A stretch of DNA of 64,000 nt, taken from assembly GCA_951406725.2 (NCBI GenBank), contig OX597827.1:30442001-30506000 (forward strand), written 5' to 3'. This document shows positions 1-64,000 of the stretch, piece after piece. Below the pieces are notes generated by a model. That model had not been told where the DNA came from, did not search any database, and worked only from the letters and a program-made list of their open reading frames with translations. Position numbers and translations under genes: made by a program. This DNA comes from Octopus vulgaris. Lineage: Eukaryota. Numbering within the stretch: position 1 is the first letter of the stretch; every line of letters begins with the position of its first letter.

Positions 1-44
1 TTGAATGCATCTGTCACTGTTAAAGATGAGTCAGGAAAAACAGC
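1..44 (+). CDS. FANK1: FANK1-like paralog A, partial internal coding exon (equivalent to paralog B exon 6)
   Basis: Reads LNASVTVKDESGKT-A then GTGAGT donor at 45. Matches paralog B exon 52896-52961 (FNASVDTKDESGKTA). Phase 2 joins the exon at 1094. Confidence 0.85.
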
Positions 45-326
45 GTGAGTATTTAAAATCTAGTTTTATTTATTCAACAATAACAAGGGAAGAAGGACAA
101 TGATTGGATGACTGCATTTTGTGTCTTGACTTATTAATAGCTAGCTATTTTCTTTCACTAGATTTTTTCATCTCTGTGGTAAAATGCTAAATCAGAATAA
201 GGCAATATTATTTTCCAAAGGTACAAGGTAGAATAACATAAAACATTTGTTTTCCATGACTCTGTATGTGTGTGTGCGTTTTCATATCACTTATATATAT
301 ATATATATCATCATCATCATCGTTTA

Positions 327-429
327 ATATAAGATTCCAATACGTTGTGAGTAAAATTCAACAGTATCTAAAAATTTTACTTGCAAGGTATTGGAAAGAT
401 TTTACTCACAAGGTATTGGAATCTTATAT
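327..429. mobile_element. Tiny hairpin MITE
   Basis: 31-bp terminal inverted repeat ATATAAGATTCCAATAC(G/C)TTGTGAGTAAAAT with one mismatch. A second partial copy of the right arm lies inside. Confidence 0.6.
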
Positions 430-566
430 GTATACCATTCTGCCTAAATAATGAATCTACAAATGCAATATCCTTGCAATTCTCACATCTATTTTCATTA
501 CTCCACTTCACTCTCTATTTTATATCATATCTAAATTAACTATTGCTTAACCATTTACTCACACCA

Positions 567-612
567 TCTCCGATGAAGGGATATAATAAATATCCTGGAA
601 ACAGCTGTAAGA
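567..612 (+). ncRNA. Minimal type I hammerhead ribozyme-like motif in a Penelope-type terminal repeat
   Basis: TCT-CCGATGA-A-GGGATAT/ATATCCTG-GAAA-CAGCTG(palindrome)-TA-AGA. The core has one deviation (CCGATGA). A related half-copy is on the minus strand at about 52437-52525. Confidence 0.55.
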
Positions 613-1093
613 CCTTCTATTTATAAATGTTCTAAAATCTTCACAGCCTTGGTTTTTTATCTCTTTCTGAAAAAAAAAATATATATATATATATATATAC
701 ATACACACACTGGAATATTTTTAAGTACTATAACAGAAACTAATACTTGACTAAAATTTTGTAAAAAAAATTAAACTTGAATTAAAATTTAAAATTAAAT
801 GAAATTCAAGTGATTCTATCACTTAGAAAAATTATTTTAAAACTGAAATTCAAACTTAGGGTAAAATTTATTGTGTTTTAAAAAAATCAAATGGAAATGT
901 GAATTTCAAATTGAAATGAAAAAGAGTTTTCATTTTAAATTTTGAATCTTCCTTCTACTCCGTCTTACCCTCTCAGTACAGTTTTCTTTTTAAATATCTC
1001 AGCTTTATTAATTTAAAATTATAAATAAAAAATGATAAAAATTTATATGCTAAATAATTTTTTTCCCTATTTTTTGTTGGGCTGTTACCTCAG

Positions 1094-1308
1094 TTTAATG
1101 CATGCTTGCATCTGTGACAATCTTCAAGCTGCAAAGGTCCTGCATAGAAATGGTGCACCTTTTGAAGATTTTGATTTCGGTGGATCTAGTCCACTACATC
1201 ATGCTGTTGACAGTGGCAGCTGCGAGATCATATCGTGGATGATAAGGGTTGGAGCAGATGTGGACATTCGAGACAAAAATGCTGCTTGGACTCCACTGAT
1301 GCGATGTG
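1094..1308 (+). CDS. FANK1: FANK1-like paralog A, ankyrin-repeat coding exon (215 bp)
   Basis: CTCAG acceptor and G|GTAAGT donor. Encodes LMHAC...GGSSPLHHAVDSG...GADVDIRD..WTPLMRC, resembling the FANK1 LMLAC...GGCTALHWAADGG...GWTPLMR segment. Confidence 0.9.
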
Positions 1309-2190
1309 GTAAGTTCTAAGTGTAGTTTGATTCCTTTTATTCTTTTCAAAGTATTGTAAAACATGTGAGGATAGGTTGTTCATGTGTGTGCAAGTGAGAG
1401 TATACACATGTGCATAACAGTAGAATTTAAGAATTACAGGATTACACCTACTTCATTCAGAATTGCAGAATTACATCTACTTCATTCCATTAGACATTTG
1501 TATGCTCATTAAGAACTGTGGTGTATAATCATCAAACGATGCACAAACAAATGTAAAGATGGCCATCTTTGTATTCATTAGAGAATCATAAATAAAACAA
1601 GTTCAAAGCTGCTATTACTATCTAGAAAAATTTCTATATTTGATATAACCACAATTGCTTCTATAAATATGGTAATGTTTAGTTGCAGAAACAGAAATTC
1701 ATGCTAGTAATAATATGTCAAACACATATTTCCCAATATCTTCTATCATCATCTTGATCATTATAGAAGAAAAAAATGAATGTGTAAATAATAATAAAGG
1801 TTTTATATTTTGGCACAAGGTCAGCAATTTAAGGGAGGAGGTAAGTCAATACCAACCCCCAAGGTTCAAGTGATACTTGTTTTATAGACCCCAAAAGAAT
1901 GATAGGTAAAGTCAACCTAAGTGGCATTTGAACTCAGGACAGAAGAAATACTGCTAAGCATTTTGTCCAGCAGGCTAATGATTCTGATAGTCTGCTGCCT
2001 TATAAATAATAATAATAATAATAATAATGACACTAATATGGTGCTTATTGTAAACAGTGCTCAGTGCACTACGACTCATCAGAAAAGGTTAAATAAGAAG
2101 ATGGAAAGACAGCAATGGAAGCTAGAAAGACATACAGAGACCATAGAATAAAACAGAAAAAGATAGAAAAGTGAACAGTAAATAGGTGTA

Positions 2191-2686
2191 CAAGGTGCAT
2201 TCAAAAATTATCTACCTTTTTTTTCCTGCCAAAACTAATGTTGCATGGGCAAAATCCTTTGGGGAGGAGATGACACTACCCTTCCTGCACAAATATGAAA
2301 TTTTTTGTGCTGGTAGACCATATTGGTCCCTGGCTATTATGCCTGGAGTACAGACATGTAGTGTGCACTCATCAGATTTTGATTTTCACACAAGATGATC
2401 AAACACGTCGAGCAGAGACCGTAAACTCATGTCACCTCACCAGTGATGACGGTCTTCATGAAATCTGGGTCATGGTTTGCACAGTCCAACATGTCCTGAG
2501 CGATTTCCATGTGGAGTTGCTTCTGTTGCTCCACAGTATCTTGGGAATGAATTACAGCCTACCAGTGTAAAAATTTTCTTGCATCCACAGGAAGGATAGT
2601 GTCACCTCCCACCCAAATTATTTGGCTCATGCTACTTTAGTTTTAGCAGGAAAAAATAAAGTGGGATACTTTTTGAATGCATATCA
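2191..2686 (-). mobile_element. Degenerate internally deleted mariner element
   Basis: TA-flanked imperfect TIRs (GTGCATTCAAAAA.TATC...TTTTTTCCTGC.AAAACTAA). The minus strand holds a relic of the VITGDETWVY motif near 2420-2450. Confidence 0.65.
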
Positions 2687-3240
2687 TATTGAACTATTGA
2701 TATTAGAATGCCTAAATCCACTTCATTTCAGTGGTACACTTTATGTATGTATTTGTTTATTAATTAGGGAATGAGGTTCAGAACTCTTGGACATTATAAA
2801 CCCACTCAGATTAGTGAGGTTGATGTGGTTAATGTTACTTTGAACTTCTGTTGATTTAAGAATCCTTATAAAGTGAACTTCTGCTATCCTGTGGCCAACA
2901 AAATTGGAATATCTCACAAAAATATTGATTTTATAAATTGCAAACAGTATTTCTTTCATTGAAAAACTAAAAATACATCAATAGCATTTCTTTATTTCAA
3001 TGTTTAGCAATTTTATGATGTAAATCTCTGTCGATCATATAGACTATGTTCAATTTAGGTTTGTACTCCATATTTTCACATTATTCTTAGTTTTAGATAA
3101 TGGCTTTTATGAATCTCATGTTTTCAAGTGTGAAGTATAATGGAATTTTGGCATCTACACCTCACTATATATACATTAGGCTATATTATATAAGATTCAA
3201 GAGTGTAAATTTGGTTGACACAAGAATTCTTTAAGCTATA

Positions 3241-4634
3241 TACTGAACCGCAAAATAAATGCAATTTTATATGGTAAATTCTGAAAATTTATTTCAGGGA
3301 TGTAAGTGTAAATATTCCAAGACATGGTTTAAGGCAGAGATCCAAATTGCAGGTAACCTTTCAACTTTCCCTGAAACAAGACACCAAAACACATGTGCAT
3401 CTCGTGGAGGTTATGGGTGTAAAAATCAACTTAAACCGCATTCCTGGTATTCGTAATTTGGACACATCAGGATTGTCAGCAGCACAGAGGGAACAAGCTA
3501 TCAGCTGATTACAAGCAGGGCTGCATGCTCTGGTTGTTGTGAAAAGCTTACAATGTCCATGTCAGCACCATCTATTGCCTGCAACAGCGATACAACAACA
3601 ACAACAGCACTGCAGACTGTGCCCCAGGTGACCATGTTCAGGCAGGACCGCTTCATCCACCTGCAACAACTCCGTGATCACTTCAGACTGGCCAGCGTGA
3701 CAGTTCACAAGACCATTATCACTGGACAGAGGCCCATCAGCGATGACATGGTACGACATTGACTGGCCACCAACAACCTGCGTTGCTGTCATCCTGCTCG
3801 AAGGCCTGCCCTCACCACTCACCACTGTCAGGTATGACTACAGTGGGCTACATAGCACCGACATTGGTGGCATCAACAATGGAGGTCAATAGTCTTCTCT
3901 GATGAGAGCCAGTACTGCATTTCCACCGTGAATAGCAGAGTGAGGGTGTGGCATAGGAGGGGTGAACACTACAGAGATGCATGTCATGGGGAGAGACACG
4001 TGGGGTGGCCAAAGCATCATGGTTTGGGGTGCTGTAGGCCTGAATCAGAGAATTGGGCTCCTTGTGTTCCAAATTGTTGGTGCAGGCAGAGGGAGTGGCA
4101 TCACAGCACAGTGCTACATTGACCAGATCCTAACACCTCTCATCATGCCCTTCTTTGCACATCACCATAGCTACGTGTTCCAGGAGGACAATGCTCTTTC
4201 CCACACAGCCAGGGTCATCATGGACTTCCTGCATCAGCACATCAGCCCAGGTTTGAACCCAATTGAACACCTAAGGGATGAAATCAAGAGACAGCTGAAC
4301 CAGGTTGTCACAAGGCCGATAACTCATGTGTAACTGTAGGCAGCTTTCCTCAGGGTATGGGCACAGGCTTTTGTGAACTACCTCATGCACTCCATGTACC
4401 GACGGTGTATGTCCATTTTGAACACACAGGGAACATGGTATTGAATACGTCACGCCCTACAATCTCGATGTACTGGATCCACCCACTACCAGAACACATG
4501 ACAACGACCCATAGACTGTGGTCAAAGTGCATCCAAGAATTTGACTTTATCAGATTTATCAAAATTTATCCCTGACATAATGAAATTAAAACATATTTCA
4601 GTTACACGTCTCGCATTTCTTTTGCAGTTCAGTG
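3241..4634 (+). mobile_element. Tc1-family DNA transposon with decayed transposase
   Basis: TA TSDs. TIR TACTGAACCGCAAAATAAATGC / GCATTTCTTTTGCAGTTCAGTG. Fragments FSDES, GGQSIMVWGA, FQEDNA, LNPIEHL are broken by stops, frameshifts and a deletion. Confidence 0.9.
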
Positions 4635-6488
4635 TAGATATAAAATCTCTACTTAATAAATTGTCAAGCAAACAAAGGAAATAATGATAATTATCACACT
4701 CAACTAACTGAATTATTGTGTGTGATTGTGTGAATTAGGGAAGAAAACATCAACACATCAATTGAAAAGTAAAACCTAGATGTGTGGAACCTGTAGTTTT
4801 TGAGTTTGCACATGATATTTTAGTATACTGTGATGTCCTCTCTAGTTGTCCACAAATCTACCATTTATTATTATTAGTGTTATTTTTAGAATGGATGATA
4901 TATGGTAGAATTGATAGAGTACTAGATAAAAATGCCTTACAACAATTTGTTATGTGTCTTTATATTCTGAGTTTAAATCCCACCAAGAATTATTCTGATT
5001 TTCATCCTTTCATGAATCAGAAAGCAATCAAGTACTAAAGATAAACTGATCAACAATGACCAACCCAACCCCATTGTCTGCTTTTGATAAAAATCATTTA
5101 ATCAATGTAGCAATAGACTAATATGTTCTCATATCCCGTCATGCACTGATTTCAGATAGCAATGGGGCAAGCTTTGGCTTTTATCCATTTGGGATTAGAA
5201 AGATAAATCAGTCAAATCTGGGTTCAATTTCAACTATACATCTCAAAATGTGGACATGTGCCAATGTTAGATATTATTATTATTGCACAGGTTGGCAGAA
5301 CCATTCAAGCATTAAACAAAAATCCTTAAAATATTTGTTCAGGTCTTTATATTCTATGTTTAAACCCTGACAGGGACAACTATTCCTTTCATTCTTTCAG
5401 GGCTGATAAAATAAAATACTTGTCAATAGCTGGATCGATATAATATGATTAACCTCTCTTCCAGTTTCTGTTCTTTTACCTAAATTAGAAATTATTATTG
5501 TTGTTGTTGTTGTTATTTACATTATTGTTGCTTTGTTTTATACAAGCTGTTCTAGGTTTTGCTCAGAGACCTCAAGTAATACCAAGTTGGATGTTTCATT
5601 ATGGATGTCATTTATTATTAGCAATGACTTGTATATGTGAAAGAGACCAAGAACTAAGATTCTGTTAAATTTGTAATATTTCAGTTAGAGTTTTAAGAGA
5701 ATCAAATTTCTGGTTTGTACCTATATTAACATCAGTTGTAGTTAGGTTGATTTAATAATTTAACCTCTTACCTCAAATCTCAGGCCTTTTGCATATATAG
5801 AATGTTAAAGCAATGAATTGACAGGAGCAGTATATACTACAAACTAAATACATTTTAATATTTCTTGACTTCTGTGTTCCAACCTCACTGAAGATTTAAA
5901 GTTTTTACTGAAACATTCCACTAGCATTCCTAATTTTTCAAGAGTGAATGTATTCTATTTCTATTGGACCACTAGTATTTTTGCCCCGGGTAATTTTTCC
6001 AAGAAAAGACTTACAGCACATCATTGTATGTGTAGCAGCAGCACCATTCCAAATTCAGGAGTTGTATTCCATTATGAATCTTACTTGTGCTTTGCAGAGA
6101 ATCAGCAGCTTATCAGAACAAGTATTTTCTGGAACTGAAGAGCAAGTCTTGACTTTAAAATGCAGTTGTAACTATGTTATCTGTTGACAAGAAAGTTCAT
6201 CAGAGGTTATGAGGCTTTGTATTTGTAGCAACTTTAAGGATTTTAATTACCTGTTGTACAAGACTTGAGAGGGTGACATATAAAATTGTATGCTAGAGAT
6301 GTGCAGTGATTGTGTCTTAGTGTTGTTGAAAGAGACAAAATTTTTATATCCCTATTGAAATATTTGCACCCACGAACATCTTTTAGTAGGAAAACTGAAT
6401 ACATTAACTGAGTTTCTATTAAGGAATTCATACGTATGGATTGACATGATGTATTCAGTGTTCTGTGTTTTCTTTTTTTTTTTCTCAG

Positions 6489-6661
6489 CTTCTCTTTCTG
6501 GTAACAAATCAGTTGCTAAGACATTGATCTTCGATGGAGCTAATATTGATCTCAGAGACAATGATGGAAAAACCTGTTTAATAATTGCAGTCATGAATGA
6601 TCATGAACAATTAGTAGAACTTCTCTTGGAGAGCAACGTCAACGTCACAATATTAAATAAG
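6489..6661 (+). CDS. FANK1: FANK1-like paralog A, ankyrin-repeat coding exon (173 bp)
   Basis: Poly-T/CTCAG acceptor and AAG|GTTAG donor. Encodes ASLSGNKSVAKTLIFDGANIDLRDNDGKTCLIIAVMNDHEQLVELLLESNVNVTILNK. Same size as paralog B exon 58377-58549. Confidence 0.9.
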
Positions 6662-8125
6662 GTTAGCGGATTCCTGTCTCCTCTATTATTCATTGTAGAT
6701 CATCATCACTGACATTGTTGATCAATTTTACTAGTCAGACAAAGTGAACCAAGAATTTTTATGTGCATTGTTTAAGGTTTAGCAAGGGAAAGTGATGTGG
6801 CTATGGCCCTGGTAATATTATAATCTGGTTTCAAACAAGTCGTGATTAAGAGCACCAAGAAATACAAAAACACGGGTTAAAATTGACAGCCAAACTGGTA
6901 CGATATGAATAATACTGTTAGTAAAAATACATTGGTTCCTCGTGCAGTTTGTACATGATGATGTGCACAGGAAAAGAACAAAGTACGTTAAAGTCTTCTG
7001 CTGACAATTCTCTCTTCTCTGAGAGTAGCTTAGAGGAAATTCTTTATTTATAGTGGTAGGGTGACTCAAAACACACAATGCTTTTCTGGTCTGGCAAGTA
7101 GTCTAAATGGATAACTTAAAGCATCCAATCGGCACAAATGGGTTTGGTCATGTGACCACTTGCATAAAACAAGTGTAGAAGCTGTTATGAGCCTATTTAA
7201 GCTTAAGAAAACCAAATTGTGAATATATACTTGCTACAAAGGGTAAACAAAATGGCTGTTGTAATTTTCAATTAAACTTGTGATCACCAGGATCAGCCCA
7301 TACTGTTATGATAATAATAGTGATGATGGTTTCCAAGATAGGCACAAGGAGAGTAATAATTTCATTCAACTTCCTTATATGGTAAATAGTTTTCTTCCCC
7401 TTTTTTTTTAATGAATAAAAATAATAAAGTCAATCCTGGAAAGAATTGAACTTGAAACCTAAAAGAACATAGCTAAATACTACAAGCCATTTCGTCAGGT
7501 ATTCTGCCACTCATTGTCTCACTAATAATTAATGCTAGTTCAAACCAGTAAAAAAATAAGTTATTATTAATAGTTTTGTAAAATAGTGTTGTGTTATGAA
7601 CTGAGTGTATTAGTTTTGATGCCTTCATAGATTTAGTCATGCTCCTTTACTTTCTTATCTCAAATCCCATCAAGGTCAAGTTTGTTTTTATTTTGATAAA
7701 AAAAAGTACTAATCAAGTATTGGAGTTGATATAATTGATTGTGCTTTCACTCCTGAAATGTGTGGCCTTATGCTTATATTAGAAATTGTTATTGTGATTG
7801 AAGACAGGAGAGGGTGTAAGGGAAGAAATGAATCAACTGGCTTTCTTGAATAAACATTTTTCAGTATTTGGTTTTGTCTCTCAATTCTAGACCTCATGGC
7901 ATTAACTTTCCCAATGATCCTTTGGGTCTTAAAATATATACCAAAATTAAACTGGAACCTAGTGGCTCTATGTTCAATAAAATAAATATATTGGGGTTGA
8001 TCCAGTTGATACATTCTCCTATCCCCTACCAAAAATAGCTTTGTTACTTAGAAATTAATATCAATGTATGAACAACCATTTACACTGGCTTCATTTTTTT
8101 CTTTTTCTCTTTCTATCCTTTTCAG

Positions 8126-8170
8126 AGTGGTCGAACAGCATATGAAATAGCAGTTGCCCTTAAAAAAACT
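8126..8170 (+). CDS. FANK1: FANK1-like paralog A, 45-bp coding exon
   Basis: Long pyrimidine tract plus TTCAG, and a GTGAGT donor. Encodes SGRTAYEIAVALKKT, matching paralog B 62227-62271 (SGRTAYEMAVSLEKR). Confidence 0.88.
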
Positions 8171-8771
8171 GTGAGTAGATTTATTGTTCAAGTTAACTTT
8201 TGAAAGCAGTATGGTTTATCAGTTTCCTCTTCCTCCTTATTCTTCTTCCCTTTTTCTTTCTTCTTCTGGTTTTAGGTCAGCCCTGATTCAGTATCAAATT
8301 TTGAGAGAATAACTGTGTGATCTGTAGATGGAAAATGTTTTGGATGTGTGTTAACTGTTTTCATCATTTAACCTGCATTCCAACCATGATTATACCATCT
8401 TTTTCTCAGGAACCATATGAACAAAATAAAATAAAAACGGTATCCATTAATATAACCGTCTTTCTAAAGTCAGAAATGACTGGAATATTCATCTGTAACC
8501 ACAATGTCTATTACTCAGTGTATCTAGGATTCTATTGTCCAATTATTCATTTTTAAGATTTGAATTGATCCCTAATTTCAGCCATTCCATAGATATTGTT
8601 TAACCATAGTCAGCCTGAAACAGCAGGTCCATGGTGAAAAGTATTTTGGTTATAAACCATCCTTTTTTTTTTTCTGTTGTAGACTACTATTAGTTTCCTC
8701 TAATTATGGTTTATATTATAAGGTTATAAGTTTATTTTTTTGTTGAAGCCATTTTTCTTTTCATTTGTCAG

Positions 8772-8858
8772 GCAATAATAAAGATCTTGGATAAATATAT
8801 TAAAAGTAGAAAGAATAATATTCCTAAGGAGGAGACCAGAAATGTTAGTGTTACATAA
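8772..8858 (+). CDS. FANK1: FANK1-like paralog A, probable last coding exon
   Basis: TTTGTCAG acceptor, phase 0. Encodes AIIKILDKYIKSRKNNIPKEETRNVSVT-stop (TAA 8856-8858), completing the last ankyrin helix with a basic tail. An internal GTTAGT donor at 8844 offers an alternative end. Confidence 0.7.
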   Translation, partial: AIIKILDKYIKSRKNNIPKEETRNVSVT

Positions 8859-9054
8859 CTTATGGAATTTAGGTATGTGTCTCTTTGCATCTTCTCAGAT
8901 GTTTACAGTTTATTTTCTTCTTTATATCATCATGACATGCACACACATGCTCCTACATGCACATATATTAAGCAGCTACTTGTTATAGTTAAGCGCAAAC
9001 TAGAAGTGGCTTTAGTGCGATGCTGATGTACAAAAAGTACCTCCTCCCCACACC

Positions 9055-9655
9055 ATAGAAGAACCAGGAGGAGGAAGATAATCTGGTTTAACCCATCATT
9101 CAGCATGAATGTACTTGCTAATAAAACCAAGAACTTACTAACTATTGTAGGACAATATATTTCCTACTGGTAAACAGATGCAACACTCTTGAACATCATC
9201 AATAACTTGATAACTTTAACCTTGATCACTCACCAAAACTACTAAAAACATTGACCCAGACAGCCAACTTGTAACTTGAGAAATTCCAATACTACCCACT
9301 CAGAGGATAATGTTTTTCCAAAACAGATAATTGAAAGGAATCATACAGTGCTCACATTGAAAACATTCAAAATCTGTTATTACCAGCATTTATGCATTAA
9401 AATCAAGAGATATGAAAATTCCATATCCTTGTTCTAATTTATCTGGAAACTTAAGGACCATGAATTGGAATGTATTTCATTAACACAGAGTATCTTTAAC
9501 AAAACCTCTCCATGCTTCAGTGGATTCTCAAACTGAAGATTGTGCTTATCTGAAATCTTCCTGATATTAAAACAACCAACAATGTAACTTAACTGGAGAT
9601 CAGAAATATTATCTCACTGTGGCCACCAGAAAAAATTCCCCCTGGATAGCTCCCT
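9055..9655 (+). mobile_element. Decayed Penelope-like (Naiad-type) 3' fragment, linker plus GIY-YIG region
   Basis: RRRKIIWFNPSFSMNV, a CNx..PLRGxC relic, FIWKLK, xRLCLSE and LNWRSEILSHCGH. Colinear with the intact ORF at 49098-50105. Confidence 0.75.
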
Positions 9656-10829
9656 ACTGATTCAAACTCATCATGGTCAACAAGCTCGAGTCAGTAGGAA
9701 GGAATGAGTAAGCATGCAAGCAGGCATGCATAAAAAATTTCATGTATATTTGACAAATATATAAATCAATGTAATATACAAGTATATTTACATTTCAGTT
9801 TTGGAAGGAGGAGTATAATTTTTGCAGAAAATATCTCATAGACTGGCAAAGTTGTTGTTCAGATTGAAATTGTTTGATTGTTGCATACAAATAAAGTGTG
9901 AGTAAAAAGTAAGTTCCAAGAAGTTGTAATTCTATGGACAAAAGTTAGTTTGTACAAAATTTTGTTGATGTACAAGATGGAGAAGAGAACTGTGAAAATA
10001 TAATCTGTGTGAGTTTGGGTAGTTCACAGAAGTGTGGTGATGATAAACAAAATAAAGGAGAGATAAAGCATGTCAATATTTTAGTGGTTGTTGCAACAAA
10101 TGACTTTTGGGGGCTACATATTCTAGATTGTTTGCATGCATAGCAAGACTTTAAGAATATATTTATTCATTATTTGATAATAGAGTATAAGTTATCAGCT
10201 TACCAATTTCAAACCAACTATATTATATCATTGTGTTTATTCTATGTATATTATCTATTACTTCAGATCACCTAATTATCAAACATAATGTAGCAATAAT
10301 ATTCGCCATAGACAGGCCATCTATTAAGGAAGACAAAAGGAGTCCCTGCAAAAGCTCTTTTAGCTTAACAGATACATAAGTTGTATGTTTGTTTGAGTGT
10401 AGTGTGTGTAAAAATGTGTATCCATGTTCATGAATGCATTTAGATATGTGCATTTACAAATGAATACCTACATAGGTGCTTGGAAAGAGACATATATATC
10501 TATACTATGTGCTATATGGAAAATTGATATATACTATGTATGTTTTTGTATGTGGTTTTGTGTATTCTGGGGTGAGCAATTACCTTGAGTTATGTCCCTT
10601 TAGGCAAAAATTAAGGTAGAACTTAATCATTGGTAAATAGAAATTGATAAGTACCAGACAAAGTGGTGCCCCAGCATTGCCACAGTCTACTGAATGAAAC
10701 CAGTGAAATAATAAAAGAATAAAAAAAAAAGTTGGGAGGATTCGAATCTCAAGTTATTATTTGGGAGTGGGGTGTCTATCAATATTAGAAAAAATATTAA
10801 AATTACTTTTTTGTTTAAATATTTTTTTA

Positions 10830-11435
10830 AAAATATTTATTAGCAACAGAGACAATATTAATACCAAGAGGTAATATTTATATCTACTTAAATGAGGATG
10901 TTCTATTAGAACAAACCATATTGCAGTAGTTACCATGAGAGAAACTCCCATATTGGCTTTGATGCAAAATATTTATTAGTGGTATAAACAAGAGTGCATT
11001 TTGCACCAGAATCCAATATGAGAGTTTCTCCACAGTGTAGTTTGTTCTAACAGAACATCTGCATTTACGTTGGGATAAATATTACCTTTTGTTATAATTA
11101 CTCCCACTGTCACTAATGAATATCTTTTAACAAGCTCACTGGCCAATCACAACACCAGTACCTGTTCTGGCACTGTTATTCTATATATTGCTGGTAGGGA
11201 GATGAATTGCTGCGATCTCTAGTGGTCAAGTGTCCATCATTGACAAGACCAAGGAAGGTCGAAATCTGGTAGTCTCATCCCTGGAGGTGGCAAGGATTTA
11301 TCTCCCCACTAGCAATATAAACAAGAGTGCATTTTGCATATCAAGCCAAGATGAGAATTTCTCTCATGGTAACTACTGCAGCATATTTTGTTCTAACAGA
11401 ACATCCTTATTTAAATGGAGATAAATATTACTTCT
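10830..11435. repeat. Imperfect ~130-bp inverted repeat plus a third direct copy
   Basis: 10840-10972 is the reverse complement of 10995-11125 (AACAAGAGTGCATTTTGCA...TTGTTCTAACAGAACATC...GATAAATATTAC). The same unit recurs at 11318-11432. Confidence 0.65.
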
Positions 11436-11664
11436 AAATATATTTTGTTAATTCGTAAACCTCTATATTTATCAGAATTGTAATGCTAACTAATTCCAGA
11501 ATCTGGACATGCATTGGGAAAAGACCTTCAGATAATTCTCTGTCTCCATGATGTCATCATACCTTGCAATTCAATGTGCTGATACAATGAAAAGAATCAG
11601 GCTTTTATCTGCTTGCCTGAAGTCATAAAACAATTTATGTTGTAAGACTATTTTTATCTTCTAG

Positions 11665-11721
11665 GATTTCAACAAAACAAATGAAAACAATTCTGACATT
11701 CCAGAAGAATCGTTACAATAA
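11665..11721 (+). CDS. Candidate terminal exon of FANK1 paralog A (coding if spliced from 8843, otherwise 3' UTR)
   Basis: TTTTTATCTTCTAG acceptor, open frame DFNKTNENNSDIPEESLQ-stop, and AATAAA at 11717-11722. No homology support. Confidence 0.3.
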   Translation, partial: DFNKTNENNSDIPEESLQ

Positions 11722-12232
11722 AGTTACTTCCTTCACTCATCAACTGCCATTTTGAACTGGACATTATTGTTGTTGCTGTGATGTCTTAATCTTCTACATT
11801 TTTTTCATTTCATTTGTTTCAGTTTTATACCTTCTTTTTCTTCTTCTGTGGTAATTTTTATTTGAGGGTTGGGGAGAGACAAGAGCTTGTGACATTAGTA
11901 CATAAGCTCTTTTATTATTTCTCCTTCATGTATATAAATAGATACATATGTATGTATATGTGTGTGTGTGTGTATACACAGCTAAGTAAGATATGGGTAA
12001 AAACCTTGTAGAATGCTATGCAAAGCTTGTCCATAGTTATTGGCTACCTGATGTCATCATACAGAGGAAATGCTCCTGCTACTGGAGCAATTCCAAAATT
12101 CCATCAGCAATTCCATCAGCAATTCCAAAATAATCCTTAGAGTTTATATATAAAACAAAAAAGATGTAAAAATGTATCAAAATAATTGTAGTGATTTTAG
12201 ATAAAGAATGTTATTAGTTCTATTTTCTATCA

Positions 12233-12590
12233 TTGTGGTAAGTAGCTTGCTTACCAACCACATGGTTTGGGTTCAGTCCCATTGCATGGCACTTTGGGCA
12301 AGTGTCTTCTGCTATAGCCTCGGGCCGACCAAAGCCTTGTGAGTGGATTTGGTAGACGGAAACTGAAAGAAGCCTGTCGTATATATATGTGTGTGTGTCT
12401 GTGTTTGTCCTCCCAACATCGCTTGACAACCAATGCTGGTGTGTTCATGTCCCCGTAACTTAGCGGTTCGGCAAAAGAAACCGATAGAATAAGTACTAGG
12501 CTTACAAAGAATAAGTCCTGGGGTCGATTTGCTCGACTAAAGGCGGTACTCCAGCATGGCCACAGTCAAATGACTGAAACAAGTTTAAAG
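12233..12590 (+). mobile_element. tRNA-derived SINE (octopus-type)
   Basis: GTGGTAAG...GGTTCAGTCCC tRNA-like head, CACTTTGGGCAAGTG core and ATGACTGAAACAAGT tail. Decayed minus-strand relatives at about 37245-37375 and 63570-63690. Confidence 0.75.
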
Positions 12591-12593
12591 AGT

Positions 12594-12710
<117 letters not shown>

Positions 12711-14167
12711 ATCGGGGTCGATAAATTGAGTACCAGTTTTGCATTGGGGTCGATGTAATCGACTTTATCCCTTTGTCTGTCCTTGTTTGTCCTCTCTATG
12801 TTTAGCCCCTTGTGGGTAGTAAAGAAATATATATATATATAGAGAGAGAGAGAGAGTATGTGTATGTATATAATAAAGAGGTGGTAAAAGTGTGTCATAA
12901 ACTCTTGTCTCTTCCCCATGCCACCCAAAAGAATACCACATGAAAAGAAAGGTAGAAGATTGAATAATACCTATGTCAATAAGAGACAAGGCACAAAGAA
13001 AAGGTTTCCTATATATGTATATGTGCACATGTGTATATACATATTCATACATTTGTTTATAAATATACATTGTGTGTGTGTGTGTGTGTGTCAATAAGAA
13101 ATACCAGAAACATAATTGGTATTTTGAAGCTTTATAATGTTCACTCATTTCCATAAGCCACTGGATCATATTGGTATTTCAACAAAAAATTACAGTATGT
13201 TGTTCATTGCATGCCGTTATACATTCTAATCATACATTTTATGCAGAAGGTGGTACACCAGAATAAGGGTGATAGAAGAGGATGAGGATGTAGGGGGGGG
13301 GCACACATGTACATACATTCATAGATGCCTACATGCATGCACATGTGCTTACACAAAGAATAGAGGAAATTGGAGAAAGTGAGGCAGAAAATCCTGGGGT
13401 TTTAATTATAGTAACTACCAGCAGTTAATGTATATTTAACAAATATATATTTAAAAAATTAATATATATGCATATTTACATTTTAATTTTGGGTGAGAGG
13501 GTAGTGATTATAAACTTTTGTCCATAATGTCCCAATTTCCCTTATCCTCCCTTAACAACATTGTCATTCCCTGACAAACAACTGGAAATGCTCTGTCTCC
13601 TGCCTGTTTGATAGCATCTACCTGAACAGTAGTGAACAAGTCTGGCACATTAGCATAAAGATCCTAGAGTAGACTGTTCAAACCTGACCAGTTTTCCTTC
13701 CCACAATCAGGCAGTACCTCCAACATTTCAGCTGCCATTATCAATTTTCTGTAACATTCCACTTCTGGCAATAATTGAGATGGGCACTGAAGTTCACTGT
13801 CTCCATTCCACTGCTTCCCACAAATAGTCAGGAAAAGTGTCTCTGAAAAACTACTCAGATCTACCTGGAATTCAATTGCATGCTCTCATTGTGGTCTATC
13901 AAAGACAAGATTATGACTTTGTTGCACACTGCATTTCCACCTCAATACTTTGAATGTTTTTTTTCTTTTCATTTTAAGTCTAAGAGTATGGATTCAAACA
14001 ATGCAATATTTATGTCTCATGTCAAAGAAATGGTCAGTACACATTCTTGATGCTTGTATTTCATATATGATGACTCTACAAATAACTTTTTCCAGTTCAC
14101 TTCCACCCAGTTCCTTCTCCAATTGTTCTCTAGAACAAATAAATTCTACAACAAATAAATTCTATAC

Positions 14168-14314
14168 CAGTGGTTCCCAGCCTGTGATCCGCAAAGATAG
14201 TACTGGGGGTCTGTCAGCATGTTAAGCTGCCAGACCTTTCAATACCATGGGGTCCATGGGAAAACTCATTTAAATAAAAGGGGTCCTTGGTAGTGAAAAG
14301 GTTGGGAACCACTG
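14168..14314. mobile_element. hAT (Charlie-type) MITE
   Basis: TIR CAGTGGTTCCCA / TGGGAACCACTG with a perfect 8-bp TSD TTCTATAC. Confidence 0.88.
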
Positions 14315-14579
14315 TTCTATACTAATTTTTTCCTTTCATGGAACACTTCCAATTGTTTATAATTACCTCTATCAATTGTTACTGAATTAATTCACTAATA
14401 TGGTCTTTGTATGCAAAGAACATGCTCACCTTTCTGTTGCTGGGTACCTGTCTTTATAATCTGTCATTATACCAATCATGGAATTTTGTTTGAGTCACCA
14501 ATCAACATGAATTGTAGATATCAGAACACAGAGATGGACAAAATGCTGCTAAATATTTTGTCTGGCATGTTAATGATTT

Positions 14580-15443
14580 AGTGGAGCTGTACAACAGTCA
14601 CCTCACCACAAAAATCGAGCTTTTGGAAATTTTTTTTTCTCAGTGGATTCCTAGGTTTTCCATGACGGAGATTCCGAATATGCAAAAAATCATGTTTTCA
14701 AAATTTTAAATCCTGCCCCCATTTTTTTAATTTTTAACTTTTTTCGAAATTTTTTTTCAGTCTATGTGGAAAAATACAGAAATTAATAATGTGGCAAACA
14801 AAAAATTAATTAATTTCAAATTTTATATAAAAAAACTCCAAATTTGATCCACACACCCCTTGCCACTCAACAAAAAAGGGTGTGCATGTGCAACAATCTC
14901 TACAGCTCACTGAAAATGAATGGTTGAAATAAGTGAAACAAAATGTTTTACATACCCGTTGTATATGTTGGTCTTGTTTTTTTCGCTTTAAAGATAAACG
15001 ATTCTCATAGAAGCAAACACAATATAAAATAATTCTGCAAAAAATCAGGTTTTCAAAATTTTAAATCCCCCCCCCCCCACCACTGGTTTCAGCCATTTAT
15101 TTTCAGTGAGCTGTAGAGTTTGTTGCATACATGCACCCTTTTTTGCTGGGTGGCGAGGAGTGTGTGGATCAAATTTGGAGTTTTTCATATAAAATTTGAA
15201 ATTAGTTAATTTCTTGGTTGCAATACTGTTAATCTCCGTATTTTTCTACATAGATTGAAAAAAAAAGTTAAAAATAAAAAAATTGGAGGTGGGGGGATTC
15301 ATTTAAAATTTTGAAAACATGATTTTTTGCATATTCGGAATATCCATCATCGAAAACCTAGGAATCCACTAAGAAAAAAATTTTTCTGAAAGCTTGGTTT
15401 TTGTGGGGGGAGGGAGGAGGGGTGACAGTCGTACAGCTCCACC
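14580..15443. mobile_element. Long-TIR palindromic MITE with 8-bp TSD
   Basis: Ends (A/G)GTGGAGCTGTAC...GTACAGCTCCACC, with inverted arms of about 350 bp. TSD AATGATTT/AATGATTC. Confidence 0.85.
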
Positions 15444-15999
15444 AATGATTCTTCTAGCTCCTTGCCCTCAAATCATTCATTAATATTAATGAGTGAGATG
15501 TTCTTATGAAAGTTTGCTGCTGTCTGAAATAACTTGACTGCCTGACCCTTGTTGAGGCATAAACAACCAGAAGACTCAGAATAACAGCTTTAACTGCTGC
15601 ACACATCTAGGATTCCATACTATCTAATTTCTGAAAGATCAGCTATACCTGGAGTTCCCAAATCCTTCCAGAACAATCATTTATTTATGTGAGGTGTAAA
15701 CCTTATAGTCATTTAAGTATTTTCTTGCATACAAGTTGAATTTTTCAGATCAAAATTTACAACCCCCCAAAAAAAAGTTGACATATACATTAAAATAACT
15801 TTGAAGGACTAAAGATTCCTTGTGATATGCTGTGGGATTTAGAAAGAGAATGCTGGTGTTTGAATGTTTACACCACAAACTATACCAGTTTGTATGCCAT
15901 AAAATGTGATATATGTTTATTTTTAGTGCTGGGGTATTTATAAATAGCCCAGGTCCATTTTTATAGTTCTATATACTCCAAGTATTGTCCTCAGCAGGA

Positions 16000-17720
16000 G
16001 TTTCTCATTTGGTCACTTTTAGGAGGAGTTGGTTCCTCTCACCTTCCTATTTGCTTTATTTTTGTTTGTAATATTATGAATTCTATCATTGCTATGATGT
16101 TCTCGTGAACAGCAGTGAAGTTGAGAAGTGTTTGTCCAAGTTCTTGCTATTGCAGCTGTTGTTCTTACTTTTTCATCTTGCAGATCAGTCACACTCCCAC
16201 CATTCTCCAGGTGACTTTAGACCTACAAAGTTTTCAGGTTTGGAGGATCTTTCTCTTTTTTCAGTCTGATTCTTCAGATTCAGTTTCATGGATAGATGAG
16301 GTATCTGAGAAAGGCAGATATGTCAGCAAGAGTTTTATTGTTTGTGTTGTTTAGGAGAGGGCACCTTTCACAGCCTTTGTACATGGTACAAGTGTTTGTC
16401 TTGAGCAATTTATTTAGCTGTTTAACTAATTTATTTTGCTTTTTTTTTTTGAGCATTTTAATTTTGTGGCTGTTGATGTCGATTTTGTTATTGTTATTTT
16501 TTTTATTGATTTTATTAGGGAAGTTTTGTAGTTGTTACATGACAAGGGAACTGAAAATGCATAAGTTGGTTAGTGACACTGCAATGAAATCCCTCTGCCT
16601 TTCTGTCTTTTATTATTATCATGTTTTGTATGTCTCCATTTGGAATTAGAATGACATTTCTACAAAGTTTTACATGTAAGAACTTCCATCTCCAGGTATT
16701 TTTCATGTAAGGAAGATTGAGGATTATTTCCCCAGTTCCTCTATAACTTCCACCAAAATTACTGATTTAAATTTGATGGTACATTATGAATATTCACTTT
16801 AGTAGATCAACAAAACATTTTGATAAGAATTAAAAATACTACTCAGGTACACAGGAATTAGAGTGTTTTTCCTATCTCTTCCTAACTTCAGAATAAACTT
16901 CCATTAGCAGGTGAAATTTTGAAACAGCTATCACAACCTCACAGGGAAGGAAAAGAAAGAACACAGAATGATGTTCAGGGAGCAAAAATGTAAAGCAAAA
17001 AACTTTTTCCAGAATTATAATCTCCATTATAGAAAAGAAAGGAATAGTAAAAAAAGAAACAAAAAAAATTATGGAAACACACTGTTTGTCTTTTGTGGCA
17101 CCACTTCCATTCTTCAGGTACTATTTCACTGCAACAAAAAAAATGGTTTTATCCTCGTCCACATCATTTTTTTATCACACAACTGCGGGTGATTGTTCTG
17201 GGATACCAAATGCACCACCTCACTCTCCTGGTACTTTTCTACTCACAATGGAAAATGGCTTTTGCATCCTTGTCATCTTTCTATTCAAACAATTGTAGGT
17301 GAATTCACTTCTCAGTCATCTATTAATTCGACATGTCTGTTGATGTTGCTGTCGCTATTTCGGAGTCACTGTTATTATTACTACACTCTTCTTATTGACG
17401 AAGTTGTAGTTATTTAGTTTCATTAGCCTTGCTGACATTGTCATTCCTTTTTACTATTTGTGTTAACGCTATTATTTTTCTTCTTGGTTCTTTAGTTTCT
17501 GTTGTGGCCATTGTTGTTGGTGATAAGAGAGATTTTTGTTGCATTTCATACCAGCACTTCTCTCAGTCTCACTATTGTACTGCGCCATATCTGCATGCGT
17601 TGTCCAGCGTCTATGGAAGGAGAAAAGCAATTCACTGAGGCAGACGACAGATTTTGCCTAACAGCTACCATGCTTGTCATAGCTGCCTCCCACTGCACCT
17701 CCTTCTTCAAAGGTCAAAGG
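16000..17720 (-). mobile_element. Very decayed LINE-like (possibly Tx1/L1 ORF1) relics
   Basis: Strong T-rich strand bias and weak resemblance to the ORF1 region of the 25262-28754 element. No intact motifs. Confidence 0.25.
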
Positions 17721-18360
17721 TCAATTAGTTTTAGGCACCGGTGACAAAAATGTATAAATAAAAAGAGGCATACGAGTATTATATAAATTTTTTGATTGAA
17801 AAATTGAGTATATTTTGTACATACGAATATACCAGCCTGTGGGCAAGAGTTTCCCCACTTTTGGTTTAAGCATAGATTTAAAAAATTTCTTCCCCTAACA
17901 CTTTTTTATATTATGTATTAAAGAAGAAAAAACAATCTTCGGATTCCCATCAAAGATTGAGAATCTACCAAAAATTGAATTTTCTCCATTTTTCTTTTAT
18001 TTTTTTTTTTTTAAGCAAACTTTTATTTTACAACTATTCCATGAAAATTGAGATTTGAATTTAATAATTACATATATAACACGTATGTATATGATACAAT
18101 TATATTACAAAATCATTTATATTACAAATCCAAAATCGGAGAAAATACAGACATGAACGAAGAAAATGCTGTTTTTAAAAAAATGACAGAAAAAAGTATA
18201 GAATCTCAACTAGATGCTTAATAAATGGAAAAAAAAAAAACCTTTCAATGAGTGCAAATAACAATTAGTGAAAAAGAAAATAACAGCATCCTCATTCCTT
18301 CAAATTAAAAATTTATGATGTTATCTTAATCGCTCATGCTTGAATAGACAAACTCAAACG

Positions 18361-18490
18361 TACATTATTTGCACTAGACGAATATTTGTACTCATCTTGT
18401 TTGTTGTTTCGGCTGATACACCCTCCAGCCTTCATCAAGTGTCTAGGGCAAATTTCAAAGCTGGCTTCTCATTCCCAAGGTATTTTTCAA
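18361..18490 (-). mobile_element. Penelope-derived short repeat with a broken hammerhead motif
   Basis: Minus strand GACAC-TTGATGA-A-GGCTG...CAGCC-GAAAC, with the cleavage-site arm deleted. Same family as 31825-32170. Confidence 0.6.
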
Positions 18491-18581
18491 TATTATTGTT
18501 GTTGTTGTTGTTGTTATTATGCAGATCATAATAATAACATAAAAAAATACCTGCATCTTTTCGGTTTGAACAGCAGTTTTG

Positions 18582-19002
18582 GGATCTTTTCGGTTTGAAC
18601 GGCAGTTTTTAACATAATTTCTAGGTAACTAAAAAATTTTAAACTTCGTATACTGGTAGAATGTATTTATAAAACATCTTTTTCTCTTGGCTTTATTGAG
18701 AAAATTCTATAGTTTTTTGTTGTTTTTTTTCTTCAATTTCTAAAATTTCAACCAATCACTGACGTCTATTGAGGTAAAAAAAACATTCTGTGCCGTATGA
18801 ATATGTCCCTCGTTTAAGAAACAGATTGGGTTTATTTACATTTGTGAAGAAAAAAAAGATACCCTTCCCCCACCCTTAGCCCTAACTCTAACCCTAACCC
18901 TAAAAGAGATTGAAATGCAATAGATCGATACTAGGGTCATAATTATGGGTGACAATTTCATATGACACCGCTAGAAAACTGCCGTTCAAACCGAAAAGAT
19001 CC
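18582..19002. mobile_element. GGATC-TIR MITE with an internal (CCCTAA)n tract
   Basis: TIR GGATCTTTTCGGTTTGAACGGCAGTTTT. An extra TIR copy lies just upstream (18553-18580). Family members occur at 28755, 29924, 31896 and 32172. Confidence 0.85.
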
Positions 19003-19094
19003 TAAAATATATTACATTTGTTTCAGTTAAGTTTTGAAATAATGAGGAATTTAGTAAAATAACTTTGTCATTATGAAGCTGGCGTTTGGAGCAT

Positions 19095-19687
19095 TTTTTT
19101 TTTCCTTTGAAAAAAACTTGCAGATGCAAGTGCTGCCAGTTGAAAGCTTTGCATACCAGATGCTAGCAAGTATAAAGGGTCACCAGGAGAGAATGCGCAC
19201 CGTTTGGGGGGGCCTTCCTCTCAACAGCATCATTGTGCAATCCCCCCCCCAACAACAACAACATCACCTCCCTGAAATGAGGCTCGCTGGCTAGACTAAC
19301 TGGTTATTAGGTATCGCTCAATATTCTAGCCATTTTCATCGTCTCTTTTGAACCAAATCCAGTGGCTTGCCTTCTCCACTGTACTCGAGATATCACTTGT
19401 GGTGGTATTTGCCAAGTTCATTTCCGTATTGGTCATTGGATTTGATTGATTCTTGACCAAGCATGGGTTCTAACATCTACCAATGTGAATCAGTAGATGT
19501 TACAAAACATTACAGAGGCGAGTATTGTAAATCCGTAGCCTCTGCCAGTCTTTCCTGGTGTCAATAGTATTTCCCATTATCAGCTTGTCTTTCCGAGCAG
19601 TCCTCTTGTCTTTTCTAGATGCCTTACCGTCTTTTTTGGTATGTCAATGGATACCACCATAAGTTCTTGGATCTTTGCAAACAACTT
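19095..19687 (-). mobile_element. 5'-truncated HERO/NeSL-like (RLE) non-LTR retrotransposon inserted in a piggyBac-type MITE
   Basis: Minus strand ends STVEKASHWIWFKRD and then a poly(A) tail. It is flanked by a ~17-bp TSD GCTGG(C/T)GTTTGGAGCAT (19078-19094 and 19688-19704). Confidence 0.7.
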
Positions 19688-20299
19688 GCTGGTGTTTGGA
19701 GCATAAATTAACATGAAGCTTTAATGGAAGATTTTAATTTAGTTCACTTTAAAATAGGAACTTTTTGTCACAGAACAAAGCCTTTTAACCATACAACCAT
19801 ACATATACATGCATACACACACGCACACACACATGTATGCATGCATGCATGCACGCACACACACAACATAACTTGATTGGCGCTCTCAGCGCTATACTAT
19901 ATAGAGAAACGAATTTGGTGAACTATTAAGAGAGATGTAAGCACAAACGAAGGTGATAAACATCGCAAAACGACTGAACAGTTAGAAGTCATGCTGTCAG
20001 GCACTTAGATCAGGGCTCGGGGGACTTTTTAACCAGTTACCCCAAAATATATTATTTACTCCAACGTCACCCTCTTGATTTGAAAAGAAGAAAATCATTG
20101 ATGCTTCGAATTCAAAAGGTTTATTGAAACTATTTATATGGAGAATACAATTATAAATATAAAAAGTATAGACATGCGATAAAATAAATTATGAAACAAA
20201 AGGATTTTTCTTGAAACTTTCTCACTTCAGGTTTTGGAGAAATGATTCCTTTTTGTTACAATTACAACAAAATTGGGACATTTTGATGCCAGAGCAATT

Positions 20300-20460
20300 T
20301 GGATGATTACTCTGCTTTGTTTTTTGTTGCATTTATCTAAATGCGAACGAGAGAAGGTATCGACGTGCGGAGTACTTTTACCCGGAACATGCTTAGTAAC
20401 GAATTTGTACTGTGATTGGATCAAACCCCACCTAGTTATTTCTGTCGGAATAAGGAACAC
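20300..20460 (-). pseudogene. Old Gypsy RNase H C-terminal relic
   Basis: ITRWGLIQSQYKFVTKHVPGKSTPHVDTFSRS resembles the RW...Y.F.I.Y.PGK....ADALSR motif. Confidence 0.6.
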
Positions 20461-20954
20461 GTTGTATTATATAATTTTACTTAAGTCTAAGAATTTCATT
20501 TTTACCCCACTTGGAGTAATTTACCGTTTGCCGATCCCTCCGACTTAGATAATTAACATGTGTCATTAAAAATGTGAAAGTAAAGTGCACTCGACCTGAT
20601 GAGTTACGCAGGAAAATGTTTGCTAAATTAAAATCCTAGATTATGCGCGAAATACTTTGGCTCATTATAATTGTGGTGTCGGTGGAGAGGACGACAGATA
20701 AGGGAGGGCGGAAGCAGGGCGCATGCGCAGGAGGAAGCAGAAGTGGTGAAGCAGCACGCACGTGTGGGATCAACGAAGCGGGCAGTTCGAGCTGAGACGA
20801 CGAAGCGACTAGACGCATTGACTTTGCTGAGAGAGATCTGATCTTCGCTGAGGTAAGGCCCATTGTATTTCCTTCTCTTTTTCTGTTGTCCTCTTCATCC
20901 GTCACACTACAAGCTATTTTGGCATATAAATAAAAACAAAAACAAAAAAAACGA

Positions 20955-21711
20955 ATGATGCGTGCCCGTATTTCGCACGAAATTATAAAACCGTTTTGCG
21001 GCGACACGGATGTAATCGCTTGGCTGAAGAAAGTGAAGTTGGTGGCGAAGCTCCATGGTATAAGTGACCTGGCGAGCTTCATGTCGCTGTACTTGGATGG
21101 TCCAGTGTTGGCGCTGTATTTAGAGATGGAGGAGACAGACTAACTCAGCGCAGAGAAAGTGGAAATCCGGTTGATGGAGTCCTTTGCGGAGGGAATGTTT
21201 GAGGCATATGGTCGCTTGGGTAGAACAAGATGGACTGGGCAACAGGTGGATGTGTTTGCCAATGAACTTAGGAGATTGGCTAAACTGGTGGGTTACGAGG
21301 GAGAGTCGCTGGACCGGACGGTTAGGTTGGTGTTCGTGACTGGCTTTCTTGACAACATGTCGGTCGAGCTACAGCAGCTTCCGAATGTGCATTCGATGCC
21401 GTTGGCGGACATCATATCTTGGGCACGCGTATTAGTTTTGTGCAGCAAGACGACGTCGGTAGCAGCGACTGCAACATTGAAAAGTGGCCGAGCTAGGAGC
21501 AGCGGAGAGGGGCCGAAGAAAGAACATGTGCGACCGTTCAAAGGACAGTGTTTCCGGTGCCAAGGTCCAAACATGGTGCGTGACTGTGTCACCCAAGCCT
21601 GAGGTGATTTGCTACCGGTGTCGAGAACCGGGGCATATAGCCAGCGAATGTCTGCGGGGAAACAGACTGCGGGAGACTACTGCGCCGGTAGTTGTCCCTT
21701 CGGACCAGTAG
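20955..21711 (+). pseudogene. Gypsy gag (stop at 21141, frameshift near 21600)
   Basis: Two Zn knuckles, CFRCQGPNMVRDC (degenerate) and CYRCREPGHIASEC. Confidence 0.85.
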
Positions 21712-24488
21712 AGGCGCGTTTATCGTTGCTACCTGTGGTCGACATTCTGGTGGAGGGGAAGATGTCGCGAGCCCTTGTGGACACGGGCTGTACGACAACC
21801 CTGATGACTACAGAAGTGGCAGAGACGTGGAGTGGAGAAAGCAGTGTTAGAGCTGTCGACGGAAGAGAAGTACACTGTGAAGGCGTTACAGATGCACGGA
21901 TTGTAGTGCAGGGACTACAGCTGATGCTGCGAGCGATTGTGGTTGGTCACTTGGTGGACGAGATCGACGTGGTGATGGGGATGGATGCAATCACCTGCTT
22001 GGGAGGTGTCACCGTTAACGAGGCTGGTGTAACATTTGGGTTAGCGGGGAAACCATGCACCGGCGACAACCGTGAGGAAAGGCATGCTGCGCACACCATT
22101 GAAGACCAGGATTTTCGGGCTGTCTTTGATGGCAAGAGGTGGACAGTGGAGTGGCACTGGAAGGGAGAGCCCCCGATGTTAAAGAATAAAGTGGGCTGCT
22201 ATCAGCATACTCTAAAAGGAGAAGCCAGAAGTGAGTTCGAAGGGAGGTGGAGCAGTGGATTAAGGAGGGCATATTGATCCCTTGGGAAAAAGAAGAGAGC
22301 AGAGTCCTGCCACTGATGGCGGTGATACAGCCCACAAAGCATAAGGTCAGGCCAGTGCTTGACTTCCGAGAGCTGAATGACCACGTATCATGTCATACAG
22401 GCGGCGAGGCCACGGATGTCTGCGGAGACACCTTGTGAGAGTGGAGGCAGATGACAGGGGTCTCCACGATTGTTGATTTGAAGTTGGCATACCTATAGGT
22501 GCATGTGGCTGAGAAATTGTGGAAGTACCAGCTCGTCAGGTATAAGGGCTGGACGTACTGTCTGACCAGGTTGGGGTTCGGGCTGAATTCAGCGCCAAAG
22601 ATTATGGCAACAATTCTCAAGGCCATCCTGGGAAAGGTGGACAGAGTAAAAAGGGCCACCAATTCGTACATCGATGACATTCTGGTGGATGAAACCGTAA
22701 TACCAGCAATGGAGGTCATAGGCCACCTGAAGAGTTTTGGACTGATCGCCAAGCCACCAGAGGCAATGGAGGGAGGTGCTGCACCGGGCCTCAAGCTATG
22801 GAGAGACAAGGCCGGTGCATTGGTGTTCTGGCGAGGGAATGAGGTCCCTGAACTGGGCGCCAGCATGAGTAGACAGGAACTGTTCTCTGCGTGTGGGAAG
22901 CTGGTGGATTGCAGGTTGGCTCCGGACAGCATGTAGCTTTATCAAGAGACGAGCCAAAGGAGTGAAGTGGAATGATAGAGTGGGGGAGAAGACGATTGAC
23001 ATGATGCAGGAAGTCTTGGTCAGAGTAGGAGCAGAGGACCCAGTGAGGGGCAGCTGGTATGTTCCCAAATCAAAGAGCGGGAATGTATGGTGTGACGCCA
23101 GTAGCATCGCAACAGGGGTTGTCTTAGAAGTGGGAGGTGTCATGGTGGAAGATGCGGCCTGGCTCAGGAAGATGGATGATTGCAATCATATCAACGTGGC
23201 GGAGTTGGATGCCGTGCTGAAGGGGGTGAACCTAGCTTTGAAGTGGGGGTTGCACACCATAGAAATCAGGACTGATTCGGCCACTGTACTTGGTTGGGTG
23301 ACAGCAGTCATCACCGATGAGCGGAGGGTGTGGACCAAAGGGGCTGCAGAGATGCTGGTAAAGCGTCGATTAAGAATACTGCGTGAACTAACCACTGAGT
23401 TCAATCTGAAGCTGAGCGTGATCTTTGTGCCTTCCGAGAAGAACAGGGCAGACGTCCTGACCAGGGTAAAGCGAGCCTGGTTGCAGGTGCCAGAGGATGC
23501 GAAGCAGGATGTAGCTGCAGTATGCCATCTGAGCGACTCGGAGTTGCGGAGACTGCACACCATGCATCACATGGGTGTGGACAGGACATTGTTCCTAGCC
23601 AGAAAAGTTGACTCCGATGTAACAAGACAGAGCGTGCAGAGAGTGGTTAGCAGTTGTGACAGGTGCCAGTCCATCGACCCTGCTCCGGGCGTACATGAAG
23701 CGGGAAGTATTCCAGTGGACCAGGACTGGAAACGACTGGCGGTGGACATAACACACTACCGGCAGGGGACATACCTCTCAATGGTTGACTGCGGACCGGG
23801 GCGGTTGGCCATATGGAGAGAGATGAAGACGGGGACAGCAGAAGAAATTGTGAAAGTATTGAATGAGATATTCCTGGAACGAGGCCCCATGGATGAACTG
23901 CTTCTGGATAATGGCACTGCATTTCGCTCGGATGTGCTGAAAGAAATGCTTGATGGGTGGAAGGTCAACTGCTTCTTCAGGGCGGCATACCGGCCAAGTG
24001 GAAATGGGGTGGTGGAAAGGCATCATCGTACCATCAAGGCCATGGCGGAGAGGGGTCACATTTCACCAATCGAGGCTATATTTTGGTACAATATGTCGCC
24101 CAGATCAGGACAGGCTGAGGAGTCGGTGCCACACAGGGCAATATTCAGGTACGAGTGGAGGCATCTGTGTACTGCATCAATGCGACCCGGGGCAGAGGAA
24201 GAGCACGCCTTCGTGCAGGTTGGGGAAGAAGTTTGGGTAAAAACCCCAAACGCACGGTGTACATCACAATGGGGAAAGGGGACAATAACCTCTGTAAATT
24301 CAAAGAATAACATCTCGGTCGATGGTATGCCACGCCACGTTTTGGATATACAGAGAATTGTCCATGCCTCAGAGGATGGGACCAGCAGCAGTGGGCAAGA
24401 TGAAAACAACACCAGTAGACAGGATGATGAGGCCAGCAGCAACATGCCAGGAACCAGTCCTAGGGTCGCACTGCGACCACAGAGGTAA
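21712..24488 (+). pseudogene. Gypsy pol (protease, RT, RNase H, integrase) with stops and frameshifts
   Basis: ALVDTGC; RPVLDFRELN, LGFGLNSAP, YIDDI; WCDASS, AELDA, TDS, NRAD; HH-CC, LAVD, LLDNG, GVVER. Confidence 0.92.
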
Positions 24489-25261
24489 CGGCACCCTCCT
24501 CCCTGGTTGGCTGATTATGAAACCAGTTAAGGTGTGAGTTCGGGAGCGGGGAGCGAGTGAGAAAGCCGGTTCAGTGATCTGTAGATCAGGGGGGCATGTG
24601 GTGTCGGTGGAGAGGACGACAGAAAAGGGAGGGCGGAAGTAGGGCTTGCACTACAATAATGCAATGGATATTAACAGGGATGTTAGTTTAGGTTATATAT
24701 CGAGTTGAAAACCATTCTTTAAATTTTGTTGATCCAGTCATGAAAGCATCCATACATAGACTATCGAAGGATAGTAGGCTCCGCTCCAAGAAGAAACTAA
24801 GGTGACAATGCAGAACAAATGATGCTTTATTATGTAAAAGTATGGATCCGGAAATGAAAATTCCCCCCATAAAAAAATATTGGAATGGGTGTAAAACAAC
24901 GGGTAGGAAACGAATATGAAAAAAAAAGCAATGGGAGGGTGGGAAGTGGACTTCGGAAAATTCACAACATCCAAACTTTTCCCTCCAATGAAATTTTATA
25001 GAAATATTTTTCAAGCGTCATACATTACTATTATAAAGAAATTTGTCGAAAAAATCTTTTCCAAGGGGGTGGGGTAAGGACTTCGGAAAATTCACAAAAT
25101 ACCTTTGAAATGGCATACATTAAGACTATAAAGTAATTTGTGGGGAAAATCTTGAGGTGGGTAGAGGACTTTCAGAAAATTCCCAAGATCTGAATTTTTC
25201 TTCGTTATATTCCAAAATCACATTCAACTTTCTACAGATACTACTACACTACGCAGTTTTT

Positions 25262-28200
25262 ATTTCTATCCACTTTCAATAATTTTTAATGTTTTGGCTT
25301 CCTCGCCACAGTCTTCCATCTTCTCATGAATCTGTCTCGTGACAGGTACCTTTTCTCTAGCCTGATCTTATTACTGAGGTGGTAACTAAAAAAGTTAATC
25401 AACCCCTGGCCTGATATAAAGGTACCCGACACTACACCTCTCACACGTTTCTTTCAGTATGGCTACTACGCAGAAAAAGCAAGCCTTCCTTTCCCTGTTA
25501 AGGGAAGGAGGCGGCACAATCTCGATGATAGATTCGGTTGATAGCTGTACTCTTTCCATCGATGACAACAGTTGCTCTGCGAAAACTATCAGTCCCATTA
25601 ATTCCGGACACTCCACAAATGCGTGCAAAACGGTTTCCCTGTCCTGCCCGCACCTCGGACATGGCGAGACAGCACTTCTGTGCCTTGACAGTTTATCACA
25701 AACAGGTAACGCCGCACGGAAGCACTGCCAAGCCAGAGATTTCTGGTAATTGTCCAGATACCCCGGCCCAAAAGTTCTCCGGAACAGGTTGATTAACTGA
25801 TTTTCATCGTAGCCCAGGGTCTCCCCCAAGGCGTCTTCGGACTTAACCTCCACTAATCCACAATAGAAATCCGTGGTGGAACTCTTGTTGCCGGCATTGC
25901 CAGCCCGAAAGAGTAGCTGAAGTGCCTGGCGGCACTCCAGTCCCCCAGCCTAGGTCTCCACTTGATCCAATTACCAATGTCCGTTAAGGACGTTAATTGC
26001 GGAAGGTAGAACCGAACATGTGGTGACCATACCTGCTCTCCATCCAGGTAAAGCCAGAGGTACCTCAACCTTAACGCGAATTTTCGCATCCTCAGCCAAG
26101 GCAACCCTAGCCCACTCTTTAGCGGTTCCTGGCAGCAGACAGAGAGCTTCACGAGTGGCTTTCCTCCCTTCCACAAAAAGTGGAAAAGGATTCTCTCCAA
26201 CTTATTCAGCCACAAATCGGGGCAAGGCACCACGGTCAGACAGTAGGTGATAACCGATACTGTAAACATCAGCACCACCCCCGCTTTTCCTAGCAAGGAT
26301 AACGCCTGCCCAGACCAGGTCTGGGTTAGAGCAGTCACCTTACTGGCCACCGCACTCCAATTTTTCTCTATCTGGAGATCTGGCCTGAACCAGACTCCAA
26401 GCAGCTTAACAGGACCTTCTGTCCAATGCCCCACGACGTTATTGGACAGCATCGGCTTGCCCCTCCAGGTGCCGAGCTGCAAACCAATTGACTTGTCCTT
26501 GTTAACCTTTGCTCCTGCCACTGCCTCGTAACTTTTGATAGCCTCTTCCACCACTGGAAGCTGGCCCGCATCCGCCACGATGATGATGTCATCTGCATAC
26601 ACCGTAGCTCCTCTTCCACACCATAGATCATGCGGTGTGCCCCCTAGTGCCTCCAACTTCCGCAATAACGGCTCGAGAGCCAGTACATACAAAAGCGGGG
26701 ACAGGGGACACCCCTGACGCACTGAGCGTTCGATCCTGAATGGCTTCGAAAGGAAACCATTTACTTTTACGACAGACTCAATGTCGCTGTACAACACAGC
26801 AATCCAACCGCCTTAGACTGGTCGAAATGTACCAGTGCCCCCCCCCCTCTGCACCAGAAAGCTTCCCCACCCTCTCTAATTCTGGCCTTATCTAGTCTTA
26901 GCTGACTCAAAACGAATGGCTCTCTTCAGGGTGAACCACTATCGGTTATTAACCACCGCACCGGTTAACGTCCTCTGTACTAATTCCTCAATCCGGCTAC
27001 AGTATGCCTCGCAAGTCAAAATAGACTTGTTCAGCTTCCAGTAGCCAGATCCTCTCTTAACTGTACTATCTATGTCCAGTCTACACTTAACTATTCTATG
27101 GTCAGTGTATGCTACTTGGACAAGCTGTGGACAGCTAAAACTAGACTTATTTCCAGTTCTTATCACTATCCTATCTAAATAGGACTTGAACCTTCCGTCA
27201 CCACTCATCCAGGTCTACTCTGGGACGTTCGGATGGTCAAGTCTGTAACGATCTGCCAGCTGAAACCGCTTGAGTAGATCCACGAAATGTGAGTTTACTT
27301 TCCTATAGATCGAACCAATGCTATCGATGCGCGCATCAACAATAGCGTTACAGTCACCTAACACCACTAATGTCTTCGACGTCACGAGAAAGTTCTCTAG
27401 GCGCCGATAAAAATCAGTTTGAAATCCCGATCAACCTGAAGGCCTTACTGCTGTATGTCACATCAAGGACGACCAGCCCACCTTCTGAGTCTACATAGAC
27501 TGTACTTGTCTGCAGAGCCAAGCCTTTTCGAACGAGTACTACTACACCCCCTCACCCTCCGGTCCGGCTAGGAGACATGATTTTCTCATAGTCATTCAGG
27601 AGGGGCGAGAAGGCTTGTAGACTGTCCAGCGTGATCTCTGTAGCAACCATCACATGCATATCGTGTGATCTGAGGTCGTCGAGGAAACAAGCTTGCTTCC
27701 ACTTCGAGCTCAGACCACGCACATTCAAACACCCATGGTTAAGTGCAGTCATTTAAAACAAAAGAAAAGCAAGGGTTCTACTTACTCTTTGTTTTTTTTT
27801 CTTTTATTGGTGATGCTGGGGCTGACCCCACCACATGTGGGGCAGTCCTTTCCTCATGCTCATTCAAAATCTCCCTCAAATACCGCGGAAGGTCCAGGAT
27901 GTTCGTGATGGTCCTCGGATGCCTACCCTTCATTTCTTTATACAGTTTTTCCGATATCTACGCACATCTCTCTTCCGTGCCTTCGGGCTGCTGCAACAGC
28001 TCTGCGGTGTGGTGCTTTTTTAAAATGTCCGTAATATATTTATCCCTGGTATCAAACTTTACCAGGGTTTTTGTTTCGTCTTTGTTCTTTTTTATTTTTT
28101 CTTCTGGGACAGTGGAGCGGTATCTTTTTTTCTCTGCGGTGTGCTGTTTTTCTTCTTTTTTCTTTGTGGGGGATATGGATGGGGAAGGTGCAAGTGTTCG

Positions 28201-28754
28201 CTTTTTTCTAGGTGTCTTGAACTCCCCCTCGGTCACGTCCATGGTGTCCTCCAGAGGAGTTGCTACTTCAGAGGGGGTGGGTGTATTTGTTTCTGTCGGG
28301 ACCGATGTGTGCATGGCCTAGGGTTTTTGAGTGTTTTGTTTGGGAGCGGGTGTCACAGATGGTGGGGTGGGAGTATTTGTTTCTGTGGGGGCTAATTTGT
28401 GCGCGGGTTTGAGGTCTTGTTCTGTAGTTGAAGGGCCTGATGTCTGCGCACTTATTTTCTTTTTTTTTTCCATATTTCTCAGTCTACACGAATGTGGCCT
28501 TTTTTGCCACATTCGAAACACGTAGGCTTTTTGCCCTCTACTTGAATCTTGAGGGCAATATCTTCCCCCAAGAGTACTCTTTCTGGCAACATCTCGATGT
28601 CGTGTTGCGTTCCTTGAATAATCGCAGAGATGCTCTGCTCTTGCCAATTTTGTGGGGCAGTGCATGTAATTTGGAGGAAAGTGATTTTGTCCATCCTGTT
28701 ATACAACAGGGCGGCCATCACCTTGCTTGCCTCAATTTCTGGTGGTACGTCGTT
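25262..28754 (-). mobile_element. Tx1/L1-clade LINE, decayed and internally deleted
   Basis: ORF1 CCHC CFECGKKGHIRVD. APE endonuclease LNVRGL, SYLDRI, TDHR, GYWKLN. RT VRQGCPLSPLLY, YADD. C-terminal CPRC...ETVLHAFVEC. The 5' end is cut by the MITE at 28755. Confidence 0.92.
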
Positions 28755-29574
28755 GGATCTTTTCCTTTTGAACGGCACATGTCAACACAATTTCTAGTTA
28801 ACTAAACACTTTTAAACTTCGTATACTGGTAGAATGTGTTTATAAAACATCATTTTTTCTTGGTTTTATTGAGAAAATTCTATAGTTGTAACATATTTCC
28901 ACTTTAATTTCAAGCATTTCAGCAATTTTAACCAATCACTGGAGTCCATTTTGGTAAACAACATTCCATGCTGTATGAATATGTCCCTCGTTTAAGAAAC
29001 AGATTGGGTTTATTTACATTTGTGAAGAAAAAAGATACCTTTCCCCCACCCCTAACCCTAACCCTAACTCTAACCCTAACTCTCACCCTAAATCTAAAAT
29101 AGATTGAAATGCAATAGATCAATACTAGGGCCATAATTATGGGTGACAATTTCATACGACACCGCTATGGAAAATGGGATTTTTTTCTAGCGGTGTCAAA
29201 TGAAAATGTCACCCATAATTATGGCCCTAGTATCGATCTATTGCATTTCAATCTATTTTAGATTTAGGGTTAGGGGTTGGGGAAGGGTATCGTTTTTTCT
29301 TCACAAATGTAAATAAACCCAATCTGTTTCTTAAAGGAGGGACATATTCATACAACACGGAATGTTGTTTACCTAAATGGACTCCATCGATTGATTAAAA
29401 TTGCCGAAATGCTCGAAATTTCAGACGAAATATCTTACAACCTATAGAATTTTCTCAATAAAGCCAAGAAAAAAAATGATGTTTTATAAACACATTCTAC
29501 CAGTATACAAACTTTAAAAGTGTTTAGTTAACTAGAAATTATGTTATAAAGTGCCGTTCAAAAGGAAAAGATCC
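28755..29574. mobile_element. Head-to-head dimer of the GGATC-TIR MITE (820-bp foldback)
   Basis: 28755-29167 and about 29187-29574 are inverted copies, both ending outward in GGATCTTTTCCTTTTGAACGGCAC. Contains telomere-like CCCTAA repeats. Confidence 0.85.
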
Positions 29575-29923
29575 ACAAAGTCCACTAAGCCGTCAGAAAA
29601 ATACAACAAACACCTACCTGTAGTTGAGCCTCAAAGTTCAATATTTCATGACGAAAGACGTGACATCAAGCAGCTGAAAAAAAGACGTCCGTCTACGACA
29701 AGTGTAAGCAAGCTACTTACCACACAACCACTCTTACATTTTCATTACATTTTTCACCCTTATAAATTAAAAATGTTCAGAATCGTTAAAGAGAGAATGT
29801 CTTGTAGTATTTGTTCCATTTATTTACACTCCAAATTCAAATCCTGCCAAGATCAATTTGCCTTTCATCACTACCGGAGTGGATAAAAATAAATAGATAA
29901 ATGAATAAAGTACTAGCCGAACA

Positions 29924-30913
29924 GGATCTTTTCTTTTTGATGGACGGAATGTTCTAGTTAACTAAAAAATTTGAAACTTCGTATACTGGTAGAATGTGTC
30001 AAAAGAAAACATTATTGTAAACAAAATTGAAAACAAAATTGTAATTCATAACTTTAACGTAGTTTAATTCTTCGAATTTTAACCAATGAAATCCCAGCAT
30101 TTGAGCATAAATCATTTACTGCGTTATCGATATTGATAAACAATCATAGCAGATGCACGACACACACACACACTCTGTCACTCTCTCTCTCTCTCAAACA
30201 CATGCATATACATTTGCACAAGCACATAGTAATTAATATATAAGCGTACACACACATACAAACGGAGATATACATACACACACATACGCACACAAGCATA
30301 CATACATGTTCGTGAGTTGCCCCTTGCCGCAACAAATTTGCACAAAAGGTAAATAAACCAAATGGGGGGGGGTGTCAATGTTTCATCGTTTCAGGGTCGA
30401 TAAATTAAGTACCAATTACGCACTGGTGTCGTTCGCAAATTTTTACAATACGACTCACACTCCACGCACAAACTCTAGACCGCTTTAGGCATATTATCGT
30501 TTTGTTTTTGTTGTTTCTGGCCCTTCAAAACCATGGGAGAAGCCTTTTCGGTAAAAAAAAATAAAGAAAATATTCAAAAAATATCGTTAATATTTTTATT
30601 GGGCGACAAAATTCATCAATTTAAGAGATATAGCTGTTATTTCTAGCACATGTAGAAGACAGAAGACAGAGAAGGATGAACAAGACGTGTGTGTGTGTGT
30701 GTGAGTTTTTAGACGCAGCAAATGGTTTGAGCTCGAATGCTAAGATTTCATTGGTTAAAATTCGAAGAATTAAACTACGTTAAAGTTACGAATTACAATT
30801 TTGTTCTCAATTTTGTTTACAATAATGTTTTCTTTTGACACATTCTACAAGTATACAAAGTTTCAAATTGTTTAGTTAACTAGAAAATTCTGTCCATCAA
30901 AAAGAAAAGATCC
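29924..30913. mobile_element. GGATC-TIR family element with ~200-bp TIRs
   Basis: 29924-30125 is inverted relative to 30713-30913. Both ends read GGATCTTTTCTTTTTGATGGAC. Confidence 0.85.
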
Positions 30914-30933
30914 CGAATATCTTGTAATAACTA

Positions 30934-31207
30934 CAGTAATACCTTGATATACGAGTTGATTTGTTCCCAAAGATCGCTTGTAAAGAGAAAACTCGTAAAA
31001 CAGCAACAATTTCATATAGTAGCAATGAAACTTCTTGCCGACATTTTACTCCGTCGCTGTGCTGACGCGTCAGAACCAGTGTTGCCATATGTTGCGACGT
31101 TGTCATACACACAAGATGATTGTTTAACCTTTTTATATATACTATAAAATAAAACTCGTAAACCCGGGGTCTGGTAAAGTAGATCCTCGTAAAGTGAGGT
31201 ATTGCTG
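30934..31207. mobile_element. Tigger/pogo-type MITE
   Basis: TA-CAGTAATACCT...AGGTATTGCTG-TA ends with repeated subterminal CTCGTAAA. Confidence 0.7.
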
Positions 31208-31239
31208 TATATTAATTTTCGAAGTTGTAGAAGTAATAT

Positions 31240-31460
31240 AAAGAAGGCCATGAAAGTTGGTTATGGAGGCAGCAGGTTGCCTCAAGGTGGTTATGGTCAA
31301 AAGATGTGGCCCCTGAAAAGTGTTATGCTTCTTGGAGTAATGGTTAAGGGGACACAAGTTGAGGTTTGCTCAACCTCGGCTGGGTCGCCTGGCTGAGGGT
31401 GTCTAATTGTTGAAAGACTCGAGATACCCCATGACCCCAGGAAACATCACAATAATGCAT
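31240..31460 (+). mobile_element. HERO-like non-LTR retrotransposon 3' end
   Basis: Relic of EAA..ASRWLW.KR followed by a GGCTGGGTCGCCTGG..GAGGGTGTC...ATGACCCCAGG..ACATCAC 3' UTR. Family assignment is from memory. Confidence 0.55.
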
Positions 31461-31824
31461 AGAAAAATTATACCGTTCTGATTCCTAATTAAGGCACAAG
31501 TCCAGCAGTTTTAGGAGAAGGGTTTAGTCGATTCGATCGATCCCAGTGCTCGGCGGATCTGGCGGATCTTGTCCATCAAAAAGAAAAGATCCGATATTCG
31601 AGTTCTTTATTAATATACTATTTCTAGCATATGCACAAGACCTGAAATTTTGGAGGCAGCTTGCCGATTATATCAACATAGTAGTTGACTGGTTGGTACT
31701 TAATTTTATTGGTCTCCGAAAGGGTAAAAGCAAAGCTGACTTCGGTACGATTTAAAATCAGAACGCAAAGAACTGTAACAAATACATTTTTTCCGACACT
31801 AACGAATTTACAGTTCTATATTTA

Positions 31825-32170
31825 GAGGAATTATGTACATTATTTACATTTGACGGATATTTGTCCTCATCTTGTTTGTTGTTAACACAACTTTTGGATC
31901 TTTTCCTTTTGAACGGCACATGTCAACACAATTTCTAGTTAACTAAACACTTTTAAACTTCGTATACTGGTAGAATGTGTTTATAAAACATCATTTTTTC
32001 TTGGCTTTATTGAGAAAATTCTATATGTTATAAGATATTTCCACTTTAATTTCAAGCATTTCGGCAATTTTAAAAAGGAAAAGATCCCAACTTTTCGGCT
32101 GATATACCCTCCAGCCTTCATGAGGTGTCTTAGGGAAATTTCGAACTTGGGTTCTCATTCCTAAGGTATT
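31825..32170 (-). mobile_element. Penelope-derived hammerhead-bearing repeat, interrupted by a MITE
   Basis: Minus strand GACAC-CTCATGA-A-GGCTG..CAGCC-GAAA-[MITE]-..GTGTT. Same family as 18361-18490. Confidence 0.65.
31896..32087. mobile_element. Short GGATC-TIR MITE with a perfect 8-bp TSD
   Basis: CAACTTTT-GGATCTTTTCCTTTT...AAAAGGAAAAGATCC-CAACTTTT. Confidence 0.88.
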
Positions 32171-32171
32171 T

Positions 32172-33137
32172 GGACCTTTTCGGTCTGAACGGCAGTTTTT
32201 TCTAGCGGTGACATATGAAATTGTCACCCATAATTATGACCCTAGTATCGATCTATTGCATTTTAATCTCTTTTTTTGGAGTAGGGGTGTGGGAAGGGTA
32301 TCTTTTTTTCTTCACAAATGTAAATAAACCTAATCTGTTTCTTAAACGAGGGACATATTCATACGGCACAGAATGTTTTTTACCTCAATAGACGTCAGTG
32401 ATTGGTTAAAATTGCAGAAATTGAAGAAAAAAACAATAGAATTTTCTCAATAAAGCCAAGAGAAAAAGATGTTTTATAAACACATTCTAGATACTACTAG
32501 CGAAGACTGGACCCGGTGCGCGCCCACGCGCAATCGCATGTCCGCGCTAGCTAGTCGTAAGTAGTCGATCCTACAACGACTTGCGCGTATGCAAATGAGT
32601 TGAAGACAACTAATGGTTCTAATTAATGATCAACACAAGGGGGGTGGGGGTTTAGTGTCCAGTCTTCGCTAGTAGTACCGAAACAAAATATCCTTAAGAT
32701 GATAAGGAATGGAAAGTTGATATCGATTGATGGATTTGATAAGATGAAGATATTTTAGTAACAGTTCATTACACGTGTGTATCCGTGTGTAAGAATGTCT
32801 AAGCGAGAGAGGACAGCATATTACAGCATTCCATGAAGGGTTTTGTTTTTTGGGGTTTGTTTTGATGTTTTCTTGTTTGTTTATTTACACTGAACCTGCC
32901 ACCCCCCTTGTGTTGATCATTAATTAGACCCATTGGTTGTCTTCAACTCATTTGAATACGCACAAGTCGTTGTAGGATCGACTACTTACGACTAGCTAGC
33001 GCGGACACGCGACTGTGCGTGGGCGCGCACCGGGTCCAGTCTTCGCTAGTAGTACCCACATTCTACCAGTATACCAAGATTAACATTTTTTAGTTACCTA
33101 GAAATTATGTTAAAAACTGCCGTTCAAACCGAAAAGA
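32172..33137. mobile_element. GGATC-TIR MITE (reverse orientation) hosting a nested element
   Basis: Matches 18582-19002 in reverse once 32490-33056 is removed. Confidence 0.8.
32490..33056. mobile_element. Nested GC-rich long-TIR MITE with 9-bp TSD (Mutator- or Merlin-like)
   Basis: TSD CACATTCTA on both sides and ~165-bp TIRs G(G/A)TACTACTAGCGAAGACTGGACCCGGTGCGCGCCC. An extra internal terminus lies at 32657-32679. Confidence 0.88.
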
Positions 33138-33489
33138 AACATGTTAACAAAAGGAAACGTAATACATCAAAATGTATGTTGTGTGTGTATGTATGTGTGT
33201 GCGAGTGAGAGAAACAGAGAGAAATGTGCATATTTTTACACACATGTGTGTATCAGTGAGTAAGTATGTGTGTGTAATAAAGCACGTGCGTGTTTTCTCA
33301 ATTCAAAACAGCGTCTGGTTTAGGATTTTCTGAGTTGATTTTCGTCAACTGTCAGTAGGTGAGAGTGGCGGGTTTTCTTAAAGTCCCCGACCCTACAGGG
33401 TGGGGAAAAAGTGATTGTCATCTTCATCACTTCCTCAACTACCATAAGAGTTTATATACTCTGATGGTGATTTCTTACTGTATCCTGTA

Positions 33490-33499
33490 ATGTCAGCAG
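33490..33499 (+). CDS. FANK1: FANK1-like paralog B, coding exon 1 (ATG TCA GCA G)
   Basis: ATG followed by a strong CAG|GTAAGT donor. Phase 1 joins the exon at 34941 in frame (MSAGKTEIS...). Confidence 0.65.
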
Positions 33500-34940
33500 G
33501 TAAGTCGTCTGTGTATGTATGAATGTGTGTGTATTTAGATTCTTTATATTTAATTAGTAGTTCTCTCAAAAGAGAAAATTGTGTAATGTGTTTATAATTA
33601 TTTAGGTTTATTTTCCATTTTTGTGAACGAGGCTGTTATAAAAATAGCAGCAAAATCTCCTTCAAATCGCATCTAATTGTCTTGAAAGGAGGAGGGACAT
33701 TGTGTAATGCCGTCATGGATAAACTCTTGTAAAACGACGAATATTCACGATTGGATGCTTTTACTCTTTACTATTAGGACACTTTACCATTAGGACATTT
33801 GACAGAGAAATCTAAGCGATAAAGCGTTAATGGAACCCCTGGACGTAAAAATCAGGGAAATTAAACCAAAAATTAAATGCACCAAATTTCGTTTACATCA
33901 AATAATACAACGTAACAGAAAAAAACATTAATATATCTCTTTATCTTCTCCTTTTTGAACTTCACTATCACCTTATTTTCTTGAATCAGTGTAAAAACTT
34001 CTACATAGTTCCTCAACCTGCCTGTTATAGCTGCCAAATCTCACCTTTGATCATAAATCTAAGGTGCAAATCTAGAAATTAAAACAACGTATTTCTTTGG
34101 TTTACATAGACACTTGAAGGCATGCCATTTTTCCTCCTGATCTTCAAACACTACCATCATAAACAAGCTGAGTGATCCAGCATGACCATAACTAATTAGC
34201 TGAAAAGAAAATTATACAGTATTTTTCAGAAAATACTGCCGCATATTTCCAAAGATCAGGGTAGAGTCGTGTGTAATCGACCCTCGTACATCAGTGCTCC
34301 TAACCCAACGTCAGTAAATTAGGTACTTGTGCACCAGTGACATCAATACAAAGTTTATAGTGTCGTTCCATTGTCAGATCATTCTTTAAAAGGCAGCAAG
34401 TAGCAGAATTGTTAAAGTGTCAGAAAATACCTTCCAGTATTTCTTCCAGCTTTTCTACATTCTGAGCTGAAGTCTCGCCCAGGTCAACTTTTGCCTTTCA
34501 TCTTTTTGGTGGCTGGGGTCAATAAAATAAAGTACCAATCAAGTAATGTAGTTGACTGTATTGACTGACTTTCTTAAATTTTCTGGCCTTGTACCTAAAT
34601 TAGAAACGATATTAGTACCAATTCTGAAGATGCTGACTTTGTCATTTAACCCTTTAGAATTGATAAAACATGTGTCAAGTGAGAAAGATCCATGCTCTAA
34701 TTTGAATATTTCTTACAACAAGCATTCACGCTGGGTCTCTTGTCTAAGAATAATTTCCACTTATGAGTCTTAGAGGTTCTGAAAACATGGGCATTGTTCT
34801 TTCTCTTCTGACCAATACTCCAAAAAACAAAAATGCAATTATCCATACCTTTTTCCTACTAAATAGTGGGACTTCTCTGATAATATAAGAAATCCTAACA
34901 ACTTTTTTTGTTTTTGTTAATTTCTATTTTTTCTTGTCAG

Positions 34941-35124
34941 GGAAAACTGAAATCTCAGAGGTCGAAGTGATTGATAAAAGCCATTCTACTGTGCATCTTG
35001 ACTGGTCTTCTTCTCTACTCCAATACAACTACAGCATTCTAAATTACACTGACAGGGTCTACGCAATCTTACAGCAAACAGTAGGGAGCTGCGAAGATGA
35101 GACTAAATGGAATGATGTATATAT
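34941..35124 (+). CDS. FANK1: FANK1-like paralog B, exon 2 (FN3 domain N-half)
   Basis: TTCTTGTCAG acceptor and GTATGT donor. Encodes KTEISEVEVIDKSHSTVHLDW...KWNDVY, an FN3 strand pattern like FANK1 VTHHSIELYW...IIY. Confidence 0.8.
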
Positions 35125-35352
35125 GTATGTACGCCTACGTCATAATTTGCCTAGTAAAGAAAATAACTATCAAGATTTCATTTCTCTGAAAATGGATTTT
35201 GTTGTTTAACTCCAGGTCATCTCTAATCCAGCAGACCTTTGATCAAAGATGTTCCAGCCGCAGCCAATCTCTTTTTTTTTTTGTCTTTGTTTTCATTTCC
35301 TTTTAAACATATTGTATTTAGGGCCACATTATTCAATGTGCTGCTTTATTCA

Positions 35353-36892
35353 GCATACACCCACGGGTTATCAAAGCATACACCCACGGGTTATCAAAGC
35401 GTTGGCTCCGGTCATCTGCGAGCCCTTAACACGTCTATTCAATATGTCATTGGCGACGGGTGTTATACCTGCAGACTGGAGAACAGCGATAATCTGCCCA
35501 ATTTTCAAGAAAGGGAGCCGCAAAGACCCGCTTAACTACCGACCGGTTTCCCTTACATCAATAATCAGCAAGATGTTCGAAACCATCCTTAAGAAAAGTA
35601 TGATGCTCCACCTCCAAAACACAGCCTCTATCTCTGATTCCCAACACGGCTTCGTGCCGAAGAGATCATGCTTGACCAACTTACTGGTAATGGAAGAATT
35701 GGTGACGCGCATCCTCGATGATAGTGATGCTGTTGACATCGTTTTATTGGACTTTGCCAAAGCTTTTGACTCGGTAAACCACCGCCTATTACTTGTCAAG
35801 CTTCAAGCATATAGTTTCCATCCAGATATTGTACGATGGGTTGGTGCCTTCCTCTCAGATCGCTCCTTCCAAGTCCAAGTTAATGGTTCGCGGTCCGACG
35901 TCTCCAGTGCGAGCAGTGGCGTGCCTCAAGGTTCAGTGCTTGGGCCCTTGTTGTTCTTAGTCTTCATAAATGACTTGCCCGACGACCTCACGTAACACAC
36001 CCTTCTATTTGCCAACGATATCAAACTGGTCGCTCTTCGCGGTGATATAGAGGATCTTCGTCGATGCCTCCACCAAATTTGGAAGTGGTCTAACGAATGG
36101 GACCTGTGTCTGAATGTGTCAAAGTGCTGTCATCTGCCTGTTGGCTCTCCTCCTGCAACTCAACTTGATTTCGAGCCGGGTCGTCTGCTGCTGGAGAGGA
36201 CCGATCAGGTAAAGGACCTGGGTATCTTGGTGGATTCCTCCTTTTCGCCTTCGGCCCAGTGCGTCCATGCTGCCAACAAAGCACGCGGAATTCTGTTCTT
36301 GATTCGACAGTCATTCGGAATGCTCACAGCAGCCATATTCCTACCACTCTATGTCACGCTGGTGAGACCCATATTGGAGTACGGGATTCAAGCCTCTTCT
36401 CCTTATCTCCTCAAAGACATACAGCATCTCGAAAGAGTCCAGAAGCTGGCTACCCGCATGGTTCATGGTCTCAAAAATTTGTCCTATGAAGAAAGGCTGA
36501 GGACGCTCGACCATTATTCTCTTGAAAAACGCCGCCGCCGTGGTGATCTCATTCTCGCCCACAACATCGTAAGCGGAAAGTGTAACCTCTCAAAAGAGCT
36601 GTTCTTCACTCCTGCTCCAGAGCGTTGGCTGCGGGGTCATTCCGAAAAGCTCTACCTGCGACGATTTCATCTCAATCGAAGGAGAGGAGCTTTCTCCATC
36701 CGGGTTGCGGATCCGTGGAACAAGCTGCCAGATGAGATGGTAAAGATGCCGACGACCGCTTTGTTCAAAGCCTCCCTTGACCTCAAGTGGCCTGAACTCT
36801 TTACATGAACACCACCCTGTACTTAACTCCATGTCCCCCTACATGGCCTTGCTATTTGCTTTTGAGCCAAATTAACTAACTAACTAACTAAC
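35353..36892 (+). mobile_element. 5'-truncated CR1-clade LINE in FANK1-B intron 2
   Basis: NYRPVSLTS, QHGF, DFAKAFDSV, GVPQGSVLGP, a stop at 35993, catalytic FADD changed to FAND, a C-terminal LEKRRRRGDL and a (TAAC)n tail. 24-bp tandem duplication at the 5' junction. Confidence 0.93.
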
Positions 36893-38283
36893 AGGTCTAG
36901 CAACAGCATAGAGATTTTCTCATTGATTCATCTTATGTTTTCAGTTGTTTAGCCACATATCAGTCTTTATTAAGCAAACCTATAATCAAAGACATTCCAA
37001 CCATGATCATCTCTTGCTCATTCAAAAAGAATTCATTGAGGCAGATTTTCTGTGGTTGGATACCCTTCTTGCCACCGACCATCACCAGTTTCCAAGCACA
37101 ATTATACTTTTCATAGAGAGACTTGTTTTCCTTGTATGACAGTGATGCTTGTTTACAGCAATCACATGATGTCGAGTCAGTGACAACATGTGACATCACA
37201 CACACACACGCACCTACCCACACATGCTCACACACACACACACGCATGATAGGCTTCTTTCAGTTTCCCTCTACCAAATCCACTCACAAGACATTGGTTG
37301 GCCCATGGCTATAGTAGAAGATACTTATTGAAGATGACATGCGCTGTGCTTGTGGAACAGACTGCTTAACCATACGGCCTTGTTTATGCTTATTTGGTGC
37401 ACCCTGTTCTCCCCAGAATTGCAAGCCTTTGCAATTATTTCCTATCCTCTGATTTTTTATGAAGACATCAACCTGTAAAAATTCAAACTGAACATCAACC
37501 ACATCAGTCTCACCTGTATGGGAGGGCATCTGTCCAGAGGCATAGCCAGGTTCAAAAGTTAGGGTGAGTCAGCACATGAAAAAAATGTGCTTGGACACAA
37601 ACCAAACAATTTTAAACCCATTTCTCTTAAATTACATGAAATATTTGTTCATTGGTTTCATGTTTCAGTAATAATGTCATTATGTATGAAACTTATGACT
37701 ACTGATATAAGTGATGCATAAAAAAAGATGAAACTCCACAAGATTGTCCGATGTCAAGAGGTAATGATGTCAGGTTCTTCAGATGTCAGCAGCCACCAAC
37801 ACGTCACAGGAGATTGAGCAGATAGTTCAAAAACTTGGGAGGCTGGTCAAATAAAGTCATGACTCCAGAAAGTTCTTTCAAGGCTATGCAATTTAAAAAA
37901 AGAAGAGATCCGACTTCTATTGTGCAAGTGAACTAAAGATTTTTAAATAATTTGTTGAAAAGGCACCAATTTTGAATAATGTGCCATGGGGAAACAGTTA
38001 CTCCTCCATTGCTATGCTGTTGTTTATGTCATGGGCATAAACTAATTAATTTTAATTTCCAAATATAAAAGAAGAAATTCCTTCAATTGATTCAGAAACT
38101 AATTCTGATTACAGATTGTATTTAAAAGCCATCTACCACCAAGTATATATTTTGAATGTGAAGGGATTCCAGCACAACTACTAAATTATATTATTCTATT
38201 TAAGTTAATGTTAATGTATTTAATACAGGAAATAGAAATAGTATGTGTTATAAGTTATAGATAGAATGATAAACAGATATGCA

Positions 38284-38426
38284 GGTTGGCTGGTTGGTCG
38301 GTTGGTTGGTTGGCTGGTTGGTTGGTTGGTTGGTTGGTTGGTTGGTTGGCTGGCTGGTTGGTTGGTTGATTGGCTGATTGGTTGATTGGTTGGCTAGCTG
38401 GTTGCTTGGTTGGTTGGCTGGTTGGT
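38284..38426. repeat. (GGTT/GGCT)n microsatellite
   Basis: Seen directly. Confidence 0.95.
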
Positions 38427-38995
38427 TAATATAAAATTAATTTTTACGAAGCTATCTAGAATTTTATAAGACTAACTAGAAATAAGTATAGGATGAAAAA
38501 TAATCAGTTTTGGTCAATGACAAATATTTTCCTTTTTCTGGAAAACTTATGAGAGATAACTGTATATATGTTTCTGTCTAATTCTGACCATTTCAGGAAT
38601 GTAAAATAATTTAGAAAGTAAGTAATTCAAAGGTATTATCCACATGGAAACACAATAGTCATGCTAGTGCTAACATATTTTATGCAAGCAGCATTTTCTT
38701 TGATATTAAATAGAAATGGATGTGTAAATAGACAAACAGAGAGATAAAGAGGTAAGTTGGTGTTAACATAGTCAATAGATAAAAGAATTAAATCCAGCCC
38801 CATGACAGCATGGAAAATAGACAGGTGGTGATGACAATGAAGAAGAAAAACAAATACTTTAGTGATGAAACAAATAAACAGACAAATGGATAGGTGAGTG
38901 TGTACTAACATATGTATGGACCATTAAAAAGCTAATTAACAATAAATATATATTGATAAAAAAATCAAGAACTAATATTTTCTTTTTATATGTAG

Positions 38996-39123
38996 TGGAT
39001 ATGGTGAAAGTAAAATTGTCGGAGACCTTGAACCAAAGCAGGAGTACAAATTTAGAATTCGCTTCCACCGAAATGATGACATTTACTCAGCCTGGTCACC
39101 AGCAGTACAAGTTATTACCGATA
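38996..39123 (+). CDS. FANK1: FANK1-like paralog B, exon 3 (FN3 domain C-half)
   Basis: TGTAG acceptor and GTGAGT donor. Encodes GYGESKIVGDLEPKQEYKFRIRFHRNDDIYSAWSPAVQVITD, with the FN3 LxPxxxYxFR and WS motifs. Confidence 0.88.
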
Positions 39124-39615
39124 GTGAGTCAACATTTTTGTTTTTTTTATTTCTATTTTACTCCTTTTGCTTATACTTTTTTTCTGTTTATCATTTACAT
39201 TTACAAACTCTTGATTTCTTAACATCTTCAGTTTGAAAGAAGATGACACATAGATTGTGTGTGTGTGTGTGAACGCGCATATGTGTGCATGTGTTTTTAG
39301 CCACAGGTGGTCTCCGGTTACGCAGTTCTATGATCAAATGGTAATCCAGCTATGACTGATTTTTTTTTTTTTTTTCTTCACTGACACTTTATGTAGAAAG
39401 TGTGATTTGAGGGAGATGTGGCTTTTGTTTTTAGGTTTAGCCACCATGTAGAGTAATGGTTCACAACCATTTTGACTATGCAGCACACCAGAGACTCACT
39501 GAAAAAATTGCTGGCATGATTTGCATGGAAAGTTTTACAAAAAAACTATAAAAATTAAAAAAAGTTTTGTAATATGTAAAAAAACGTCTGTGGTTACCTT
39601 GTTTTATTGATATAT

Positions 39616-40000
39616 GAAAGCACTCCGTCGGTTACGACGACGAGGGTTCCAGTTGATCCGAATCAACGGAACAGCCTGCTCGTGAAATTAACGTGTAAGT
39701 GGCTGAGCACTCCACAGACACGTTTACCCTTAATGTAGTTCTCGGGGATATTCAGCGTGACACAGAGAGTGACAAGGCCGGCCCCTTTGAAATACAAGTA
39801 CAAGAGAAACAGGAAGTAAGAGTGAGAGAAAGTTGTGGTGAAAGAGTACAGCAGGGATCACCACCATCCCCTGCCGGAGCATCGTGGAGCTTTAGGTGTT
39901 TTCGCTCAATAAACACTCACAACGCCCGGTCTGGGAAGCGAAACCGCGATCCTATGACCGCGAGTCCGCTGCCCTAACCACTGGGCCATTGCGCCTCCAC
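39616..40000 (-). mobile_element. tRNA-derived SINE, well preserved
   Basis: Minus-strand head GGCGCAATGGCCCAGTGGTTAGGGCAGCGGACTCGCG..GGTTTCGCTTCCC with A/B boxes. CpG-rich, which suggests a young copy. Confidence 0.8.
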
Positions 40001-40659
40001 CTTGTTTTATTAACCTTACTTACATATAACTACAATAACAATTTCAATACACAATAGCATAGTTACAAGTTATTTGTACCTGCCTGAGACCATCCCTGGT
40101 TCTATGATATAAACTACCTGTTCTAAAGGATCTGGATTAAATTTCTCTCCAAATTTCATGTTAATGTACATTCCAAACACCAGCTTAATAATGACAATGT
40201 TATTTTATTAAATTCTTCATTACTTTCAAAATTAACTTAAACAAAGGCAGTGTATTTCAATATAAATATGGTAACAAAGGGGTTAAACATTACTATAGAT
40301 TTGTTAAGCTATATTAATCAATAACATTATTAATGGCATTTGTTCCTCAGAAGCGTCATCTGCCAGGAGTAATCAGAAATCACCAACAAATGGTAGATGC
40401 AGCAACACACTATTACAGCACATACCCCCATATATATATATTTAATTAGAGGTTAAAATAGCCCCATAAAGGGATAATAATATCCAATGAATTACTGGTT
40501 CATTGCTTAGTGTTTTTTTGTGAAAAGTAATATTCATAGAATAATAGGTCTAAATATATATCTTGGTTTATAAACATTCAAGAGAAAATTTAGAAAATGG
40601 AGATGTAGCATTAATATAATTTATTAACTGCAAAAATCCAACATTCCAACATATGTATG

Positions 40660-40691
<32 letters not shown>

Positions 40692-40764
40692 TACACACAT
40701 GCATACATGCATACATACATACATACATTAATATGCTTGATGATATGCCATTAATGTTGAAACC

Positions 40765-41983
40765 CTAAAAATACTAACAAGCACACATAATTTCCACATA
40801 GACTGCCTCTACTTAAAATGAAAACAAAGTGGCAGTGGCGTAACATTGATCCAAAATGCCTTTGAATATCGTATCATATCCTCTCGGCACCATCTTTTAA
40901 CCACCAAATGTTGAAGTCCATCCCTTGACCAAATTTGCATACATGAGGCTGATAACATCATAAGACTTGGAAGGCAGCTCCTTGAACAACATGCTTTGTC
41001 TGATAACCTAGAATACATGCCCAAAGAAGTTGCACAACTCTACTGCATTGTATCATCAGATGAAAGGATGAGCCTATATGAGAAGAAACTATGCATAAAT
41101 ATGATAGTAGAAAGCCAGATTACTACCTCCCACTTTGAAGGGTATGCAACTGCAATCCAGGAACTGGAAATATCAACCAAGTACCTGATGCACAAAAGGG
41201 ACAGAAATGCAGGAAAATGAGTAAAATGTGACAACTGAAGCAGACTTTGTGGAATTCACACTGAAGATATCACCCACATCATAAACAGTTGTCCGTAAAT
41301 GTCATCATGGTGTTATCTACCGATGAGACATGATGTAGCTAGGACACTCTATAATGAAATCCGTCAGAAGGATAATCCTGAAGACAAAGAAATAAGAATC
41401 CACAATATGGTAGCAGCCATAGCCTCTCATAATAAAAAGGAATACTGGTAGAATGTCTCAGTGAAGACCTCAATAAAATGTAAGCACAACAGACCTGATT
41501 ATAATGATTTGGGATAGAGAAGAGAAACTGTGCACAGTTGTGGAAATTAGCTGCCCAGCAGATGTTAACATACAGTGATAAAGAGAACACCTCCATTGAA
41601 CTATTGAGAAATCTGCAGTTACTCTATCCAGATTACAAGCTCAGGTTTATACCTGTAATTATTGGGGCCCTGGGATATGTGACACAATGTCTAAGTACCA
41701 ATCTTGAGAAATTAGGCTTCTCAAAACCAGAAAAGAGAAAACTAGTTTGAAGACTACAGATCCAATCCATCACTGGAACTGTAGAAATCTGTAAAACTTT
41801 CCAGAGGTTTATCATTTAAATATATATATAAGCATCTCTAGATATGCAACTATATGCATATATATATATATGCATATATAACATACATAAAACAAAACAT
41901 ACAAATCTGTACATATACATGCATGCATACATACATACATAATACATGCATGCATGCATGCATACATACATACATACATACAT

Positions 41984-42037
<54 letters not shown>

Positions 42038-42150
42038 ACACACACATACATACATACGAAGCAAAAATACCCTGTTGTTGATGTTGAAATTCCAATGAAG
42101 GAGCCTTGAATCTAGGTTAGAAACCAGCTCTTTCTCTATTGGCAAGAAAT
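40765..42150 (+). mobile_element. R4/Dong-like RLE non-LTR retrotransposon, 3' part, decayed
   Basis: RLCG..EDITHIINSCP Zn motif, MRHDVA, HNRPD, VVEISCPAD and FIPVIIGALG, embedded among (CATA)n/(CA)n microsatellites. Confidence 0.8.
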
Positions 42151-42869
42151 ATTGGAATAAACCTGAACAATGACATACATACATATGTGTCTTCAAAATT
42201 ATCTTGTTTATATGTATGTGTTTTACTACAATGGATATCTAAACATTTATTGACATCTCCATCACATGTACAGTCATCTTACTTATCATCATCATCATTC
42301 TTCATTATCCTCTTCTCCCTCCTCCTCCTCACCATCATCAATATCATTGTGATATGTGATTGTGTATGATCTTTATATATCATATATGTCTATCTTAGGT
42401 CATCTAGATCAGGGCTGAAATGGAGCTAAACAACAGCAATATATTGCTGTTCAAGACAACAGTACTCCTATTGCTAGACTATTAGTTGAAGTGAGTCGAT
42501 CAGCATATCATTTCTCATTGCCAACTTTGTACTATTTCTTTTCCATATTTTACATTAACATAGCTCTTCTTCAGCCTGTATGTCTGTGAGGAAAGGAGGT
42601 ACAGGTGGGGACACTGTGCACTTGCTTGACTTGCTAGAAATAGCAGCCTAATCTCCTTCAGATAAGAAGTCCACACTAAATAATGTTGTCCTAGATATTC
42701 CTAAAAAAAATGGGATGGTCAGGTTAGAATGCCTTTCATCAATCAGTGTTGATGTGATGTTACAGCAACACACCTCTTCTTTTTATACCAATTTTCTCTT
42801 TTTTTAATAAATGAATTCTTTCCAGTGCAAGAATCCAAAACTAATCTCGCCTGTCTGCTTATTAAGCTC

Positions 42870-43227
42870 ATTTCCAGTGCCAGTGCTACCTGACTGGTCC
42901 TGTGCTAGTGGCACATAAAAAGCACCATTCAGCATGGTCATTCCCAGTGCTACGTGACTGGCTCCTGTGTCGGTGGCGTGTAAAAAGCACCATTTGAGCG
43001 TGTTTGATGCCAATACCACCTAACTGGCCCTCATGCCAGTGGTACATAAAAAGCACCTACTACACTCTTGGAGTGGTTGGCGTTGGGAAGGACATCCAGC
43101 TGTAGAAACTCTGCCAGATCAGATTGGAGCCTGGTGCAGCCTCCTGGCTGCCAGCTCTCAATCAAACCGTCCAACCCATGCCAGCATGGAAAGCGGACGT
43201 TAAACAATGATGATGATGATGATGATC
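42870..43227 (+). mobile_element. Short RTE-type 3' end with three units of the 67-bp repeat and a (GAT)n tail
   Basis: GGCACATAAAAAGCACC units followed by GAGTGGTTGGCGTT..GGACGTTAAAC(GAT)n. It ends 22 bp before FANK1-B exon 4. Confidence 0.8.
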
Positions 43228-43249
43228 ACTTTCTCTTTCTTTTATTCAG

Positions 43250-43331
43250 AAGAACCATACTATGGAGAGAACTTGCATAAAGCTGTGCGAAACCAATCTA
43301 TGGGTGAAATTAAAACTGTTCTAAGCTCTGG
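43250..43331 (+). CDS. FANK1: FANK1-like paralog B, exon 4 (82 bp)
   Basis: Pyrimidine tract plus TTCAG, and a GG|GTAAAG donor. Encodes KEPYYGENLHKAVRNQSMGEIKTVLSSG (FANK1 REPISSEHLHRAV-like). Confidence 0.85.
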
Positions 43332-44032
43332 GTAAAGCATAATGTTTATTCATTTAATTTTTTTTGTTTTCTTTTTTACCTTCTTTATTTGTATCTCTAC
43401 TCATATTTACTGTCTTACCATTTTCATTGATATTGTCATCATCATTGTCATCGTCATCAGCCATCATTATAAACACCATCAGCATCATCAGCATCATCAG
43501 CATCAACAACAGCAGCATTATTATCAACATAATTATCATCGTTACCATCATCATAAAGCCAAGAATGATATATCTAGTCATTCAAATTGCTCAATATTGC
43601 TAAAAAAGAAAAAAAAAACCAAATTTCTTTCAACCAACATCCTACCTATTGTCTTTTAGGGAGTACATTTTGTTTTTTGAGTCCCTAAATCTTATACCAC
43701 TCCCTATAACATTGACAAAATGCTTTAATCTAGAATCCATGAGGGATTTCTTGCTTTTCCTCTTAATGCTACGAACCTGGAGTTAAACATCAGACCTTAC
43801 AAATAATCCTTATTAGGATTCTTAAGGGTTGGTGATAGGGATGATCACAAGGTTTCTTATGAAGACAATAATTATGTTGAGATTTATGATTTATAAGGAT
43901 ACTAATGTTAAATAATGACTATAACGATGATTATTATGTTGATAGCAATGATGGTATTGGTGTTGTTATTGTTGTTGGTGATAGGAAAGGAGAAAGGATA
44001 TTGATAACTTGGTTTTTCATACTGTGTTACAG

Positions 44033-44107
44033 AAATATCGTAGCTGATGTGCGAGATGGTCATGGTTTAAGTGCATTAATGACTACAGCAAAGCTGGGCC
44101 AAACAGA
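44033..44107 (+). CDS. FANK1: FANK1-like paralog B, exon 5 (75 bp)
   Basis: TTACAG acceptor and GTAAGT donor. Encodes the ankyrin start NIVADVRDGHGLSALMTTAKLGQT. Confidence 0.88.
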
Positions 44108-44518
44108 GTAAGTATCCATTGTGTATATACAGTTTCAAGTGCCTAGTGCTGAAATGAAACAGCAGAATAAGATAACTACTTGCTCATATGCTTTTGTGTT
44201 CAAATCCACTTTAGATATTTTGTTGTATGTTTGGACAATTCTAGTCTCCCTCAGTTTACCTAGATACCAGAAATAAAAGTCAGATCATGTACAAATGCTA
44301 CTGTTACATAAGATAAACTGACATATATCCTGAGGTGGACATCAACATGTGGTTGTGAAATCAAATATTCTTTTATATGTTCCAGCCCAAAGGCTGTGAC
44401 CATGTTGGAGCAAGATTTCTTGGTAACACACAACACACTAAATGAGCTTATCTGATTATTGTGTTTTCACAGCATGAAGTTAATAGTAGCTTCAATTTAA
44501 ATATTGTGTGTGTGTATA

Positions 44519-46147
44519 CAGTTGCGGCTAAAATGTTCAGAACGGCATTGTTTTCATCAGAAAAGTAAGTATAAGTTTTTATCAAAGTAGTTTTATATTC
44601 TATAATTTTCACAGAGGATAAATACAATATTAATTGTTATTGTCTGAGATTTTGGTGTAATTTGAGAGGATAATATAAAAGTTATGAATGATTTAGTGAT
44701 TTACTGCAAAACCCATGGCGGCCAAAATGATCAGAACGATTGAAGAAATAACAAAATAATCAAAAATGACAGAGAATACTGGAATTATTTAATATTTAGT
44801 GTGAAGCCCTTTAGCTTCAATCACACTATGACATCTTCGACTGCATGAGGAAATTAAATTTTCAATTTCTTGTTGGGTGATCTTATTCCATTCTTCCTGA
44901 AGGGCATTCCATAATTGCTCAGCTGTGTTAGGATTTTTGGCTTTCGAACGTTCTCCTAGAATATTCCATACATTTTCAATAGGATTGAGATCTGGGCTTT
45001 GAGCAGGCCAATCCATAACAATAACCTTTTCAGGCTTGAGGAAGTTCATAACCACCTTAGCCTTGTGACATGGGGCATTGTCCTGCATGAATATGGGTGG
45101 TCGCTTAGTTGAATTTCTCAGCACAGGCAAGACATGATCTTTTACAAGTTGTTTATAAACTCTTGCATTTACCTTTCCATCTAATCGCACCAAAGGGCCC
45201 ACACCATCTCCAGATATCATCCCCCAAACCATGACACTTCCTCCACTGAATTTAACACTAGTCTTAAGGCATTTAGGCGACAATTTTTCACCTACTTTTG
45301 TACAAACGTACCTTTTCCCATCTGAGCCAAATAACATAAACTTAGATTCATCACTAAAATGCACCGTTTGCCATTTTTCTTGAGACCACAACACATGTTC
45401 GGTTGCAAAGGTAAGACGACACTTTTTATTCTTGGAGCTGATCAGTGACTTCACTGCAGGTGCTCTTGCTTGTAGGTCATGTTCAACTAAACGACGAGAC
45501 ACAGTTTTTCGAGATAAAGTTTTCTTCAATACAATGCTCATTTTCTGAGAAGCAGCAGCAGCAGTTTTAAATCTGTCCTTTTTAACCAACTTTACCATAG
45601 CATGATCTTCTCTCTTGGTCATTTTTCTTGGCCTACCTGTAAACTTTCTTGCTTCACACGAACCACAACCATCGTAGACCTTAAGAATACCGTGTACAAC
45701 ACTTTTTGACTTGTTAACAATCTTTGCAATAGATCCAATACTTAAATTATCCTTCCTTCAAAGTTTAATAATCTGCTGACGAATTGGTAACGGAGTAAGT
45801 GGCATTATATTAACAAAGTACACTGCAAATATTCTTACTAATGTTTAGTAAACGAACCGTCACATAAACAAATTCAAAACATTAGAGTTCACCGGTTAAA
45901 TATACTAAAACACGGAGTAAAAGCAACCGTTCTGATCATTTTGGCCGCCATGGGTTTTGCAGTAAATCACTAAATTATTCATAACTTTTGTATTATCCTC
46001 TCAAATTACACCAAAATCTCAGGCAATAACAAATAATATCGTATTTATTGTCTGTGAAAATTATAGAATATAAAACAACTTTGATAAAAAATCATATCTA
46101 CTTTTCTGACAAAAACAATGCCGTTCTGAACATTTTGGCTGCCACTG
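44519..46147 (-). mobile_element. IR/DR-type Tc1 transposon, nearly intact
   Basis: TA TSDs and ~220-bp TIRs, each with outer and inner direct repeats (GC.GCCAAAATG.TCAGAACG). Confidence 0.95.
44789..45805 (-). pseudogene. Tc1 DD34E transposase with one in-frame stop (codon 16)
   Basis: ATG at 45805 and TGA at 45760-45758, then open through GRPRK, FSDESK, MQDNA-34aa-E, SPDLNPIENVW and GLHTKY-stop. Confidence 0.92.
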
Positions 46148-46164
46148 TATATATATATATATAT

Positions 46165-47130
46165 CAGAGCAAATCTCTTTAGTACATTCGTGAAAACACG
46201 TATTATACTTCGTAAACAGTTCAACTACAGTTTTGTACAACAATTGAAGTGTAATTTTAATTCCGTGAATTTTGGGAGATCTTTTTTCCGAAATTTGTTC
46301 CTATTGTGTTTTCAAAATTTGTAATTCTGACAAAAAATGGATACGAATTTCATTATATCAAGCAGCGAGTCAGAATTCGAAGGATTTTCTACTGAAGACC
46401 TTCATAAATCTAACTCTATGACTGAAAAAAAAAGCACGTGGTATTTGATAATGAATCTGATGTTTCATTTTCCGAAAGTGAAAACAGTTAATCCGAGAGC
46501 TCCAACAGCGATAAAGAAAATGAATTGGCACCTGAATGGAGTGAAAATTTAAAAACTGTTTCTTTCAGTGATTTTTCTGAAGAAACTGGACCAAGCCACA
46601 GACTTTCCCAGGAGAGTAAAGCCTTAGACTATTTCTTTTTACCTTTTCGAATGAAATCATTACGGCGGAAACGAACCGTTACGCTAAATGTAAACAAAGC
46701 GAAAGAAAGGATAGTTAGTGGTTTCCCACAACCTTAAATGAAATTAAGACTTTTGCCATAAATATTATTATGGGTATCAGAAAGTTACCCAGAATAACAA
46801 ATTCTATCGTAAAATTTTGTTGTATACCCAATTGAATATTAGCTAATAACCCATTTTCTATAGCGATGTTTGAACAAAATTTTAATAATTTAATATTTTG
46901 TTGAATTTACCTGTATCTACCTGCAATTAGAGTCACTTTGTGACAAAAATTATAGTATAGAATTGGTTGAGAATATTTCATTAAATTATCTTCCAAAAAT
47001 CAGATTAATATATTGATAAATAAAAAAGTTATAGTTGTTTAATGAAACCAGACTAAATTTATGATTATGTTAGAAATTAATTGAAACACATAAGGGGTGT
47101 ATTTTGGTCAGAAATATAGTAACGAAAGGG
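46165..47130 (+). mobile_element. Internally deleted piggyBac element
   Basis: Acidic N-terminus plus PEW...F....GP, ETNRYA and IIMGIRKLP relics (PGBD4-like). Right end AAAGGG|TTAA; left end not found. Confidence 0.75.
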
Positions 47131-47974
47131 TTAAGATGGTAATGTATAGTTTGAGGAAGATTTGGTTGCTGTTATTAACATGTAAAGCAATTTTCTAGAG
47201 GCTCTCTTCGCTCATTTGTAATACAGCTTTAGTTATGTGAAAATGAATTCTTTACAAAGAGACATCCATCTATATTTCCTGGTAAAAATGGTGCGTGAAT
47301 GGCTTGAGGTTTCTCTTGACAAAAATGAATTTGTTAGCTACTCTACTTTTGTAACGAAACTGTTAAATTGAATTAAAGATTAGTCCTCATATTTGGTTAA
47401 TTAATTATATTTATTATAGTCTAGCCAGAAATAAGATTCCTGCACATTTACTCTTTTTACAAGAAATAATTCAGTAAAAATAGATCTGTCTATTTAGCTG
47501 TCACATTCTTAGGAAAATTAAAATGCTGTTTTATGGAGAACTCATCTGATTTAAGTTTGGTCACTGTGTGTATGTGTATGTGACCTTTTCAATATCATTA
47601 AAATATACTTTGAGATTGATTAGGTTCAAAAGATATAAAGAAAAATAAAAGCAAATTTATTTGTAATTATTCAATTAAATTACACAGCAGTTATCATCCA
47701 TTAGCATTACAAATGCTCCCTACCACCATCATCTATTACCAATCATCAGTACCTCCACTGCTGCCTCCATCTTAACCCACCAACCACCACTACCATCATT
47801 ATCATCACCACAGCTGCTTATTAATGAAGCAGTGAAACAGCAGAATGTTATTAATTAAACTTGTTTGACATAATAAAACCAATCAAATCACTGAATCTAA
47901 CCTGGTCTTTAACACTCTATCTCTCTGATATATATATATATATATACTTTATTTTAAGCAGCAGAAAATTCAAC

Positions 47975-48021
47975 AAAATCTGTTACTCTGAGTTTCTCGT
48001 TGCCGTTCATCAGACAGTTTT
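47975..48021 (-). ncRNA. Minimal type I hammerhead ribozyme
   Basis: AAAACUGU-CUGAUGA-A-CG(GCAA)CG-A-GAAA-CUCAGAG-UA|ACAGAUUUU: intact core, GNRA-capped stem II, pseudo-palindromic stem III and a GUA cleavage triplet. Confidence 0.75.
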
Positions 48022-49097
48022 TGCTAGAATGGAACCGATATATCAATTCAATCTATACTCTTACAAACGCTACACCTTTAAAAAGAAACGGACTTGTTTG
48101 ATTGGCCCTTTAGAAAAAACAGTCAATCTTCGAGCGATAAACAAAAAGGTCAAAAATATATGTATATATATATAAAAAAACTTATAAAAATTATAAAATC
48201 CGAGGAAAAAACCTTACATTGAATAAAATACATATTGACGTTAATGAAGAAAGTGCAAATTAATGCATAGAAATTAAACCTGTTATAAATATTACACTGC
48301 AATACATATTTATATTAAAATCTACATATATATATCAACATACACAAAAGGATGCGCGCAAACGCCATACATATACAGACGTATGAATATAAATCTAAAT
48401 ATACACATAAAATGCATGTGTACATATATTCACGCAAACCATCTCGCACGCAAGCTAAAAATCATCTATGTAGCGATTCTCATATACTGAGTAATGGGGG
48501 GGAACGAAAGAAAGGGAGAGAGAGAAAAAGGAACGAAGGAGGGGTGGGGAAAAAAACGAAATAAGAAAAAATTATGTATACAAGCAGTGTAACGGCATTA
48601 TTGGCATATATGGAGACAAGTATACATACACAAGTTCGAATGGATACATATACATACAGTCGTGTATATGTGTGCTTAAGCACAAACATACTTTCACTTA
48701 CACATACACAGATACGCATGCTTACAAATACATATGCTTTGCTATACACATACTTATATCAACATTCTAATTTTGACAACATTGCTTTTTTTAAAAAAAA
48801 CATTGCTTTTTTTTTAAAAAAATGGGTGCATTAATAAAAATATATACGAAAGACATAAAATAAAATATAACATCCTATTTTGGGTCATTTATAAATAATC
48901 AAGGTAATATAAATAATCAAGGTAATCCTATACAATACAATAACATGAAAACAAAGTTGGAGGTTTTTCCTAATATATATGTAGAAACATAAGACTTTGC
49001 TATACGGATTAAGATCCGCATAGCTTGGAAACAAAATCCATTGTAGGGCTCATCGTTCAAGAGTCAAAATCAAAATCAAAAATACAAAATATATACT

Positions 49098-50105
49098 CTA
49101 TCCATATGGTATATTTATATTCAACATTTTAAATTTAGCCGCGTGCCTACATAAGTTCATTAGCTCACTTCTTTGATTCAAAGAATTATTGTCTTTGAAT
49201 AAGATGTACATTTTTTCTAATAGACAAAGCTTGCACTTGAAATTATTTTTGTATGCTCCATGCCTGTATGGTGCTGCCCTGTCCAGAATGCTCCATGTCA
49301 CGTTGAAAGGTGGGGCTTCCTTTTCTTTTAGTTCCCAGACATATTTTGCTAGGCTGGTTTTCTTCCTATTCTCTGGGTATTTAAATGAATTTTTATGAGA
49401 ATAAAATCTTGTTTTAAATGAATTTTCTGAAGCCCCTGTGTATGTCTTGTATTCCGATGAGCCTTCCACTTGCACCTTGGCTCTATAAACTACTCCTTTC
49501 ACTAGACATTTCCCTTCTAACGGACAGGAGCTTTCGTTTTTGCAATTACATTTCTTAATGGGCTCGGCACCATGTCTAATCTCAATTAGCTTCCTATTAT
49601 GTTGGCTAATGTAAGAGGCGAAATTTCTGCAACAAGAATAGCTAACCTTCAGGGTTCTTCTGTTAAATATCCTATAGAATTTATGACCCTGCTTAAAATG
49701 CTTAGAGACTAATCTCAAAAATTCCTTACCTATATTAGTCTTTACGGACTTATTGAAAGCCGGGTTGAACCACAAAACTTTCCTGGTCCTAGTTCTTCGT
49801 GCAGCATTATTATCAGCATTAAGCTGGTTGAACTGGATCTTCTCAGAGAATCCACTATCCTTTAATGCGCTATCGTAATAAGGTGCAGCATTATGGAATG
49901 CTGCCTCGTCCGAAGAAATTGAAGATATTCTTCTACCTACATTGCTGACTAAGTTCCTAAGGATAACTGGTGGATGGTTCGAATCTTTGCTAATATACGA
50001 TAGCTTTTCATTGGGCTTACGGAAAGGTTTAAATCTATCCGATCTTACATTAAAATTTACGTCTAAAAAATCTACACTATTCAGGTTAGCATCTATCGTA
50101 ACCCG
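49098..50105 (-). pseudogene. Penelope-like RT-thumb plus GIY-YIG ORF fragment, uninterrupted
   Basis: VDFLDV, KPFRKP, SNHPP, WFNPAF, KVSYSC, CNC..CPLEGKC, GVVY..TYTG, FKTRF..H, CKLCLLEK, LNQRSEL..CRH. Confidence 0.9.
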
Positions 50106-50142
50106 TAAAAAAAAATATTGACATTTTTATGCTTTTATATAT

Positions 50143-52429
50143 CCGGGGGAGAGGTAGACCCAGGAAGACATGGGATGAGGTAGTCAAGCATGACCTCAGA
50201 GCGTTGGGCCTCACTGAGGCAGTGGCTAAGGACCGAGATCTCTGGAGATGTGCTGTGACTACTAAGACCCGGGATGCTTCCGGCACCAGTTCCGCATACC
50301 CCCTGCCCATTCAAAGTACCTTGGATCCCGGAACATCTCACTGTGCTTGAGGAGACCTGTTGAGTCAAGTGCATATACATGAACATCGAACCAAATATCA
50401 ATGGAAACAGTAGCTTTGATACCTGTGCCGATGACACATAAAAAGCACCATCCGAACGTGGCCGTTGCCAGTGCAGCCTCGACTGGCTTCTGTGCTGGTG
50501 GCACACAAAAAGCACCATCCGAACGTGGACCGATGCCAACCCCGCCTCGAATGGCTTCTGTGCCTGTGGCACATAAAAAGCACCATCCGAACGTGGCTGA
50601 TGCCAGCACCACCTCGACTGGCTTCTGTGCCGGTGGCACATAAAAAGCACCAACCGATCGTAGGATCCCGGAACATCTCGCTGTTCTTGCACCAACCAAT
50701 CAATGGAAACAGTAGTTGTGATACCTGTGCTGGTGACACATAAAAAGCACCATCTGAACGTGGCCATTGCCAGTGCAGCCTCCACTGGCTTCTGTGCCGG
50801 TGGCACATAAAAAGTACCATCCGAATGTGACCGATGCCAACCTTGCCTCGAATGGCTTCTGTGTCGGTGGCACATAAAAAGCACCATCCGAACGTGGCCG
50901 ATGCCAGCACTGCCCCGACTGGCTTCTGTGCCGGTGGCACATAAAAAGCATCATCCGAACGTGGCCAACGCCAGCACCGCCTCGACTGGCTTCTGTGCCA
51001 GTGGCACATAAAAAGCACCAACCGATCGTGGGATCCCGGAACATCTCGCTGTGCTTGAGGAGACCTGTTGAGTCAAGTGCATGTACATGAACATCGAACC
51101 AAATATCAATGGAAACAGTAGCTGTGATACCTGTGCCGGTGACACATAAAAAGCACCATCCAAACGTGGCCGTTGTAAGTGCAGCCTCGACTGGCTTCTG
51201 TGCTGGTGGCACACAAAAAGCACCATCCGAACGTGGACCGATGCCAACCCCGCCTCGAATGGCTTCTGTGCCTGTGGCACATAAAAAGCACCATCCGAAC
51301 GTGGCCGATGCCAGCACCGCCCCGACTGGCTTCTGTGCCGATGGCACATAAAAAGCACCATCCGAACGTGGCCGATGCCAGCACCACCTCGACTGGCTTC
51401 TGTGCCGGTGGCACATAAAAAGCACCAACCGATCGTAGGATCCCGGAACATCTCACTGTTCTTGCACCAACCAATCAATGGAAACAGTAGTTGTGATACC
51501 TGTGCTGGTGACACATAAAAAGCACCATCCGAACGTGGCCATTGCCAGTGCAGCCTCGACTGGCTTCTGTGCCGGTGGCACATAAAAAGCACCATCACAA
51601 CGTGACCGATGCCAACCCTGCCTCGAATGGCTTTTGTGCCGGTGGCACATAAAAAGCACCATCCGAACGTGGCCGATGCCAGCACCGCCCCGACTGGCTT
51701 CTGTGCCGGTGGCACATAAAAAGCACCATCCAAACGTGGCCAACGCCAGCACCGCCTCGACTGGCTTCTGTGCCGGTGGCACATAAAAAGCACCATCCGA
51801 ACGTGGGATCCCGGAACATCTCGCTGTGCTTGAGGAGACCTGTTGAGTCAAGTGCATGTACATGAACATCGAACCAAATATCAATGGAAACAGTAGTTGT
51901 GATACCTGTGCCGGTGACACATAAAAAGCACCATCCGAATGTGGCCGTTGCCAGTGCAGCCTCCACTGGCTTCTGTGCCGGTGGCACATAAAAAGCACCA
52001 TCCGAACGTGACCGATGCCAACCCCGCCTCGAATGGCTTCTGTGCCGGTGGCACATATAAAGCACCATCCGAACGTGCCCGATGCCAGCACCGCCCCGAC
52101 TGGCTTCTGTGTCGGTTGCACATAAAAAGCACCATCCAAACGTGGCCGATGCCAGCACCGCCTTGACTGGCTTCTGTGCCGGTGGCATATAAAAAAGCAC
52201 CAACTGATCGTGGCCGATGCCAGACCCCTCTGGCACCTGTGCAGGTGGCACGTAAAAAGCACCCACTACACTCGCGGAGTGGTTGGCGTTAGGAAGGGCA
52301 TCCAGCTGTAGAAACACTGCCAGATCAGACTGGAGCCTGGGGCAGCCCCTGGCTCCCCAGACCCCGGTCGAACCGTCCAACCCGTGCTAGCGCGGAAAAC
52401 GGACGTTAAACGATGATGATGATGATGAT
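50143..52429 (+). mobile_element. 5'-truncated RTE-clade LINE with an expanded tandem-repeat 3' UTR
   Basis: C-terminal RGRPRKTWDEVVKHDLRALGLTEAVAKDRDLWR, then the repeat array, then GGACGTTAAAC(GAT)n tail. Confidence 0.88.
50323..52263 (+). repeat. 67-bp unit array (25 copies) in five higher-order blocks
   Basis: Core TGTGCCGGTGGCACATAAAAAGCACC counted 25 times. Block headers GGATCCCGGAACATCTC at 50323, 50663, 51031, 51438 and 51806. Confidence 0.93.
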
Positions 52430-52693
52430 ATATTAGACAGAATGAGATAACAAATCCAAGGCTGTGAGGAGTTTTCAGGACATTTATAATGAAATAGTCT
52501 TACAACTGTTTCGGGGATATCCCAGAAATATTCCTAAAATATATGTGTGTGTGTGTAATTGAAAAAATGTTTAGAGATCTATTCAAATCAAATTTATATA
52601 TATAAAAATGATGGAGGTGGAAATAGCATAGAATTAAGTCTAAGATATTTTCAGTTCAAGAGGGAATTTAATAAAAGGTCATATAAATAAAAA

Positions 52694-52741
52694 TACTAAT
52701 ATTACCAGTTTCGATGTATTTCATCTTATCAAATATTAGTA
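52694..52741 (-). ncRNA. Decayed minimal hammerhead motif
   Basis: TACTAATAT-TTGATAA-GATG(AAATA)CATC-GAAA-CTGG-TA-ATATTAGTA: perfect 9-bp stem I and 4-bp stem II, with two core transitions away from CTGATGA. Confidence 0.55.
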
Positions 52742-52895
52742 AAAATTTGAAGTAAAAACAGTCTATCTTCTGTCTGGTTGCCAAGAACATGTCTGTAGAT
52801 TTTTCGTTGAAGTCTTCTTTAAATATAGTTTGGTGTAGAGTTCAAAGTGTTAGAGAGTGAGAGAAGATAACTACACTACATCCTTTGTATTTCAG

Positions 52896-52961
52896 TATTA
52901 TGGAGATGCTGTTATCCTTCAATGCTTCTGTCGATACTAAAGATGAGTCAGGAAAAACAGC
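52896..52961 (+). CDS. FANK1: FANK1-like paralog B, exon 6 (66 bp)
   Basis: TTTCAG acceptor and GC|GTAAGT donor. Encodes IMEMLLSFNASVDTKDESGKTA. Confidence 0.88.
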
Positions 52962-53860
52962 GTAAGTATTTAGAATATCTTGTTTTATTTTGTGTTGGGG
53001 AGATAGGTCTTGTTACATTAGAGCAGTAGTAGTAACTACTCAAAACTTTGCAGTAGCTAACTTCTGTCACTAGATTTTATTGCCATCTGTAGTAAAATAC
53101 TAATTTGGAAAAAGAAGTTTAGGGTGATCTTTTTCTAGATACACACATATGATTTGTAATGAATGATTCTTATGCTTTCAGAACAAAAAAAAACAAAAAA
53201 ACCCTGAGTTTCAGTAGCAGATAATAGCACCTTCAAGACCAGGGGAAGCATATATTTATGCTGATGCTTGCAGGAGTAAATTCAACAGATGTTATGGAAT
53301 TTTAAGTGAGTAGTAGTGAACATAACACATTTGGGTTTTCAACAGTGAAAATGCCAGCATATCATTCAGAAGTAAGTTCTGCACACTCTTTGTGGCCTGT
53401 TTTGAGATTATGAAGGGAACAATCTGGAGAGTGGTGCTTTTGTTCCAAATACACATATTTCCAGAACACTTTATTATCCTGGTTGGTTTTCTTTTTAATC
53501 AGTTGCTTGATATGGTTTTATCAGCCCCTCACTATCTATCTATATCAAGCTATATATAGCTATGTTATGGCCAAACTTACAACTTGTTTCTCCAGTCTAG
53601 AACTCAAATTCAAATTGAATATGATAAAGAGAAAATAGCATTTAAATTTCAGTTTGAAAAACAAAAATAAATTCAGTACTTTAATAAAATTTTAAATTTC
53701 AGTTTCACTTATCTTCTTCAAAACTCGTCTCTGGCTTTCCTGTTTAGTGAAATATCTCAGTTTCATTAAAACAAATTTTCAAAATAGAAGCACATATGTA
53801 AAAGAAAGCATATATGAAATAACGTTTTTTTTTTTTTTTTTTTTTGTGGTGTTATCTCAG

Positions 53861-54075
53861 TTTAATGCATGCCTGCTTCCATGGCCAGTTACCAGCTGTG
53901 AAGATACTGATTGCTCATGGTGCACTCTTTGATGATTATGATTTGGGTGGATCTAGTGCAATTCATTATGCCATTGACAGCTGCAACTGTGAGCTCATCG
54001 AGTGGATTTTCAAGTCAGGAGCAGATGTAAACTGTCGAGACAGAAATGCTGGCTGGACTCCATTGATGCGGTGTG
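53861..54075 (+). CDS. FANK1: FANK1-like paralog B, exon 7 (215 bp)
   Basis: CTCAG acceptor and G|GTGAGT donor. Encodes LMHACFHGQLPAVKILIAHGA...GGSSAIHYAIDS...GADVNCRDRNAGWTPLMRC. Confidence 0.9.
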
Positions 54076-54420
54076 GTGAGTTTTGTGTTTATAATTTGAT
54101 CATTTTCTTCTTCCTTTTACAAACTCGTTGGGAAGCACATGCGTGTATGTGTGTGTGTGTGTTTGCATGACTGTAGAGTTTCAGGTTTATGTACAGAGTT
54201 ATATCTGCTTCATCCAGCCAGACATCTGTATGTCGTATCTGCAGCTAAGGATGCACATCAAGGACTGGGATGTATGATTATGCACAGAGGTGAAGATGAC
54301 CATTATATTGAGTGGAAAACCATAAATAAAATGAATTCAAATCATCTTTTATTTTCTAGAAAAAATTCTCTATTTGATTTAACTACAATTGCTTATATAT
54401 ATATATATATATATATATAT

Positions 54421-54995
54421 CATCATCATTATATAATGTCTGTTGTCCATAGTGGCATGGGTTGGACAGTTTGACCAGGGCTGGTAAGCCGGAAGGCTGC
54501 ACCAGACTCCAGTTTGATTTGGCATGGTTTTCTACAGCTGGATGTCCTTCCTAATGCCAACCACTCTGAGAGTGTAGTGGGTGCTTTTACATGCCAACAG
54601 CACGAGTGCCATTTGTGTGACACCGGTATCTTCCACAGCAGCAATTTTGCTTGACTTGATGGGTCTTCTGCTCAAGCATGACATAGTGCCAAAGGTCTTT
54701 GTCATTGCCTCCATGAGGCCCATTGCTCGGAAGGAATTCAGCCACTTTACCTCCGAGAGGTCCACCACTCGTAAGGAACCCAGCCACTTTGCCTCTGTGA
54801 GGACCCAATGCTTGAAAGGAACTCACCCACTTTACCTCCGTGAAACCCAATACTTGTAGGAAACTCAGCCACTCTGCCTCCAGTTGAAAGAAACTCAGCC
54901 ACTTTGCCTCTGTGAGGCCCAACACTCAAAAGGAACTGTTTGGACAGTGTCCTTTGCATGCCACCGGCAATGGTGCCAGTTATGTGACACCAACA
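54421..54995 (-). mobile_element. RTE-type 3' end, decayed, with an internal ~30-bp tandem repeat
   Basis: Reverse complement of the RTE tail. About six AGGAACTCAGCCACTTTGCCTC-like units at 54730-54915. Confidence 0.75.
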
Positions 54996-56169
54996 TCAGC
55001 CATAGAAATTCATGGTGACAGCATATTGCAAGGTCAAGTAATCATTGTATTATATTCTCATTGTATTAAACTTGTACTAAATATTTTTCAGCATGCTCCT
55101 TTATCATATTATCCACCATCAACAACTTTGGCCACCTTTTTGAATTCAGTACCTCTATTAACCATGAACATGCTTATAAAAGTCAATAAACAGCACAACA
55201 CTCATGACTTTCAGGAGCATTTTTTCTCATACTTAAAATTGTCAAAACTTAGAATAAACTGCATCAGTTGTTAGCTATAAAGACAATGCATCCTTAAAAA
55301 ACTCCATACTTCCTGAAATTCACCTACACTACACTTGACAGGCCAATGTACCTTTTCCTCTTCTTTATGACTCTCTTAATGCTCTCTTTTCTGTCTTTTT
55401 GTGTTTTATTCTGTGTTCTATGCATGCACTTCTTGCTTCCATTGCTTTCTTTCTGTACTTGACTTCTACGCCTGCTTTCTGTTCCCATTTTAACTCTTTT
55501 CAGACAAGTTGTAGTGCACCTGAGCACTGTATTTGAGGAACAAGCTCATTATTATTGAGTAAGAGTGCAGCACATGCTGTCAAAGTGATATTGGGGTACT
55601 AATATATAAAGCCCAATATACCCATCATGACTACCTGTCTGATAAAGGCTCACCAGGTACATATATCACAACCATATGTGCACAACATAGTGATCTCATG
55701 CCAAGATAAACAATATATGACCTTGCAGGTGAAACCCAATTAGAATTTTTTTCAGGTTGATTAGCCCATTCTGCTCAAAAGGTCCTTGAATAAGGTTTGT
55801 TAAAGGATGATGAATGAAACATCCATTCAAACACTAAAGAATCCTTCTTAACACATGACTATGAAGCTTCTCCACTATTCCTGCTTATGATAAGAGATGC
55901 ACATATTATCAGCCACTATGGGACACCTTCAACTGGTTAAGGTTAAGCAATTGACAAGCAAATCTGTGGTATTGAGCAGAATATTTGCTGCAGCCCATCT
56001 TTTACACCAAGATAAAACGTACATGATAACACTTCCAATGTAGAAACAAGATAAAGCCAGTGTAACATGTACATAAATTTGCCAAAACAATGGGTTGTCC
56101 CCACAAATATTGCGTTTAAATAAAGATCATAGAGAAACCAATTTCCAGCCATAGAAAATGTACATTCTT

Positions 56170-57760
56170 CACCAGAAAATCCTCGGAATTTTACAGGAAG
56201 TCCCCAAATCCTCGGAACTTTCCAGGAAGTGCCCAAATACCCTGCACTTTCCAGGAAATCCTCATATTCACGGAACTTTCCAGGAAGTCCCCAAATCCTC
56301 GGAACTCTCCAGGAAATCATCGGAATTTTCCAGGAAGAACATCCTCAGAACTTTCCTGAAAGTTCCCAAATCATCGGAGGTTTCCAGGAAATCCCCCAAA
56401 TCCTCGGAATTTTCCAGGAAGTCCCATCCTCGTGACTTTCCAGGAAGCCCCCAGATCCTCGGAATTTTCCAGGGAGTCTCAACACCGGAACTTTCCAGGA
56501 AATCTCAAACTCGGAACTTTCAAGGAAGTCCCCAAATCCTTGGAACTTTCCAGATAATTTCATCCCCAACCTAGGAAGTCTTTCTCAGGACTTTCCAGAT
56601 AATTTCGTCGTCTCTTGGAACTTTCTTGGTAAGTTCGTCCCCACTAGCTGAACTTTCATGGAAGCTATCTCCCTCGGAACTTTCCAGGAAGTCTTCATCC
56701 TCGGAACTTTTCAGTTAATTTCGTCGCCATCCTCGGAACTTTCCAGGTAATTTCATCCCCAACCTCGGGACTTTCCGGGAAATCGTCCTCGGGAGTTTCT
56801 AAGAAGTCTTCCCCCTACTCGGAACTTTCCAGGAAGTCTCCCCCAATCGGAACTTTCCTGGTAATTTCGGCCCCAGTCTCGTAACTGCCCAGGTAATTTC
56901 GTCCCCATCCTCGAAGCTTTCTAGGAAGTTCTTGGAACTTTCCAGGGAGTCTTCCACATCCTCGGAACTTTCCAGGTAATTTCGCCCCCAGCCTCATAAC
57001 TTTCCAGGAAGTCTTCACCTACTTGAACTTTTCCCCAAAATTTCATCCTGAACCTCGAAACTTTCCAGGAAGTCCTCTCTTCAAGATTTTCCAGGAAATC
57101 ATTTCACTTCCTTGGAAATATTCAGGTAATCTCGTCCCCGTTCTTGAACTTTCCCAGGTAATCTTTCTCCATCCTTGAAACTTTCCAGGAAGCCCTCCCC
57201 CTCCTCGGAACTTTCCATCAAGGCCCCTCCTCCACTTCTTTGGAACTTTACAAGACGCCCTTCCCAACCTTGGAACTTTCCAGGGAGTCATTCTCTCCCC
57301 TCAGAACTTTCCAGAATGTCCTTCTCTTCTTCGGAACTTTCCGGGATATACTCCCCCTCCTTCCCTTTGTTGGATTTAAGATCAAAAGCCATCAGCGCTA
57401 CTGCCTGAGGAAGGACTTCCTGGAAAAGTTCATGGAGGTGGCCGCACTACTTCTGGGATGATATACATTTTGGAAAGTAAAGATTTCCTGTAAAGAGGTG
57501 CGGAAGGAACTTCCTGCTAAGTTTTGATGATAGAGAAGGACATGCTGGAAAGTTCCAAGGATGATGATGTGATTACCTTGAAAATCCCAAAGACTTCCTG
57601 GAAAGTTCTGAGGGTATTAACTTCCTGGAAATTCCTAGGAGGGGAAGGGTGTTCTTGGAAAGTTCCTATGATAGGGTGGAGACATCCTGGAATGGATGAG
57701 GAGGGACTTCCTGGAAATTTCCAAGATGGGGAGGAGGAGTGGGACTTCCTGGAAAGTTCA
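56170..57760. repeat. Degenerate ~30-bp minisatellite (CCTCGGAACTTTCCAGGAA core) that switches orientation near 57380
   Basis: Forward units at 56170-57350 and reverse units (GACTTCCTGGAAAGTTC) at 57410-57760. Confidence 0.9.
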
Positions 57761-57924
57761 TGTGCCGTTTATCCTGAAATGAGATCATTATGTCGCACAC
57801 ATATGGTTGTGATGAATGTGCCTGATGTACCCTTATGTCATGATGGGTATACTGAGATTCCTATATTTTACTTTAGTGTCACTTTGATGGCATGCACTTC
57901 TCTCAGTAATAATAATTATTATTA

Positions 57925-60114
57925 TAATCCTTTCTACTGAAGGCACAAGGCCTTGAAATTTTGGGGAGGGAACCAGTCGATTACTTAATAATAGTAATAA
58001 TAAAATATTAGTAATGGTTTCAAATTTTGGTACAGAGCTATCAGTTTTTTGAGAGGAGGGGCTAGTTGATTACATTGACTCTAGTACTTCACTGGTACTT
58101 ATTTCCTCTACCCTGAAAGGATGAAAGACAAAGTCAACCTTGGTGGCATTTGAACTTTAATTGGAAAAAGCAACAATTACTTGCTCAATTTAATACATAA
58201 TGTGAAAGGAAATCAACCACTGTATGTTGGATGCTACATATAATGGACTTATACCAGGCACCTCAAAAAGTTAGACTTTACATAAAGACCACATTAGTGA
58301 TCTTTGAATTTCAAAAACCTCAGAGTATATCAGTGAAATGATGCATACATTACATTTTTCCTATCTGTTTTGACAGCCTCTCTTACTGGTAACTCAATAG
58401 TTGCTATGGTATTAATTCGCAATGGAGCCGATGTTAATCTCCAGGATAGTGATGGGAAGACCTGTTTAATGATTGCTGTCGTCAATGGTCATCAGCAATT
58501 AGTGGAAGTTCTCTTGGAGAACAACGCTGATATCTCAATTTTAAATAAGGTTAGTAGATTGTCATCTTTACTTTTTTATCTTAATATAATCATCATTATT
58601 GCTATTATTCATTGTGAAGATTTACAAAAAATGAGATGAGTAGGAAGCAAAAACAATGAGATAAAAGGTATATATACATAGTATACAAGTACATGAATGA
58701 TACAGTCCTCCAATAATGACAATGGGTTCTGATTTAGGCACGAGGCCAGCAATTTTGAAGGGAGTGCAAGTTACATGGCAACCTTACTAGTACAAGTGGC
58801 TTGGAAAAATCACCTGGTATATTATGTAAAGTAATTGGCATTAGGACGGGCATCCAGCCATAGAAATCATGCCAAAGATGACATTGGAGCTAGATGCAGC
58901 CCTTCAGCTTGCCAGTTTCCTGTCAAATTGTCCAATCCATGCCAGCATAGAAAGCAGGCATTAAATGATGAGGATGGTATAAATCAAAACCATTGCCCCA
59001 AGTACTTGCATGATACTTTGTTTTATCAACCCAGAGAGATGAATGTTAAGTTGATTTCAGTGAGATTTGAACTCAGAATGTAAAGAGCCAAAACAAATAT
59101 CACAAAGCATTTTTTTCCAATACTCTAATGATTCTGCCAGCTCACCACTCTTTCAGTGATAAAAATAATGATGACTTCTCTCTTTAGCACCAGACCACAA
59201 ATGTTCTTTGGATGTGAAAAAGCAGTGATTTAAATGAACCATCATACTTTAAATGGCAGGGTAGTTTGTTTAATCAACTCTGGAGTGATGAATGATAAAG
59301 CTAGATGTGATGGGATTTGAACTCAGAATATGAAGTATTGAAACAAATGTTGCAAAGCATTTTTTTTCTGATGCTCTAACGATTTTGCCAGCTCGCTGCC
59401 TTTCCAATAACAATGATAATGGATAATAATAATTATGGTTTCAAATTTTGGCACAAGGCAAGCAATTTCAGGAGAAGGGTTTGAGTTGATTATATCAGCC
59501 CCAGTGTTCAACTGATACTTATTTTATTATCCCCAAAAAGATGAAAGGCAAAGTCAACACCAGCAGCATTTAACTCAGAGCATAAAGTCAGATAAAATGC
59601 TGCTAAGCACTGTTTCTGACACAGTAACAATTCTGTCAGAAGGCAGTGAGCTGGCAGAAATGTTAGCATGCTGGGCAAAATGCTTAGCAGTATTTTGTCT
59701 GTCTTTACGTTCTGAGTTCAAATTCCACCGAGGTTGACTTTGTCTTTCATCCTTTTGGAGTCGATAAATTAAGTACCAGTTGCGCACTGGGGTCGATCTA
59801 ATCGACTGGCCCACTCCCCCAAAATTTTGGGCCTTGTGCCTAAAGTAGAAAAAAAAAGTAACAATTCTGCCAGCTTGCTGTCTTAGTGATAATGATAATG
59901 GTTTCAAATTTTGCCACAAGGCCTGCAATTTCAGAAGGGATGGGGTAAGTCAGTTACACCTACCCCAGTACTTGACTGGTACTTATTTGATTAACCCCAA
60001 AAGGACAAAAGGCAAAGATCACCTCTTCAGCATTGGAACTCAGAGTGTAAAGACATGAAATTCAAGCATTTTGTCATCCTCCTCCGTCTTCTTAATAATA
60101 ATAATAATAATTAT

Positions 60115-60150
<36 letters not shown>

Positions 60151-60273
60151 CTTTTCTACTATTGGCACAAGGTACTTAATTTATCAACCCTGAAAGGATG
60201 AAAGGCAGTCGACTTCCACAGATGATGATGATGACACCGCCGCCGATAAATAATAATAATAATAAATAATAAT

Positions 60274-60314
<41 letters not shown>

Positions 60315-61730
60315 TAATAACGATAACAATAATAATAAACAACAACAACCCTTTCTACTATAGGCACAAGGCCTGAAATTTTGAGGGATGGGGCTAGTCG
60401 ATTGCATTGATCCCAGTGTATAACTGGTACTTATTTCATTGACCCTGAAAGGATGAAAGGCAAAGTTGACCTTGATGGCATTTGAACTTAGAACATAGCG
60501 ATAGACAAAATACCGGTAAGCATTTCACCTGCCATGCTAACCAATCTGTGAGCTCACTAATAATTATAACGAGCAGACTGTTCCGTTGATCAGGTAAACA
60601 GGAATCTCATCATTGTAACCAATGGAGTACCATTTTTTAAAAAGAGTGAAAGGAAAGGAAATGTTCCATATTGTAAGGCCAAATGTCATGTGCTTAGTAT
60701 AAGCAATGAAAGCTAAATCTTTTTAAGAGATGCATAGATTTTAGAACTTACTGCTTTGCTTGTTGCAGTATCAGCAGCTGAATGTTACTTACTCTTCTAT
60801 ATATTGCAAGACAGGGCAAACAACTGCCATCTCTAGCAGACAGGTGTTCAGTACTGCAGGCTAGTCTACTTGTCCTGTCAAATTGCTTGATGGTAGGGGT
60901 TCACTCCCCTGCTCACAGTATATCAGACACAGGTTGTGTCGTTAACCAGCTGGAGGTGTTCTCCTGCAGTTAAAAAAGAGTAGTAACATTGTTCTGTACA
61001 GAACAGCCATGTTCAAGTGGCAACAAACATTATTTTTCAGTAGAGTTACTACTTGCATCTCTTATAGAGATCTTAGAACTGGCTGCTTTGCTTAATAATA
61101 ATAATGATTTCTATCTTTAGCACAAAACCACCTGTTTTTTTAATGTGAAGAAGTATAGTGATTTAAATGAAACCTCATATTTATCTCAAAGAAATGGAAG
61201 GTAAATAATCGGTCTGAAATCAGAACATAGATTTATCTGGTACTTTACCATTCACTGCTTGAATAATAATTTATACTGGCTGAAACTAGTAAAAGAATAA
61301 GACGAAAATGAAGGAATAAATTATATTTTTTTATTTTGAGAATGGTATGAGCTCAATTCTGCTGAGTTCTTAGCTTTTTGTCCTTTCAGGGTCGACTTTG
61401 CCTTTCATCTTTTTGAGGTCAATGAAATAAGTACCATTTGAGTACTGGGGCTGATTTAATCAACGAGATCTTTCCTCAAAATTTTAGGCCTTTACCTATA
61501 ATAGGACTATGAGAATAGTGGATTAGTAGAATGAGTGGCAAGTTGGACTTAATTACTTCACAGTATTTAGTTATATTCCAAGTTCAAGTCCTCACATTGC
61601 ATTTTATTGCATTTTAGCTTTCCAGGGTTGATAAAATAAATATCAGTCAAGTACTGGGCTAAATATAATTGGCTGTACCCCTTTTCTGAAATGTATGGCC
61701 TTGTGCTTATGTTAGAAATTATTGTTATAG
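57925..61730. mobile_element. Cluster of short SINE copies on both strands (best copy 59642-59850, +), with (AAT)n tails
   Basis: Repeated GAGCTGGCAGAA...GAGTTCAAATTCC..GACTTTGCCTTTCATCCTTT..GGTCGATAAATTAAGTACCAG...GGCCTTGTGCC. Other copies near 1800-2000, 4890-5490, 7330-7800, 31490-31800 and 34390-34610. Confidence 0.8.
58377..58549 (+). CDS. FANK1: FANK1-like paralog B, exon 8 (173 bp)
   Basis: TGACAG acceptor and AAG|GTTAGT donor. Encodes ASLTGNSIVAMVLIRNGADVNLQDSDGKTCLMIAVVNGHQQLVEVLLENNADISILNK. Confidence 0.9.
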
Positions 61731-62226
61731 AAGGTGGCAGGATATGATGGAAGAAATGAATTGATAAGCTTCCTGACTAATGTCTCTCAGTATTGAGTTC
61801 CGTCTCTTAATGTTCTGGTTCTTGATCCCACTCTTTCTGTTTTCTTAATGATCCTTTTAGGGACTAATGAAATGAGGACAAAAAATAAACTATGCTCTAG
61901 AGATCAAGGTTCAATAAAATAATTAAATTGGGGTTAATTCAATTGATATATTACCCATTCCTCTTCCAAAGATTGTTTTGACACTTAGGAAGAAATCAAC
62001 AGCCCTTTATATTTTGAGTTCAAATTCCACTCAACTTTGCTTTTCACTGTTTCAAGGAGTCAATGAAATAAAGCTATAGAAAAGTATAGGGGGCAATTTA
62101 ATGGACTATAATTGAATAGACTATTCCCCAAATTCAAAGTCTTTATTAAAGAATCACTATTATATATGAACAACTATTTACATTTATTTATTTTTTTTGT
62201 TTTTGTTTTTCTTTCTCCCTTTTCAG

Positions 62227-62271
62227 AGTGGCCGAACAGCATATGAGATGGCTGTTTCCCTTGAAAAAAGA
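62227..62271 (+). CDS. FANK1: FANK1-like paralog B, exon 9 (45 bp); final exon not found in the window
   Basis: Pyrimidine tract plus TTTCAG, and a GTGAGT donor. Encodes SGRTAYEMAVSLEKR. Exons 1-9 total 978 nt (326 codons) with no stop. Confidence 0.88.
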
Positions 62272-62614
62272 GTGAGTAGCTTCACCATTGAAGTTAATTC
62301 TTTATCTCTTCCTCTAACTTTGTCACATCTGTCTTCTTTTACTTCTACTAGCCCTATTCTGATCTAATTAAGCAGCTCCTAAAATATGAATTTTTTGGAA
62401 CCAGGAAGAATTAAAGGCCAAGTTGACCTCAATGGGATTTGAACTCATAGCATGAAAAACTGGAATATTATTGCCAGGCATTTTGTTAGATGTTTTAATG
62501 ATCTTACCAATCCACTGTGTGATTAGGTAGGTAGGTACATAGGTAGGTTGGTAGGAAGGTAGGTAGCTAGGTAGGTAGATAAGTAGTTAGGTATGTAGAC
62601 AAGTGGCTAATACA

Positions 62615-63075
62615 TAGACAGATGACGGCCTGGCAGGAACATCACTTTGACAAGACATGGTTCTTCTATCCACAAGCACAAAGATTATTATTGTGACTGA
62701 TTTTACTGTGCTTTGGGAGGACAGACATTTCTCAGCAACTGAAGAAATTCTAACACCAGGACTTTGTTGATGAAGCAATTGTCAAAGGATGGCATTCAGC
62801 CTCAGTCCCCACTGAAGTCAGCTGCCATGGGTTTCCAGCAAGATCAGCGCACTGTTTCATGCAGAAGATTGGTTTGGAACTCAAACGTCAGAAGAAAGCC
62901 TCAGAGGAGATAATCTTGGCAGCAGAGATCACCTCAATGTGGTTGAAGTTGAGAAAAGACTGCAGATAGGGCCCTTCTGTAGGTAAAAACTAGTTCAGCC
63001 TTCATTACCTCCACTCAGGAGATGTATACAGAATAAGGGGTGAAACATTTGTGACCCTGAGATACCTGCTGAAGG
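62615..63075 (+). mobile_element. Decayed HERO-like RLE endonuclease 3' fragment
   Basis: TSL*QDMVLLS..IIIVTDFTVLWE...GW...TEVSCHGFPA...AAEITSMWLKLRK, a relic of the RPD..ELTVPWE..EVGCRGF..WLWLK pattern. Confidence 0.7.
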
Positions 63076-63194
63076 TACAGAAGGGTTTCAAACAATATGA
63101 TAGCTTTAATCATTGTCAACAAAAGGACTTGCAGCCTCTTTAAGTTGCTCCTGAAATTTCTACTTAGGGAAAATTATCTCTGATCTATATATTC

Positions 63195-63260
63195 ATCATC
63201 GTTGTCACCATCATCATTATCAGCATTGCCACCATCATCATCACCACCACCATCCATCAC

Positions 63261-63292
<32 letters not shown>
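63195..63292. repeat. (CAT/CAC)n microsatellite
   Basis: Seen directly. Confidence 0.9.
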
Positions 63293-64000
63293 ATTATTGT
63301 TTTAACATTTACTTTTCCATGCTTGCATGGATCAGATAAGAGTACATTGTGGTAGAGTTTTTCTATGAACAGATGCCCTTCCTGTTGCAATTCCCCCTTT
63401 GTTTTCAAGCAGGATGAGAATCACTCAGTCCATCAAACAACAGACAGCCCGGACACAATCTCTTGGTGGACTGCAAGCCAATGACACTGTCAGGAAGTCA
63501 TTGTTTACAAACACGAGGGAAATATGAAGTCACTTATACAAACACAATCACATACACACACACACATGTATAACAAGCTTCTTCAGCTGCCATTTACCAA
63601 GATCTATACTCAAGGCTTTAGTCAACCCATGGTCATCTGTAGAAGACACTAGCCAAAGGTTCCATTGCAACTTCTTGACCACACAGTCATACAGGTGTAT
63701 CGAAAGCAAATACAGCAGGGCCTCATATGTAATGTAGTGTGCTGAAAAACTTTGACTAACTGATACTATGAAATTAGTAGACAATAGATATGTGAGACCT
63801 TACCACATTTATATTTTCACTTAGTGCTCTTCTATTTCTGTCTCACATTCACATTGTACTTGCACCCCACTCTTCTCTCTCTTTCTCTTCTTCACTTCCA
63901 GGTCAGCAAGCCATGTATTCACCTCTTTGGCAAGACCCCTGTTACTCTCCCTCTGTCATATGTTATTTCTCCAGTCTAGATCCTGCTCAGTTGAAGGCAT

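What the first reader, a model, noticed from the sequence alone, without database searches (positions are those of the whole stretch)
50323..52263. Array of 25 putative compact H-type pseudoknots alternating with hairpins in an RTE 3' UTR, organised as higher-order repeats
Seen: each 67-bp unit has a nearly invariant core UGUGC-C-GGUG-GCACA-UAAAAAG-CACC and a more variable spacer carrying a GCCAG...CUGGC hairpin. The core can be drawn as a textbook H-type pseudoknot (5-bp S1, 1-nt L1, 4-bp S2, A-rich 7-nt loop). The predicted unpaired L1 base is one that varies (C/T/A). Units are grouped in five blocks with alternating long and short headers (periods 708 and 775 bp). Smaller relatives at 42870 (3 units) and 54575 (minus strand) show that copy number is plastic. 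Known: this geometry resembles luteoviral frameshift pseudoknots, and LINE RTs recognise 3' UTR structures. Inference: this is a multimerised structured-RNA module (RT-binding platform, nuclease block or protein sponge) that sits in the sense strand of the FANK1-B pre-mRNA.
Basis: partly seen in the sequence, partly recalled or inferred. Interest (0 to 1): 0.72.

Follow-up and report, generated by a model that had tools for sequence, protein, structure and literature searches.

The report
Minisatellite of an RTE tail pseudoknot
The 25 repeats are decaying tandem copies inside the tail of one copy of a very common jumping gene; only the last copy is strictly conserved, and it likely folds into a small RNA knot that likely serves the element's own RNA, while the long array is likely a passive by-product of local DNA duplication.

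Summary
The array is real: 25 cores in five blocks (4,5,5,5,6), two-block periods 708 and 775 bp. It is the 3' UTR of a 5'-truncated copy of an abundant RTE-type LINE. Sister copies carry 2 to 33 cores, most often 5.

A working array of 25 pseudoknots is not supported. Only 15 of 25 cores can form both stems. The 'variable L1 base' is half of a CpG, and its S2-paired neighbour mutates as often (12 vs 10 of 194 units), uncompensated. Neighbouring cores are predicted to pair with each other instead. The youngest intact sister family keeps one perfect core and one ruined one (8 of 8 copies). The short header exists only at this locus, so the higher-order repeat likely arose here.

The single terminal core has modest support as a pseudoknot: related tail families keep it, with pairing-compatible S2 changes, but the covariation statistics are weak. 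The motif just downstream lies in hagfish RTE 5' UTRs. This scan has noted the same module on other DNA of this genome.

The parts
50141..50350 (+). C-terminal remnant of an RTE-type LINE ORF (5'-truncated at about 50141; stop TGA 50348-50350)
   Evidence: Translation; 96-98% DNA identity to 39 other best-scored copies, matches start at query base 7-12; sisters continue into an RT domain
50324..50663 (+). Block 1: long header plus 4 cores
50664..51031 (+). Block 2: short (internally deleted) header plus 5 cores
   Evidence: the short-header junction occurs only twice in the genome, both in this array
51032..51438 (+). Block 3: long header plus 5 cores; duplicate of block 1 (8 mismatches in 340 aligned bases)
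51439..51806 (+). Block 4: short header plus 5 cores; duplicate of block 2 (16 mismatches in 368)
51807..52263 (+). Block 5: long header plus 6 cores, including the terminal one
52202..52237 (+). Last spacer with a 6-7 bp hairpin whose pairs differ in a compensated way between families
   Evidence: fold; variants read by eye
52238..52263 (+). Terminal core, predicted H-type pseudoknot (5-bp S1 with one G-U pair, L1 = A, 4-bp S2, 7-nt A-rich loop); the conserved copy
   Evidence: identical in 8 of 8 intact young sister copies; all four S2 pairs kept in 29 of 29 closest copies
52264..52411 (+). Conserved tail: small hairpin 52269-52281, motif 52281-52306 that also lies in hagfish RTE 5' UTRs, then the 3' end
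   Evidence: PMC7245038 supplement 2
52412..52429 (+). (GAT)6 terminal microsatellite; no clear target-site duplication
42870..43230 (+). Older relative with 3 cores at 65-bp spacing and the same tail
54411..54930 (-). Older relative (family B): two cores, and an array of a different 42-bp unit resembling the ORF end
43250..43331 (+). Likely host-gene exon upstream (AG..GT borders, open frame)
53861..54075 (+). Host-gene exon downstream, ankyrin repeats; places the element in sense orientation in an intron

Best explanation
The array is the 3' UTR of one 5'-truncated RTE-type LINE copy, in which a short unit holding a predicted pseudoknot core was multiplied, likely passively, and only the last core likely works. 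Shown: the family carries a variable number of units, some block junctions are shared by many loci, the short header is private to this locus, and the internal cores decay at CpG sites without compensation. Inferred: source elements already carried about 5-10 units in one or two blocks; after insertion, a deletion and a 0.7-0.8 kb unequal-crossover or slippage duplication made the 25-unit higher-order repeat. Inferred: the terminal core is the 5' edge of a roughly 170-nt structured cis module (knot, hairpin, conserved motif, 3' end) that the element's own protein needs on its RNA; part of it is homologous to an RTE 5' UTR piece.
For: Copy number 2 to at least 20 in 29 sisters, most often 5 after nine copies sharing one flank are collapsed; up to 33. 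Two header re-entry junctions recur in 15 and 11 loci (19 and 14 events). The short-header 26-mer has 2 exact hits genome-wide, both here. Blocks 1/3 and 2/4 share private variants. A sister copy 9% diverged from its siblings holds 21 units with 5 mismatches in 1170 bases (L281), which shows expansion after insertion. Family B expands a different 42-bp unit and family C the bare core. C6>T 12 and G7>A 10 of 194 units, similar to most spacer CpG sites; all 21 G7>A among 276 internal units are uncompensated. Over three units the free fold is -56.8 kcal/mol against -38 to -41 for knots plus hairpins. 8 of 8 intact young copies have one perfect terminal core and an upstream core without S2. Family-level S2 changes are compatible: G7-C26 to A-U (26 of 28, family D2), G8-C25 to G-U (26 of 28, D1), and base 11 either pairs in S1 (G) or extends S2 (C).
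Against: Covariation statistics are weak: score reached by 12 of 500 shuffles, and 5 pairs with two-sided change against 5.5 in shuffles; relatedness inflates even this. The S1 core pairs show no family-level change, and several two-sided changes can arise through CpG decay. For the internal core a 6-bp hairpin (-7.8) beats my rough knot estimate (-5.5 to -6.3, penalties recalled, no tertiary terms). Internal cores show fewer lineage-level variants than spacers (0 of 26 vs 7 of 41), which hints at constraint or homogenisation in source elements. No binding or probing data exist here. No target-site duplication was found.
Confidence: 0.65

Rival explanations
1. The array is passive as above, but the core is a sequence motif or simple hairpin, not a pseudoknot; the second helix is a coincidence of the internally repeated GUG/CAC words.
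For: The 6-bp hairpin is the predicted minimum for the internal core. 124 of 5000 shuffles allow such a knot. Pair-type counts do not exceed shuffles. The two-sided S2 change is one event. A 1-nt loop across a 4-bp helix is tight (recalled, not tested).
Against: The terminal core has A at position 6 in 29 of 29 closest copies, which removes the competing sixth hairpin pair. Similarity between families begins at about the S1 5' strand (read by eye). No family majority breaks S2 except at the CpG position 7 in family C.
Confidence: 0.22
2. One reading: a selected, multimerised structured-RNA module that raises RT avidity, blocks nucleases or sponges proteins, possibly acting in the host pre-mRNA.
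For: Multi-block UTRs were retrotransposed, since junctions are shared across loci. Cores are more uniform than spacers. The spacer hairpin shows compensated differences between families (by eye).
Against: 10 of 25 cores cannot form both stems. Cores are predicted to pair with their neighbours. The youngest intact family has one good core. Other families amplify other units. About 50 such tails occur per Mb (30 in 600 kb), so an intronic position is expected by chance.
Confidence: 0.08
3. The whole 25-unit array was written in one step by reverse-transcriptase template jumps during this insertion.
For: Junctions show 3-5 nt microhomology between spacer or core and header. Block duplicates differ by 2.4-4.3%, compatible with an age close to the insertion.
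Against: The recurring junctions are identical across loci, which fits inheritance. Blocks 1/3 and 2/4 share private point changes and a private deletion. Near-identical arrays in old copies show post-insertion growth.
Confidence: 0.05

Closest known systems
RTE-clade LINEs of octopus, e.g. RTE-2_OV (Petrosino et al. 2022, PMC9115989; section 6, passages, 2 of 8 supplement files looked into)
   Same: Single ORF of about 1,100 aa with EN, RT and a zinc finger (1109 aa there; 1095-1114 aa stop to stop in the young sisters here); repeat-filled 3' UTR (about 600 nt there; similar for 5-core copies here).
   Different: The paper calls the UTR repeat a microsatellite and gives no structure. Its sequence was not found in the files searched (PMC13282606 says it was not reported), so identity with this family is untested.
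Tandem repeats in the 3' UTR of Ogre/Tat LTR retrotransposons that expand into satellites (Vondrak et al. 2019, PMC7004042; abstract and passages)
   Same: [quoted passage not shown]
   Different: Here the carrier is a LINE in an animal, the arrays seen are at most a few kb, and the unit derives from a conserved structured cis motif.
Bipartite RTE derivatives and RTE-derived SINE bodies (Kojima 2018, PMC5786205; Kojima 2020, PMC7245038; passages and supplement searches)
   Same: [quoted passage not shown]
   Different: Here it sits in the 3' UTR of the autonomous element and was not found in its 5' region. The core sequence itself was not found in either supplement. It is not the Ceph-domain piece. 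By eye, hagfish RTE-2_EBu has a different knot-compatible sequence just upstream of the motif (not computed).
Stringent LINE 3' recognition structures (Ohshima 2013, PMC3747384; passages)
   Same: A structured 3' tail shared by a LINE and several non-autonomous families.
   Different: The examples in the passages read are stem-loops at the 3' end; this predicted knot lies about 150 nt upstream of it.
Luteoviral -1 frameshift pseudoknots (BWYV, PLRV, ScYLV, PEMV-1; PMC6007934 passages, geometry recalled)
   Same: Compact H-type topology on paper, 5-bp S1, A-rich last loop.
   Different: Non-coding position after the stop codon, 4-bp S2 and 1-nt L1 (recalled: 3 bp and 2 nt), no Rfam match, tertiary contacts unknown.

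Membership tests
RTE-clade LINE | Single long ORF with endonuclease and RT | tested here: met
   Pfam RVT_1 E=2e-20 in a sister; 1095-1114 aa open frames in 8 young sisters, endonuclease start recognised by eye only
RTE-clade LINE | 3' end in short microsatellite; frequent 5' truncation | tested here: met
   (GAT)n ends in all families printed; this copy is truncated at about 50141
RTE-clade LINE | RT phylogeny places it in the RTE clade | not tested
   No tree was built; the clade label rests on ORF layout, the shared hagfish RTE motif and PMC9115989
RTE-clade LINE | Target-site duplication | tested here: inconclusive
   No shared word longer than 7 nt between the flanks; another element remnant abuts the 5' junction
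Retrotransposon-derived minisatellite (Ogre-like route) | Variable tandem array downstream of the ORF, monomer differing between families | tested here: met
Retrotransposon-derived minisatellite (Ogre-like route) | Expansion after insertion | tested here: met
   L281 homogeneity; private junction duplicated here
Ogre/Tat elements | LTR retrotransposon with gag-pol | tested here: not met
   LINE ORF layout and (GAT)n end
Luteoviral frameshift pseudoknot | Lies in translated RNA downstream of a slippery heptamer | tested here: not met
   All cores lie after the stop at 50348-50350; no slippery site seen upstream of cores (by eye)
Luteoviral frameshift pseudoknot | Loop-stem base triples and quadruples | not testable with these tools
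   Needs probing or a structure
H-type pseudoknot (terminal core) | Both helices supported by covariation | tested here: inconclusive
   One two-sided change, one wobble and one helix extension in S2; statistics weak
H-type pseudoknot (internal cores) | Favoured over competing folds in context | tested here: not met
   Each knot would need about -11.7 kcal/mol to tie with inter-unit pairing; no pseudoknot-aware folder was available
Bipartite RTE tail | RTE 5' UTR piece joined to an RTE 3' end | tested here: met
   Motif found by string search in hagfish RTE 5' UTRs; extent of homology judged by eye
Exoribonuclease-resistant RNA | Blocks XRN1 | not testable with these tools
   No Rfam match at E<=1 apart from one chance snoRNA hit outside the array

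The most novel reading that the evidence does not exclude
An RTE lineage moved a structured leader module from the 5' UTR to the 3' UTR and uses a compact pseudoknot there as its protein-recognition signal; one sub-lineage raised its retrotransposition by stacking 5-10 copies, making a tunable-avidity LINE tail.
Probability: 0.08. Interest if true: 0.65.

Novelty: new variant of a known kind. Interest (0 to 1): 0.28.

Why it matters
RNA recognition by RTE-clade proteins is poorly defined (recalled). A 26-nt core that is shared by LINE and SINE-like tails present at roughly 50 per Mb gives a small, directly testable candidate signal with natural compensatory variants. The locus also shows how a LINE tail seeds minisatellites and higher-order repeats. 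The 25-fold array itself most likely means nothing for the host gene.

Tried and rejected
Rfam scan of 49000-56000: no credible match. Two metagenome pattern scans for relatives in other animals: 0 hits each. Full-text search for the tail motif: 0 papers in main texts. Topic searches listed no paper whose title or abstract start describes this knot or array; subscription journals, Repbase and Ohshima & Okada 1994 were not available, and six of eight supplements of PMC9115989 were not opened. Meta and Ceph domains were considered: PMC4824008 passages gave no link and no sequence was compared; the Ceph 3' half is a different sequence. Sequencing runs: no RNA holder listed on record; laying three DNA runs and one guessed RNA run on 52270-53200 gave almost no cover of the unique flank, so insertion polymorphism and expression stay open. 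A-to-I editing trace: no A>G excess among rare variants (8 at 15 sites vs 11 T>C at 11 sites). One search used a mis-registered structure string and is dropped; one search replaces it. The script stopped after 17 of 20 loci. The core counter is loose, so counts are used. Two pseudoknot papers were not held, so loop penalties and BWYV geometry are recalled. Search of earlier findings by sequence returned nothing.

Full report
Observation. The described sequence is there. A fuzzy scan finds 25 cores between 50424 and 52263 in blocks of 4, 5, 5, 5 and 6. Headers alternate long and short, and the two-block periods are 708, 775 and 775 bp. On paper the core gives S1 = bases 1-5/11-15, L1 = base 6, S2 = 7-10/23-26 and a 7-nt A-rich loop. 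124 of 5000 shuffles of one unit allow such a knot. Only 15 of the 25 cores can form both stems, and 13 of 20 spacers have the perfect 5-bp hairpin.

Context. The window lies in a 2.8-Gb genome, probably an octopus (inferred from size and repeat content). The array is the 3' UTR of a LINE copy truncated at about 50141. Its ORF ends at 50348-50350, and the element ends in (GAT)6 at 52412-52429. Both ends match dozens of scored copies at 96-98% among thousands of candidates. Sisters run into an RT domain with a weak PHD-type finger. In 60 evenly spaced 10-kb samples there were 30 tails and 25 cores. The element lies in sense orientation between + strand exons, the downstream one encoding ankyrin repeats; the name FANK1 was not tested.

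How the array arose. Among 29 sisters the core number runs from 2 to at least 20, most often 5 once nine copies with one shared flank are counted once; one copy has 33. These sisters were picked as best hits, so this is not an unbiased distribution. Two junctions that re-enter the header recur in 15 and 11 loci, so multi-block UTRs were carried by source elements. The short header is private: its junction has two exact matches in the genome, both here. Blocks 1/3 and 2/4 differ by 8 of 340 and 16 of 368 bases and share private changes. The simplest order is insertion of a multi-block copy, a local deletion, then a 0.7-0.8 kb duplication (inferred). Growth after insertion is shown elsewhere: L281 is 9% diverged from 28 siblings yet holds 21 units with 5 mismatches in 1170 bases. 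Other families expand other units: a 42-bp piece resembling the ORF end (family B), the bare core (family C), or a 100-bp core-plus-motif dimer (family D).

The internal cores. Base 6 and base 7 form a CpG. C6>T occurs in 12 and G7>A in 10 of 194 non-first units, similar to most spacer CpG sites. All 21 G7>A changes among 276 internal units leave an A-C mismatch in S2. First cores carry A11, breaking the fifth S1 pair, in 77 of 94 cases. The first 15 bases are nearly palindromic, so neighbouring cores are predicted to pair with each other: -56.8 kcal/mol over three units against -38 to -41 for knots plus hairpins. In the knot-free ensemble of the whole array S1 has probability under 0.3 in 22 of 25 cores. 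These figures lack tertiary terms and folding kinetics, and the knot penalties are recalled.

The terminal core. The youngest sister family (99% identity between copies, 1095-1114 aa open frames) keeps the terminal core letter for letter in 8 of 8 copies, while its only upstream core has lost S2. So one core goes with recent activity. Across families A, B, C, D1 and D2 the majority changes in S2 are compatible with pairing: G7-C26 becomes A-U in D2 (26 of 28), G8-C25 becomes G-U in D1 (26 of 28), and base 11 is G (pairs in S1) or C (extends S2). In family C position 7 is mostly A, as expected from CpG decay. Families E and F also keep a compatible core behind unrelated upstream sequence (by eye). 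The terminal core of family A has A6, which removes the competing hairpin pair (29 of 29). On 51 distinct copies the formal test is weak: 82.9% paired against 80.9% shuffled, covariation score reached by 12 of 500 shuffles, and 5 two-sided pairs against 5.5. I put the knot at about even odds or slightly better for the terminal copy.

Origin of the module. [quoted passage not shown] It was not found in the 5' regions of the octopus copies tested, and the core string was not found in the two Kojima supplements. The tail therefore looks bipartite, in the sense of PMC5786205. Whether the module now serves RNA recognition, translation or neither is untested; recognition is my best guess, because non-autonomous-looking families share it (stringent model in PMC3747384).

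Comparison and verdict. It works like the Ogre 3' UTR repeats that expand into satellites (PMC7004042), but on a LINE. An octopus RTE with a repeat-filled 3' UTR is already published (PMC9115989), though identity could not be checked. It is not a luteoviral frameshift element. Earlier agents of this scan reached similar readings on other DNA of this genome; these are not independent support. The array is best read as a passive minisatellite with a local higher-order duplication. The interesting residue is one conserved, knot-compatible 26-mer. Interest 0.28.

Noticed in passing
window 49098-50126 (-): 342-aa open frame abutting the 5' junction; looks by eye like the C-terminal RT part plus GIY-YIG nuclease of a Penelope-like element (label recalled; no Pfam hit).
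   Followed up: partly
L335-L342 (e.g. G000:C9:82166900-82175900): Young RTE copies with intact 1095-1114 aa frames; their 5' regions hold variable tandem repeats (about 34 bp and about 350 bp) and the ORF end holds a variable number of short peptide repeats; the stop codon lies inside the ruined upstream core.
   Followed up: partly
L281 (G000:C14:71983713-71987050): At least 21 nearly identical 65-bp units in an old copy; a recently grown minisatellite that may run beyond the locus.
   Followed up: partly
L044, L045, L048, L049, L050, L052, L053, L054, L060: Nine 2-core copies on different chromosomes share the same unrelated upstream flank, so one chimeric insertion was itself multiplied.
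   Followed up: no
L202-L230: A family whose tail duplicates the 100-bp core-hairpin-motif module, the two copies differing by compatible S2 changes.
   Followed up: partly
window 1044-1670 vs 53811-54404: Paralogous ankyrin exon (58% amino-acid identity): the host gene is tandemly duplicated.
   Followed up: partly
window 44515-46151: Tc1/mariner-type element with 228-bp inverted ends and a 322-aa transposase frame.
   Followed up: no
window 20672-24645: Element with short direct terminal repeats and protease-, RNase H- and integrase-like frames (labels by eye).
   Followed up: no
window 56179-57361: Degenerate 26-32 bp tandem arrays, with a related stretch in inverted orientation near 57545-57916.
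   Followed up: no
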